Assembly (NCBI GenBank): GCA_951406725.2
Contig: OX597835.1
Coordinates: forward strand, 27,838,001 to 27,902,000
Direction: 5' to 3'
From: Octopus vulgaris
Taxonomy: Eukaryota
Length of the DNA stretch: 64,000 nt
The position numbers and the translations under genes were made by a program. Positions within the stretch are counted from its first letter, which is position 1. Every line of letters begins with the position of its first letter. Positions 1-64,000 of the stretch are shown piece after piece. The notes beneath the pieces were generated by a model. The model ran no database searches and was not told the origin of the DNA. It was given only the letters and a program-made list of their open reading frames with translations.

Positions 1-71
1 CCACTGTTAACAATAGTTAACATAGCAAGCAACAACAAAAAGGAAAGAGAAAATAAGAATCCAAAAATAAC

Positions 72-189
72 CTGATTAGAATGGTGAATTTTTCGAAGTG
101 GAAGCCAATGAAGTCCAAGAAGGCTGTCCCACAACATTCCTTTATTCCATACTTCAATAATCAATCCAGTGTCAAGTCTCATGGTTTCA
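72..189 (-). CDS. unc-13: unc-13/Munc13 C2A-domain coding exon (equivalent to vertebrate UNC13 exon 4)
   Basis: Minus strand reads ttttttcag|T GAA ACC ATG AGA ... AAT CAG|gttatt, 118 nt. Translation: (F)ETMRLDTGLIIEVWNKGMLWDSLLGLHWLPLRKIHHSNQ, matching the recalled Munc13 C2A motif [32 protein letters not shown]. Phase fits the upstream exon (TT|T = Phe). Not in the ORF track. Confidence 0.95.
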
Positions 190-312
190 CTGAAAAAAAT
201 AAAGATAAAAACAATAAATAAGTAATTGATGAATTTGATTTTTAAAAAAAATGAAAATTAAAGAATTACGGCTTGATTTCTTGTAGGGACACAATACTTC
301 GTTATGCGACCA

Positions 313-522
313 TACTCTTTACTCTTTTACTTGTTTCAATCATTTGACTGCGGCCATGCTGGAGTACCGCCTTTAGTCGAGTAAATCGACCCTGGGACTT
401 ATTCTTTGTAAGCCCAGTACTTATTCTATCCGTCTCTTTTGCCGAACCACTAAGTGACAGGGACGTAAACACACCAGCATCGGTTGTCAAGCAATGCTAG
501 GGGGACAAACACAGACACACAA

Positions 523-553
<31 letters not shown>

Positions 554-709
554 CGACAGGCTTCTTTCAGTTTGCGTCTACCAAATCCACTCACAAGGCA
601 TTGGTCGGCCCGAGGCTATAGCAGAAGACACGTGCCCAAGATGCCATGCAGTGGGACTTAACCCGGAACCATGTGGTTGGTAAGCAAGCTACTTACCACA
701 CAGCCACTC
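313..709 (-). mobile_element. tRNA-derived SINE family A (~400 bp, central TA/TG microsatellite, GTAAAAGA-type tail)
   Basis: Head GAGTGGCTGTGTGGTAAG...GGTT(C)AGTCCC. About 20 full or partial homologues in the window. Confidence 0.85.
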
Positions 710-1614
710 ACAACTACCAAGAATATTGGTTGAAAATTTTGGCGCAAATTTTGGGGAAAGGGATGGTTGATTACATCAGCTCCAGTATTCAACTAGTACT
801 TCTTTTCTTGACCCCCAAAATGATGAAGGGCAAAGTCAACCTTGATGGAATTTGATCTCAAGACGTGAAGACGGAAGAAATACTGCTAAGTATTTCACCC
901 ACCACGCTAGCGTGAGACAAACACCAACGTCCAACTGTGACGGACTCAATAATTGTTGAGAGATATCTCTCTGAACATGAAACCAATGGTAGCCTAGCTA
1001 ACCCACAAGTAAAGTATGTACATATATATTGTTGTGTCTTAGCACATAGATATGGTATCATCATTTGATACATGTTTTTCACTCAATCTCTCTCTCTCTC
1101 CCTCTCTCTACATATATATATATGTAAAATAAATATATGTTCCTTCTCGAGCCATGCCAGGCTCATAAGAGCCGGTTTCCTGGTTTCAGTGGCGTAGAAA
1201 CTCCCCACTTGGATGGGACACCAGTCCATCACAGGATTACTCCTTTCTACCAGCTGAATGGACTGGAGCAACGTGAAAATGAAGTGTTTTGCTCAAGAAC
1301 ACAACGCATCGCCCAGCCCAGGAATCGAAACTACAACCTTACGATCATGAGTTCAACACCCTAACCACAAAGTCACATGCCTCCACACTCACATACATAC
1401 ATATATATATGTGTGTGTGTGTGTGTATAATATATATATATATATATAATATATATATCGGATATATTCCTGTACTACAGTTTCCGCCTATCCGGTTCCA
1501 CTCACAACACATTGGTCAGCAATAATAATCTCTAAATATAACAACAACCTACACAAAGAGACTTATTTTGTTTTGAGAAGAATATGGAAAAAGAAATTTC
1601 CGATTTTAGTCATG

Positions 1615-1658
<44 letters not shown>

Positions 1659-2569
1659 GCAACTAAAATTATACGTAATCGTTTTAAAAATCTTTAATTA
1701 AATTCCACTGCAATTACAATTCATCAATTTTTAATATGCATAAGCAATTATTTTGGGAGATTTTAAAATTAAAACAACTATTATGACAGGTCAGTCGAAA
1801 TGAAATATGAAAGAGATTTAAATAAGAAAGTGAAGTCCTGTTATGCAGAAAAATCTGATGCACCACACTGCATTAACAAAGATATTTAGCTGCTTGACCT
1901 GCTAAGAATAGCAACCAAATCTCCCTCAAATATATCTGTAAGATCACAGTTTCAATTCAATTTCATAACAAGACAAAACACACATGATATGGCCAATGAT
2001 AAGTAGCTTCTATCAAGTCACTTAAGAAGGAGTTTATTGGGGTAGATTTCCTAAGATCAGAAACCCTTCGCATCACCAAACCTCACCTCTTTCCAAGCAA
2101 AATAATATTTCCCCTATGCCCAGACTATATGCATGTGTCCATTACATATATCATAATTAACATCATCATCATCATCATTCACTGTCCATTATCCATGCTG
2201 GCATGGGTTGGACAGTTTGACAGGAGCTGACCTGCTGAAGGGCTTTTCAGGTTCCCTGTCTGTTTCGGCATGGTTTCAACAGCTGCATGCCCTTCCTAAT
2301 GCCAACCACTGTACAGTGTGTACTGGGTGCTTTTACACAACACCAGCATGGGTGCTTTTTATGAGGCACCAGCACCTATGAGGCCACACCATTAGGGATG
2401 CTCAGCTGGAGGGGGTTGCAAGGGACGAGCTTGTATGCAAGGGCAACAATGCTTTTACTTGGCTTGACATGCCTTTTTAAGCACAGCAAACAACCAGAAG
2501 TCTTGGTCCCATGTCATCCTTTCTATACATGCATACATACGTACATACATACATACATACATACATACA

Positions 2570-2600
<31 letters not shown>

Positions 2601-2645
2601 GTACGTACATACATACATACATACATACATACTCTCTTTATTTTT

Positions 2646-3042
2646 CTTTTACTTGTTTCAGTCATGTGACTGTGGCCATGCTGGAGCACCTCCTTTAATC
2701 GATCAAATCGACCCCAGGACTTATTCTTTGTAAGCCTAGCACTTATTTTATCAGTCTCTTTTTTGCTGAACCGCTAAGTTACGGGGACGTAAACACACCA
2801 GCATCGGTTGTCAAGCGATGTTGGGGGGACAAACACAGACACACAGACATACACACATACATATATATATATACATACATATATATGATGAGCTTCTTTC
2901 AGTTTCTGTCTACCAAATCCACTCACAAGGCTTTGGTTGGACCGAGGCTATAGTAGAAGACACTTTCCCAAGGTGCCATGCAGTGGGACTGAACCCAGAA
3001 CCATGCGGTTCGTAAGCAAGCTACTTACCATACAGCCACTCC
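2646..3042 (-). mobile_element. SINE family A
   Basis: Full-length homologue of 313-709. Confidence 0.85.
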
Positions 3043-3733
3043 ACTCCTACATACATACATACATACATTCATACATTGGGGCCCTGGGGTATGCAACACT
3101 CTGCCTAAATACCAATCATGAGAAATTAGGCTTCTCAAAACCAGAAAGGAGAAAGCTAATTTGAAGACTAGATATGCAACTATATGCATGAGAATACATA
3201 CATAAAGCAAAACATACAAATCATATACATATATAAATACATACAAATAAGAAAACCCTATTGTTGATGTTGAAATTCCAAATGAGGAGCTTTGAATCTA
3301 GGTTAGAAATGGGTTCTTTCTCTATTGGCAAGCAATCTTCAAATAAAACTGAGCAATTACGTACATACAGCTTCTATATTCGGGTTACAAATTTACATTT
3401 ATACCAATAATAATCAGAACACTTGGATTTGTAAGTAAATGCCTAACTGTCAGCTTGGACAATGCTTGGACTTTCAGAAAAATAGAATCAACCAACTGTT
3501 TCACACATTGAAAATAGAATCTGTAAGCGGAACAGTAAAACTATGCAAGACTTTTCTCAGGTTTAAAATGTGACATCGTTTTTGTTATTACATTCCAACG
3601 ATGGAGCATTGTATCTTTGTTAGAAACCAGCTACTTCTTCAGAGAAAGAATTTAGATGACTGAAAACAAAAGAGACATATATATGTATAGTCATCTAACA
3701 TATATATGTAGACTGACATATATATACATACAT

Positions 3734-3773
<40 letters not shown>

Positions 3774-3798
3774 ATATACACACATATATATTATATGC

Positions 3799-3835
<37 letters not shown>

Positions 3836-3969
3836 CATACACACATAGGTGGGTTGGGTACAAAAATTCAGGGTGAGTACTTGATAATTGTAAGCACCTG
3901 TATATACTATTTGGTGGTGTAGGTGGTGGAGTAAATTAATCAAAATAAAAACATGATGCCAAGAATTCA

Positions 3970-4047
3970 GCGGTACATATGTTTCGGGCCTTTATTAGAC
4001 GGATTTATAACAATGCATAATGTGTGTCTATGGCCTTCTTCAGCCGC
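3970..4047 (-). ncRNA. Type I hammerhead ribozyme motif (mirror copy, sense to the unc-13 pre-mRNA)
   Basis: Reverse complement of the 4214-4291 motif, with one substitution in the helix II region. Core intact. Confidence 0.8.
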
Positions 4048-4213
4048 GCACAATTACTACTTCAAGGACTACCTCATTCTACATTGAGTGAAAGACGAGA
4101 TTGACGCTTCGTTTTTGTGCTGGTGCCACACTATGTCGTACGCGACTGTGAGGATTTGCATCCCCAACGTAGAATTTATGATGTAATACATGTCCTTAAA
4201 GTAGTAATTGTGC

Positions 4214-4291
4214 GCGGCTGAAGAAGGCCATAGACACACATTATGCATTGTTATAAATCTGTCTAATAAAGGCCCGAAACATATGTACCGC
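4214..4291 (+). ncRNA. Type I hammerhead ribozyme motif
   Basis: GCGG-CTGAAGA-A-GGCCaTAGACA...TGTCTAataaaGGCC-C-GAAA-CATATG-TA-CCGC. Helix I is GCGG/CCGC, the CUGANGA and GAAA core is intact, helix III is the palindrome ACATATGT, and the GUA triplet predicts a cut after 4287. Confidence 0.8.
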
Positions 4292-4731
4292 TGAATTCTT
4301 GGCATCATGTTTTTATTTTGATTAATTTACATACACACATATATATATATATATATGCACATTATATATATATACATATATATACTCACACACACATATA
4401 TATATACACATATATATATATATACACACACACACATATATATATATATATGCATGTATATAGTTATCTAGCAATTCGTAAGTGAAAAAAAATAAACAAA
4501 TTGGTACTCATATATCTGTCAACAGAGTAGGTACATAAATCAAAGTACACAGTATTACAGATCCAATATAGACAGTCTTACCAATCTGGCTTTGGACTGG
4601 ATATTAGATATCATCAAATTACTCAATATCCGGCATGAAACCGATTGGTAAGACAAACTGTAAAGAATCTGTAATACTGCAAACTTAGGTTTATATATAT
4701 ATATATATTGTGTGTGTGTATATACACATTT

Positions 4732-4777
<46 letters not shown>

Positions 4778-4897
4778 ATGGTTTATCAGTAATTTTCATG
4801 CTGATATGTAATACCCCTCATTGATATATGAAACACCAATGTATATATAATGTATTTTATTCAACACACCAGCCAGCTGTTGATAAAATAAGTACTG

Positions 4898-5200
4898 TGG
4901 AGGTGCAATGGTCCAGTGGTTAGGGCAGCGGACTCGCGGTCGGAAGATCACGGTTTTGATTCCCAGACCGGGTGTTGTGTGTGTTCATGGAGCAAAAACA
5001 CCTAAAGCTCCATGAGGCTCTGGCAGGGGGTGGTGGCGACCCCTGTTGTACTCTTTCTCCCCAACTTTCTCTCACTCTTTCTTCCTGTTTCTTGGGTAAC
5101 ACTGCAATGGACTGGCATCCTGTCCAGCTGGGAGAACACATACGCCTCAGAAACCGGGAAACTGGGCCCATGAGCCTGGCTAGGAATGAAAAGGGTGCAT
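4898..5200 (+). mobile_element. tRNA-derived SINE family D
   Basis: A-box TGGTCCAGTGG and B-box-like GTTTTGATTCC; shares its head with 55112-55415. A related SINE lies at ~1140-1386 (-). Confidence 0.8.
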
Positions 5201-5658
5201 AAGTAAATAAATAAAAATACGTATCAGTTAAGTACTGAGGTCAATGTAATCAATTATCCCCTTCCCCAAAAAAATTTCAGGCCTTGCGCCTTTAGTAGAA
5301 ACAATTATTTTAGGTTTTTCTATGCTGGCATGTATTTGATGAGTTATGATGTTTCAACTCAGTTCCTATTTAGAGTTGCCATCCTCTTCTCTACAGAGCA
5401 GGGATCACATATGCCTTATTTTTGGTTTAATTTCTGCAGATGGATGTCCTTCCTAATGTCAAACACTTTCTAGAGTTCACTGAGGGCATTTTATCAATGA
5501 AGCAGCACCACAGAGATCATTCTGCCCCAGCAAGTCTAACGCATCATTTCCATATATGGTTGCAATCAAATGTTTGTTCACGATAATAGACTGATATGGT
5601 GAATAGATAGTCAGGAGAGAAAGAAAACCAGAGTAAGAAGGTGATAGTAAGAAGGTGT

Positions 5659-5967
5659 GAAGGTGCATGGCTCAGTGGTTAGAGCATCAAGCTTACAATC
5701 GCAAGGTTGTGAGTTCGAATCCAGGACTGGGCTGCGTGTTGTGTTCTTGAGCAAGACACTTTATTTCACATTGCTCCAGTTCACTCAGCTGTAGAAATTA
5801 GCTGCGACGTCACAGGTGCCAAGCCGTATCGGCCCCTTTGCCTTTCCCTTGGAGAACACTGGTGGCATGGAGAGGGTAGGCTGGTATGCATGGGCAACTG
5901 CTGATCTTCCATAAACAACCTTGCCCGGACTTGTGCCTCGGAGGGTAACTTCCTAAGTGGAATCCCC
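5659..5967 (+). mobile_element. tRNA-derived SINE family E
   Basis: A-box TGGCTCAGTGG, B-box GTTCGAATCC, then GTGTTCTTGAGCAAGACACTT. Related heads at ~39712-39980 and ~50752-51080. Confidence 0.8.
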
Positions 5968-6405
5968 TCTCTTTAGCCCCTTGTGGGCAGTAAAGAAATA
6001 TGAAGGTGATAGAAGAGAGTGAAATGGAAAGAGTATGAATGTGATAGAGGGGAGAGGAATGGAAGAGAGACAGTGACTGACAGCTACATATTGGTTGTCA
6101 GTAAAACATGCATATGTATAAAAAAACATACTGCATGTGTATAGAAAATGTAATATTTCTGATGTAAAGGTGCAGGCATGGCTGTGTGATAAGAAGCCTG
6201 CTGATATATAGGTGCAGATGTAGCTGTGTGGGAAGAACCTTACTTCCCAACCACATGGTTCAGGTTTCAGTCCCAAAGCGTGGCATCTTGGATAAGTGTC
6301 TCCTTCTATAGCCTCGGGCATAGAGTACGAGTTATCATTAAGGAGTTCAAAGAAAGTGGGGTTTATATAATAAACTACACCTAGTACGGAGTCAGAGGAA
6401 ATACC

Positions 6406-6639
6406 TATTTCTTTATTACTCACAAGGGGCTAAACATAGAGGGGACGAACAAGGACAGACATAGGTATTAAGCCGATTACATCGACCCCAGTGCATAACT
6501 GGTGCTTAATCTATCGACCCCGAAAGGATGAAAGGCAAAGTCGACCTCGGCGGAATTTGAACTCACAACGTAATGGCAGACGAAATACCGCTTAGCATTT
6601 CGCCCGGCGCGCTAATGATTCTGCCAGCTCGCCACCCTT
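6406..6639 (-). mobile_element. SINE family C (GGCGAGCTGGCAGAA head) with 12-bp TSD
   Basis: TSD AGAGGAAATACC at 6394-6405 and 6640-6651. The central GAGGTCGACTTTGCCTTTCATCCTTTCGGGGTCGATA resembles recalled Deu/Nin-type SINE domains. Older copies at ~722-910, 8680-8900, 9080-9290, 14872-15080, 40243-40390, 47845-48048 and 49000-49210. Confidence 0.87.
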
Positions 6640-7234
6640 AGAGGAAATACCAGATCGGATATCAAAGAAAGCCAGCAGTAGGGAGTAGTCTAATGATTAA
6701 CAATCTGGAATGTTATACAGGTGGCGTTAATATTATTTAATTAGATAGTATAATCACCACTGCGTGAATCAGGTAATGCAACTCCGGACAATAGTCGCAG
6801 GTAAGAGATTTAAATAGTGTCTTCTATTATTTAACAAGCTCGGCACAAATAACTGTCTTTGTATAAGGATTATTTACTTAGTGGAATTGGAAAAGAACTG
6901 GGTAGGGTGTTCAGGCTGTGACTTCTAGGTTAGATACCTTTGCTATCGCTATTGCATAATACTGGGTACACCACAGATAGAATGGTTGGTTCCTTCAATA
7001 TAGAAAACCATGGAAGTATAGTAAGAGTTGTTAAGTAAAGTAATGGTAAAGAAGAACGAGACTAGGTCTCAGACAATTAAGCAGATTAATCGACTTTTGG
7101 GTCAACAATAGAGGGAGTAAATTTGATTGGCCCCAGGTCGGGAGTTGTTATAGAGGTTGTTTAGTGTCCTTAAAATGTGTAAAGGTGTGGGTAGCCTTAT
7201 GTATACTGTAGTGTACCCAGTATTATGTGTGATA

Positions 7235-8030
7235 AGGGTAGTGGTAGTGATTGTGATATGACGGTGGTGGTAACAGTGGTGTTGGTGGTAATAGTGATGG
7301 CTGTGATGGCGATGGTGGTGACAAGATGACAATGACGGAGGTGATGGTGATAGTGTTGATATGGCGATGATGGTGATGGTGGTGGTGGTGGTGGTAAGAT
7401 GACGATGATGATAAAATACCGTATTTGGCAAAAAAACATAAAAAGGAAAGAAAACAGAGCAGCAATGTGCTAACTGTTGTTCTGTGTATTTCTTATTACA
7501 AACTGATAACCAATACAACATATTCAATTACCTATACACTCCCCCAACACCTTGATAATAACACTGAGCACTTTTCCTCCTCCTACTATTATTTTTATTA
7601 TTATTATCATTATTATTATTATCATTATTATCATTATTATTATTATTATTATCATTATTATCATTATTATTATTATTATTATTATCATTATTATTATTAT
7701 TATGATCATTATTATTACTATTACTGCAGCTGCTGCTGCTAGTAGTAGTAGTAGCCACAGCAGTGGCGGTGGTGGTGGGGGTAGTGATAATGGTGGTGAC
7801 GATGCTGGTTCTGGTGCTGCTAGTCATAGCAGTAGTAGTAGCAGCAGTAGTAGTAGTAGTAGCAGCAGCAGTAGTAGTAGTAGAAGTGGCAGTGGTAGTA
7901 GCAGCAGCAATAGCAGTGATGGTGGTGGTCATGGTAGTAGTAGTAGTAGTGGTGGTGGTGGTGGTGGTAGCAGTGGTAGTGGCGACGACGACGGTGATGA
8001 TGATGACGATGACGACGGCAGAGGCAGTGG
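7235..8030. repeat. Compound trinucleotide patchwork (GGT/GAT, ATT/ATC, AGT/AGC, GAC)
   Basis: Read directly; the source of several spurious homopolymer ORFs. Confidence 0.9.
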
Positions 8031-9394
8031 CGTTGTTTTATTTAAATCAATGTCTTTTGTGATTAATATTCAAAGTAGTCTTTATTGACGTTCCAAACAA
8101 GTCTTCTTTATGTTGCTAATTCGATCCGAGAGAGATACACACAAAAACTGTACAATGATATTGTAAAACCATCGGCCTATGAATTACTGATGGCCTCAAT
8201 TAAGCATTATTATGTCATAGCAATGTTCTCCAGAGCAGCCCATTCCATTGACAACAGTTGGTGCTTTTGACCCGCAACACATTCGTCTTAGAACGTTTGA
8301 GGATTTCATATCTCCTCTTAATGATTTTTACAAATAACACAGTAGTTGTTGTTCTTGTAATAATAATAGTTATAATCATCATCATCATCGTTCAACATCC
8401 GTTCTCCATGCTAGCATGGGTTGGACGGTTCGACCGGGGATTGGGAAGCCATGGAGGCTGAACCAGGCTCTGGTCTGATCTGGCAGTGTTTCTACAGCTG
8501 GATGCCCTTCCTAACGCCAACCACTCCGTGAGTGTAGTGGGTGCTTTTTACGTGCCAGGCGAGGCTGGCAATGGCCACATTCAGATGGTGCTTTTTACGT
8601 GGCACTAGCACAGGTGCCAGGCGAGGCTGGCAACAGCCATGAACGGATTGAATAATAATAACAGTAATAATGATGATGACGGTTTCAAATTTTGCCACAA
8701 GGGCAGAAATTTGGGGGGAGGGGATAAGTCGATTACATCGACTCCAGTTTTCATTCGCTACTTATTTTGTCGACCCCCCCCCTGAAAGGATGAAAGGCAA
8801 AGTCAACCTTGGTGGAATTTGAACTCAGAATGTAGCAACAGGCGAAATACCACTAAGCATTTCATCCAGCATGCTAACAATTCTGCCAGTTCACTGCCTT
8901 AATAATAATGATAATAATGATGATGATGATGAGGAGGAGGAGGATTTCAGATTTTGGCTTCAAGGCCAGCAGTTTCATGGGAGCAGTACAAAGCCCCAGT
9001 AAACACAATATCTTCAATCAACAACATCACGGTATTGGATACTGTGTGATGTCTTAAATAATAATAATAATTATAATCTTTTCTACTAAAGTTACAAGGC
9101 CTGAAACTTTTGGTGAGTGGGATTGTCAATTATATCGAATGCAGTACGTAACTGGTACTTATTTCATTGACCTCAAAAGGATGAAAGGCAAAAACGATCT
9201 TTGCAGAATTTGAACTCGAAATGTAAGGACATACGAAGTGCCGCTAAGCATTTTACTTGGCTTGCTAACAATTCTGCCAGCTCCCCACCTTAATAATAAT
9301 AATAATAATAACAACAACAACAACAACGATGATCACTCAATGATAGTCTACTTCATTATGCAGAGTGTTTGAAAGAAAGGAGTTTAAAAAAAAT

Positions 9395-9477
9395 AGAAGA
9401 AGAAGAAGAAGAAGAAGAAGAAGAAGAAGAAGAAGAAGAAGAAGAAGAAGAAGAAGAAGAAGAAGAAGAAGAAGAAG

Positions 9478-9507
<30 letters not shown>
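9395..9507. repeat. Pure (GAA)~37
   Basis: Read directly. Confidence 0.97.
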
Positions 9508-9508
<1 letters not shown>

Positions 9509-9848
9509 GCTCTTTATCCTAAGAAAAATATTGTCTATGTAAACCTCAAAACATTTTAATCTATAAAGAGTGTTAAAATACTCTTAAATGCACGTAACAG
9601 CAAACACCTTTTACTATCATCTTAACATCAGACTATCATCTTATAATCAAATTAATTTTAGAACAAACTTGTAATTTACTTATATTTTCACAGACATTCT
9701 CTAAAACAATACTTTGTGCAAAACCAAAAATATGACACCCAAGTCACAAAACCAATTTGAACTTCTTACTTGTTGTCACTGAAGGTCCCTGGGTGAGACT
9801 TGGAGTCAACTTGTACAAACACAAAGCAAAAGCCAAACATATAATAAT

Positions 9849-9899
9849 AACTGACAAGCAAATCTGTGGTATTGAGCAGAATATTTGCTGTAGTCCATC

Positions 9900-9945
<46 letters not shown>

Positions 9946-10479
9946 GAGTGAGAGAGCAGTTCATGCCATCAAAGTGACACTGGGGTAAAATATACGAAGC
10001 CCAATATACCCATCATAACTACCCGTCTGATAAGGGTACACCAGGCACATGCATCACAACAACATGTGCGCGACATGGTGATCTCATATCAAGATAAACA
10101 GTGCATGACCTTGCAGGTGGAGCCCAGTTGGAATTTTCTTCAGGTTGAGTAGCCCATCCCGCTCAAAAAGTCCCTGAATAAGGGTTGTTTAAGGATGTTG
10201 AAAGAACCACCCATGTTTCCAGAGGTGAATTATTCAAACCCCAAAGAATCCCTCTCAACACATGGCTATGATGCTCCCCCACTACTTCTGCTCGTGATCA
10301 GAGATGCACATATCGTTAGCCACTAGGGGACATGCTCAACTGGTTACAACAACTGACAAGCAAATCTGTGGTATTGAGCAGAATATTTGCTGTAGCCCAT
10401 CTTTTATACCAAGGCAAAACAATGTACATGATAACACTTCCAATCAGTTAAGATCAGAAGCCATGAGAGCCACTGCCTG

Positions 10480-10480
<1 letters not shown>
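9849..10480. mobile_element. Interspersed repeat family F flanked by (ATT)n
   Basis: Direct repeat of ~52 bp (9849-9900 and 10351-10402); homologue in opposite orientation at ~32415-32585. Confidence 0.65.
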
Positions 10481-10511
<31 letters not shown>

Positions 10512-10699
10512 GTCATCAAGTTGGTAAAATCATTAGCATGTTGGACAAAATGCTTAATAGCATTCCTTCAGGTAGTTTATGTTCTCAGTTCAAGTTCCAC
10601 CGAGGGCAACTTTGCCTTTCAACCTTTCACAGACTCCTGACATAGAATGCATGACATAGAATAGGTGACAAGAAAAGCAGAGACAGGCAACTAAAACTT

Positions 10700-10850
10700 G
10701 TGTGGAGATATGCAACAGAGCACATCTGTCGGCTGAGGATGGGGTGTGTTGGTAAACGGTTCCTTGCCAATCAACTAAATGGCTTTCTTTTGGATGTAGT
10801 CTTGGATGTTTTTATGTGCAGCATCATGATGTTCTATTTTCTCAGAACTA
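10700..10850 (-). pseudogene. Possible degenerate CR1/L2-group LINE fragment
   Basis: DYIQKKAI*LIG resembles LDRIQRKAIRLIG; short and decayed. Confidence 0.35.
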
Positions 10851-11340
10851 ATAATATACAGCAGTGTCGGCAATTCTGCTGACTCATCTTCATTACAACA
10901 ATGAAATTGGTTTGGAAAAACTAACAGAAGTTTTTCGAGAAACGGTAAAGTCACCAGACATTCCAGATATAAAAAGAAAATTGAAGAGAAGCTGAAGCAC
11001 CATGATAAAAGGAAAAGAAAACAAGAAGAAATGACCTTTCATTATAGAAATAACTCAATCTATGGCATTTGGTTTATAAATGTGTATGCTTGCATATATA
11101 TATATATATATATAATGTAATAATTTATATTTGGGTATTCATAAGTATATTATCACTTAATGTCTGTTTATTCCATACTGGCATGGGTTGGATGGTTTGA
11201 CAAGAACAGACAAGCTGGAGGACTCCACTAGGTTCTACCTTTGCTTTGGGATGCTTTCTATATCAGGGTGCTCCTTCTTGATGCCAACCACATAACCAAG
11301 TGTACTGGGTACTTTTTACATATGTATATATGAATACATA

Positions 11341-11479
11341 CTGTTGTGTCTCGGGAGAGTCATTTTCTTTTTGTGCTTTATAATTTAACACACTCACTGG
11401 TAAGATTTCCTCTTATTCTTTATTTTTATTTTCCTAAAATTTTCATTGCGTCTTGCAGCCTTTTCAATAGTCTTGACTC
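11341..11479 (-). mobile_element. Short repeat with a minimal hammerhead-like motif, U3-A8 core (11434-11470)
   Basis: Minus strand CTA-TTGAAAA-G-GCTGC-AAGAC-GCAAT-GAAA-ATTT-TAG. Homologues at 12083-12343 and 46894-47143. Confidence 0.6.
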
Positions 11480-11747
11480 TGTCCGTTATTTACACTGCCA
11501 TAATTTACATATATATATATATTTACATATAATCTTATAAATATATATATACCATCATCATCATCCTTTAATGTCCGCTTTCCATGCTAGCATGGGTTGG
11601 ACGATTTGACTGAGGTCTGGCAAACCAGACTCCAATCTGATCTGGCAGAGTTTCTACAGCTGGATGCCCTTCCTAACGCCAACTACCCCAAGAGTGTAGT
11701 GGGTACTTTTACGTGCCACCAGCACGAGGGCCAGTTTGGTGGTACTG

Positions 11748-11811
<64 letters not shown>

Positions 11812-12082
11812 ATATATATTCATAGTTATAGTATATTCTGTTAAGAACATAGCAGAGTACAGTATAAAGCTCATCCATCTTCAGATTTCACCCTGTGCTA
11901 TCCAGTAGTAGTATTATAAGTACTTCCAGGTTTGTGTTTGGGCCTTTGTCATGTGTGAATAGATAACTGAAAAGATTTGGAGTCAACAAGAAGGAGTAAA
12001 GTTGGGCATTTATTTTTAATGACTACAATTGTTTCTATGCAAAATACATATAGTACATGTATGTATATTTATATATATACAT

Positions 12083-12343
12083 ATTATTTCGTTTTGGGAT
12101 TTGGTTTGCAAGATTTTTATGTGAGTTCATGTGGTGAAGCATATTCTGTTGTGTCTGGGGAGTCATTTTCTTTTTGTGCCTTATTATTTAACACACTCAC
12201 CAGTAAAATTTCCACTTATTTCTTATTTATTTTTCTAAAATTTACATTGTGTCTTGCAACCTTTTCAATAGTTTTGACTCATTATTGGTGAGTGTGTTAA
12301 ATTATAGGGCACCAAAGGAGTATGACTCTCTCCAGACACAACA
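12083..12343. mobile_element. Same family, with an internally inverted segment
   Basis: 12287-12343 is a reverse complement of ~12147-12201. Degenerate motif at ~12235-12271 (-). Confidence 0.65.
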
Positions 12344-12416
12344 ATATATATATATATTAATATGTATGTATAAGTCTGTCTATTCGTCTCTTTCTCTCTC
12401 TCCACATATGTACCTA

Positions 12417-12452
<36 letters not shown>

Positions 12453-13685
12453 AATATATATATAGGTGATAAAATGTTAATGTAAGCATGGAACAGACAT
12501 TCACTTCTTTGTCAGGGTCAAGTAGTCCAGATGTAGAAAAGTTGGCTAGAACAGCAGAAATCAAGCTGTTTCAACTGTTTCAAATGATTGGTGAATGGCT
12601 GTTATCATATTGCACTTTACATAGGAGAAGTGTAATACTGATGGAATATTACCACACAAGACTTCTGAAGAAACTGTCAATTTTCTATGCAAAGATAAGC
12701 AGCTATCAAGATTCTTGCTAGTCAATACTATATTTGCTTATATGTTTATGAGCAATATTGCTTCAGTATTACACCTATCTACATAATATGCATTATTATA
12801 TCACCAATTCACTGGTCATTTGAAACAGCTGTAAAGATGTAAGTTTTCATATACTGTATATGTCAGTCTATATGACAAGCTTTTTTTTATTCTTAAAGGT
12901 AATAATGAATTGAAATGCATTTAATGTGACTGTATTATGGATTGGATACCAAATTTATGAGTGGATGATGAACAATATTAAATTTGATTTTTCCACAAAA
13001 TACTTTTTTTTTACTATAGATTCATGGGTGTTTGCCTTATGTGAGAGTGCACCTTATAAACCAGCAAATATAGAAAATATATTCTCCACACCTATGATTG
13101 CAAGTCCAGTGTCCTTCCTTTAAATATATATCATCATCATCATCATTTAACATCTGCTTTCCATGCTGGCATAGGTTGGACGGTTTGACTGAGGACTGTC
13201 AAGCCAGATGGCTGCACCAGGCTCCGATCTGATCTGGCAGAGTTTCTACAGCTGGATGCCCTTCCTAATGCCAACCACTCCGAGAGTGTAGTGGGTGCTT
13301 TTACGTGCCACCAGCACAAGGGCCAGTCAGGCGGTACGGGCAACAGCCACGCTCAAATTGTGTTTTTTACGTGCCACCTGCACAGGAACCAGTCCAGCGA
13401 TATATTTATACATATATATATATAAAAGTATATACATATTTGTGGGGTATCAAGGCAACCAATGCTTTCAGGTGAAGATATCTTGACAATTGTTCAATTG
13501 TACCACATGGAAGTGTTGGTGTTTGTGTCTGTTTTGGATGTGAATAGGAGAATGAGGAGAACAAAATGGAAGGCCTGATATTAGTGTATACATACATACA
13601 TACATACACATATATACATACATATATACACATAAACAAATATATATGCACACACATACACACATGAATACATGCATATATATAG

Positions 13686-13877
13686 ATGATAGATCGTTAG
13701 CTCCTACACGCATTTTTTTTCTCTCCTTGTTTTTTTCTGTGTATCTTTCTGTCGAAGAGCGTAGGCTTGAAACGTAAAAGACTTTTTCTATTTCTATTCC
13801 TGAGTGCCATACTAATACATTTGTTTGTTTGTACTCCACCTGCCTTCGTCTTTTGTTTATTTTCGTAAACTTTCCCG

Positions 13878-13878
<1 letters not shown>
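13686..13878 (+). mobile_element. Short (TA)n-flanked repeat with a minimal hammerhead-like motif (13744-13781), core variant CUGUCGA
   Basis: TCTTT-CTGTCGA-A-GAGC-GTAG-GCTT-GAAA-CGTA-AAAGA. Homologous copies at 19176-19361 (-) and 40450-40590 (+). Confidence 0.7.
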
Positions 13879-13923
<45 letters not shown>

Positions 13924-13980
13924 GCATACATATATACATAATTAGAAATATAAACACACACACACACACACACACATATA

Positions 13981-14280
13981 TCTTTATATATAAAAGTGAT
14001 GTTGTGTGTCTGTCTCCTACGATTTAGATTCCTAACTACTCCCACATTTTGCGGTGCAGTTTAACCAAAAGCGGGTATCTTATACTCGTGATTCATATCG
14101 AGCCCTTCTGGGTATTAGCACGCATCTACGATGAGTCTACGATTTAAAAAAAAATTTACCATCATTTCTTCCAATTTTTAATGCATTTTTTTTTGCTAGT
14201 ATATAAGGGAAGTAACTCTCTAAAAATGCCTATATAGTTATTTCCCTTACAAACCCGAGCAATGCCGGGCGATACTGCTA

Positions 14281-14281
<1 letters not shown>
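13981..14281 (+). mobile_element. Non-autonomous Helitron (301 bp)
   Basis: A|TC 5' end, 3' hairpin CCCGAGCAATGCCGGG (14254-14269), CTAG|T terminus, no TSD, inserted in a TA repeat. Confidence 0.85.
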
Positions 14282-14325
<44 letters not shown>

Positions 14326-15113
14326 AGAACATTCATCACAGTAAACTATAGCAATATAAATTAACACGTTCGAATCTACAGAAATGGAAATGTCCTTCAT
14401 GGAAACTCGATATATTCTTTCCTCTTGGCAACGCCAAAACACAGGAACAGCAAGCATTACAAGGAAGAGATCAGAACTGCAAACTCTCTTAATAACATAC
14501 AACATAAACCATTAAAAACCAAACACTTGTCAGGTTTAATAACAGCATCTTGTAGAAACCCATCATATTACTTTCCACTTCTGAGACTTCTTCACAAAAA
14601 CTGTTTCCATTACGCAACTGAATAACAAAAATGATTTAATGTGTTCCATTTACTTATGCTTAACAAAGCTCAAGTTTAGAAATAGTTATGTTGGCATTAA
14701 CATCATTAATGCAGTGAACCTAAAATAAAACAATACGCCAGATGTAATTCGGTTCTGCAATGCTTGTATGGGTCAGAGAGAATTCACCGAAGCAGATTTT
14801 GATACAGTGAGATGTCCAACCTGTTGCCACTCCTCACCTGTTTCCAAGCAAACTAATATTTCCCTAGGAATAAGGTGGTGAATGGTATGGATCATTAACA
14901 CGGCAGGCAAAATTCTTAGCAATATTTCGTTCAGCTTTACATTCTGAGTTCAAATTCCGCTGAGGTCAACTTTGCCTTTCATCCTTTTGAGATTGATAAA
15001 ATAAGACCCGGTTGAGCACTGGGGTTGATTTAACTGATCTACTCCTGCGAAATTGCTGAACTTGTGCCAAAACTTGAAAGCAATATTTCTCTATGACTGA
15101 ACATGTTCTAAAG

Positions 15114-15412
15114 CAGTGCTTCTTAAACTATGGATCGTGACCCCAAATGGGATTGCAAAGAGAAATGGTGGGGAGGGAGGGGAAACAATTAAATTCAAAC
15201 AGTTTTAATTTCAGTTTCACAAGCACACAAACCCTAAAACTACTTTTATTTTGACAAATAATATAATTGCCTTTTTTTGTATTATATTGTTCAGCAAAAA
15301 AAAAAAAAAATGATTTATGTATTTATTTGTGTTTTATTTCATATTTAATACCTGGGATCACGAAAAATCTCATGATGAAAAATGGGGTCATGAATGAAAA
15401 AGGTGTAAGAAG
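15114..15412. mobile_element. Probable hAT-type MITE
   Basis: Starts CAGTGCTTCTTAAAC; the right end ...GGTGTAAGAAG is cut by a SINE A insertion. Confidence 0.5.
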
Positions 15413-15768
15413 GCATAGGAGTGACTGTGTGGTAAGTAGCTTGCTTACCAACCACATGGTTCTGGGTTCAGTCCCACTGTGTGGCACCTTAGGCAAGTGT
15501 CTTCTTCTATAACCTCAGGCCTACCAAAGCCTTGTGAGTGGATTTGGTAGACGGAAACTGAAAGAAGCCCATCGTATATATGTATATATATATATATATG
15601 TACATGTATGTATATGTTTGTGTGTCTGTGTTTGTCCCCCCAACATCGCTTGACAACTGATGTTAGTGTGTTTACGTCCTCGTAACTTAGCGGTTCAGCA
15701 AAAGTGGATAGAATAAGTACTAGGCTTACAAAGCATAAGTCCTGGGGTCAATTTGCTCAACTAAAGGC
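15411..15768 (+). mobile_element. SINE family A
   Basis: Head, microsatellite and body; 3' end truncated by a family B element. Confidence 0.8.
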
Positions 15769-16455
15769 ATCATCATCATCATCATCATTTAAGAGTCTGT
15801 TTTCCATGCTAGCATAGGTTGGACAGCTGGACAGAAGCAGGCAAGGCCAGGGGCCCACATCGGGTCCCATAATCTGTTTTGGCTCAGTTTCCACATCTAG
15901 ATGCCCTTCCTAATGCCAACCACTCTATGATCAATATGATAAACTAAAAACCTCAACTATGGTGCCATTGCATTGCCTAAGTGCAATAACTGAACCAATA
16001 AAAAAAGAAGCAAAGTCTGCTCTGAACCGATCAGTCGGGTAATTCTATCGCATGAATAATTCAACTCTTTAATTCATAATATTCTCCTGCTACTATTTTA
16101 AAGTACATTGTAATTCCAATAAATTTATGACACTTGAGTTGTTTATAAATTAATAAATTAACAAAATAAATTACACTTTAACTGAAAATTAAATTAACAA
16201 CTTAGGTTGCGTCTTCTTAACACCTTAGTAAAAACAATTAATGCGTCTTGGCATACTTGCATATTCCGAACTAATTTAGCCAGCTATCGACTTTTTCTTA
16301 AGCTATAAAACACAGTAACAAGTGGAACAAAGTTTAGATGATTCGTGGACTCTGACAAAATATGGTACATGTTCCAGGAGATGACTTTGTTTTCCAGTAG
16401 CTAACGATTCTTCCAGCTCGCCACTTTAATATAATAATAATAATAATAATAATAA

Positions 16456-16456
<1 letters not shown>

Positions 16457-16486
<30 letters not shown>

Positions 16487-16647
16487 AAGAAGAAGAAGAA
16501 GAAGAAGAAGAAGAAGAAGAAGAAGAAGAAGAAGAAGAAGAAGAAGAAGAAGAAGAAGAAGAAGAAGAAGAAGAAGAAGAAGAAGAAGAAGAAGAAGAAG
16601 AAGAAGAAGAAGAAGAAGAAGAAGAAGAAGAAGAAGAAGAAGAAGAA
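16457..16647. repeat. Pure (GAA)~63 preceded by (TAA)n
   Basis: Read directly. Confidence 0.97.
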
Positions 16648-17704
16648 TCTTCACCATCGTTCTACATCCTTTGAGATTATCCAAGCAATTAAAAGAATAA
16701 AAGATCTCCACTAGCCTTTAGCGTGTCTAAGGTCAAAGAATAATAAGGGAAGTAACTCTAATAAGGTCAGATGATGTATCTCACATTTTCTTATAAAACT
16801 CTCAAGAGTGTTTTTTCTCCTTCTTCCGTCTTTATCCGCATAGTATCAATACCACGTCCAAACGCACACTAAAACACATTTATTGGTATGTTCATTAAGA
16901 TACATAGGAAAATTAGATCGACAACACTTGTAATAAATCTGAAACATGAAGCAATGTGCAACAGTTTTAATTAACTACTTGTTTACCAGCATTTTCGCTT
17001 TGTTTTTCTTTTTTCTTTTTTTTTTTCTCATTTGCTTCTTCTTCTTGTTCTTCTTGTTTGTGCAGATGCTCAAAGGTAGCATCAACAGCATAAAAGATTT
17101 TATTTTATTTCATTTCTTGTTAGGAAACGAAAAGACATATTCTACGATGTAATTTAAAAAGTAATTGCAGTGAAATGATAGATGAGATAAAGTATGTATT
17201 AAAATGTGTTTGGTGTACCAACTGAATAAAACAGAATGTATACTAAGAGAATATTGGAATTTTTCTTGATATTTTTGTAGCTTTGTTGTTGTTGTTCTTC
17301 TTCTTTTCTTTTCAATTCGTCACGTACAAAGCTGAATGGTACGACAAATATAAATAGTAAACTGGTAATAAATAGCAAAAATAGTGAAACTAGTCTAAAT
17401 GATGAAACTAGTATCCATGGTACAATCGGCATAAATTTTAAATGCCATAAAAGACTTAGAGAGGTGATGGTGGTGGCAAATTTTGCATCAAGCTATCACG
17501 AGGATGAGTGGCTGCCTACATGCGGAGTTGAGGCAGTGACAGCCGGTACTATTCAGGACCTGTCATTCTCATCTCTTTCCCATCACTGCAGAGTTTTTTC
17601 TTCCAGCCTGCATTTAGGAGTTTGAAAGTGAGAGTCAGACTTCACAATCAGATCCCATACTTTAGACTTGGAGGTCTTAACAAACAGACCAACGCATGTG
17701 TTTT

Positions 17705-17746
<42 letters not shown>

Positions 17747-17926
17747 GTTGACACCATGCAAAGACAAACGAAAGGAAAAAATAACGCTCTTGAGAATTAT
17801 ATAAGAAACTGTGAAAGAATCACAGTATTGTATACTCAAAGCTATGAGAGAATGCAGGATTAATTCAAAGCAACAACAATAAATAAGCATCAAATTTGAC
17901 AGAGAAACCTGAATGCTAAAAGGTTG

Positions 17927-18110
17927 AACGATGACGATGATGACGATGGTGATGATGATGATGATGACGACGACGACGACGACAATAATGATGACGACGA
18001 CGATGACGACGACGACGATGATGACAACGATGATGATGATGCCGACGACGACGATGATGATGATGACGATGACGATGATGACGATGATGACAATGGTGCT
18101 GATAATGATA
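17927..18110. repeat. (GAT/GAC)n compound microsatellite
   Basis: Read directly. Confidence 0.93.
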
Positions 18111-18217
18111 ACTGTTGGGGAGGGATTTCAGGAGTCAGTTAATGTCAACCATGTATCTCTACATGTTTCACATGTTTGTGTAGGCCTAGGCAACATTCTT
18201 TTTTTTTTTAAGAAAAC

Positions 18218-18952
18218 TAGGAGCAAGTGTGGTTGTATGGTAAAAAGCTTGCTTCCCAATCACATGGTTCTGGGTTCAGTCCTACTGTGTGGCACTTGGG
18301 CAGGTGTCTTCTACAATAGCCTTGGGATGACCAAAACTTTTATTAGTGGATTCAGTAGACAGGAACTGAAAGAAGCCCACTGTGTGTGTGTGTCTCTTGT
18401 GTTTGTCCCTCGCCATCACTTGACAACTAGTGTTGTGGTGTTTATGTTCCTGTAACTTAGTAGTTCAGCAAAAGAGGCCAATAGAATAAGTACCAGGCTT
18501 AAAAACAAAAACAAATAAATACTAAGGTCAATTCACTCAATTAGAAAAAAAGAGAATTCTCTAAACTTATAGGTACAAGCGTGGCTGTGTGGTAAGAAGC
18601 TTGCTTCCCAACCAATGGTTCCAAGTTCAGTCCCACTACTTGGCACCTTGGGCAAGTGTCTTCTACTATAGCCCTGGGCCAATGTGAGTGGATTTGGTGG
18701 GCAGAAACTGAAAGAAGCCCATCATATATATAAGTGTGTATATGTATGCATATATGTATATATACATATATGTATATATACATATATATATATTATGTGT
18801 ATGTGTGTGGCTTTGTGTCTGTTTGTCTCTCCACCACCACTTGACAACGAGTGGTGATGTGTTTATGTCTGTAACTTAGTGGCTCAGCAAAGGAGACTGA
18901 TAGAACAAGTGTCAGGCTTTAAAAAATAAGTACTGGGATTAATTCATTCAAC
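18218..18952 (+). mobile_element. Two adjacent older SINE family A copies (~18218-18540 and ~18570-18952)
   Basis: Diverged homologues in the same orientation. Confidence 0.75.
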
Positions 18953-19175
18953 TCAAAACTCTGAACAAAATGCCAGTCCATTGTGGAATTGCTGATTTAC
19001 AGTTAATTTGAACCGGGGCATTGTGAAATAAAGCCTTTTGTTTAAGAACATAATGAACTGCTGACTTAGGAACTGAATCCATGATCTTGAGATTGCAAGT
19101 GTAACACCCTAACCACCAGGCCAAATGCCTTCACGCACACACAAACATGTGTGTATGTATGTATGTATATATATA

Positions 19176-19361
19176 GGGAGAGCTTACGAAAAAAACAAAA
19201 GACGAAGACGGGTGGTGTACAAAACAAACAGATGTATTCGTATAATGCTCAGGAATAGAAAAAGTTTTTTACGTTTCGAGCCTATACTCTTCTACAGAAA
19301 GGGACACAGAAAAAACAAGGAAAGAAAAAAATGTGTGTAGTGGCTAATGATCTATCATGGC
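19176..19361 (-). mobile_element. Second copy of the CUGUNGA hammerhead-like repeat (motif ~19266-19301)
   Basis: Minus strand TTT-CTGTAGA-A-GAGT-ATAG-GCTC-GAAA-CGTA-AAA; embedded in TA/TATG repeats. Confidence 0.68.
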
Positions 19362-19381
19362 GATATATATATATATATATG

Positions 19382-19652
19382 TAGTGCCGCCTTGACTGGC
19401 TTCCATACCGGTGGAATGTGAAAAGCACCATCCGATCGCGGTCGATGCAAATCCCCTCTGGCCCCTGTGCCAGTGGTAACATATAAAAACACCCACTACA
19501 CTCATGGAGTGGTTGGCGTTAGGAAGGGCATCCAGCTGTAGAAACACTGCCAGATCAGACTGGAGCATGGTGCAGCCTCCTGGCTTCCCAGACCCCAGTC
19601 GAACCATCCAACCCATGCCAGCATGGAAAACGAACGTTAAATGATGATGATG
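19382..19652 (+). mobile_element. Family B: 5'-truncated RTE-LINE 3' UTR ending ACGTTAAA-(TGA)n
   Basis: Representative of ~20 copies, e.g. 2160-2520, 8375-8650, 11550-11750, 13130-13400, 39410-39670, 47310-47655, 52600-52880, 55560-56190, 60876-61045 and 63710-63890. All share the 3' end and have variable 5' ends. Confidence 0.8.
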
Positions 19653-20136
19653 ATATATATATATATATGTATATGCCTGTATGTTACATATGGTAATAAT
19701 GTATAAGTGATATAATTAGCATAAATGGCATAAGTAGTATAAATCAAGGAACTGTTATAAATGGTATGACAACTTTCCTTTGATGGTGTTACTAAAGAAA
19801 TTAATAAAAGAAAAGTCAAATAAAAAACCCAAAGAAGTATAAAAGTTGATTGATACATGATTGGCGACTGACCAGAAAATCAGAGCTGTAACGATGGTAG
19901 GATGAAGGTTTGATTGATGCTTTCTACTATTTTTAGTCCGCCATTTTCTTGTAATTCTGATGTTTACATTAGCTAATCTGAAGGAAGTATCATATATTAG
20001 TAATAGTGGTTGGTACTATAACACAGGCCATACAACAGCGCAGCATAATAACACTGTCACAACATAACACTATAGGAGAGTTACTACTCTGCATTACAAC
20101 GCAACCTATGAAACACATTCAGAATGCAGCTACTAT

Positions 20137-20550
20137 ATGACACTGGCTATACTACATGAAACTAGTTATACTACATGGGACTGGCTATACTACATGAGAC
20201 TGGCTATACTACATGAGACTAGCTATACTACATGAGACTAGCTATAATACATGAGACTGATATACTACGAGAGACTGGCTATAATACATGAGACTAGCTA
20301 TACTACATGAGACTAGCTATTCTATATGAGACGGGCTACAATACATGAGACTGGTTATACTACATGAGACCGGCTATAATAGATGAGACTAGCTATACTA
20401 CATGAGACTGGCTATAATAGATGAGACTAGCTATACTACATGAGACTAGCTATACTACATCAGTCTGGCTATACTACATGAGACCGGCTATACTGCATTA
20501 GTCTGGTTATACTACGAGACTAGATATACTACATGAGACTGGCTATACTG
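20137..20550. repeat. 19-bp minisatellite (ATGAGACTRGCTATACTAC), ~21-22 copies
   Basis: Read directly from the sequence. Confidence 0.95.
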
Positions 20551-20749
20551 TAACCACATAACACATCCAAAATATATTCACAACACGTTTGAAATACAAC
20601 CCTACCACACAACACATTTGAAATGCAACATAACAGACATAATACATCTGAAATAGAACACTACCACACAGGTCACACAAAACAATCACCACACAACACT
20701 ACAACACAGGCCACATAACACATTCAAAACAATATCAACAAACAACACT

Positions 20750-20891
20750 ATACATTATTTACATTCAACACATATTTGTCCTCATCTTGTTTGTTGTTAA
20801 CACAACATTTCGACTTATATACCCTCCAGCCTTCTTCAGGTGTCTTGGGGAAATTTCGAACCTGGGTTCTCATTCCTAAGGTATTTTTTGA

Positions 20892-20929
<38 letters not shown>

Positions 20930-20993
20930 TCACTGACTGGAATTGAACTTGGAATCTTGGGATTAGTAGCCCGTGCTCTTAACCATTACGCCA
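20750..20993 (-). mobile_element. tRNA-headed SINE with (AAT)n linker and a hammerhead motif (20799-20844) in its tail
   Basis: Minus strand has an A-box TGGCGTAATGG, a B-box-like GTTCAATTCC, (AAT)n, then GACAC-CTGAAGA-A-GGCT...AGTC-GAAA-TGTT-GTGTT. Confidence 0.75.
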
Positions 20994-21458
20994 TAATACT
21001 ATTATAACACAAGCAACACAACAACTCATTAAAAAAAAATGCAAAAACTGTCATTATGCTGCACACAGCCCACAAAACACAACCAAAACATAATCACCAC
21101 AACACTAAACTACAGCCCACACAACACTATGATAGTAGAAACTGCAAGTCTCTAGTAAAACAGTAACTGATGCAAACAATGACAACAAAACAAAACCCAA
21201 AATAACAAAAAAAATACCATTCATTGTAACAAACCAAGAAAATTTCCTATTGAAAAGTATTTTTTAACAAGATAAATGTTGCTGAACGCCGACCCCCAAC
21301 CCTTTTCTCCTCTCTTAAGCTGAAAATCTTTAGTTATTTTGTTAGACAAATAAACAAAGTCATAATAAATTTTTTCTATAATGTACAACTCAGTAGAGAT
21401 AAACTGAACATTTTTCTGTTTGTGTGTGTGTGTGTGTGTGAATTAAAGTGTTGTTTTT

Positions 21459-21645
21459 CTTTTACTTGTTGCAGTCATTAGACTGCAGCCATGGTGGGGT
21501 ACAGTCTTGAAGAATTCTAGTCGAGCAAATCAACTGCAGTGCTTGTTTAGTTTAAAGCCTGGTACTTATAATATCAGTCTCTTTTGCTGAACTGCTAAGC
21601 TACAGGGATGTAAACACACCAACACCAGTCATAAAGCAGTGGTGA

Positions 21646-21679
<34 letters not shown>

Positions 21680-21873
21680 GCACATATCCACACAAACACA
21701 TACATATATCCATTCAACTGGCTTCTTTCAGTTTCTGTCAATCAAATCCACTATCAAGACTTTGGTCAACCGAAGGCTATAGTGAAAGACACTTGCCCAA
21801 GGTGTCACACAGTGAGACTGAACCCAGAATCATGTGGCTGGGAAGCAAAACTTCTTACCACACAGGCACACCT
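21459..21873 (-). mobile_element. SINE family A (older)
   Basis: Homology over tail, body and head. Confidence 0.75.
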
Positions 21874-22216
21874 CCAGCAGACTTGGATGTGAATAAGCCT
21901 TCCATTGTTGGAACCCATTTTTGTAGAACGACTTCTACTTTTAGATAATGTGTTTCAATAAGACATGTGCTTCGGTGATATAGTGGACTCTGAGACACCA
22001 GTGTTTTGATGTATTTGTGCCATCTCAGTGAGAAGCACAGTTTGCATGCCTAATGCTAAGCAAGGACAATCATTCTTATTTATGGAATTCAGCAAAGAAA
22101 ATATTTGCTGATGTGTGCTCAAGCCTGCTATGCTGATATTAAAGTACATTATTCTGAGCATTCAAAGCAGAAACAAAACAGTGATATACATATTCATTCA
22201 TAGCATATTCTGGCAT

Positions 22217-22272
<56 letters not shown>

Positions 22273-22439
22273 AGGATTGCTTTTCTTTTCTTTAGATATG
22301 TTGTATTGATTTAATCTTTTCTGAACGACTCTTTGACAGTACATTTGGAATAATTTATCATCTATCTTTTCCCCGCTACTATTCCTGGAAAGGTCATGAG
22401 GGAGTCCTTGGGTATCTCTGCACTTCCTCTATAGGGTCC

Positions 22440-22812
22440 AATTAGAAGCAATTGTCATCACATTTTTCGGCTGGCTTATCAAACACAACCAACTAAGACC
22501 ATGGAGTTTTTTACCAACACTCTTATTCTTGGTCTACTCCTGGATGTCTTGCTGGTTGGCTCAGCTTAAAGAATCTGTCTCGCAGTTCTTTCCTGCACTA
22601 TTCTGATCCCATGTCTGTAAGTACCAGAATTAAGACCTCTCAATGCAGAGAAGTATCAGCTTGACCTGGAGAGACTCCCTGATTTCTGAGCTATACACAC
22701 TGTTAAATAACATTCCGAGATCCTCAGAGGAGCTCCATTTCGGTTGCTTGTATTCCCGATCATATACTTTCACTCATTACCCAACAGTCTTGGCCATAAG
22801 TAAGGATAGGCA
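22440..22812 (-). pseudogene. RTE-clade LINE ORF relic
   Basis: PILTYGQDCWVMSE...IQATEMELL / SSEIRESLQV...IERS, with stops and frameshifts. Confidence 0.72.
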
Positions 22813-23059
22813 TGATTTTTAATCAACCTCGCTGCTTCTGGGGAGAGATTGGTAACTGCTTAGCAGTCATAATATACCATATTTTAATGTGTATAAGGAA
22901 CCCTCGTATATAAGGAATCTCCTAATTTTGGGGGCTTAAAATTTGAAAAAAAGCTTTTGTAAGAGATTATAATAATATCCATGTATAAGAAACTCTCATA
23001 TTTTTTTAACCTAATTTTTGACAATAAAGGGTTCCTTATACACATTAGTAAGTGTGATT

Positions 23060-23902
23060 CCATCATCATCATCCTCACAATCATTTATTGTCTGCTTTCC
23101 ATGCTGGCATGGGTTGGACAGTTTGACTGGGGATTGATAAGCCAGTGGAGGCTACATCAGGTTCCAGTCTGGTCTGACAAGGTTCCTACAGTTGGATGCC
23201 CTTCCTAACACCAGTGACTCTGAGAATGTAGTGGGTGCTTTTTACCTACCACCGGCATGGGTGCCATTGACCTGACACTGGCGTCGGTAACAACTATGAT
23301 CTCACTTGCATTGACAGGTCAACACAAGCACAGTATATTGCCAAAGGTCTTGATCACTTTCACATGGCCCTACACTTGAATGGTGCTTTTTATGTGCCAC
23401 CAGTATGCGTGCCAGTCAGACGACACTGCCATCAGCCACAAATACAATTTCACTCAGTTCAACAGGTCTTCAGGTCTAATAGTGGATATTTTAAAGAGAA
23501 AGAGAGAAAGTGTGTGTGTATGCATGTGTGTGTATGTGTATTATATATGTGTGTCTGTGTGTGGATATATCAGCCTCGTCTGGCCTCCCTGCCAGTAGCA
23601 TGTAAAAAGCACCATCCGATCATGGCCGTTGCCAGCCTCGTCTGACCTCCGTGCCGGTGGCATGTAAAAAGCACCATCCGATCATGGCCGCTTGCCAGCC
23701 TCATCTGGCACCTGTGCAGGTGGCACGTAAAAAGCACCCACTACACTCACGGAGTGGTTGGCGTTAGGAAAGGGCATCCAGCTGTAGAAACACTGCCAGA
23801 TCAGACTGAGCCTGGCGCAGCCTTCCTGCTTCCCAGACCCCAGTTGAACCGTCCAACCCATGCTAGCATGGAAAACTGACGTTAAACGATGATGATGATG
23901 AT
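23060..23902. mobile_element. Two divergent family B elements (23060-23460 -, 23571-23902 +); the second has ~60-bp internal tandem units
   Basis: The unit AAAAAGCACCATCCGATCATGGCCG..GCCAGCCTC.. is repeated. The first copy includes RTE ORF-end sequence near 23310-23360. Confidence 0.78.
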
Positions 23903-23920
23903 ATGTATATATATATGTAT

Positions 23921-24315
23921 AGGCGCAGGAGTGGCTGTGTGGTAAGTAGCTTGTTTACCAACCACATGGTTCTAGGTTCGGTCCCACTGCGTGACACCTT
24001 GGGCAAGTGTCTTCTACTATAGCCTTGGGCCAACCAAAGCCTTGTGAGTGGATTTGGTGGATGGAAACTGAAAGAAGCCCATCGTATATATGTATATTTA
24101 TATATATATATGCGTGTGTGTTTGTGTGTCTGTGTTTGTCCCCCTAGCATTGCTTGACAACCGATGCTGGTGTGTTTATGTCCCGGTTACTTAGTGGTTC
24201 GGCCAAAGAGACCAATAGAATAAGTACTGGGCTTACAAAAGAATAAGTTCCAGGGTCGAGTTGCTCGATTAAAGGCGGTGCTCCAGCATGGCCACAGTCA
24301 AATGACTGAAACTAG

Positions 24316-24317
<2 letters not shown>
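23921..24317 (+). mobile_element. SINE family A
   Basis: Full-length, starts AGGCGCAGGAGTGGCTGTGTGG. Confidence 0.85.
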
Positions 24318-24363
<46 letters not shown>

Positions 24364-24448
24364 GTAAATGTTCTTATTTTCCTTTGGTTTCTGAATTACA
24401 ACTATTTAACGGTTTGAGTTTAGCTGCTCTTTCTATCAAGGCCATTCC

Positions 24449-24497
<49 letters not shown>

Positions 24498-25182
24498 GTG
24501 TGTATATTCATTTTCTGAGAAATAGATTTTTGAAAAATTAGCAATAAATTCAAATTTGAAATGTTGTAATTTATTACTTTGCTAATAACTCTATATTATA
24601 TTATATAACAGAGACAGAGACAGAGAGAAACTATAATAAGAAAAAAAGTTTTAATAATGCACCAAGATGCACGTTAAAAATCACATTTAGTGATTGCTTT
24701 TTTAGGAAAAAAAAAAAGAACCACTAAGACTACCGGAAAATGTAAAAGAATAAATTCAATTTATTTCTTATTTCTAATTTAGGATATCAGGTAAAAATAG
24801 ACTCTGAGTGGAGGTGTGTTGCACTAAAAAAAAAAAATAATAATAATTTGATCGGTATTGATTAGTGACACCTGATTATTGGGCATATATTATATCAACA
24901 TTTTCTTCCCAGTATTTTTTTTTTTTTGAGTATTGCGTTGATTATAGATTGCATACACCTGAACAAAATTGCAAAGCAGAAGACCTGACCTAAATCAATC
25001 TAAGCACCAAAGTCATGAAATCTAAAATTTCTTGTATCAAATTCTTTTTTCCTTTCTTCAGCTGAAATTAGGTCAATTGATCTGATATAACACCTTGTTT
25101 ACAAAAGATGATGGCTAATGCTAACAGAGAACGGATAACTCTACACACACACACACACACATGTAAACATATACATGTCTAC

Positions 25183-25222
<40 letters not shown>

Positions 25223-25256
25223 ATGTGTGTATGTCTGTATGTATATATATGTATGT

Positions 25257-25668
25257 GGCGAGCTGGCAGAAACGTTAGCACGCCGGGCGAAATGCGTAGC
25301 CGTATTTTGTCTGCTGTTATGTTCTGAGTTCAAATTCCGCTGAGGTCGACTTTGCCTTTCATCCTTTCAGGGGTCGATTAAATAAGTACCAGTTACACAC
25401 TGGGGCCGGTATAATCGACTTAATCTGTTTGTCTGTCCTTGTTTGTCTCCTCTGTGTTTAGCCCCTTGTGGGTAGTAAAGAAATAGGTATTTAGTCTGTT
25501 GTTACATTCCGAGTTCAAATTCGGCCGAGGTCGACTTTACCTTTCATCCTCTCGGGGTCGATAAATAAAGTAACAGTTTCGCACTGGGGTCGATATAATC
25601 GACTTAATCCCTTTGTCTAATCTTGCTTGTCCCCTCTATCTTTAGCCCCTTGTGGGTAGTAAAGAAAT
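25257..25668 (+). mobile_element. SINE family C, dimeric (second unit restarts at GGTATTT)
   Basis: Unit 1 is 25257-25485 and unit 2 is 25486-25668. Confidence 0.85.
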
Positions 25669-27732
25669 ATATATATATGTATGTGTGTGTGTAGAGGGAG
25701 AGAGAGAAGGGGGTAATAGATATTCTTTCATCCTTTACATGTTTCAGTCATTAGACTGTGGCCATGCTGGGGCACTGCCTTGAAGCATCTTTTAGTGGAA
25801 GAAAAGGGATACAGTTGATGGAATTCATTTTCTTTATATTACTGGTATCAGTTTGTCAATCCCAGGACGGATGAAAAGTAAGTTGACGCCTACACCCAGA
25901 GATATCAGAATATAAAGCATATAAATGTCCCCACCGCCATCACTTGACAACCAAGTAAAAGAGTAATTACATAATTGAAATCTTAAAGCTACAAGATAAT
26001 ACGTGATTAATTCAAAACAATGTGAATAAAAGGGTATTACATTTGGAAGAATAACCCGAATGCTAAGGGCTAGAACTAACCATATCTAACCCAGATATTC
26101 TAATAGTTTTATGTTCAAACCAGACAGATCTGACCTCTCACACCGACCTGATAATGCCGTTCTATTAATAGTCAGCTCATTGAAATCTCAAAACTATGAA
26201 AGAATGCAGGATTAATGCAAAACTATGTGAATAAATAAGGATTACATTTGGTGGAGTAACCTGAATGCTAAAGGGTTAAAGAACTATAACTAAACACCAT
26301 AAGACTTTTGTTCATCACCACTGATATTACTGGGGGTAACAGTAGTGGTGGAAGACTACGAGTTATGAAAGTACTCAATATGTTATGGAAGTGGAGTCAA
26401 ATTTTCTGTTATTCAAAGGTAATATCTGACAACAGTATAACTATTTCAGTATATTCTAGTATTTGTTCAAAGGTAGAACTAAGTGAATAGAACACCATGG
26501 TATATAAGGAACACCCTCACGGAGATAACATATGAAAGGGGTCGCTAGAGAGATGTAACTATATATGATGACATTAGAGATGGAGATACAATAAGAGAGG
26601 ATAGTTGTGGTGTAAGACAAACAGAATTTGAGACAAAGAGAGAGACAGAGAGAGAGAGAGAGCAATCAAGGGGTGTCTATGTATGACAGATGAAAACGAA
26701 AAGAAAGATGCTGAAGCTAAGAGAGGAGGAAGTTTGCCTAAATGGAATTGAACAGAGGGTGATAAGTGACCGACCATGGCACAGGCAAAAGCCAAATTTA
26801 AAAATCACCAAAAAAAAAAAAAAACTGTCAAGTGGAGTGAAGGATTAAAAATAAAATTTTGAATCCAAACGTGGAGAAATGTGTTTTATAAGTACACATT
26901 TATTATCATTAGTTTGTTGCAGGAAACGGTTAATGTTAATGAGAACCTAGCAAATAAATAACTGGAAGTATTAATTAATAGTAAATTAGAATAAAGTAGA
27001 ATAAATAATTGCCACGTTGTAACCAAGGTCTTTTTTTTTAACGAGAATGTTGTAGACTATGTATTTATTTATGTGGCAGGTATGTTAATGATCGCATACT
27101 GTAGCCAAGGTGTGTTTAAATGAGAATAAAAAGTATATATATATATTTATGTGGTAGGTATTTTAAATGGTGCTACAATCAGATTCTTAAGTATCTATGA
27201 GAGAAAAACACAAGACAGATGGGAATAAAACTAATTATCTATTTCAAGAAACCAGAGCGTTGGTTGCAAGAATGGGGTATCCATCCAATAGCTGCAAAAG
27301 AATTTATAAGACTAATGATTATGTTAAAAAGTGGCTGAGATAATACAGTTAAAGGGACAATTTCAATTTCTAGCAGCCAGACTAACAAAACAAAGGAAAC
27401 AAGACTATCACCAACATCATCATCTTTTGTTTTTTTCATGTCCACTTTTACAAGCTTCTATGATGGGCCAGACAGAATTCACTGATGTAAATATTCGACA
27501 GCAGGATGCTCTTCCCGTCACCAACCCTCTGATGATTCCAAGTAAGGTAAAACTTTCTCTTTGCCGTATATGTTTGCACGGAAGACTTGAAACCAGCAAC
27601 ACCACATGTATGAAAGTGACACTCACTTACAACAATCATACACCATCAAGACAAAGGGATGCAAACACACAAACACCCATATACTATCTCTCTCTCTCTT
27701 TCTCTTTCTCTCTTACTCTCTCTCTCTCTCTC

Positions 27733-27773
<41 letters not shown>

Positions 27774-29492
27774 GACAGGCTTCTTTCAGTTTCCAGCTAC
27801 CAGATCCACACCAAGGCTTTGCTTGGCCTGAGGCTATAGTAGAAAGCACTTGCGCTCAAGGTGCTCTGTAGTGGGACTGAACCCAAAACCCTGTGGTTAG
27901 GAAGTGAAATCATGATGCTGACATCGACAATCCTCGGCCATCTACCTCTACAGTGTAAACACCACCAAATTTTGCGTATCAGTAAATTTAAGACACTATT
28001 TTTTTTGTTTTTACTTTATTACAAAATAATAATTATTTGATTGTAAGCTTAAAATAGGTTTTTTTATTGAAAATGCATTCATAAATAAAGTACAGCAGTT
28101 GGGAATGGCTATTAGCGTTCATAAATAAAATACAGCCCTGGGGAATGGCTACTAATGATGTAAACACCACCAAATTGCACGTTTTGCTAAATTTAAAATA
28201 CTTCTGTTCTTTTTTTTTTACTGTATTACAAAATAGTAAATACATTTGTTTGTAAACTTAAAATAGGTTTCCATTAATGCCCCCTGATTGGCTCCCATGC
28301 TGATGGTACATAAGAAGCACCATCCAAATGCGGTAGATACCAGTGCCCCCTGACTGGCCCCCATGCCGGTGGGATGTAAAAAGCACCATCCAAACGTAAT
28401 CGATGTCAGTGCCCTCCGACTCGTTCCCGTGCCAGTGGCACTTAAAAAGCACTCACTGCATTCTCGGAGTGGTTGGCATTAGGAGGGCATCCAGCTGTAG
28501 AAACCTTGTCAGAGCAGATCAGAGGCTGGCGCAGCCTTCTGGCTCGCCAGTCCTCAGTCAAACTGCCCAACCCATGCCAGCATGGAAAGCGGACGTTAAA
28601 CAATGATGATGAGGATGAGCATCTTATTAAAAATGCATTCATAAATGAAGTACAGTAACAGAGAATGGCTATTAACGATGTAGACACCACCAAATTGTAC
28701 ATATTGGTAAATTTAAAATAGTTTTTTTTTCTACTGTATTACAAAATAATAAATACATTTGTTTGTAAACTTAAAAAAGGTTTTTATTAACCATCACTTA
28801 TTACACCAACAACAAAAATCAATGGAAATTGTAGTTGTGATCCCTGTGCCAGTGCCACATAAAAAGCACCATCTGAACGTGGCTGATGCCAGTGCCGCCT
28901 TGACTGGCTTCCGTGGCAGTGGCACGTAAAAAGCACCATCCAAATGTAGCTGATGCCAGCCTCACCTGGGACCTGTGCCAGTGGTATGTAAAAAGCACCC
29001 ACTACACTCACGCAGTGGTTGGCATTAGGAAGGGCATCCAGCTGTAGAAACACTGCCAGATCAGACTGGAGCCTGCTGCAGCCTTCTGGCTTCCCAGATC
29101 CCTGTCGAACTGTCCAACTCATGCTAGCATGGAGAACGGACGTTAAACGATAATGATGATGACTTATCGAAAATGCATTCATAAATATAGTACAGCAGTT
29201 GGGAATGGCTATTAGCAGTTTAGGCTAGGCTAGACCAGGCCTAGCCAAGCCAAGCCAAGCCTAGCCTAGCATACAGACAAGCAATTCGACTTAGGTCATG
29301 TCTCCTGGAACCAATTAACAACTTAGGGCGAGGTATACCTGTATAATGCTACTGGGCATACAAGACAACTAGAAGAATTTACTTCAAAATCCTAGGCTTT
29401 GAGCTAAACACGTTGTCTAAAGAATACTGAGCAATATTTTGTAACTATAGGTTACAGGCATTGGTTTTGATTCAATACCTTTTATCTTTTAT

Positions 29493-29909
29493 GCTTTATT
29501 TGTTACAGTCATTAGACTGTGGCTATGCTGCAGCACCACCCTGAAGAATTCTTAGTTGAATGGATCAACCCCAGGACTTACTTTTCTTTAAAAGTCTGGT
29601 CCTTATTTTATCAGTCTCTTTTGCCAAACTTCTAAGTTATGGGGATGTAAACACACCAACACCAGTTGTCAAGCAGTGGTGGTGGTAGTAGCTGAGACAA
29701 ACACAAGGGCACACAAACACACACACACACCTACATATATATATATCTGTGCTTCTTTTAGTTTCCATCACCCAAATCCACTCGCAAGGCTTTGGTCAGC
29801 CCAAGGCTGTAATAGAAAACACTTGTCCAAGGAGCCATGCAGTGGGACTGAACCCAGAACTAGGTGGTTGAGAAGCAAACTTCTTACAATACAGCCACGC
29901 CTGTGCCTA
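29493..29909 (-). mobile_element. SINE family A (older)
   Basis: Homology across the full length. Confidence 0.75.
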
Positions 29910-30078
29910 TGTAGGGACATTTTTCAAGAGAAAGAAGTATCACATCTTTTAACTAATTGCCTGCCAGTCGTTCGTTGTATTTAAAGTGAACTGCCTATGT
30001 ACATTGCATTTGTAGAGGTGTGCTTAACAATATTTGATAGTTGAAGTTTGTCATCACCAGCTCTGGCTAATTCTAGAG

Positions 30079-30356
30079 CAGTGCTACTCAAAGTGGTGGT
30101 CCACGGATCGGTGCCAGCACGAACCATCAGTTACCAGTATGTGGCGAGTTTCCAGAAAAGAAAGAAACATTATAAAAAGCTTATATAATATTGTATTATT
30201 TGTTTACAAAATAAATATAAGATAAAAAAAAAGTCAACTCTTATTATATTCATTATATATATCGTTTCCGGTATAAATTAATATTACTAGGAAATATTAC
30301 CGGTCCCTGGTACAATGGACAAAAAACTGCCACTTCAGATAGTTTGAGCAGCATTG
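30079..30356. mobile_element. hAT (Charlie-like) MITE
   Basis: TIRs CAGTGCTACTCAAA / TTTGAGCAGCATTG; perfect 8-bp TSD TTCTAGAG at 30071-30078 and 30357-30364. Confidence 0.88.
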
Positions 30357-30700
30357 TTCTAGAGAATATTTTATCTCATAAATTGCAATTTTTGAACTAC
30401 AAAAATATTGACTGTTTTCAAAATGGTTCTTTTTTTTTACATTTCCCATCTATATCATTCATTGATATTACCCAATTGATAATATAGTTTCAAAAAAACT
30501 AAAATGCTTATTATTGCAATTGAATAGAAAGGGATAAATATGCTTTTTTTTCAGCAATCTCCATTTTGGACTTTTCGAAAAATTTATTATGATTTTCAAA
30601 ATAATTCACTTATGAAGAAAATTTAAATACTATATATTATTTTAACTCCTAATACACCTGGCAAAGCCAAAAAATATGAATAAAAAAATTTGGCAGTTAA

Positions 30701-30921
30701 CCTTTTCATTACCATATTTATTTTGAGATGCTCTGTGTTTCTTTCAATTATTTTAAATATAACAAAGAATTAAGGAAAATAACTTAGTTATCATTAAGCT
30801 AGTGTTAGGAACACGAATTGTGAATAAGGTTTGGTGGAAGATTTTAATTCAAAACTTATGAAAACAAGACATTTGTACTACAGAGCCAGAGGCAGTTTCA
30901 GCCAGGTTGGTAACAAAAGGT
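30701..30921. mobile_element. piggyBac-type MITE
   Basis: TTAA|CCTTTTCATTACC ... GGTAACAAAAGGT|TTAA. Confidence 0.72.
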
Positions 30922-31404
30922 TTAATGGATTAATTATACCTTGAACCTAAATTAGCATTTACAGCCTTTAGTTATTTTATAAGTTATCAAGGTTATAAAG
31001 GTTTCTTGCTACATGATAAAGATGATATTTGAACAGTTACAAAGGCCTTGATATCTAGCACTTACTGCCGAGAGTTTACTGCCCCAATAGTTCTTTAACA
31101 AGCCTCTCAAATGACCAGTGGAATAGTCAAAGAGAGGATTACTGTTCAACATAATACTATGCAACACAGTTTTGATTATTCATTAAGACCAATTCATTTC
31201 AAATACCGACAAAAACACTGCCATCAAGTAGCTCTCTTAATATGCATCAGATGTGCTTAGTTGGCTGGCTGGCTGGGCTGGGCTGGTCTTGTGTAAACAC
31301 AAGAGATGTCACTTAGATGTTGATTATTCTACAAGAACTAATATAGTGCCAAGTATAATTTTACCATTTACTTTAACTGGACTTGCAGCATATAGAATAC
31401 TACA

Positions 31405-31821
31405 TGGCGAGCAAGCTGGTAGAAATGTTAGCACGCCGGGCAAAATGCTTAGCGGTATTTCGTCTGTCGCTACGTTCTGAGTCCAAATTCTGCTGAGGTC
31501 GACTTAGCCTTTCATCCTTTTGGGGTCAATAAATTAAGTACAAGTTATGCACTGGGGTCGATGTAATCGACTTAATCCCTTTATCTTTCCTTGTTTGTCC
31601 CCTCTATGTTTAGCCCCTTGTGGGCAATAAAGAAATAGGTATTTTGTCTGCTGCTACGTTCTGAGTTCAAATTCCGCTGAGGTCGACTTTGCCTTTCATC
31701 CTTTTGGGGTAAATAAATTAAGTACAAGTTACGCACTGGGGTCGATGTAATCGACTTAATCCCTTTATCTTTCCTTGTTTGTCCCCTCTATGTTTAGCCC
31801 CTTGTGGGTAATAAAGAAATA
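31405..31821 (+). mobile_element. SINE family C, dimeric, with 11-bp TSD
   Basis: AGAATACTACA at 31394-31404 and 31822-31832; the two body units are nearly identical. Confidence 0.87.
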
Positions 31822-32973
31822 AGAATACTACAGCACAATATGTCGGTATGAAGTGCAGTACAAGATGCTTTCTTTAATTTGTAAACTGACTTGCTCCAAG
31901 AGTCTGTGTTTAAGTTCATTCATTCATACACACACCTTTGGCTTCATCTATGCTACAACACAGTAGTTAATGTAATTCTACAGTTAGGTGGTCATAATCA
32001 TCACACTGTGTAGCGAAATTTTAATCTTTGGTCAGTAGGTGTTATTTTCTTATTTGCTTCTATCTAGAAACCAAAGGAAATGACCACTATTCACTTCAAA
32101 CTTTTGCTTTTTCTGACCTGGACATCAACGTTTTGAAACTGACCTATTTTCCATTACATTTCAGAAAGATTCAGCGCTGAGTTGCTGAAGGAGAAATATC
32201 ATTGTAGCAAATATTCTGCTCAGTACCACAGATTCGCTTGTTGCCTTTGGTCAGTAAATGCTATTTCCTGTTTGATTCTATCTAGAAATCAAAGGAAATC
32301 ACAACTATTCCCTTCAAACTTTACTTTTGTGACCTGGACATCAAGGTTCTGAAACTGACTGGTTTTCCATTACATTTCAGAAAGATTTAATGCTGAGTTG
32401 TTGAAGCAGAAATATCGTTATAGCGAATATTCTGCTCAATACCACAGATTTGCTTGTCAGTTGCTTGACCTTAACTCCATGAGCATGGCCCTTAGTGGCT
32501 GACAATATGTGCATCTCTGATGATGAGCAGGAGTAGTGGGGGAGCATCATAGCCATGTGTTGAGAGGAATTCTTCGGGGTTTCAATAAATATAACAAAAG
32601 GAAATGTTAACTTTTTTCATATTTCTAGGCATAAGCAAATAGGAAATAACAGTGGCTACCCACATACAAAAATCACGTTGCCCAGTGTAATCATTATCAT
32701 TTTAACAGCCGCTTTCTATGCTTGCAAAGGTCGGATAGAATTCATTGAGGCAGATTTTCTACAGCCAGATGCTCTTTTTGTTGCCAACCCTTACTTTTTT
32801 CAAAGTACGGTAATTTTCCTTTTCACCAGGGACGTTTTCACGGAAAGCTTGAAACAAATAACACTGCTTGTATGTAGGTAACACTCGTTCACAACTATTA
32901 TACAATGCATGGTTTATACAGTGCATGGTCATTTGTTTCTTGAAAAGATTTGTCACAAGGACGTTCGTTATTT

Positions 32974-33460
32974 TCATCATCCTTCATCTACATCATCATC
33001 AGTCACCATTCACATCATCATTCATAATCCACATCTCATCATTCACATCAATATCATCATCATCCACATCCACCATTCATCATCATCATTCATATCATCA
33101 TTCATCATCCACATCATCATTCATCATCCTCATCATTATTCATCATCATTCATCATCCTCATCATTATTCATCATCATCAGTCATCATTCACATCATCAT
33201 TCATAATCCTAATCATCATTCATAATCCTCATCATCATTCATAATCCTCATCATCATTCATCATCCACATCATCATTCATCATCATTTACATCATCATTC
33301 ATCATCATTCATCATCCTCATCATCATTCATCATCCACATCATCATTTATCTTCATCATTCATTATCATTCACATCATCATTCATCATCCTCATCATCAT
33401 CCATCATCATTCATCATCTACATCATCATTTATCATCATTCATCATCCTCATTATCATTA
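32974..33460. repeat. Degenerate (CAT)/(CATT) low-complexity tract
   Basis: Read directly; almost G-free on the plus strand. Confidence 0.9.
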
Positions 33461-34000
33461 AACATCCACTGTGTGGCATCTTGAGCAAATGTCTTCTAAT
33501 ATAGCCCTGGGTCTACTAATACCTTATGAGGGGATTTGGTAGATGAAAACTTGTGGATCCTTAATCTACTATTCTGCATATGTAGATCCTCAAAAATCTT
33601 ATGTGGAACCTCAGGGGTCATATGGAACCCAGCTGAGAACCATCGCTCTAGACTTCGATAAAAATTATCATTAACACAAATAATTAATTTTCATTACAAG
33701 TGTAGTTTTAATTGATTAAATATTCACTTCTTTTTTGCATGCCGTTACAGTACATATGGTATCTCTCACAAAAGCATACGTTGATTGCTTTCTTTGCTTG
33801 TTTTTTAAATGTTCCATTTATTTATTATTTTTTTTTGTTTCTTTATTCCACACATGGCAATTCTTAGAAACGAAGCAGTTTTATATCTCTCCCTTTCCTT
33901 CTCTTTTCTTTTTTTTTTTTCCAATTTTTTTTTTCCCCTTTTCTGTCTGAATCCTCGTTTCCAGCGAGAGAAAGGAAATATATACGAAATCAATACTTAC

Positions 34001-34100
34001 AACATGAAATCTTGCTCCCAGCTTGGGTTATTTCCTTTCACTTGAATTGTCGTCGATTTCACATTTTGAAGTTTCAGTGTCACATAAGTGTTATATCTCT
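34001..34100 (-). CDS. unc-13: unc-13/Munc13 C2A-domain coding exon (equivalent to vertebrate UNC13 exon 3)
   Basis: Minus strand reads tttttttccag|AG AGA TAT AAC ... TTC ATG TT|gtaagt, 100 nt. Translation: [32 protein letters not shown](F), nearly identical to the recalled Munc13 sequence [33 protein letters not shown]. Confidence 0.97.
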
Positions 34101-34203
34101 CTGGAAAAAAAAACAAAAACCAAATAGATAAATGAATAATGGACAGAGTCAACATCCACTGACAAAGCTGCAAAAGCAATGAAAATTTAGGAAGAAAAAA
34201 TAT

Positions 34204-34620
34204 AGGAGTGGCTGTGTGGTAAGTAGCTTGTTTACCAACCACATGGTTCTGGGTTCAGTCCCACTGCGTGGCACCTTGGGCAAGTGTCTTCTACTATAGC
34301 CTCGGGCCGACCAATGCCTTGTGAGTGAATTTGGTAGATTGAAACTGAAAGAAGCCCATCGTATATATGTATATATATATATATGCGTGTGTGTGTTTGT
34401 GTGTCTGTGTTTGTCCCCCTAGCATTGCTTGACAACCGATGCTGGTGTGTTTATGTCCCCGTTACTTAGCGGTTCGGCAAAAGAGACCGATAGAATAAGT
34501 ACTGAGCTTACAAAAGAATAAGTCCTGGGGTCGAGTTGCTCGATTAAAGGCGGTGCTCCAGCATGGCCGCAGTCAAATGACTGAAACAAGTAAAAGAGTA
34601 AACAGAAAGAGTAAAGAGTA
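34204..34620 (+). mobile_element. SINE family A, ~100 nt upstream (in transcript) of the unc-13 exon acceptor
   Basis: Full-length, low divergence from the 313, 23921 and 46420 copies. Confidence 0.88.
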
Positions 34621-35045
34621 AATGATAAATGAGTGGGAATCAAACCAGTGAGTGTGTTAGAATAATAAGGCATTAAGACCAATATGACCCTCCCCAGACA
34701 CGACATAAATATTTCATTAAGAAAATACAGAAACTAAAATTTCTAAAAGTGGATTTAGTAAATGACTGAGAAAAATCAGTCATTCAATTGTTCAGCATTT
34801 GTTTTGCATACGGACATGGGTTAAATAGAAGCATACTTGAGACGGGAGTTTTACAGCTGGATGCTCTTCATATCACCAACCCTTCCATACAAATATCCAG
34901 CTCTATAAAAGCATAGCTCTACAAACAGCTTTCTATGTGAGTGAGACACGGAAGAATAATTTCAGTTAAGTTCATTGCCATTAATTCACCATGAAGGAAG
35001 TTCACCGAGTAAACATATCCGTAGTGTCTCTCACCCTTAATAGTT

Positions 35046-35250
35046 ACTCTTTTACTTGTTTCAGTCAGTTGACTGCGGCCATGCTGGAGCACCGCCTTTA
35101 GTCGAGCAAATTGACCCCAGGACTTATTCTTTGTAAGCCTAGTACTTATTCTATTGATCTCTTTGCTGAACCACTAAGTTACGGGGACATAAACACACCA
35201 GCATCGGTTGTCATGCGATGTTGGGCGTGGGGGACAAACACAGACCACAA

Positions 35251-35281
<31 letters not shown>

Positions 35282-35626
35282 AATATATATACATATACAC
35301 GTATATATATTTGGCGTTAGGAAGGGCATCCAGCCGTAGAAACACTGCCAGATCAGACTGGGCCTGGTGCAGCCTTCTGGCTTCCCAGACCCCAATTGAA
35401 CCGTCCAACCCATGCTAGCATGGAAAGCAGACGTTAAACGATGATGATGATATACATATATACGATGGGCTTCTTTCAGTTTCCGTCTATAAATCCACTC
35501 ACAAGGCTTTGGTCGGCCCGAGGCTATAGTTGAAGACACTTGCCCAAGGTGCCACACAGTGGGACTGAACCCAGAACCATGTGGTTGGTAAGCAAGCCAC
35601 TTACCACACAGCCACTCTTGCACCTA
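35046..35626 (-). mobile_element. SINE family A with a nested family B fragment (35311-35450) in its microsatellite
   Basis: A-body 35046-35250, B insert in opposite orientation, A-head 35461-35626. Confidence 0.85.
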
Positions 35627-35739
35627 GTTAAAAACTATTTTACTGGAAAAAACAAAATGGTGACTTGACAACGGGGAACTTTTCCTGTGGTGAATTCATG
35701 ATGGTGAGCTTACTGGAGATGGGAAAAACACTGGAAATC

Positions 35740-35842
35740 AACAGAAAGCTGGACATGTTCTACTGAAGATGAATGCGAAGAATTCTGAGAATGTATTGGG
35801 AAGATCACTTAACCAATAACAAAATGGTAAAGAGAGCCAACA
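35740..35842 (+). pseudogene. RTE-like LINE fragment
   Basis: KLDMFY*R*MRRILRMYWEDHLTNNKMVKRAN. Confidence 0.55.
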
Positions 35843-35844
35843 TA

Positions 35845-36300
35845 TGAGGGTATGCTGAAAGGCGAGCTGGCAGAAACGTTAGCATGCTGGGCGAAATTCT
35901 TAGCGGTATGTCGTCTGCCGTTATGTTCTGAGTTCAAATTCTGCCGAGGTTGACTTTGCCTTTCATCCTTTCAGGGTCGATTAAATAAGTACCAATTATG
36001 CACTGGGGTCGATATAATCGACTTAATCCCTTTGTCTGTCCTTGTTTGTCATCTCTGTGTTTAGCCCCTTGTGGGTAGTAAAGAAATAGGTATGCTGAAA
36101 AGTTCCTGGTTTTGAGTAAAAGAATATACAGGCGGATCAGTTAATTATGATTTTATCCAACATGTTCCCCTCTCAGATTCACACATTTATTGCAGCAGTC
36201 CTTCAGTTTTTCTAAGCCCTGCAAAAGAACTCGGGAGGTTGGGCCTTCAACCAGGCCTTTCACAATATCCTTAAAGCAAGGAACTTTCAGCATCCCCTCA
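35845..36300. mobile_element. mariner-type MITE
   Basis: TA|TGAGGGTATGCTGAAAAGTTCCTGG ... GGAACTTTCAGCATCCCCTCA|TA once the SINE C insertion is removed. Confidence 0.78.
35861..36088 (+). mobile_element. SINE family C inserted into the TIR of a mariner-type MITE
   Basis: TSD GGTATGCTGAAA at 35849-35860 and 36089-36100. Confidence 0.87.
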
Positions 36301-37226
36301 TAAGACTACTGAGTAAAACCTCTCAAAGAATGAAGATTAAAACTAACGGTAAACTTACTCTGGCTACTAGAACAACCGTGTGTGTGTGTGTGTCTATATG
36401 TGTGTCTATATGTGTGTCTATATGCGTTTTTGTCCTCCTCACAAACACTTTTGTTTACACCCCTGTAAAGTACCGAGGTCAATTCGTTCAACTAAAACAC
36501 TTCATGACAACTGCCCCAGCATTGCCACAGTCCAATGACTAAAAAGGTGAAGGCAGTATCTCCAGCACTACATCATTTTATGTGTCCTTCCTTTATCTTA
36601 TGACAGTAGGGAGTGGTCGGATGAAAATTCGGCTGCTACTTCTAGCAAGCCAAATAACCATGTGGCAGAGGCAGAGGCTTCCTCCTCGCCTCACGGCAGA
36701 ACGCTTGCTTGGCGTAAAATCAAAACCAAACACATTGATGAATGATGAAGGAACGTGGCGAATAAATAAATAAATAAAGAAATAAACAAATGAACGAGCG
36801 AATGGACAAATGTCTGGATAATCAGTAATTAAAAGATGCAGTAAATTAATTCAAAAAGTGAAAGTAAATAAAACCAAAAATCCGAAAAACCAGTAATGAA
36901 ACCTATCTGGCTGATTAGACAGACGTGAAGAGAGAAAAGACGGCAAAAGTATAAATAGAGATAGAATGGCAATAAGTTTTTGTACTTTATGTGGAATCGG
37001 TTGTGTCAGGCATGTGTTAATGACTGTGATTCATTCCTTGTCAAATGTCAAATGTTTCTGCAGTTTTTTTTTGTTTGTTTTTTTTTTAATTATTTTGTTT
37101 GTTTGTTTGTTGGTTGGTTTCTTGGGGGTGTTTTTGATGTTGTTCTTGCTGTTGTTGTTGTTGTTGTTGTTGTTGTTCCTGTTGCTGATTCTGTCTTTTT
37201 GAGAGTGAATGAATGAACAAAGTGAA

Positions 37227-37790
37227 TGAGAGAGAGAGAGAGAGACAAAGATAGAGGAGAGAGAGAGAGAGAGACAAAGATAGAGGAGAGAGAGAGAGAG
37301 AGACAAAGATAGAGGAGAGAGAGCGGTAGAAGAGACAGAGAGAGAGAGAGAGAGACAAAGGTAAAGGAGAGAGAGAGAGAGACAAAGGTAGAGGAGAGAG
37401 AGAGAGAGAGTGGTAGTGGAGACCGAGAGAGAGAGAGACAAAGGTAAAGGAGAAAGTAGTGAAGGAGACAGAGAGAGAGAGACAAAGGTAGAGGAGAGAG
37501 TAGTGAAGGAGACACAGAGAGAGAGACAAAGAGTGAGAAAGGTGGAGGAGAGAAATTGAAGGAGAGAGAAAAGTGAAGAAGAGAGAAAGGTGGAGGAGAG
37601 GAAGAGAGAAAGGTGGAGGAGAGAAAGAGAAAGGTGGAGGAGAGAGAAAGGTGAAGGAGAAAGGTGGAGAGAGAGAAAGGTGAAGAAGAGAGATGAAGAG
37701 ATGGAAGGAAAGAGAGATGGAGGGGGAAATAGAGACATGGTGAGGAGAATACAGGGAGATTGGGAGAGAGAGAGAGAGAGAGAGAGAGCA
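37227..37790. repeat. GA-rich polypurine tract with GAGACAAAG(A/G)TAGAGG units
   Basis: Read directly; a similar tract at 49935-50190. Confidence 0.9.
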
Positions 37791-38951
37791 TGTGCATGTT
37801 TGAGTGTGTGTAACTGTGTCAGCAGATAAAATATTGTGATTTAAGTCTTACAGCTTAACGAATCAACAAAGCAAGTACTACAGAGTTATGTTCAACAAAG
37901 AAGGCTTCCAGCAGTCACATGATCTGCAAGAAATAGCAATCGAATCTCACTCAATTTAAGTCATTAAAAAATGAGAATGAGAGAGAACAGGGGGAAAAAA
38001 ACCCAGAATTTGTAGCAATCATAAATGCACTGAATCAGACTTGACCTGAAGCTCAACAGCTTGACCAGTGTTTCCATGATCTTGGAATAAGGTGCCGCTG
38101 TGTGGTAAGAAGCATGCTTCTCAACTACATGGTTTCAAGTTCAGTCCCACAGCATGGCACCTTGGTCAAGTGTCTTCTACTATAGCCTCAGGCTGACCAA
38201 AGCCTTGTGAGTGGATATGGCAGATGGAAACTGAATGAAACTGAATGAGCCATGCACCTAGAACTGACGCATCATGGAACCTGGGTAACTGGTTTTATGA
38301 GTCCTGAAGCTCAAAGAAAAAAAAAAAAGACACTGGAATAAGACTGTTGTTTAGCCCTAGGTCAGATCCTTAATGAGGCGACCTATGACGAAATACATTT
38401 CAGAACAGATCATGCCATCATTTTCTCATCTCAGGCATTCTGTAAATAGGACTACATCATCCAATATCCAATATATTCTTTTCTACATATTTCATTAAAA
38501 GCCGACGCCAGGGTGTGTGTTTAATTTACCATGGGGTTGGTGTCAACGGGGAAGGATCTGTTCTAGCAGGTTGATGCTCTATGTAGAGGCTCTGTGGTTA
38601 TGTTAGTTATGTTACTGAAAGGGTCAGAAGTTTTAACAGAAAGAAATAGAAGGAAATGGAAGGAAATCAGGCTAACAAAAGGTTTTGGCAGCTGCTAATG
38701 CTGATAGATTTTTATTAAGATTATGTTCTATAAAGCAGCCATGGAACAAAAGGATTTGATTCACAGACATTTCATTTCAGAAACATTTGGTCAGGAATAA
38801 AAATGCACAGTTGCTCTTTGCTTTTGCAGTTAGAAAAGAAGAAAAAAAAAACCCCACCAAACAAACACAACTGATGAGTTTATTTGTTTGGTATTCCTTA
38901 TAGGAATCATCATTTAAGAATATTGGTTGGTGTGTGTGTGTGTGTGTGTGG

Positions 38952-38999
<48 letters not shown>

Positions 39000-40449
39000 A
39001 TGTGTGTGTGTGTGTGTCAGAGAGAGAGAAAGAAAGGAAAGATTTTTTTTTCTTCGTAATAGTGCAGTAGGAAAGAGAAAAAAAAAAGCCAGAATTATGA
39101 ATCAATAAATATTGGTGGATTGTTACTTCCCAAACTATACAACAACAACAAAAAAAATAAATTATGATTCCTCTATTAATGTCTCTTACAGAAATGGCTT
39201 TGTGGTGAAAAAAAGTTTGCTTCATAATTATGTAGTTCCCAGTCTGATCCAACAGCACGGTGTTTCCCCACTTGGGCAAGTGTCTCTCCTAATATAGCCT
39301 TGGGTCAAAATTGAGTGGAATTTTGTCCGACGGAAAGTGTGTGGAAACCAATAACACACACACACACACACACGTTCATGCATATATGCCAGCATCATGT
39401 TATGCAGTCATCACCATCATCATCATCGTTTAACGTCTTCTTTCCATGCTAGCATGGGTTGGACGATTTTGACTGAGGGCTGGTGAACCAGAAGGCTGCA
39501 CCAGGCTCCAGTCTTGATCTGGCAGAGTTTCTACAGCTGGATGCTCTTCCTAACGCCAACCACTCCGAGAGTGTAGTGGGTGCTTTTTACGTGCCACCTG
39601 CACGGGGGCCAGCCAGGCGGTCCTGGCAATGACATCGCTCGAATCTTTTTACACATGTCACCGGCACAGTATATGTATGTTTATATGAATGCATTTAAGA
39701 ATAAATAAGGGAAGGCACCACATGGCTTTGTGGTCAAGAAATTCATTACACAATTGTTGAGGCAGGAGTTCAATTCCTGGTGACGTGATGTTTCCTAGAA
39801 CAAGACACTTTATCTGATATGGCTACAGTCCATTCAGCTGGCAAAAGTGAGTAGTACCTGTAATTACAAAGGGCCAACCTTGTCACATCCTATATGCTAC
39901 TTGCACATTAATTTCATGGGCAGGCTGTCCTACTGATCTGATTAATTGGAACCCTCATCATTCTAAGTGACAGAGAGCCATGTTTTTTTTTTTTTTTGGT
40001 GGGGGTTATGAATAAATATATGTCACAGAGCCTCCTCAAAACTAGACAGCGATATCTAAGCCATGTCCAAACCTAATTAGGCTACATCATCATCTAATAT
40101 CTGCCTTCTATATCAGCATGGGTGGGACTACTTGACAGGAGCCTGCCAGGCAGAGGCCTGCACCAGACTTCTGTGACTGTTTTGGCAGACTACCTTACCT
40201 ACAAAGAAGAACCAAATAATAACAATGTGAGCAATCTCCAAAGGTGGCGAGCTGGCAGAAACATTAGCACGCTAGACAAAATACTTAGGGTATTTCATCT
40301 GTCTTTACGTTCTGAGTTCAAATTCTGCCAAGGTCGGCTTTGCCTTTTCTCCTTTCGGGGGTCAATAAATTAAGTACCAGTTGCATGCTAGGGTTAGTTT
40401 GTTTGAATGAAAGGATATACATACACACATATATATATATATATATTTT

Positions 40450-40588
40450 TTTTTTCTGTGTATCTTTCTGTCGAAGAGCATAGGCTCGAAACGTAAAAGA
40501 CTTTTTCTATTCCTGAGCGCTATACTAATACATTTGTTTGTTTGTACACCACCTGCCTTTGTCTTTTGTTTATTTTCGTAAACTTTCC

Positions 40589-40590
<2 letters not shown>
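40450..40590 (+). mobile_element. Third copy of the CUGUNGA hammerhead-like repeat (motif 40463-40500)
   Basis: TCTTT-CTGTCGA-A-GAGC-ATAG-GCTC-GAAA-CGTA-AAAGA, with perfect helices I and II; flanked by (TA)n. Confidence 0.72.
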
Positions 40591-40624
<34 letters not shown>

Positions 40625-41266
40625 ACACACACACACACACATATATATATACAAATATATACAACACATATACGTGTGTGTGTGTGTGTGTGCATGCGTG
40701 CATGTTTCACCAGACACCTTCTAGTCACACTCATGGTCAGAAATTCAGTGAAGCAGTGATCGATCCTTGAAAGCTATAACCGAAACCATTATTGTGGTTA
40801 GCCTAATTCTTCCTTTCAAAAAAGTAAATTAAAATGAAATAAAATAGAGAGGAAATAAAAGCACCCCTGGAAAATGTTTTAGCATATAGATGTACATTCT
40901 AAACTCTTTTGAGTGGTTGGCATTAGGAATGGTATCAAGCTGTAGAAACCATGCCAACGGTAACAGTAGAGCTTGGCATATTTCCTGACTGGCCAACTCC
41001 TGCCAAACTGCTGCCCAACACATGCCAACATGGAAAATGAATGTATGATGGTGATGATGATAATTATTCGCTTTGAAGAATAATATTCATTATAACTGTA
41101 CTGGCACAGGTGTGGATGTGTGGTAAGAAGTTTGCTTCCCAACCACATGGTTCCGGGTTTCAGTCCCACTGCATGGCTCCTTGGGCAAGTGTCTTCTACT
41201 CTAGCCTCAGGCTGACCAAAGTCTTATAAGCATATTTGGTAGAAGGAAACTGAAAGAAGCCCATCG

Positions 41267-41299
<33 letters not shown>

Positions 41300-41331
41300 C
41301 ATATATATATATATATATGTGTGTGTGTGTC

Positions 41332-41363
<32 letters not shown>

Positions 41364-41396
41364 ATATATATATGTGTATATATATATATATATGTA

Positions 41397-41543
<147 letters not shown>

Positions 41544-41584
41544 AATGCACATAAACACATACAGATATATTTAATCTATCTACA

Positions 41585-41700
41585 TACCGTAAATCCTCGA
41601 GTATAATCTGCATTTTTTCCCAAAATTTAAAGGTCAAAATCCCTAGTACATACTATATACGAGGTTAAAAATGAAAAATATTTTCTAAGCAATGTCCGAG
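41585..41700 (+). mobile_element. Tc1/pogo-type MITE left end
   Basis: TACCGTAAATCCTCGAGTATA...TATACGAGG internal hairpin; a similar end at ~22875-23045. No partner TIR identified. Confidence 0.45.
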
Positions 41701-43176
41701 TCTCTATTTGCTGTCCGGCAATGTTTATTCAGATGCATTTTGTGATGTCGGGAGCGAAAATACCTTAAGCTAAGCCTGAAAGCAATGAAGTCATAAAAGA
41801 ATCATCCATAACTTGCAGTAAGCAACATTTATTAAAATAAAAGTATTCAGAACACAGAATAACATGTAACAAAAACAATTTGCAAACATGTTTACATTCC
41901 AATATAACAGTTAAGAACATCACCAGTATTTGAAACATAGAGTGTAATTTGAGGGAGACCAGGATGTTGGTTTCTAGCAAGAAGAGGAAATATGTAGAGG
42001 TGAATATTAAAGCAAAAAAATATATATATATATGTAGAATTCAGATGTAAGAAATTTTTAACAAATATATAATTTTCGTAATCCTTTCATATCAGAATTC
42101 TTACGAAATATATAATTTGGATTGTCGATTTAGAAATATTCTCTTTAAAAAAATCCGCTTGCTTAGTTTTTCTTATCCAGAAAAAAAGAAAAAAACGTTT
42201 ATTTTTATTTATTTATTTATTTATTTATTTTTTCAGATTTCTAAAGCAACTTGAGGGAATAAGATGCTGTTTTCTAGCAGGCTAAGAGACCATGTAGAGG
42301 AGGACTTGCAGATGATAAAGTTACATGGATAGGAGAGTTAGAGTGGAATACACAAGGAAATGTGGAAACCAATAAAAAGAAAAGAACAAAAAAGGAAAAA
42401 ATAAAGTAAAATTCATATATAAAAAATTTTTTAACAAATATATCATTTTTGTAAATCCTTTCATATCAAAATTCTTATAAAATGTAATTTTGATTGTCGA
42501 TTTTGAAATATTCTTTTTTTGCAAAAAAGAAAAAAAATTCTTTTACTTAGTTTTCTTAAACCAGGGAAACCTTTTTATTTACTTTTATTTATTTATTTAA
42601 TTTTTTTTTATTTTGCAGATTTCTAAAGCAACTTTCAGAATAGCTGTGGAACTAGGATCAAAAATAACAGATTTGCGAAGAAGCTTCTTCTTCAAACCGA
42701 CGCAAACGCAAAGAAGAAGCCTCAGAAATAACATTTCTGCTGCAAAACTTCATAATTTAAAACTATTCAAGTTTTAGATAGAGGTTGAACAAAAAAAAAA
42801 AAAAAAGAATCCTAAATAAAAAAATAAAAAATAAATAAAAATAATCCATGGCGAGAAGAAGACATGCAAATGTGGATTCTTTAGAAGAAAAGTACAGTTA
42901 TGTGTAAAAACATCGATAGAATTTAAGTGGGTAACACGCCACAAGAGGTAACATGTTGGACTAGTAAATATTTAATGAGTGTGATGTATTTAATGTGCCG
43001 GGCTTATAAAACTGAAACTTAACTTCATTGATTTATCTTCCCTTCAACGTAACATTTTAAGAGGCATAAAAATGACTTTTGAACGGCTGTTGTGAAAACG
43101 TTTTTCTGTTACGAACAGAAGAACGCATTAGCGAAAGCATACACATGCACTTCAGAAGGCAAGTGTAAACGAAGTA

Positions 43177-43397
43177 TGCATGTATGTATGTATGTATATA
43201 TGCATGCATGTATGTATGTATGTATGTATATATGCATGCATGTATGTATGTATGTATGTATATATGCATGCATGTATGTATGTATGTATGTATATATGCA
43301 TGCATGTATGTATGTATGTATGTGTATATGAATGTGTGTGTGTGTGTATACATATATATGTATCAGTATATATTTATGTATATATATATGTGTGTGC

Positions 43398-43437
<40 letters not shown>

Positions 43438-43636
43438 TAAGTATATACTTATACATATATATATATACATATTCATAAATATATACTTATGCATATAGTA
43501 AATGCATATATATATAAGTATACATTCACGAATATGTGTGTGTGTGTATATGCATATATATATATGATGATGATGATATATATATTCATAAGTGTATACT
43601 TATACATATATATACATATTCATAAATATATACTTA

Positions 43637-43672
<36 letters not shown>

Positions 43673-43720
43673 TATGCATTCATGAATATGTGTGTGTGTG
43701 TATGTGTGTATGCCCTCCAT
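43177..43720. repeat. TA/TATG microsatellite field including four 32-bp units containing TGCATGCATG
   Basis: TGCATGCATG starts at 43201, 43233, 43265 and 43297. Similar fields at 41268-41545 and 61700-62230. Confidence 0.88.
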
Positions 43721-43849
43721 ACACACACAAGCATGTATCTGACTCATACATTGTTCGCTTTCCAGACATTTGTACATTACTGCATATACTTTATATGCAC
43801 TTTCTGACAAGTTGTGGTGCACCTGAGCACTGTATACAATAATTTCATT

Positions 43850-43881
<32 letters not shown>

Positions 43882-44276
43882 TATATGCATGGGAACACAT
43901 ACACCAGCTGTTGATAAGTAATAAGTTATGTTGTAGAAATGATTCTCAATTAAGTAACTTGTTGGCTGTCATAAAACTTTTAACCTTGAGAATAAAATTG
44001 CAATAAAGTTGGACATTTTAATGATCCAGTCTGCAGTAAGGGTCACTGCCCTTAGACCGCACACTCCCTCAAAGTCAGATGAGATCAATGCAATTGCCAT
44101 TTAAGATTTAAACTGGCCATGCCCAGCTCAAAGGTTCTACATGTTCTAAGTCCTAACCATCCAGATCCAGTCTCTCATTCCTAACCTACAATGTCATTCT
44201 AAAAATAAACAGTCACATCATTGAAATCTCAAAGCTAAGATATAATGCATGATTAATTCAAAACAACAAAACCCTG

Positions 44277-44429
44277 AAGCATCGGGACCTGGCAGTGAAC
44301 TATCTCTATTTTGAGATATTTGAGGGGACTGGGCCACTAACGGTGAAGTTCTTGTCATCGTTGGCAGCTTGCTTTACTGAGGAGTTGGGTGATACCTGTG
44401 AGGGCGCTTGGCTGTTCCAACACCTTAGC
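44277..44429 (+). pseudogene. CRE-like non-LTR retrotransposon restriction-like endonuclease C-terminus relic
   Basis: KHRDLAVNYLYFEIFEGTGPLTVKFLSSLAACFTEELGDTCEGAWLFQHLS resembles the recalled pattern KY.DL..NY...ET.G..GP...FL..L......GD.REG.WL.QRLS. Confidence 0.6.
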
Positions 44430-45190
44430 CACCACCCCACGTATTGTCCATGTGGTTGGTAAGCAAGCTACTTACCACACAGCCACTCCTGCATCTATAC
44501 AAAGAGATATTAGATATTTTAAGCACCAGTTTTTGAGACAGAGAAGAGAAAGAAACCATTAAGGGAACTCTTAAAAAAGCAAGCACCTATATACTACCTG
44601 CTGAGCTATTCTGAAACTGGTTACACAATAGAACACCTGCTCCTCACTCTCTTTCATTCTGACTTTCAAATCAGATATTTGGATTTTTTCCTGTTTGGTT
44701 GCCACTTTTCAATTTCTTCAATTTTTGTTTCAATTGATTTCATATTTGGTGTATTGGTGTAGTTTTGTAAAGCAATAATTGACATGGAATCCGTCTTTGC
44801 CATAAATCAATAAATAAAGAGTTAATAGCTTTTAAAGTTTGCAAATTTGGAGTAATTTTAGCCAATCAAAAACCAGTCAAATAGGCACCTGTTTCCAAAT
44901 CCTGTTTTCTGACAAGGTAAAAATGATCAAACTTTAAACCTCTGTAAATTTTTTTTTTTTTAGATTTTTCAGGAAAACGTCATTTATCTCCTGAGATTCA
45001 ACGTGGAAAATTACATCAATACACCAAATTTAAAAATTTTCTCAGGTGCAGCCAAACACATATTTTAACCCTTCTGATACAAACTTGCCTGAGACTGCCC
45101 TTTGGTCCTATGATACAACTATCCACCCATACTTTAAAGAGTTGGTATTTAAATTGAAACTTTCCAATATAATATTATGTATGACTGTTT

Positions 45191-45556
45191 TTATGACCTC
45201 CACCTTAGTGAAGGAAGAGGTATTGTTTTCAAACGCATTTCTTTATCCGTGGACAAGATATCTCAAGAACCACTGGATGGATTCGGATGAAACTTTCAGG
45301 GATGTTTGGCCTCATGACAGGCACGAACTGATTAGATTTTGGGATCGATCTGATACTGGACAAGGATTCTGGATTATTTTCTCTGCTTTTTTACTTAATA
45401 TTTTGGAGCAGTCAGGTTAATTTTTAGTATTCTCGTTTGTGAGAGCATTCGAGTTTATTTCAGATATTCACATTTTAAAAATCACCTTTGGCTAATCGTT
45501 GAGAGGACGTTGGTGTTGCTTTGGTGGAGGTTTGCACTCTCTGAGTCCACTTGAGT
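45191..45556 (+). mobile_element. Helentron/HINE-type non-autonomous element nested in a TTAA-type MITE
   Basis: Subterminal inverted repeat ACCTCCACC / GGTGGAGGT plus a 3' stem-loop (CACTCTCTGAGT); T-rich insertion site. Confidence 0.6.
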
Positions 45557-46419
45557 TTATATTCTAAACGTCAGCTTAATAAGGACAAAGTTAAATTTTG
45601 TCAAATTCCTGAGTATTTTCATAATTAATTGAAATGCACAGGTCCATCATTTCAGAACAAGTTTCAGGCCTCAGTACATAAATAATCAGCATTATCATTA
45701 TTATCACCATCATATGCAACTGCCAAATCTTCAATTTCACAGAAGCCATTTACATGACACTGGCAACAGCCATGACTACAGTTTCGCTTGGTGACAAGTT
45801 TTCTCAAGCATGCATGCAGTGGGACTGAACCCGGAACCATATGGTAAGTAAGCAAGCTACTTACCATACAAACGGTTATAAAAACATATAACGGTTTCTT
45901 AATTACATCACACACACCCCACACTTCCCGCCACTGCTTGATTAACATCTTATTTCACTGACCCCAGAAGGGATGAAAGACAAAGTTGATTTCGAACTCA
46001 AAATGCAAAGAGCTAGAACAAAAAAAACTCAAACATTTTGCCTGATATTCTAATGGCTCCACCATTGCAGATGTAGGCACGTAACAGAAATTAGTCCTCA
46101 ATTAAACTATAAAACTTTCTTAATGTCCAGTGGCTATAAGCAACCAGACATTAATCACACAAACAATAGCAGTGTAACATTGTCACTTCATAGTTTGTTT
46201 TTTATGTTATTCCAAGAAGAAAATAACATTGAAGCATATCTCAATAGTCACAATAGCGTCGACATATTTAAGATATTATCCTAATAAATTAATGAATAAA
46301 TGAATGATTAACTGAATGAATGGAAATGGCTGGATAGAAAGAAGTTGGTAGTTAAATGCAAATACAGCTATATAGATATGCATGCTTGTATGAATATATA
46401 AATTTATATATATAATTAT

Positions 46420-46825
46420 AGGCGCAGGAGTGGCTGTGTGGTAAGTAGCTTGCTAACCAACCACATGCTTCCGGGTTCAGTCCCACTGCATGGCATCTTG
46501 GGCAAGTGTCTTCGGCTATGGCCCCAGGCCGACCAATGCCTTGTGAGTGGATTTGGTAGACGGAAACTGAAAGAAGCCCGTCGTATATATGTATATATAT
46601 ATATATATATAAGTGTGTGTGTATATGCTTGTGTGTCTGTGTTTGTCCCCCTAGCATTGCTTGACAACCGATGCTGGTGTGTTTATGTCTCCGTTACTTA
46701 GCGGTTCGGCAAAAGAGACCGATAGAATAAGTACTGGGCTTACAAAAGAATAAGTCCCGGGGTCAATTTTCTCTACTAAAGGTGGTGCTCCAGCATGGCC
46801 GCAGTCAAATGAATGAAACAAGTAA
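46420..46825 (+). mobile_element. SINE family A
   Basis: Full-length, little-diverged copy. Confidence 0.87.
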
Positions 46826-46848
46826 AAAAAAAAGAGAGAAAAAGAGAG

Positions 46849-46884
<36 letters not shown>

Positions 46885-46893
46885 AACATATAT

Positions 46894-47143
46894 ATTTTGT
46901 TTTGGGATTTGGTTTGCAAGATTCCTTATGTGAGTTCGTGTGTTGAAGCATATTCTGTTGTGTCTGGGGAGGGTCATTCTCTTTTAGTGCCTTATAATTT
47001 AACACACTCACCGGTAAAATTTCCACTTATTTCTTTTTTTATTTTTCAAAAACTTCCGTTGCATCTTGCAACCTTTTCAATAGTTTTAGAGTCAAAACAA
47101 TTGAAAAGGTTGCAATACGCAATGAAAATTCTACAAAAATAAG
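46894..47143. mobile_element. Same family, head-to-head inverted pair with two degenerate hammerhead-like motifs
   Basis: ~47046-47087 (-) is mirrored by ~47089-47143 (+), which reads CAA-TTGAAAA-G-GTTGC-AATAC-GCAAT-GAAA-ATTC-TAC. Confidence 0.65.
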
Positions 47144-48134
47144 TCAGTCCTGAGCTATAGTAAAATACACTTGACCAAGGTGCCATGCACTAAGACTGAA
47201 CCCCAAACTATGTGGTTTGAAGGCAAACTTCCTGACCATACAGCCATGCCTATACCTATGACTTCACCAGAGATTCTGTGAGAAAATTCAAAGAATGACA
47301 TAGTAGGGTGCCAAGAACACCATCCGAGCGTGATCGTTGCCAGAGCAGCCAACTGGCTTCCATACCCATGGCACGTCGCTTAACTGGCACCTGTGTCGGT
47401 GGCATGTGTAAAAAGATTCAAGCGAGGTCATTGTCAGTACCGTCTGACTGGCCCCCGTGCAGGCGGCTCGTAAAAAGTACTCACTAAACTCTCGGAGTGG
47501 TTGGCGTTAGGAAGGGCATCCAGCTGTAGAAACTCTGCCAGATCAAGACTGGAGCCTGGTGCAGCCATCTGGTTCGCCAGCCCTCAGTCAAAACCGTCCA
47601 ACCCATGCTAGCATGGAAAACGGATGTTAAATGATGATGATGATGATGATGAATGACATTGTGGAAGAATCATGGTTGCTATTTAACCCTTTTGGTCCGG
47701 CTGGTACTTATTTGTACCAGTCAAATAGTTCACAACCCAAATCTTTAAAATTCCTATTCTATGTAATGCTATATAGTACTGCTCTGGTTTTCCTGGTAAG
47801 TATGTAGCACCAGACATATTATTAGAGTGTATAACACTATAATCCTTTCTACTATAGGCATGAAACCTGAAATTTTGGGGGAGGGGGGACTAGTCGACAA
47901 TATCAACCCCAGTGTGTAACTGATACTTAATTTATGGATGAAAGGCAAAGTCAACCCTGATGGCATTTGAACTGAGAACACGAAGACAGATGAAATACCA
48001 CTAAGCATTTCACCCAGCATGCTAACGACTTTGCCAGCTGGTTACCTTAATATAGTGTGTAACATTATGATGACAGATCAAAAGGCTCACATGTGTACAA
48101 ACACCCTACCAATACCGACTTGAGAAGAAATTCA

Positions 48135-48322
48135 GTTCTATATTTAAGAGATGAGGAATTATATACATTATTTACATTATTTACATTTGACGGATATTTG
48201 TTCCTCATCTTGTTTGTTGTTAACACAACATTTCAGCTGATGTACCCTCCAGCCTTCATCAGGTGTCTTGGGGAAATTTTGAACCTGGATTCTCATTCCT
48301 AAGGTATTTTTCAATGTTGTTA

Positions 48323-48365
<43 letters not shown>

Positions 48366-48435
48366 CCTTATTATTCAGGTCATTGCCTGGAATCGAACTC
48401 AGAGTCTTGGGCTTAGTAGCCCGTGCTCTTAACCA
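48135..48435 (-). mobile_element. Second copy of the tRNA-headed hammerhead SINE (motif 48222-48267)
   Basis: B-box GTTCGATTCC, (AAT)n, then GACAC-CTGATGA-A-GGCTG-GAGGGTACAT-CAGCT-GAAA-TGTT-GTGTT. Confidence 0.75.
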
Positions 48436-48769
48436 AAAAATTCCGGGTTGAAAGGGTTAAACAACATTTACAGAGTTTCTATATATTTTTTTTCTTTTAG
48501 TATACATATATAAGTTAATTTTTGCTGCAGGAAGACTCAGAAAAAGCATTTGAACAAACCTAGTAAAATCTATAAACTGTTTTTTATCTTTTACTTGTTT
48601 CGGTCATTAGATTGCGTCCATGCTGGGTCACCACCTTGAAGAATTTTAGTTCAAGAAATCGACCCCAGTACTAAGTTTCTTTTAAAGCAAGGTGCCAAGC
48701 AGTGGGACTGAACCCTGAATCATGTAGTTGGGAAGCAAGCTTCTTATCACACAGACACACCTATATATC

Positions 48770-48820
<51 letters not shown>

Positions 48821-49209
48821 GAAGGAAGAGACAGACAGACAGACAAACAGACTGGGAAAGTAAAAATCAATGGCTTTTTCACATATTGAAAGTTTTCCCA
48901 GAATTAAACCCAATTTCAGGGGGAATATTTCCTAAAAACCTATTGTGTAAAAGGCAGGTCCTTCTATAAAATAGCATATTATTACACACACACACACACA
49001 GAAACGTTAGCATGCTGGGTGAAATGCTTAGCAGTATTTGTCTGTCTTTAAGTCCTGAGTTCAAATTCCGCCAAGGTTAACTTTGCCTTTCATCTTTCGG
49101 GGTCGATTAGATAAGTACCAGTTACGCACTGGAGTTGGTGTAATAGATTTAATCCCTGTCTGTCCTTGTTTGTACCCTCTATGTTTAGCCCTTTGTGGGC
49201 AAGAAGGAA

Positions 49210-49248
<39 letters not shown>

Positions 49249-51209
49249 GCTTCTTTCAGCTTCCATCTATTAAATTCATTCACAAGGTTTTGGCTGGCCT
49301 GAGGCTATAGGAGACACTTGCCCAAGATGCCACACAATGATATTGAACCCATAACCTTGTGGTTGGGAAGCAAACATCTTACCAGTAAGAAGTAACAGTG
49401 CACAGAAAAGAATGTGAAAATTTGTCTCATAGAAAACATGGGCTGCTCTTGGAGTCTGATGATCTGAAGGCAAGCTTTTCTAAAGCTGATACAGACTATA
49501 TTGAACAAGTCCACTGCTTGGACACTGGTGGCAACAGTCAATGGCACTTAGACCCACATGCTATGCAGAGCTGTCTTAGCAGCATTATAGGCCCCAGGGT
49601 AAATCATTGCACTGTGCTTTATAGTTCTGTTTATTGACAACAAGCTACCTCATACATAGATCAGCACTGGGGCCCAAGACACATGAGGGCACTGGGCAGA
49701 TCAGTATTTATTGGGATCTGTAGTATTTATTTACTGACTGCAAGCAACTGAATACATAGGTAAGAAATGGGCTCTTAGACCTGTGAGGACCCTGGGCTAA
49801 TCAATGCACCAGGCCCTGTAGTATTTATTCCATGAGGCCCCCAGGGAACTGCCCAGATAGCACTGATGTGTATGAGTAGTTCTGAGGGTCTTGCTGTAAA
49901 GAGCAGCTGATCAAAAGGAAAAGTTGAATGGCATGAGAGAGAGAAAGAAAAAACGGGGCAGAATGAGAGAGAAGGAGAATGACAGAAAGAAAGAGAAAAG
50001 AGAAAAAGAGTGAAAGAAAGAGAGAAAGAAAGCGAAAGAGCAAGAGAAAGAGAGAAGAGAGAAGAAAAAGAATTAAAGAGAGAGAGAGAGCAAGAATGCA
50101 AGAAAGAAAGAGAAAAGAGAGAGTTAAAGAGATACAGAAAGAGAAAGTGAAGGAGAGGAAGAGAGAGTTACAGAGAGAAAGGGAGATAATACATTTTGCA
50201 GGACAGAGCTGAAGAGTTAAGCAAGTCCTCATCAGTGATACTCTCCCAAGGGCATCCTGACAAAGATAACACAAGTGCCAGTGATCCGGCCAAAGTCTTC
50301 AGTGACCAGCTCTTTGGTGACCTCCTCAATGCAGCAAGAGAGACAGGGATGGCTGTGGTGTGAGACCACGTCAAACAAACTCAAACAAGCTCGATGAGTT
50401 GCTGCTGCTGTTGACTGTAATTTTATACTAACATTTCTGAGTATTTACAGACATTTTTATAGGAGTATAGGTTAATATTGCAATATGTAAAATAATAAAT
50501 CTATGGGGAATATGAAATTGTATAAATGTTCAATGACTATTCATTGGTGTAACGACAGCATGTTTACTAGATACACCAAAAAAAAACAAAAAAACAAAAA
50601 AAAAACAAACGGTTCTTTCTCATCAATTATTCTCGGTAATATAAATACTACAAAGAGAAGAGAAAATGTTATTAATATATTCTACATTATTTTGTGCTTT
50701 ATATGAATTCAATTATTAAACTGATTAGTAATGCAATTATTTAGCTGCTGTGAAGGCACGTGGCTTAGTGGTCAGGGTTTCCAGCTCACAACTGTAAGAC
50801 CATGAGTTCAGTTCCTGGTGGCACATTGTGTACTTGAGCAAGACACTTAATTTCATGTCGCCCCAGTCCACTCAGCAGGCAAAAATGAGTTGTACCTATA
50901 TTTCAAAAAGGGGCCAGCCTTGTCACACCCCGTGTCACGTTGAATTTCTCTGTGATATATATTAAGGATACATTTGTCTGTGAAGTGTTCACCCACTTCC
51001 ATGTTTATTTCAGAAGCAGGCTGTTCCGTTGATTGGATCAACTGGAACCCTCGTCGTCGTAACCAATGGAGTGCCAGTGTGTAGCTGCTGGACTTTCAGA
51101 ATCATTAGACTATCAAACAAACCATCTTGTAGTGTATAGTTGCCACTCTTTACATTCTGAGTTCAAATCCCACCAGGGTCAAGTGCATCTTTCATTCCTA
51201 ATAAATACC

Positions 51210-51442
51210 TATTTCTTTACTACCCACAAGGGGATAAACACAGAGAGGACAAACAAGGACAGACAAACGGATTAAGTCGATTATATCGACCCCCAGTGCG
51301 TAACTGGTACTTATTTAATTGACCCCGAAAGGGTGAAAGGCAAAGTCGACCTCGGCGGAATTTGAACTCAGAATGTAATGGCAGACGAAATACCGCTAAG
51401 CATTTCGCCCGGAATGCAAATGTTTCTGCCAGTTCGCTGCCT
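51210..51442 (-). mobile_element. SINE family C nested in an older family C relic
   Basis: Flanked by TAATAAATACC (51199-51209) and TAATAAGTACC (51448-51458). Confidence 0.82.
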
Positions 51443-51544
51443 TATAGTAATAAGTACCAGCTGATTAATGGTGTTGACTAAACAGACTGGCACTGGTGTC
51501 TGTCAGGCTTTTCAAGCATGAGACTAATGAGAGAGGAACCCAAG

Positions 51545-51755
51545 ACAGCACTGGTATGGTCATGTGGTGTGAACAGATGAGGATGGCTGCATACGGAATA
51601 GTCAATCTCTAGATGTGGAGGGAACCTGAGGAAAATAAAGACCCTGGAAGATGTGAGATGCAATAGCGACAGATGATCTTCAAACTTTGACCCTCACAGA
51701 GATGACAAATGACCAAGACAATTGGGGGTATGCTGTGCTTGAGAAGACCTGCCCA
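51545..51755 (+). pseudogene. RTE-clade LINE ORF C-terminus relic
   Basis: WYGHVV*TDEDGCI...VEGT*GK*RPWK...DQDNWGYAVLEKT. Confidence 0.75.
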
Positions 51756-51994
51756 GTTACGTAAAAGCCAGTATGTAAAGCTGTCCTTTATGCCCATGGC
51801 CCCTACTCCATCCACAAGCCATCGTTCTGACACCTACCCACCCTCAGTCATACTTTCCACTGCTATACTCTCCCTCCCTTTTCACTCTACTTCTTGTACC
51901 TATCTGTACCTATTCTTGCACCCAATATATCCCTGTTGAATCACTCCCCACAACATACCCTAATCCTCCCTCTGTCTACTTATGCCTCATGTAA

Positions 51995-52425
51995 GAATCA
52001 GCAACCATAATCTGAAAGATATTGAAGAATTTGTTTACCTCGGGGTGAATGGCCAAGAAATACAGAGGCAGAGTGGAGGATGTAAAGAACAGGATATCCA
52101 AAGCCCGGAGAACATTTTACCATCTAACAAAGGTATGGAGGAGCAGAAGTACAGGACGCAAAACAAGGCTGAAGCTGTTCAAGACATTGGACTGGCCAGT
52201 TTTACTCTACGGATGTGAAAACTGGAATGTGAGGAAAATGGAAGAAAAACACAACGGAGAACTTCCCATTCACATGCTTAAGGATAACCCTAATACTCAA
52301 CGTCAAGTGGCTGCAAAGAGCTTGACACAACACAGTTGAGATGATGAAGGGCATCAACAGGATCAGTGATGAAATAAGACACAAACACCGGAACTGGACG
52401 GGACACGTCCTCAGACAAGATCCAA
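51995..52425 (+). pseudogene. RTE-clade LINE ORF relic (post-RT region)
   Basis: IEEFVYLG / DVKNRISKARRTF...TRLKLFKTLDWPVLLYGCENW / WTGHVLR, with frameshifts. Confidence 0.85.
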
Positions 52426-52452
52426 GATCGAGAAAGCGGTTGTATGGTGGCA

Positions 52453-52968
52453 TTAGTCTTTTAGCATTTAAACTGGCCATATCCGGCCAAAAGTAATTCT
52501 GCTTGTTTTATGTTCAAACTGGCCATATCTGATCTCTCAGACCAACCCTACAATATCGTTTTAAAAATCTCATCAAAATCTCATAATTACAAGATAATGC
52601 ATCATCATCATCATCATCATCATCGTTTAGCGTCCGCTTTCCATGCTAGCATGGGTTGGACGGTTCAATTGGGGTCTGGGAAGCCAGAAGGCTGCACCAG
52701 GCCCAGTCTGACCTGGCAATGTTTCTACGGCTGGATGCCCTTCCTAACGCCAACCACTCCGTGAGTGTAGTGGTTGCTTTTTATGTGCCACTGGCATAGG
52801 TGCCAGACGAGGCTGGCAAACGGCCACGATCGGATGGTCCTTTTTACGTGCCACCAGCACGGGTGCTTTTTATGTGCCACCGCGATTAGTGCCAGCATGA
52901 TTAGTTCAAAACAATGTGGATAAAAAAGCATTAGTTTTGGCAGAATAATGTGAACACTAAAGGGTTAA
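52453..52968. mobile_element. Second TTAA-type MITE family (CCCTTTAGCATT ends) with a nested family B element
   Basis: Ends ...CTAAAGGG|TTAA. Homologous fragments at ~17790-17925, 25960-26280 and 44100-44270. Confidence 0.6.
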
Positions 52969-55052
52969 AGTGACAGCCTGAGGGAGAAAGAACAGCAGGG
53001 GACTCTAAAACCACATGTTCAAGGACCATTGATAAGGAAAAGAGATGAGAAAAGTGGAGAAGCTGGAATGAGAACGGGACAGTGGCAGAAAACAGTGCAG
53101 ATTGGAGAGATCATGCCACATAAAAAGCACCTGTGTGAGTCCCAGGTAAAAATAAAAACACAGGGGCTAATGCAGAATCTGATGGGCTCAAAGACTGCAT
53201 TGTACTCCAATGTCTACTTTGATATGATTTCTGCAGCTGGGTGTCCTTGCTAATGCTAACCTCTTTACAGTGGTGCACTGGATACTTATTTCATGCTACC
53301 AGCTCAAATGAGGTTGTCATGCAAGACTGCAAACCTGTGGTTGGGAGGAACTTTATGCTAGGAGATGAGGTGGGTAAAGATGGGTAAATATATGAGAGAA
53401 GGGGCCAGAGCAGGACAGGTTTCTTGCTGTAGAGGAACTACATGACTACTCGCATACATAATCACTGGATCAACAAAGGAGTAAATATTTAGAGCACTTT
53501 TATTTACTAGAAATAGCAGCCAAGTCTCATTCAAATAACACTCTACCAGCTGAAGGTCACGTTGGACAATCTACTCCTTAATACATGCATGCACACACAT
53601 ACACACACAAATACATACACACACACACACACAGAAACGGGATGGTTGCAACTTGAGCACATTTGATCAATGGCCTACTTGATTAGGGAATGACAAATTG
53701 CACATTCAAATTTATAGGAAACCATTCTGACCACTAAAAAGATAAGTATCTAAAATGGTAAAATGGGAATATTTTACGAAAATTCCGTTCTAGAAATTTT
53801 GGTTCGGAAATGATAAGCTGTAGTATAAATGTGAACATAACCAATTTCTGGAAGTGCAAAGCGCCGACGAAAAGTATTTGATGGAGAACTATTTTCATTT
53901 ACTTCAAAGACAGCTTTGTATCGTTCCTGAACAAAATGGATTAGAAGACAAATAATATTATTTATATGGGAGAAATGTAAACAATATTAATGAAAACCGT
54001 TACAGTGATTCCAAAAGAGGAACCTCGAGGAATTTTATGTAACAATTGCTGTCTTTGATAGGATTCACTGAAAAGTTAGAACGTAGTAGTTTTGGAAATT
54101 AGTCCGGACAATGAATAGAGTAGAGAAAATATCCTACAGCTAGCTTTTCTAAAGTATGTATGAATGTTAAGCACTGGTGTGATATTTTTATGATAGTTCT
54201 TTGTAATGAAGGCCATTTAATGGTAATGATGGGGTTAACAATGGTCTCTTAAAACAAAAGCTTTCAAGATGGTTACAAACAGGAGCGTAAATTCTGCTAA
54301 TACAATACATTCTGGACTACATATGCTACCCATCATTGCCTTGGAGAATTTAATTAGGATAATCTACAAGAGATAGCAACAAGAGACACAACAGAACTAC
54401 AATCTGTGGAAACGGCAATTTGTAATTCTGTCAGAAACACTGTTCTTTGTTCTAGTCCAACACAGATACCATAAGAGTAGTATCCCTCAATGTGAGTTCT
54501 TATGAATTCCAGGGCTCTGTCAAAGGAATTCTGGGGTTCTGTAAGATAAGGATTCTTTTAAAAAATTTCAGTAAAAATGCATTAATTATATAAAAAAAAA
54601 GTATTAATTATTTTTGTATTATATATCTGCTTTTATCTTTTATCTCTTGCTTCTTTCAGTCATTGGACTGTGGCCATGCTGGGGCACTGCCATGAAGAGT
54701 TTTAGTTGGAGAAATTAATCCAGGTACTTATATTTTTAAAATCTGGTACTTACTCTATCAGTCTCTTTTGCCAAACCACTAAATCAGGAGGACATAAACA
54801 AACCAATGCCATTTGTCACACAGTGGTGGAGGAGAAACATGAAGAGAAAGACACTCGCACACACACACACATACATATACACACACGTGGTTGTGTGGTA
54901 AGAAGCTTGCTTCCCAACCACATGGCTCCAGTTTCAGTCCCACTGCATGACACCTTGGGCAAGTCACTTCTACTACAATGACAAGCCAACCAAAGCCTTG
55001 TGAGTTGATTTGGTAGATGGAAACTGAAAGAACCCCGTTGTATCTCTATCTA

Positions 55053-55111
<59 letters not shown>

Positions 55112-55113
<2 letters not shown>

Positions 55114-55408
55114 AGGCACAATGGCCTAGTGGTTAGGGCAGCGCACTCGCGGTCGCAGGATCGCGGTTTCGATTCCCAGACTGGGCGTTGTGAGTGTTTA
55201 TTGAGCGAAAACACCTAAAGCTCCACGAGGCTCCGGCAGGGGATGGTGATCCCTGCTGTACTCTTTCACCACTCTTTCTCCCACTCTTTCTTCTGTTAGC
55301 CTGCACGCTTAGCCAGCGGGGTGGAGTCATTCGAAAGGCTAAAACAATGCGAACGCATTGTGACCAGCGATGTGTAACAACATCTGATGGTCTGGTCGGT
55401 CATGTGAT

Positions 55409-55415
<7 letters not shown>
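55112..55415 (+). mobile_element. tRNA-derived SINE family D inserted in (TA)n
   Basis: GGAGGCACAATGGCCTAGTGGTTAGGGC...GTTTCGATTCCC; its 3' part matches 63430-63565 (-). Confidence 0.82.
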
Positions 55416-55460
<45 letters not shown>

Positions 55461-56361
55461 CTATGTGTGTATCTGTGTTCTTACGACCATGAGTCTGCTG
55501 CCCTAACCACTGGGCCATTGTGCCTCCACTGCTGCTGTCATTGTCATTATTATCATCATTGTCATCATCATCATCATGTTGGCATGAATGGCATGGCCGG
55601 AACAAGGCCAGGGGCTGCACCGGGTTCCATAGTTTATTTTGCTTTGGTTTCTACAGTGGGATGCCCTTCCTAATGCCAACCCTTTTACAGAGTTTACTCG
55701 GTGCTTTTTACATGGCACCATCAGCAGTGCTTTTTTACATGGCTCCAGCGCCCACACCAATCCTTTTTATGTGGCACCTTGGTTTCAGGATAGCAATGAT
55801 ATCGCATGAAGCTTATACAGCTGTAACATGCTATATTATTTATAACACATTGTATACATACAGCTGCAATTTACATGGTACCTTCACTCATGCTTGTGGC
55901 ACAAAAAAAAAAAAAAAATCACCCAGTACATTCTGTAAGATGGCTGGCATTAGGAAGTGCATCGAACCATACAAATTGTGACAAACATGTTTCACCCATG
56001 CTGGTTCCATGTAAAAAGCAGCCAGTAAACTCTGTAAAGTGGCTGGCATTAGGAAGGGCACCCAACCATAACAATCATGCTGAAGATGACACTGAAGCTC
56101 AATGCAGCCCCCAAAGCTTTCTAGTTCCTTGTCAAGCTGTCCAACCCATGCCTGCATGGAAAGCAGATATTAATTAATGATGATGATGAGACACACACAC
56201 TGAGACACACACACTTGCAACCATAAACACTCACACACACTCATCATTATCATTCACTTGCACCCATGTGCCTCTCTAAGACACAGTCATAGCAAATAGA
56301 AACAGAGTTATTTATATAAAAGGACTTTCTCATTCTCTTCTTTCTCAACAGTAATGATATA

Positions 56362-56758
56362 GTTAGGTTAATTTTTTGGCTCAAAAAGCAAAAAGCAAGG
56401 CCATGTAGGGGGACATGGAGTTATGTACAGGGTGGTGTTCATGTAAAGAGTTCAGGCCACTTGTGGTCAAGGGAGACTTTGAACCGAGCGGTCACCGGCA
56501 CCTATCTCGTCCGGCAGCTTATTCCACGGATCCACAACCCAGACGGAGAAAACCCCTCTCCTTCGATTGAGATGAAATCGTTGCAGATAGAGCTTTTCGA
56601 AGTGACCCTGCAGCCGGCGATCTGGAGCAGGAGTGAAGAACAGCTCTTTTGAGAGGTTACACTTTCCGCTTATGATGTTGTGAGCATGAATGAGATCACC
56701 ACGGCGTCGTCGTTTTTCTAGAGAATAAAAGTCGAGCATCTTCAGCCTTTCTTCATAG
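56362..56758 (-). pseudogene. CR1-clade LINE 3' end
   Basis: YEERLKMLDFYSLEKRRRRGDLI...RRGVFSVWVVDPWNKLP, the typical CR1 C-terminal LxxRRxRGDLI and RVVxxWNxLP motifs, followed by a short 3' UTR. Confidence 0.85.
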
Positions 56759-57377
56759 AAGCAACTCGCCAGTCAATGAGGGAGCCTCTACATAGGTACC
56801 CAACCTGCTAGAAAAAGCAACCGAATCTCCCTCAAATCACAAGAACAGACACACTGGATAATAAAATAGCCCTAGACGCATTATTTCTAAGTAGGACTGA
56901 ATTGTCGTGGTTGGAAAATCCTTTGATTATAAGTTCACGCTCAAACAGGTTTAACCAGGGGCTAAACAACATCAGCATAAGCAATTCTAAATACAGACAT
57001 TCTTGCACAAGAAACACCCGCCAAGATATCCGATGCGCAATTCTCGTCTAGCATCACCATCGCCCACCACACAAGCTTAGTGAGAGAGGCTTAGAAGCTA
57101 AACATTTGTAGGAGGTTTTCTGCAAGAAATAGGAGCCAAATCTTCCTCAATCCACAATTTTACTGTTTTGAACCTTTTAACAGCAAATTTAAATTTCATA
57201 GTTATTCAAGTAATGATGCCAAATATCTACCAAAAATTAGAATTGATATTTTCTGCAAGTCACATTGCCTTAATAAACCTGACATATCTCAAGAAAAATA
57301 GTTCCAAACATGACATTCCTCAATGAAAGATATATAGTTAAGGGTAAAGAAATCTTGAATGGATATATCTGATTTCC

Positions 57378-58381
57378 AGGCATGGCTGTGTGGGAAGGAG
57401 CTTGCTTCCCAACCACATGGATCTGGGTTCAGTCCCATTGCATGGCACCTTGGACAAGTGGCTTCTACTATAACCTTGGGCTTACCAAAACCTTATAACT
57501 GGATTTGGTAGACGGAAACTGAAAGAAGCCTGACAAATATATAAATGAATATATATCAACATGTGTATCTTTATGTCTGTATTTGTCCCCACATCATTAC
57601 TGGTGTTGGTGTGTTTACGTCCCCCCGTAACTTAGCAGTTCAGCAAAAGAGACAGATAGAATAAGTACTAGACTTTAACAAAAAAAAAAGTCCTGGAGGT
57701 GATTCGTTCGACTAAAATCCTTCGAAGTGGTGCTCCAGCATGGCCACAGTCAAATGACTGGAATAAGTAAAAGAATATCAGAGAAAATAATAAAAGGGTT
57801 AACCAGTTAAAACAATATACACATTTTTGAGTCATGGTTGCTTGGTTTGCTAGAAATGCCAGCCAAATCTCCCTCCAACCATACCTAGTGGCTTTAACTG
57901 TGAAATTCAATTTCATGGTCATTCCGGTATTGTTATTAAATGGCATGGGTATTTTCTCCAAATCATGCTGCCTCAATAAACTTCTTTTATTTGTTTCAGT
58001 CATTTGACTGCAGCCATGCTGGAGCACCACCTTTAGTTGAGGAAATCGACCCCAGAATTTATTCTTTGTAAGCCTACTACTTATTCTATTGTTCTCTTTT
58101 GCTGAACTGTTAAGTGACGGGGAACGTAAACACACCAACATCAGTTGTCAGGCGATGTTGTGGGGACAAACACAGACACACAAACATACACACACACACA
58201 TATATATACATACACATGATGGGCTTCTTTCAGTTTCCATCTATCAAATTCATGCACAAGGCTTCGGTTGGTCCGAGGCTATAGTAGAAGACACTTGCCC
58301 AAGGTGCCATGTTGTGGGACTGAACCCAGAACCATGTGATTGGTAAGCAAGCTAGTTACCACACAGTCACTCCTGCACCTA
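57378..58381. mobile_element. Tail-to-tail inverted pair of SINE family A (57378-57775 +, 57983-58381 -)
   Basis: Two near-full-length copies about 205 bp apart. Confidence 0.82.
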
Positions 58382-59602
58382 TCTCAACGAAAAATAATTT
58401 CAAAGATGACATTCCTCAATGGAAGATAGATAGCTATATAAAACTGCTTTCCGCAGTTAAGAAAAATAAAATTTTGAGTGGATAATTCTAATTTCTGTAG
58501 TAAATAAAATTTTCTTTAAAAATCAGGACACATTATGTAGACTAGTTTTAGATACTCTGTTTCAATGAAAAGAACAAGAAGGAGATGGTCATGGTCGGAA
58601 CAGTTTCGATCACGAGTCTTCTTGATCGTTGCTGATGTGCTGCTATATAATAAGGTAACTTATTTCTACTTTCATTTCACTATTTGAGTTAACTGTGTTG
58701 GAGTTGGCAGTGATGCAAAACTGCTGGGGCTGCTACTACAGCTGCTATGACTGCTACTGCTGCTGCTGCTGCTACATCCGCTGCTGCTACTATATCCGCT
58801 GCTACTAATTTCAGCTTGCTTCTGTTTGTGTCAAGTGTCTGGAGGTGGGAAGAAACAACTTGATTGATTTATTTTCTAATATCGCTTGTGATTCTGTGAC
58901 ATGGAATAGGTGAAGGGATTGTTGTATTTGAAGAAAGAGGGAATAAAAGGAACAAAAAAAAAAAGAAACCAAAAAAAAAAATTGGTAAACGGTAAAAGAT
59001 TCCGGAGACCTGGTGGAAACAAGTTTTTATTGTTGTCAGCATCGGCGGCATCACTGTCGTTAGTGCTGTTGTTGTCGTTGTTGTACGAAGAATACAGGCG
59101 CATCGCTTTGAACTCCACGCTCTTTTGTATGACACAAATAATAACAAGCCAAGAAGTCTCTGTGTAGTTTCTCTCTATCGACCGGCTAGAAGTAGCAGCT
59201 AATATTCCTCAAATCACACCTGACTGTTTTAAAAAAAAGAAGGAAAGGAAAATGTGGTGGAGAGGTGCGAGGACATTCGGATGATGCAGTCCAACCGAGA
59301 TAGCTCTGTCTTTGTCTGAAAATATAAGACAGAGTATCCTGTCTTGACAGGAACATCTTTGATTTATAGATCTGCTTGATAAGGACAGGACTGACCTTAA
59401 GGTTAAACAGTAACGGCAACAAATGATATGAGCCAACATGGGAACCTCTACATCAAAGGTTCTTAACCATTTTTTACCTATGGGCCCCTTTAATTTCTAT
59501 TTGCTCAGGTGGGCCTTCATAACCATTTGTGTAATCAAATATTATTAGGAATTGTATAAAAAAATGTTAAGATATTTTGAGCAGTGTAGAAGAATAACTA
59601 AT

Positions 59603-60650
59603 CAGTCATTGGACTGTGGCCATGCTGGAGCACCACATTTAGTCAAGCAAATTGACCCCAGGACTTATTTTTTGTAAACATAGTACTTATTCTATCGGTC
59701 CCTTTTGCCTAACCGCTAAGTTATGGGGATGTAAACACACCAGCATCGGTTGTCAAGTGATGGTGGGGGGACAAATATAGACACACAATCATAAACACAC
59801 ACACACACACATGACAGGCTTCTTTCAGTTTCCATCTACCAAATCCACTCGCAAGGCTTTGGTTGGCCTGAGGCTATAGTAGAAGACACCTGCCTAATAT
59901 GCTACGCAGTAGAACTGAACATCAGCCAAATTAGGGTTCTACTATAACCCCAGGACAACCAAAACCTTGTGAGAGGATTTGGTTGATGGAAACCGAATGA
60001 AACTTGTTGTGTGTGTGTTCTTTTTGTTTGTCCTCCACCACTGCTTGACAACTGGTATTGGTTTATTTATGTCCCCATGACTTAGTTGTTTGGTGAAAAG
60101 ATGCCAACAGAATAAGTTGGTTGGTAAGCAAGCTACTTACCATGCAGCCACTCCTGTTTGAAATATTTTAAGGACCTCACTCAAGCCTGGATAAACCATG
60201 AAGACTCCATGGCTGCGTGGTTACTTCTCAAACCACATGGTTTCAGGTTCAATCCCACTACACAGCACTTCTACTATTATTCCGGACCAACCAATGACTT
60301 GTAACTGAATTTGGTTGACAGAAACTGTAAGAAGCCTGCCATAAATATATATGACAGCGATGATGATACACCCATGCTGGTATGGAAGGCAGACATTAAA
60401 TGATGATGATGATATATCTATCTACATGTGTGTGTCTTTATGTTTGTGCTTGTCCTCCACCATCACTCGACAACTGGTGGGGCAGGTGTATTTATATCCC
60501 CAAAACTTAGCAGTTTGGCCAAAGAGACTGATAGAATAAGCACTAGGCTTTTAAAAAACAAGTCCTGAGGTCGATTTGTTTGACTAAAGCACCTTCAAGG
60601 TGGTGCTCCAGCATGGCAACAATCAAGTGACTGAAACAAGTAGAAGATAA
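59603..60650. mobile_element. Cluster of SINE family A fragments in mixed orientation
   Basis: 59603-59919 (-), ~59930-60120 (+), ~60210-60650 (+). Confidence 0.7.
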
Positions 60651-62030
60651 AAGATATATATGTATACACACACACACAGAGTTATATACTTCTGTATATA
60701 GTATATGCATACATAAAGAAAGAAGGTTTTTCAAATGCCGTACGACGCAAAGTGAAAGTGAAGGACTTCTTATGAAGATGCTTTGTATATACATGCAGTG
60801 CCCCAGCATGACCACAGCCTCAAGGCTGAAACATATAAAAGAATAAAAGAATACATATAAATATATATATATGTCCTACACTCATGGAGTGGTTGGCGTT
60901 AGGAAGGGCATCCAGCTGTAGAAACATTGCCAAATCAGACTGGAGCCTGGTGCAGCCTTCTGGCTTCCCAGACCCCAGTTGCACCATCCAACCCATGCCA
61001 GCATGGAAAGCGGACGCTAAACGATGATGATGATGATGATGATGGTGTGTGTGTGTGTGTACATACAAACAGACATACATACATGCAAGAATATGAGACA
61101 GAGACAGGTAGAGAGGGAGAAAGAGGAAGAGAGAGAGACAGAGAACCTGCGTGAAATCATTTTTTATGCTGACACAGCTTGAAAAACAGCACTCTTTGTT
61201 TATATCTTTATGCTTTATAACTTAGCAGTTTGACAAACAGAAATCAATAATGTGACTGACTTAAAAAAATTTAGTGCTGGAGTCAATACGATCAGGCAAA
61301 ACCTAATAGTGCAGTGCTACATCATGGCCACAACCCAATAACGAGAGCAAGGAATGGAATAAGAGATTAAAAGAATCTTCCAAACAGAACTATTGTGTTG
61401 AGTTTATCCTCTTGAAAAAGACAACTGATTGAGCGAAAATATATATATATATTTTTTTTTTCTGGGTCTTACTAAATCATCAATTCTCAATTTTAATTTA
61501 TTATAAATACCACAAATTCTTAAGATGTCACTCTTAGGAAGAGAAACCATATCAATGTTGTATCTTCATGAAGTCTTAGTAAAACACACACACACACACA
61601 CACACACAAGTGTCAGGGATACAAAAGATAACAAAAAACTCCATTTCTTCAAAATCTTTTTTCTATAAAAAAAACAAACAATCGTGATGTTGATTCAGTA
61701 TATATATATTATATATATACACACACATACATATACACATATGAAGACATACATACATATACAGATATATATAGGCATACATACACACATACACATATAT
61801 ATAGACATACATACACACATACACATATATATAGACATACATACACACATACACATATATATAGACATACATACACACATACATATACACATATATAGAC
61901 ATACATACATATACACATATATATAGACATACTTACATATACACACATATATATATACATACATACACACATATATAGACATACATATATATATAGACAT
62001 GCATACATACACATATATACACATATATAG

Positions 62031-62081
<51 letters not shown>

Positions 62082-62792
62082 TGCATACATATATATAGAC
62101 ATGCATACATATATATATATATATATATATACACATACATACACATACACACATGTCCACGCAATTACATACACACACACACACACACATATATATCTAT
62201 ATATGCATACATGTATGTATGCACATATATATTTTTTCCCTATTAATGACCACAAGCAACAATTTCAGACATAACTCCAAATACAAAAAAAATGTATGTA
62301 TGTATATGTGTGTGTGTGTGTGTGCACACGCGGCGCACGCACGTTATATACAGTTTTTACAATTCTCATAGTGTTTGATTTTTATCAGAGATATTCTATT
62401 ATTTATTATTATTATTATCATTCATTCAATACTGTTCGGAGATGCTATCGTATTCGACTTAAGTAATGCAAACATCATGTGACTAAACAGCTGGTGTACC
62501 ACAAAGGAACTTTCCTGAGTCGGTGAGCGAAGAAGAAGAAATATAGGTTAAAGAACGACGCTTAGCACACGCTACAGACATTTCAAGCTTTGCTCTCTTT
62601 CTTTCTCTCTCTCTCTCTCTCTCTTTCCACCTCAGTCACACGTCAATAATTATTTCAAAATATGTATATTTTATTAATTTAGCCTACATAACGAGATAAA
62701 AAAAACAAAACTGATATTAAAACATTCGTTGTAATTTCATGTGTTTGTTTTGATTCTTTTTTTTTATTCTATAACTTGTTCCGGTGATCTTA

Positions 62793-63223
62793 GTTGTGGC
62801 CATGCTGGAGCACCGCCTTTTTTTAGTTGAACAAATCGACCGCAGGACTTATTCTTCGTAAGCCTAGTACTTATTCTATCGGCCTCTTTTGCTGAACTGC
62901 TGAGTGACGAGAATGCAAACACACCAACATCGGTTGTCGAGCGATGGAGAGAGACAAACACACACATACATATACATATATATACATACATACATATATA
63001 TACATACATACATACATATATACATACATACATACATACATATATATATATACATACATACATACATATATATACATACATACATACATATATATACATA
63101 CATACATACATATATATACATACATACATACATATATATACATACATACATACATATATATACATACATACATACATATATATACATACATACATATATA
63201 TACATACATACATACATACATAT

Positions 63224-63257
<34 letters not shown>

Positions 63258-63420
63258 ATATATATGTATATGTATACATACACACAGCAGGCTTCTTTCA
63301 GTTTCTGTCAACCAAATCCACTCGCAAGGCTTTGGTCGGCCCAAGGCTATAGTAGAAGACACTTGCCCAAGGTGCCATGCAGTGGGAATGAACCTGGAAC
63401 CATGTGGTTGGGAGCAAGCT
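62793..63420 (-). mobile_element. SINE family A with an expanded (TACA/TA)n centre
   Basis: Body 62793-62960, ~320-bp microsatellite, head 63288-63420. Confidence 0.82.
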
Positions 63421-64000
63421 TATCATTTCATTTCCCACATATATAACTAACCACATGATCGACCAGACTATTGGATGTTGTTATAAATCGCTGATCACAA
63501 TGTGCTTTTTGCATCATTTTAGCTTTTGAATGACACCACCCCACTGGCTAAGCAAGCAGGCCAACGTCCACCTTGATCGGAAGGCTATTCCATCGCAGGG
63601 TTATCCACTTAGAGCTAAGTGGACTGGTGCAACATCCACTTGGTCTGGGGATTGAACCCATGATTCAGCAAATGTGAGTGCAACACTAACTAACCGCTAA
63701 GAATGCACATCATCATCGTTGTCGTTATTGTTTAATGTCAAGTTGGACAGTTGGACAGAAGCTGGCCAGACAGAAAACTACACCAGACATCTATGTCTGT
63801 TTTGGCATGGTTTTTACAGCTGGATGCCCTTCCTAACACCCAATACCCTGCAGAGTGGACTGGGTGCTTTTTACGCAGCACCAGCACTGCGCCTTCCTAC
63901 AAGTTGTTAATGCTGATAGTATATCCAGCACCATGATAGTGGATCTACAGCAAAAACTATCTCCTGTTTTAATAACGCTACAAATTCTCCAGCTCCCAAT

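Follow-up and report, generated by a model that had tools for sequence, protein, structure and literature searches.

Two opposed hammerhead motifs in a molluscan unc-13 intron: most likely one Penelope-like insertion and probably an inert passenger

Background

Do two hammerhead motifs facing away from each other inside an intron of a neural gene form a device that controls the gene, or are they the residue of a mobile element? The question is raised by a 64,000-nt stretch of DNA (hereafter the window, with positions counted from its first letter), for which an earlier note, made from the letters alone, described a near-perfect inverted repeat holding two intact hammerhead ribozymes in an unc-13 intron. 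The repeat was attributed to a recent Penelope-like element (PLE) or retrozyme-like insertion, and an editing-sensitive switch in the unc-13 pre-mRNA was proposed.

The anatomy of an inverted hammerhead pair is itself already published. Minimal hammerheads on opposite strands, 100-700 bp apart, were described by Cervera and de la Pena 2014 (PMC4209133), Penelope-13_HM is listed with a hammerhead on each strand (PMC8557442), and 235 hammerhead loci were reported from the giant squid (PMC6962438), so that cephalopods are known carriers. A search of the openly accessible literature for cephalopod hammerhead or PLE descriptions (subscription papers, Repbase, Dfam and some supplements lay outside the scope) yielded no paper on the present family.

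Results

The assignment of the host intron to unc-13 proved correct. Two exons on the minus strand (34001-34100 and 72-189) join in frame across an intron of 33.8 kb (190-34000), they match C2A chains of UNC-13 homolog A (E-value 5e-12) and molluscan unc-13 proteins, the species-labelled named matches among 41 proteins are all from molluscs, and tblastn searches with four of these as queries returned these two exons only. The window is self-repetitive for about half of its length (49% masked), and the intron contains 75 other inverted alignments of at least 80 nt between dispersed repeats, three of them with gaps under 2 kb; ARAGORN identified no tRNA over the window. At 51964-52493 on the plus strand, broken frames resemble by eye the final part of a reverse transcriptase region of the RTE/LINE type, and a weak match to DUF6451 (E-value 0.034) falls in the same place.

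Table 1. Features of the locus and its host gene, in window positions (strand "." denotes none assigned)
Feature	Positions	Strand	Remark
C2A exon of unc-13 that precedes the host intron	34001..34100	-	in-frame splice
C2A exon of unc-13 that follows the host intron; distance to the element about 3.7 kb	72..189	-	
Left flank, (TA)/(CA)-rich microsatellite, likely target site	3700..3848	.	
3' tail of the left copy, on one side only, 67 bp	3864..3930	-	contigs spanning tail and arm
Left arm, body of the inverted 5'-truncated copy; sense in unc-13 pre-mRNA	3931..4069	-	
Hammerhead motif of the left arm (minimal type I); cleavage predicted after 3974	3970..4047	-	mirrors the right copy
Spacer, 5' part of the right copy	4070..4191	+	
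Right arm, 3' end of the right copy (4070-4330); antisense in unc-13 pre-mRNA	4192..4330	+	
Hammerhead motif of the right arm (minimal type I); cleavage predicted after A4287	4214..4291	+	
Adenosine predicted to be edited to inosine (mirror position 3997), in the single UAG of the antisense arm	4264..4264	-	family level
Right flank, (TA)/(CA)-rich microsatellite	4331..4455	.	target-site duplication indistinguishable there

The inverted repeat was confirmed as described: the arms (Table 1), of 139 bp each and separated by a spacer of 122 bp, differ at exactly two positions (4001 G / 4260 A and 4063 C / 4198 T), and the exact inverted match reaches up to 70 nt, as compared with at most 18 nt across 500 dinucleotide shuffles. 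The arms lie where the earlier note placed them, but the element itself extends further, to about 3864, through the 67-bp tail, and forms a 467-bp stub (3864-4330). The tail opens with an AC-rich stretch, belongs to the repeat family described below, is crossed into the arm by contigs of that family (e.g. 3863-3984 and 3894-3999) and ends 110 nt past the predicted hammerhead cut. The right arm has no tail and passes directly into the microsatellite. Of the two copies in the stub, the left one (4069-3864) includes the tail and is 206 bp long, and the tailless right one (4070-4330) measures 261 bp. Positions 4070-4086 are imperfectly complementary to about 4166-4190, and this inner duplex (-11.0 kcal/mol) is the best among 97 overlapping windows, the median of which is -5.3. 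The motif scan revealed no further copy of the element within the 64-kb window.

Alignment of contigs from four of 24 sequencing runs (X1, X3, X6 and X8; three organism labels occur among the runs) to positions 3845-4225 revealed that the locus belongs to a many-copy repeat family, with 1190, 880, 296 and 117 contigs in the four runs; no copy-number meaning is given to summed contig depth. The best run contains 0.60 of the sampled words, and none of the listed contigs extends across the whole 467-bp stretch or carries the window's A4128. The 3' ends of the family fall into two classes, one at 3864 (20 contigs each in X1 and X3) and the other at 3932-3939, equivalent to the right arm's end at 4330; both run into (TA)n, and the two classes correspond to both ends of the present locus. 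Loose ends behind 4069 (four contigs in X1, one in X6) are the reverse complement of the spacer's 3' end, which indicates that the native order is the spacer in plus orientation followed by the arm, and hence that 4069|4070, where the two copies meet, is a head-to-head junction. Family sequence extends further in the 5' direction, beyond 4072-4076.

Subfamilies are also evident. In one (at 4069; four contigs in X1, one in X6) the arm and roughly 13 bases on its 5' side are the same, but the sequence further upstream is another, and one diverges directly after 3989, within helix II (10 contigs in X1, three in X8). Depth falls 5' of the hammerhead among the family contigs, which could reflect truncation or subfamily divergence. 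Both arms share a private letter (A3964/T4297), at a position where the other letter makes up at least 99.7% of family depth in all four runs; this fits a single template for both arms or a later conversion. That the insertion is recent, as had been supposed, is only loosely supported, as the present copy shows several private differences from the family. One X1 contig (depth 36.7) joins 3927 to 4080 and has no left arm; it may stem from an allele without that arm, or from a separate insertion whose junction is similar, and the depth remaining for the window's letter at 4102 (36.6) is close to that of this contig. Another X1 contig (172 nt, 18 differences, 16 gaps) crosses from the arm into the spacer as at the present locus.

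Scanning the window on both strands with a helix-aware motif search gave four matches, two in the arms and two from another family. The arm motifs point outward, away from the spacer. In the right motif, helix I (4214-4217 / 4288-4291) has 4 bp and no distal stem, helix II (4226-4229 / 4271-4274) has 4 bp and a 41-nt structured cap, the core consists of CUGAAGA (4218-4224), A4225, C4275 and GAAA (4276-4279), and the palindromic ACAUAUGU at 4279-4286 is accompanied by a GUA cut site. The minimal type I core (C3-A9, G12-A14, A15.1-U16.1, a cleavable H17 and helices I-II) is present in full, and to this extent the ribozymes are intact, as the earlier note called them. The description does not carry beyond the core letters: A4225 lies opposite C4275, a mismatch at the base of helix II in the lowest-energy register, neither motif folds better than its shuffles (z +0.36 and +0.88), and Rfam returned no match across the window at the gathering threshold, while of the matches at E <= 10 (49 in 3700-4600, one in 4195-4325) none is a hammerhead. 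A closing G10.1-C11.1 pair is possible only with a bulged C, at a cost of 2.2-3.4 kcal/mol. Because deletion of that C is absent from the listed family variants, the A-C opposition seems to be the family state; the literature search on 10.1-11.1 mismatches yielded nothing on this family. An axolotl motif mismatched at the base of helix II was reported to be 22% cut in an hour (PMC7229834). The lowest-energy fold of the right motif contains helices I and II and a 2-bp helix III (-13.2 kcal/mol). That of the left motif is not a hammerhead; the extension of helix II loses one pair there to the G at 4001, and helix I of this sense copy has a probability of 0.00-0.22 in three contexts without the opposite arm.

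The family appears to keep the ribozyme core, as judged from the listed variable places, which affect none of 37 core or helix positions and 37 of 291 positions elsewhere (p=0.009 among the listed places; were two of ten further places in the core, p would be 0.07). The loose ends show a change at the free position 7, a helix II change that keeps a wobble pair, and insertions in loop II. Exact-motif scans of metagenomes and viral contigs gave no matches. Looser patterns identified 1, 29 and 12 loci, all 42 of which were dismissed as chance since no similarity extends past the motif; three of them, compared with Rfam, gave no match. A GC-rich metagenomic contig (L004, 464-527, plus strand) exhibits a hammerhead-like sequence with the identical 4-bp helix I and an A-C opposition at helix II; it has no Rfam match at the gathering threshold and may be due to chance. 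A second repeat family occurs in the window itself, as two copies at 20795-20850 and 48218-48273 (both minus strand), which are about 81% alike over 250 nt and located beside (ATT)n. Its minimal hammerhead is decayed: the core reads CUGA-GA, helix II has 6 bp, loop III is absent and the cut would follow GUU. Its motif at 20839 lies on the sense strand of the unc-13 intron and has no antisense partner within the window.

A transcript of either strand would expose the antisense arm first and then form the 139-bp duplex. In the folding model, the inverted repeat reaches -271 kcal/mol and the ribozyme -13, the core, once emerged, has a pairing probability of 1.0, and the pre-mRNA duplex is predicted to bury the ribozyme, which agrees with the earlier suggestion that the antisense arm, being transcribed first, sequesters the sense copy. 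A transcript in this state would not cleave itself, and would likely be edited by ADAR before the intron decays. That the transcript needs such protection found no support, as the sense copy folds poorly even alone and the motif at 20839 in the same intron is unshielded. Cleavage as a dimer, which had also been envisaged, is not to be expected at this locus either, because the two motifs lie on opposite strands and no transcript contains two same-sense copies.

The inverted repeat is likely an ADAR substrate, as the earlier note anticipated. The antisense arm contains a single UAG among its 46 adenosines, and at the mirror position 3997 an A>G change was found in 10 contigs of the putative RNA run X8 (depth 150.7 of 1237.1, i.e. 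12%) and was absent from X1, X3 and X6 (depths 823,785, 288,610 and 30,581). The RNA status of X8 is a guess, the run comes from another sample and is enriched for minor subfamily letters (3926, 3946), and the A>G contigs are family-level and unassignable to the present locus; the change is therefore a hint of ADAR editing at the family level. According to Porath et al. 2017 (PMC5625713), a lizard Penelope is massively edited and a frog Harbinger is self-folding, and at hyper-edited sites of octopus the preference for a downstream G is reduced. Given the lizard Penelope, editing would be expected here rather than new.

Discussion

The element is likely a stub of a PLE, possibly a non-autonomous one. 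Membership is likely rather than proven because no RT or GIY-YIG partner was found, neither in the 467-bp stub nor beside or upstream of the element in the window. The Penelope-like origin proposed in the earlier note is nevertheless supported by several features expected of EN+ PLEs: an inverted 5'-truncated copy joined head to head, a tail at one end together with two family 3' termini, a hammerhead in the terminal repeat, and, in the family, targeting of (TA)n, which would also fit the Hydra or Neptune clade. Inverted 5'-truncated copies, one-sided tails and a preference for (TA)n were described for PLE insertions by Craig et al. 2021 (PMC8557442). Two more specific assignments were rejected. 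Identity with Naiad or Hydra-1_Obim would be based on two chance 10-letter matches in the supplement of PMC8557442, as far as this was available, and the hammerhead of Hydra-1_Obim differs; the spacer, which by eye could be taken for a decayed GIY-YIG end on the minus strand, gave no Pfam match for two stretches, and its native strand is plus. Within the scope of the literature searched, the molluscan family is apparently an uncatalogued one in a known class of PLE insertions, although it may be included in Repbase, Dfam or publications and supplements outside that scope.

How would such a locus have formed? We somewhat favour a scenario in which the element's enzyme primed copies from both cut (TA)n ends, and the copies were joined via the complement of 4070-4086. 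Synthesis of one DNA copy would have started at 3864, the outer of two internal start sites, and that of the other at 4330, the inner one, the two sites bracketing the tail; the 3' ends of the copies would then have come together where 4070-4086 imperfectly complements the 3' end of the spacer, and about six bases of the native join would have been lost. In the work of Frangieh et al. 2024 (PMC11167929), the PLE tail spans the distance from one internal RT start site to the other, the start lies in an AC-rich stretch, and cutting and extension take place on both target strands. The published alternative is self-priming on the antisense template, by which Arkhipova et al. 2013 (PMC3846280) explained the inverted pLTR, the tail and the junction palindromes of PLEs. 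Our search for twin priming in Penelope retrieved no paper on the present family.

Among the rival explanations, the one with the greatest consequences is that ADAR editing or helicases open the duplex, whereupon the sense hammerhead cuts the unc-13 pre-mRNA and reduces or reshapes its output. The gene is neural, the antisense arm comes first, the A>G change falls at the only UAG in a putative RNA run, and the duplex is exceptional in being near-perfect and short-looped (137/139 pairs, 122-nt loop), whereas the 75 other intronic inverted alignments reach at most 90.4% identity and have gaps of at least 440 nt. The energetics, however, make this exceedingly unlikely. When inosine was approximated in equilibrium folding by letting 10-100% of the antisense adenosines wobble or become unpairable, the probability of helices I and II stayed below 1e-20 throughout, and even with all 47 of them unpairable the duplex was still at least -126 kcal/mol strong and the ribozyme helices remained unformed, which in this model speaks against the editing-sensitive switch of the earlier note. 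Editing of the sense arm would in turn strike five core adenosines, and the sense copy hardly forms helix I even when freed of the opposite arm (see above). There is no dimer partner on the same strand, published minimal PLE hammerheads were inactive as monomers (PMC4209133) or required the element's protein for activity (PMC11167929), and the geometry is explained by insertion mechanics.

The remaining rivals concern the origin of the stretch. A fragment of a non-LTR retrozyme, i.e. of a tandem hammerhead repeat that spreads as circular RNA, would share with it the short, non-coding character and the 2-bp helix III with a tetraloop seen in invertebrate retrozymes (PMC7229834), and retrozymes have been proposed to be PLE derivatives (bioRxiv 10.64898/2026.07.22.740005). 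Yet this is very unlikely: the locus contains no head-to-tail unit, the listed family 3' ends enter (TA)n, a 4-bp helix I without a distal stem is of the minimal PLE type, and neither of the two listed joints is tandem (tail to spacer start; a further 165 loose ends lie beyond the list), so that the retrozyme-like half of the earlier attribution is not upheld by the listed joints and loose ends. A foldback or MITE-like element, moving as a fixed inverted-repeat unit, could account for the similar arm-to-spacer junction of the diverged X1 contig, but a recurrent junction is also expected from the inner complement, another contig shows a different left boundary, the ends are asymmetric with a tail on one of them only, the arms are natively joined also to the opposite end of the spacer, and the arm far exceeds the spacer in summed depth; we regard it as highly improbable. 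An assembly artefact might be suspected from the contig coverage given above and from the trouble that PLE inversions cause in assemblies (PMC8557442). It is extremely improbable for a pair of arms that differ at two sites, terminate at the family's two distinct termini and have an arm-to-spacer junction of a type crossed by the diverged contig. With the alternatives weighed, two truncated copies joined head to head in a microsatellite represent, with high probability, a single PLE insertion, in which the hammerhead is predicted to be buried and is probably inert.

A broader proposal is that burial acts as a safety catch: inverted stubs would silence themselves on either strand, persist in introns, such as that of unc-13, from which unshielded active copies are purged, and seed thousands of ADAR substrates. 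We consider this unlikely. Xenopus retrozyme copies are 42-44% intronic, but depleted from introns after normalising (bioRxiv 10.64898/2026.07.22.740005), which makes some selection against genic hammerheads plausible and keeps the proposal alive; the open literature yielded nothing on intronic shielding for the present family or on a switch of this kind. If true, this mollusc's neural pre-mRNAs would carry near-identical ADAR substrates with one dominant edited adenosine each (4264 in the present case).

The inverted stub probably does not switch the gene but is carried along harmlessly. An editing-controlled cut in the unc-13 pre-mRNA would be important if true, but the folding energetics speak against it. 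The value of the locus, a small one, lies in a clean example of two-ended PLE insertion anatomy in which the base of helix II shows an A-C variant, and the family is large enough for genome-wide tests of the origin of inverted arms and of host selection against unshielded sense hammerheads in introns.

Comparison with known systems

With EN+ PLE insertions the locus shares the inverted 5'-truncated copy joined head to head, the tail at one end, the microsatellite target, the imperfect junction palindrome, the hammerhead upstream of two 3' ends and the AC-rich first end. It differs in that no coding sequence is seen, the arm and tail of the present copy being without an open frame, and in the length of the tail, 67 bp as compared with 30-40 bp in published descriptions. 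With the minimal hammerheads of metazoan PLEs it shares the complete core, the 4-bp helix I without a defined loop 1, the extra base after A9, the palindromic helix III, the cut after GUA and the arrangement in opposite-strand pairs 100-700 bp apart. A mismatch at the base of helix II is likewise common to PLE motifs, with U-U in 14 of 34 rows of File S2 of PMC8557442 and C-A in PLE-X1_cBra of the same source, whereas here it is A-C and not U-U; the helix II cap is a 41-nt structured insert here and a loop of 3-10 nt in the PLE minimal hammerheads described.

Non-LTR retrozymes resemble the element in being short and non-coding and in having a type I motif with a 2-bp helix III and a tetraloop. 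They are, however, tandem and possess a canonical 6-bp helix I with loop-loop contacts, whereas the present element has neither and ends in a microsatellite. Finally, like the repeat-derived ADAR substrates of PMC5625713, the locus would supply a short-loop intronic duplex that stems from a mobile element and is likely edited; what distinguishes it is the ribozyme motif inside the duplex, with editing hinted at the family level.
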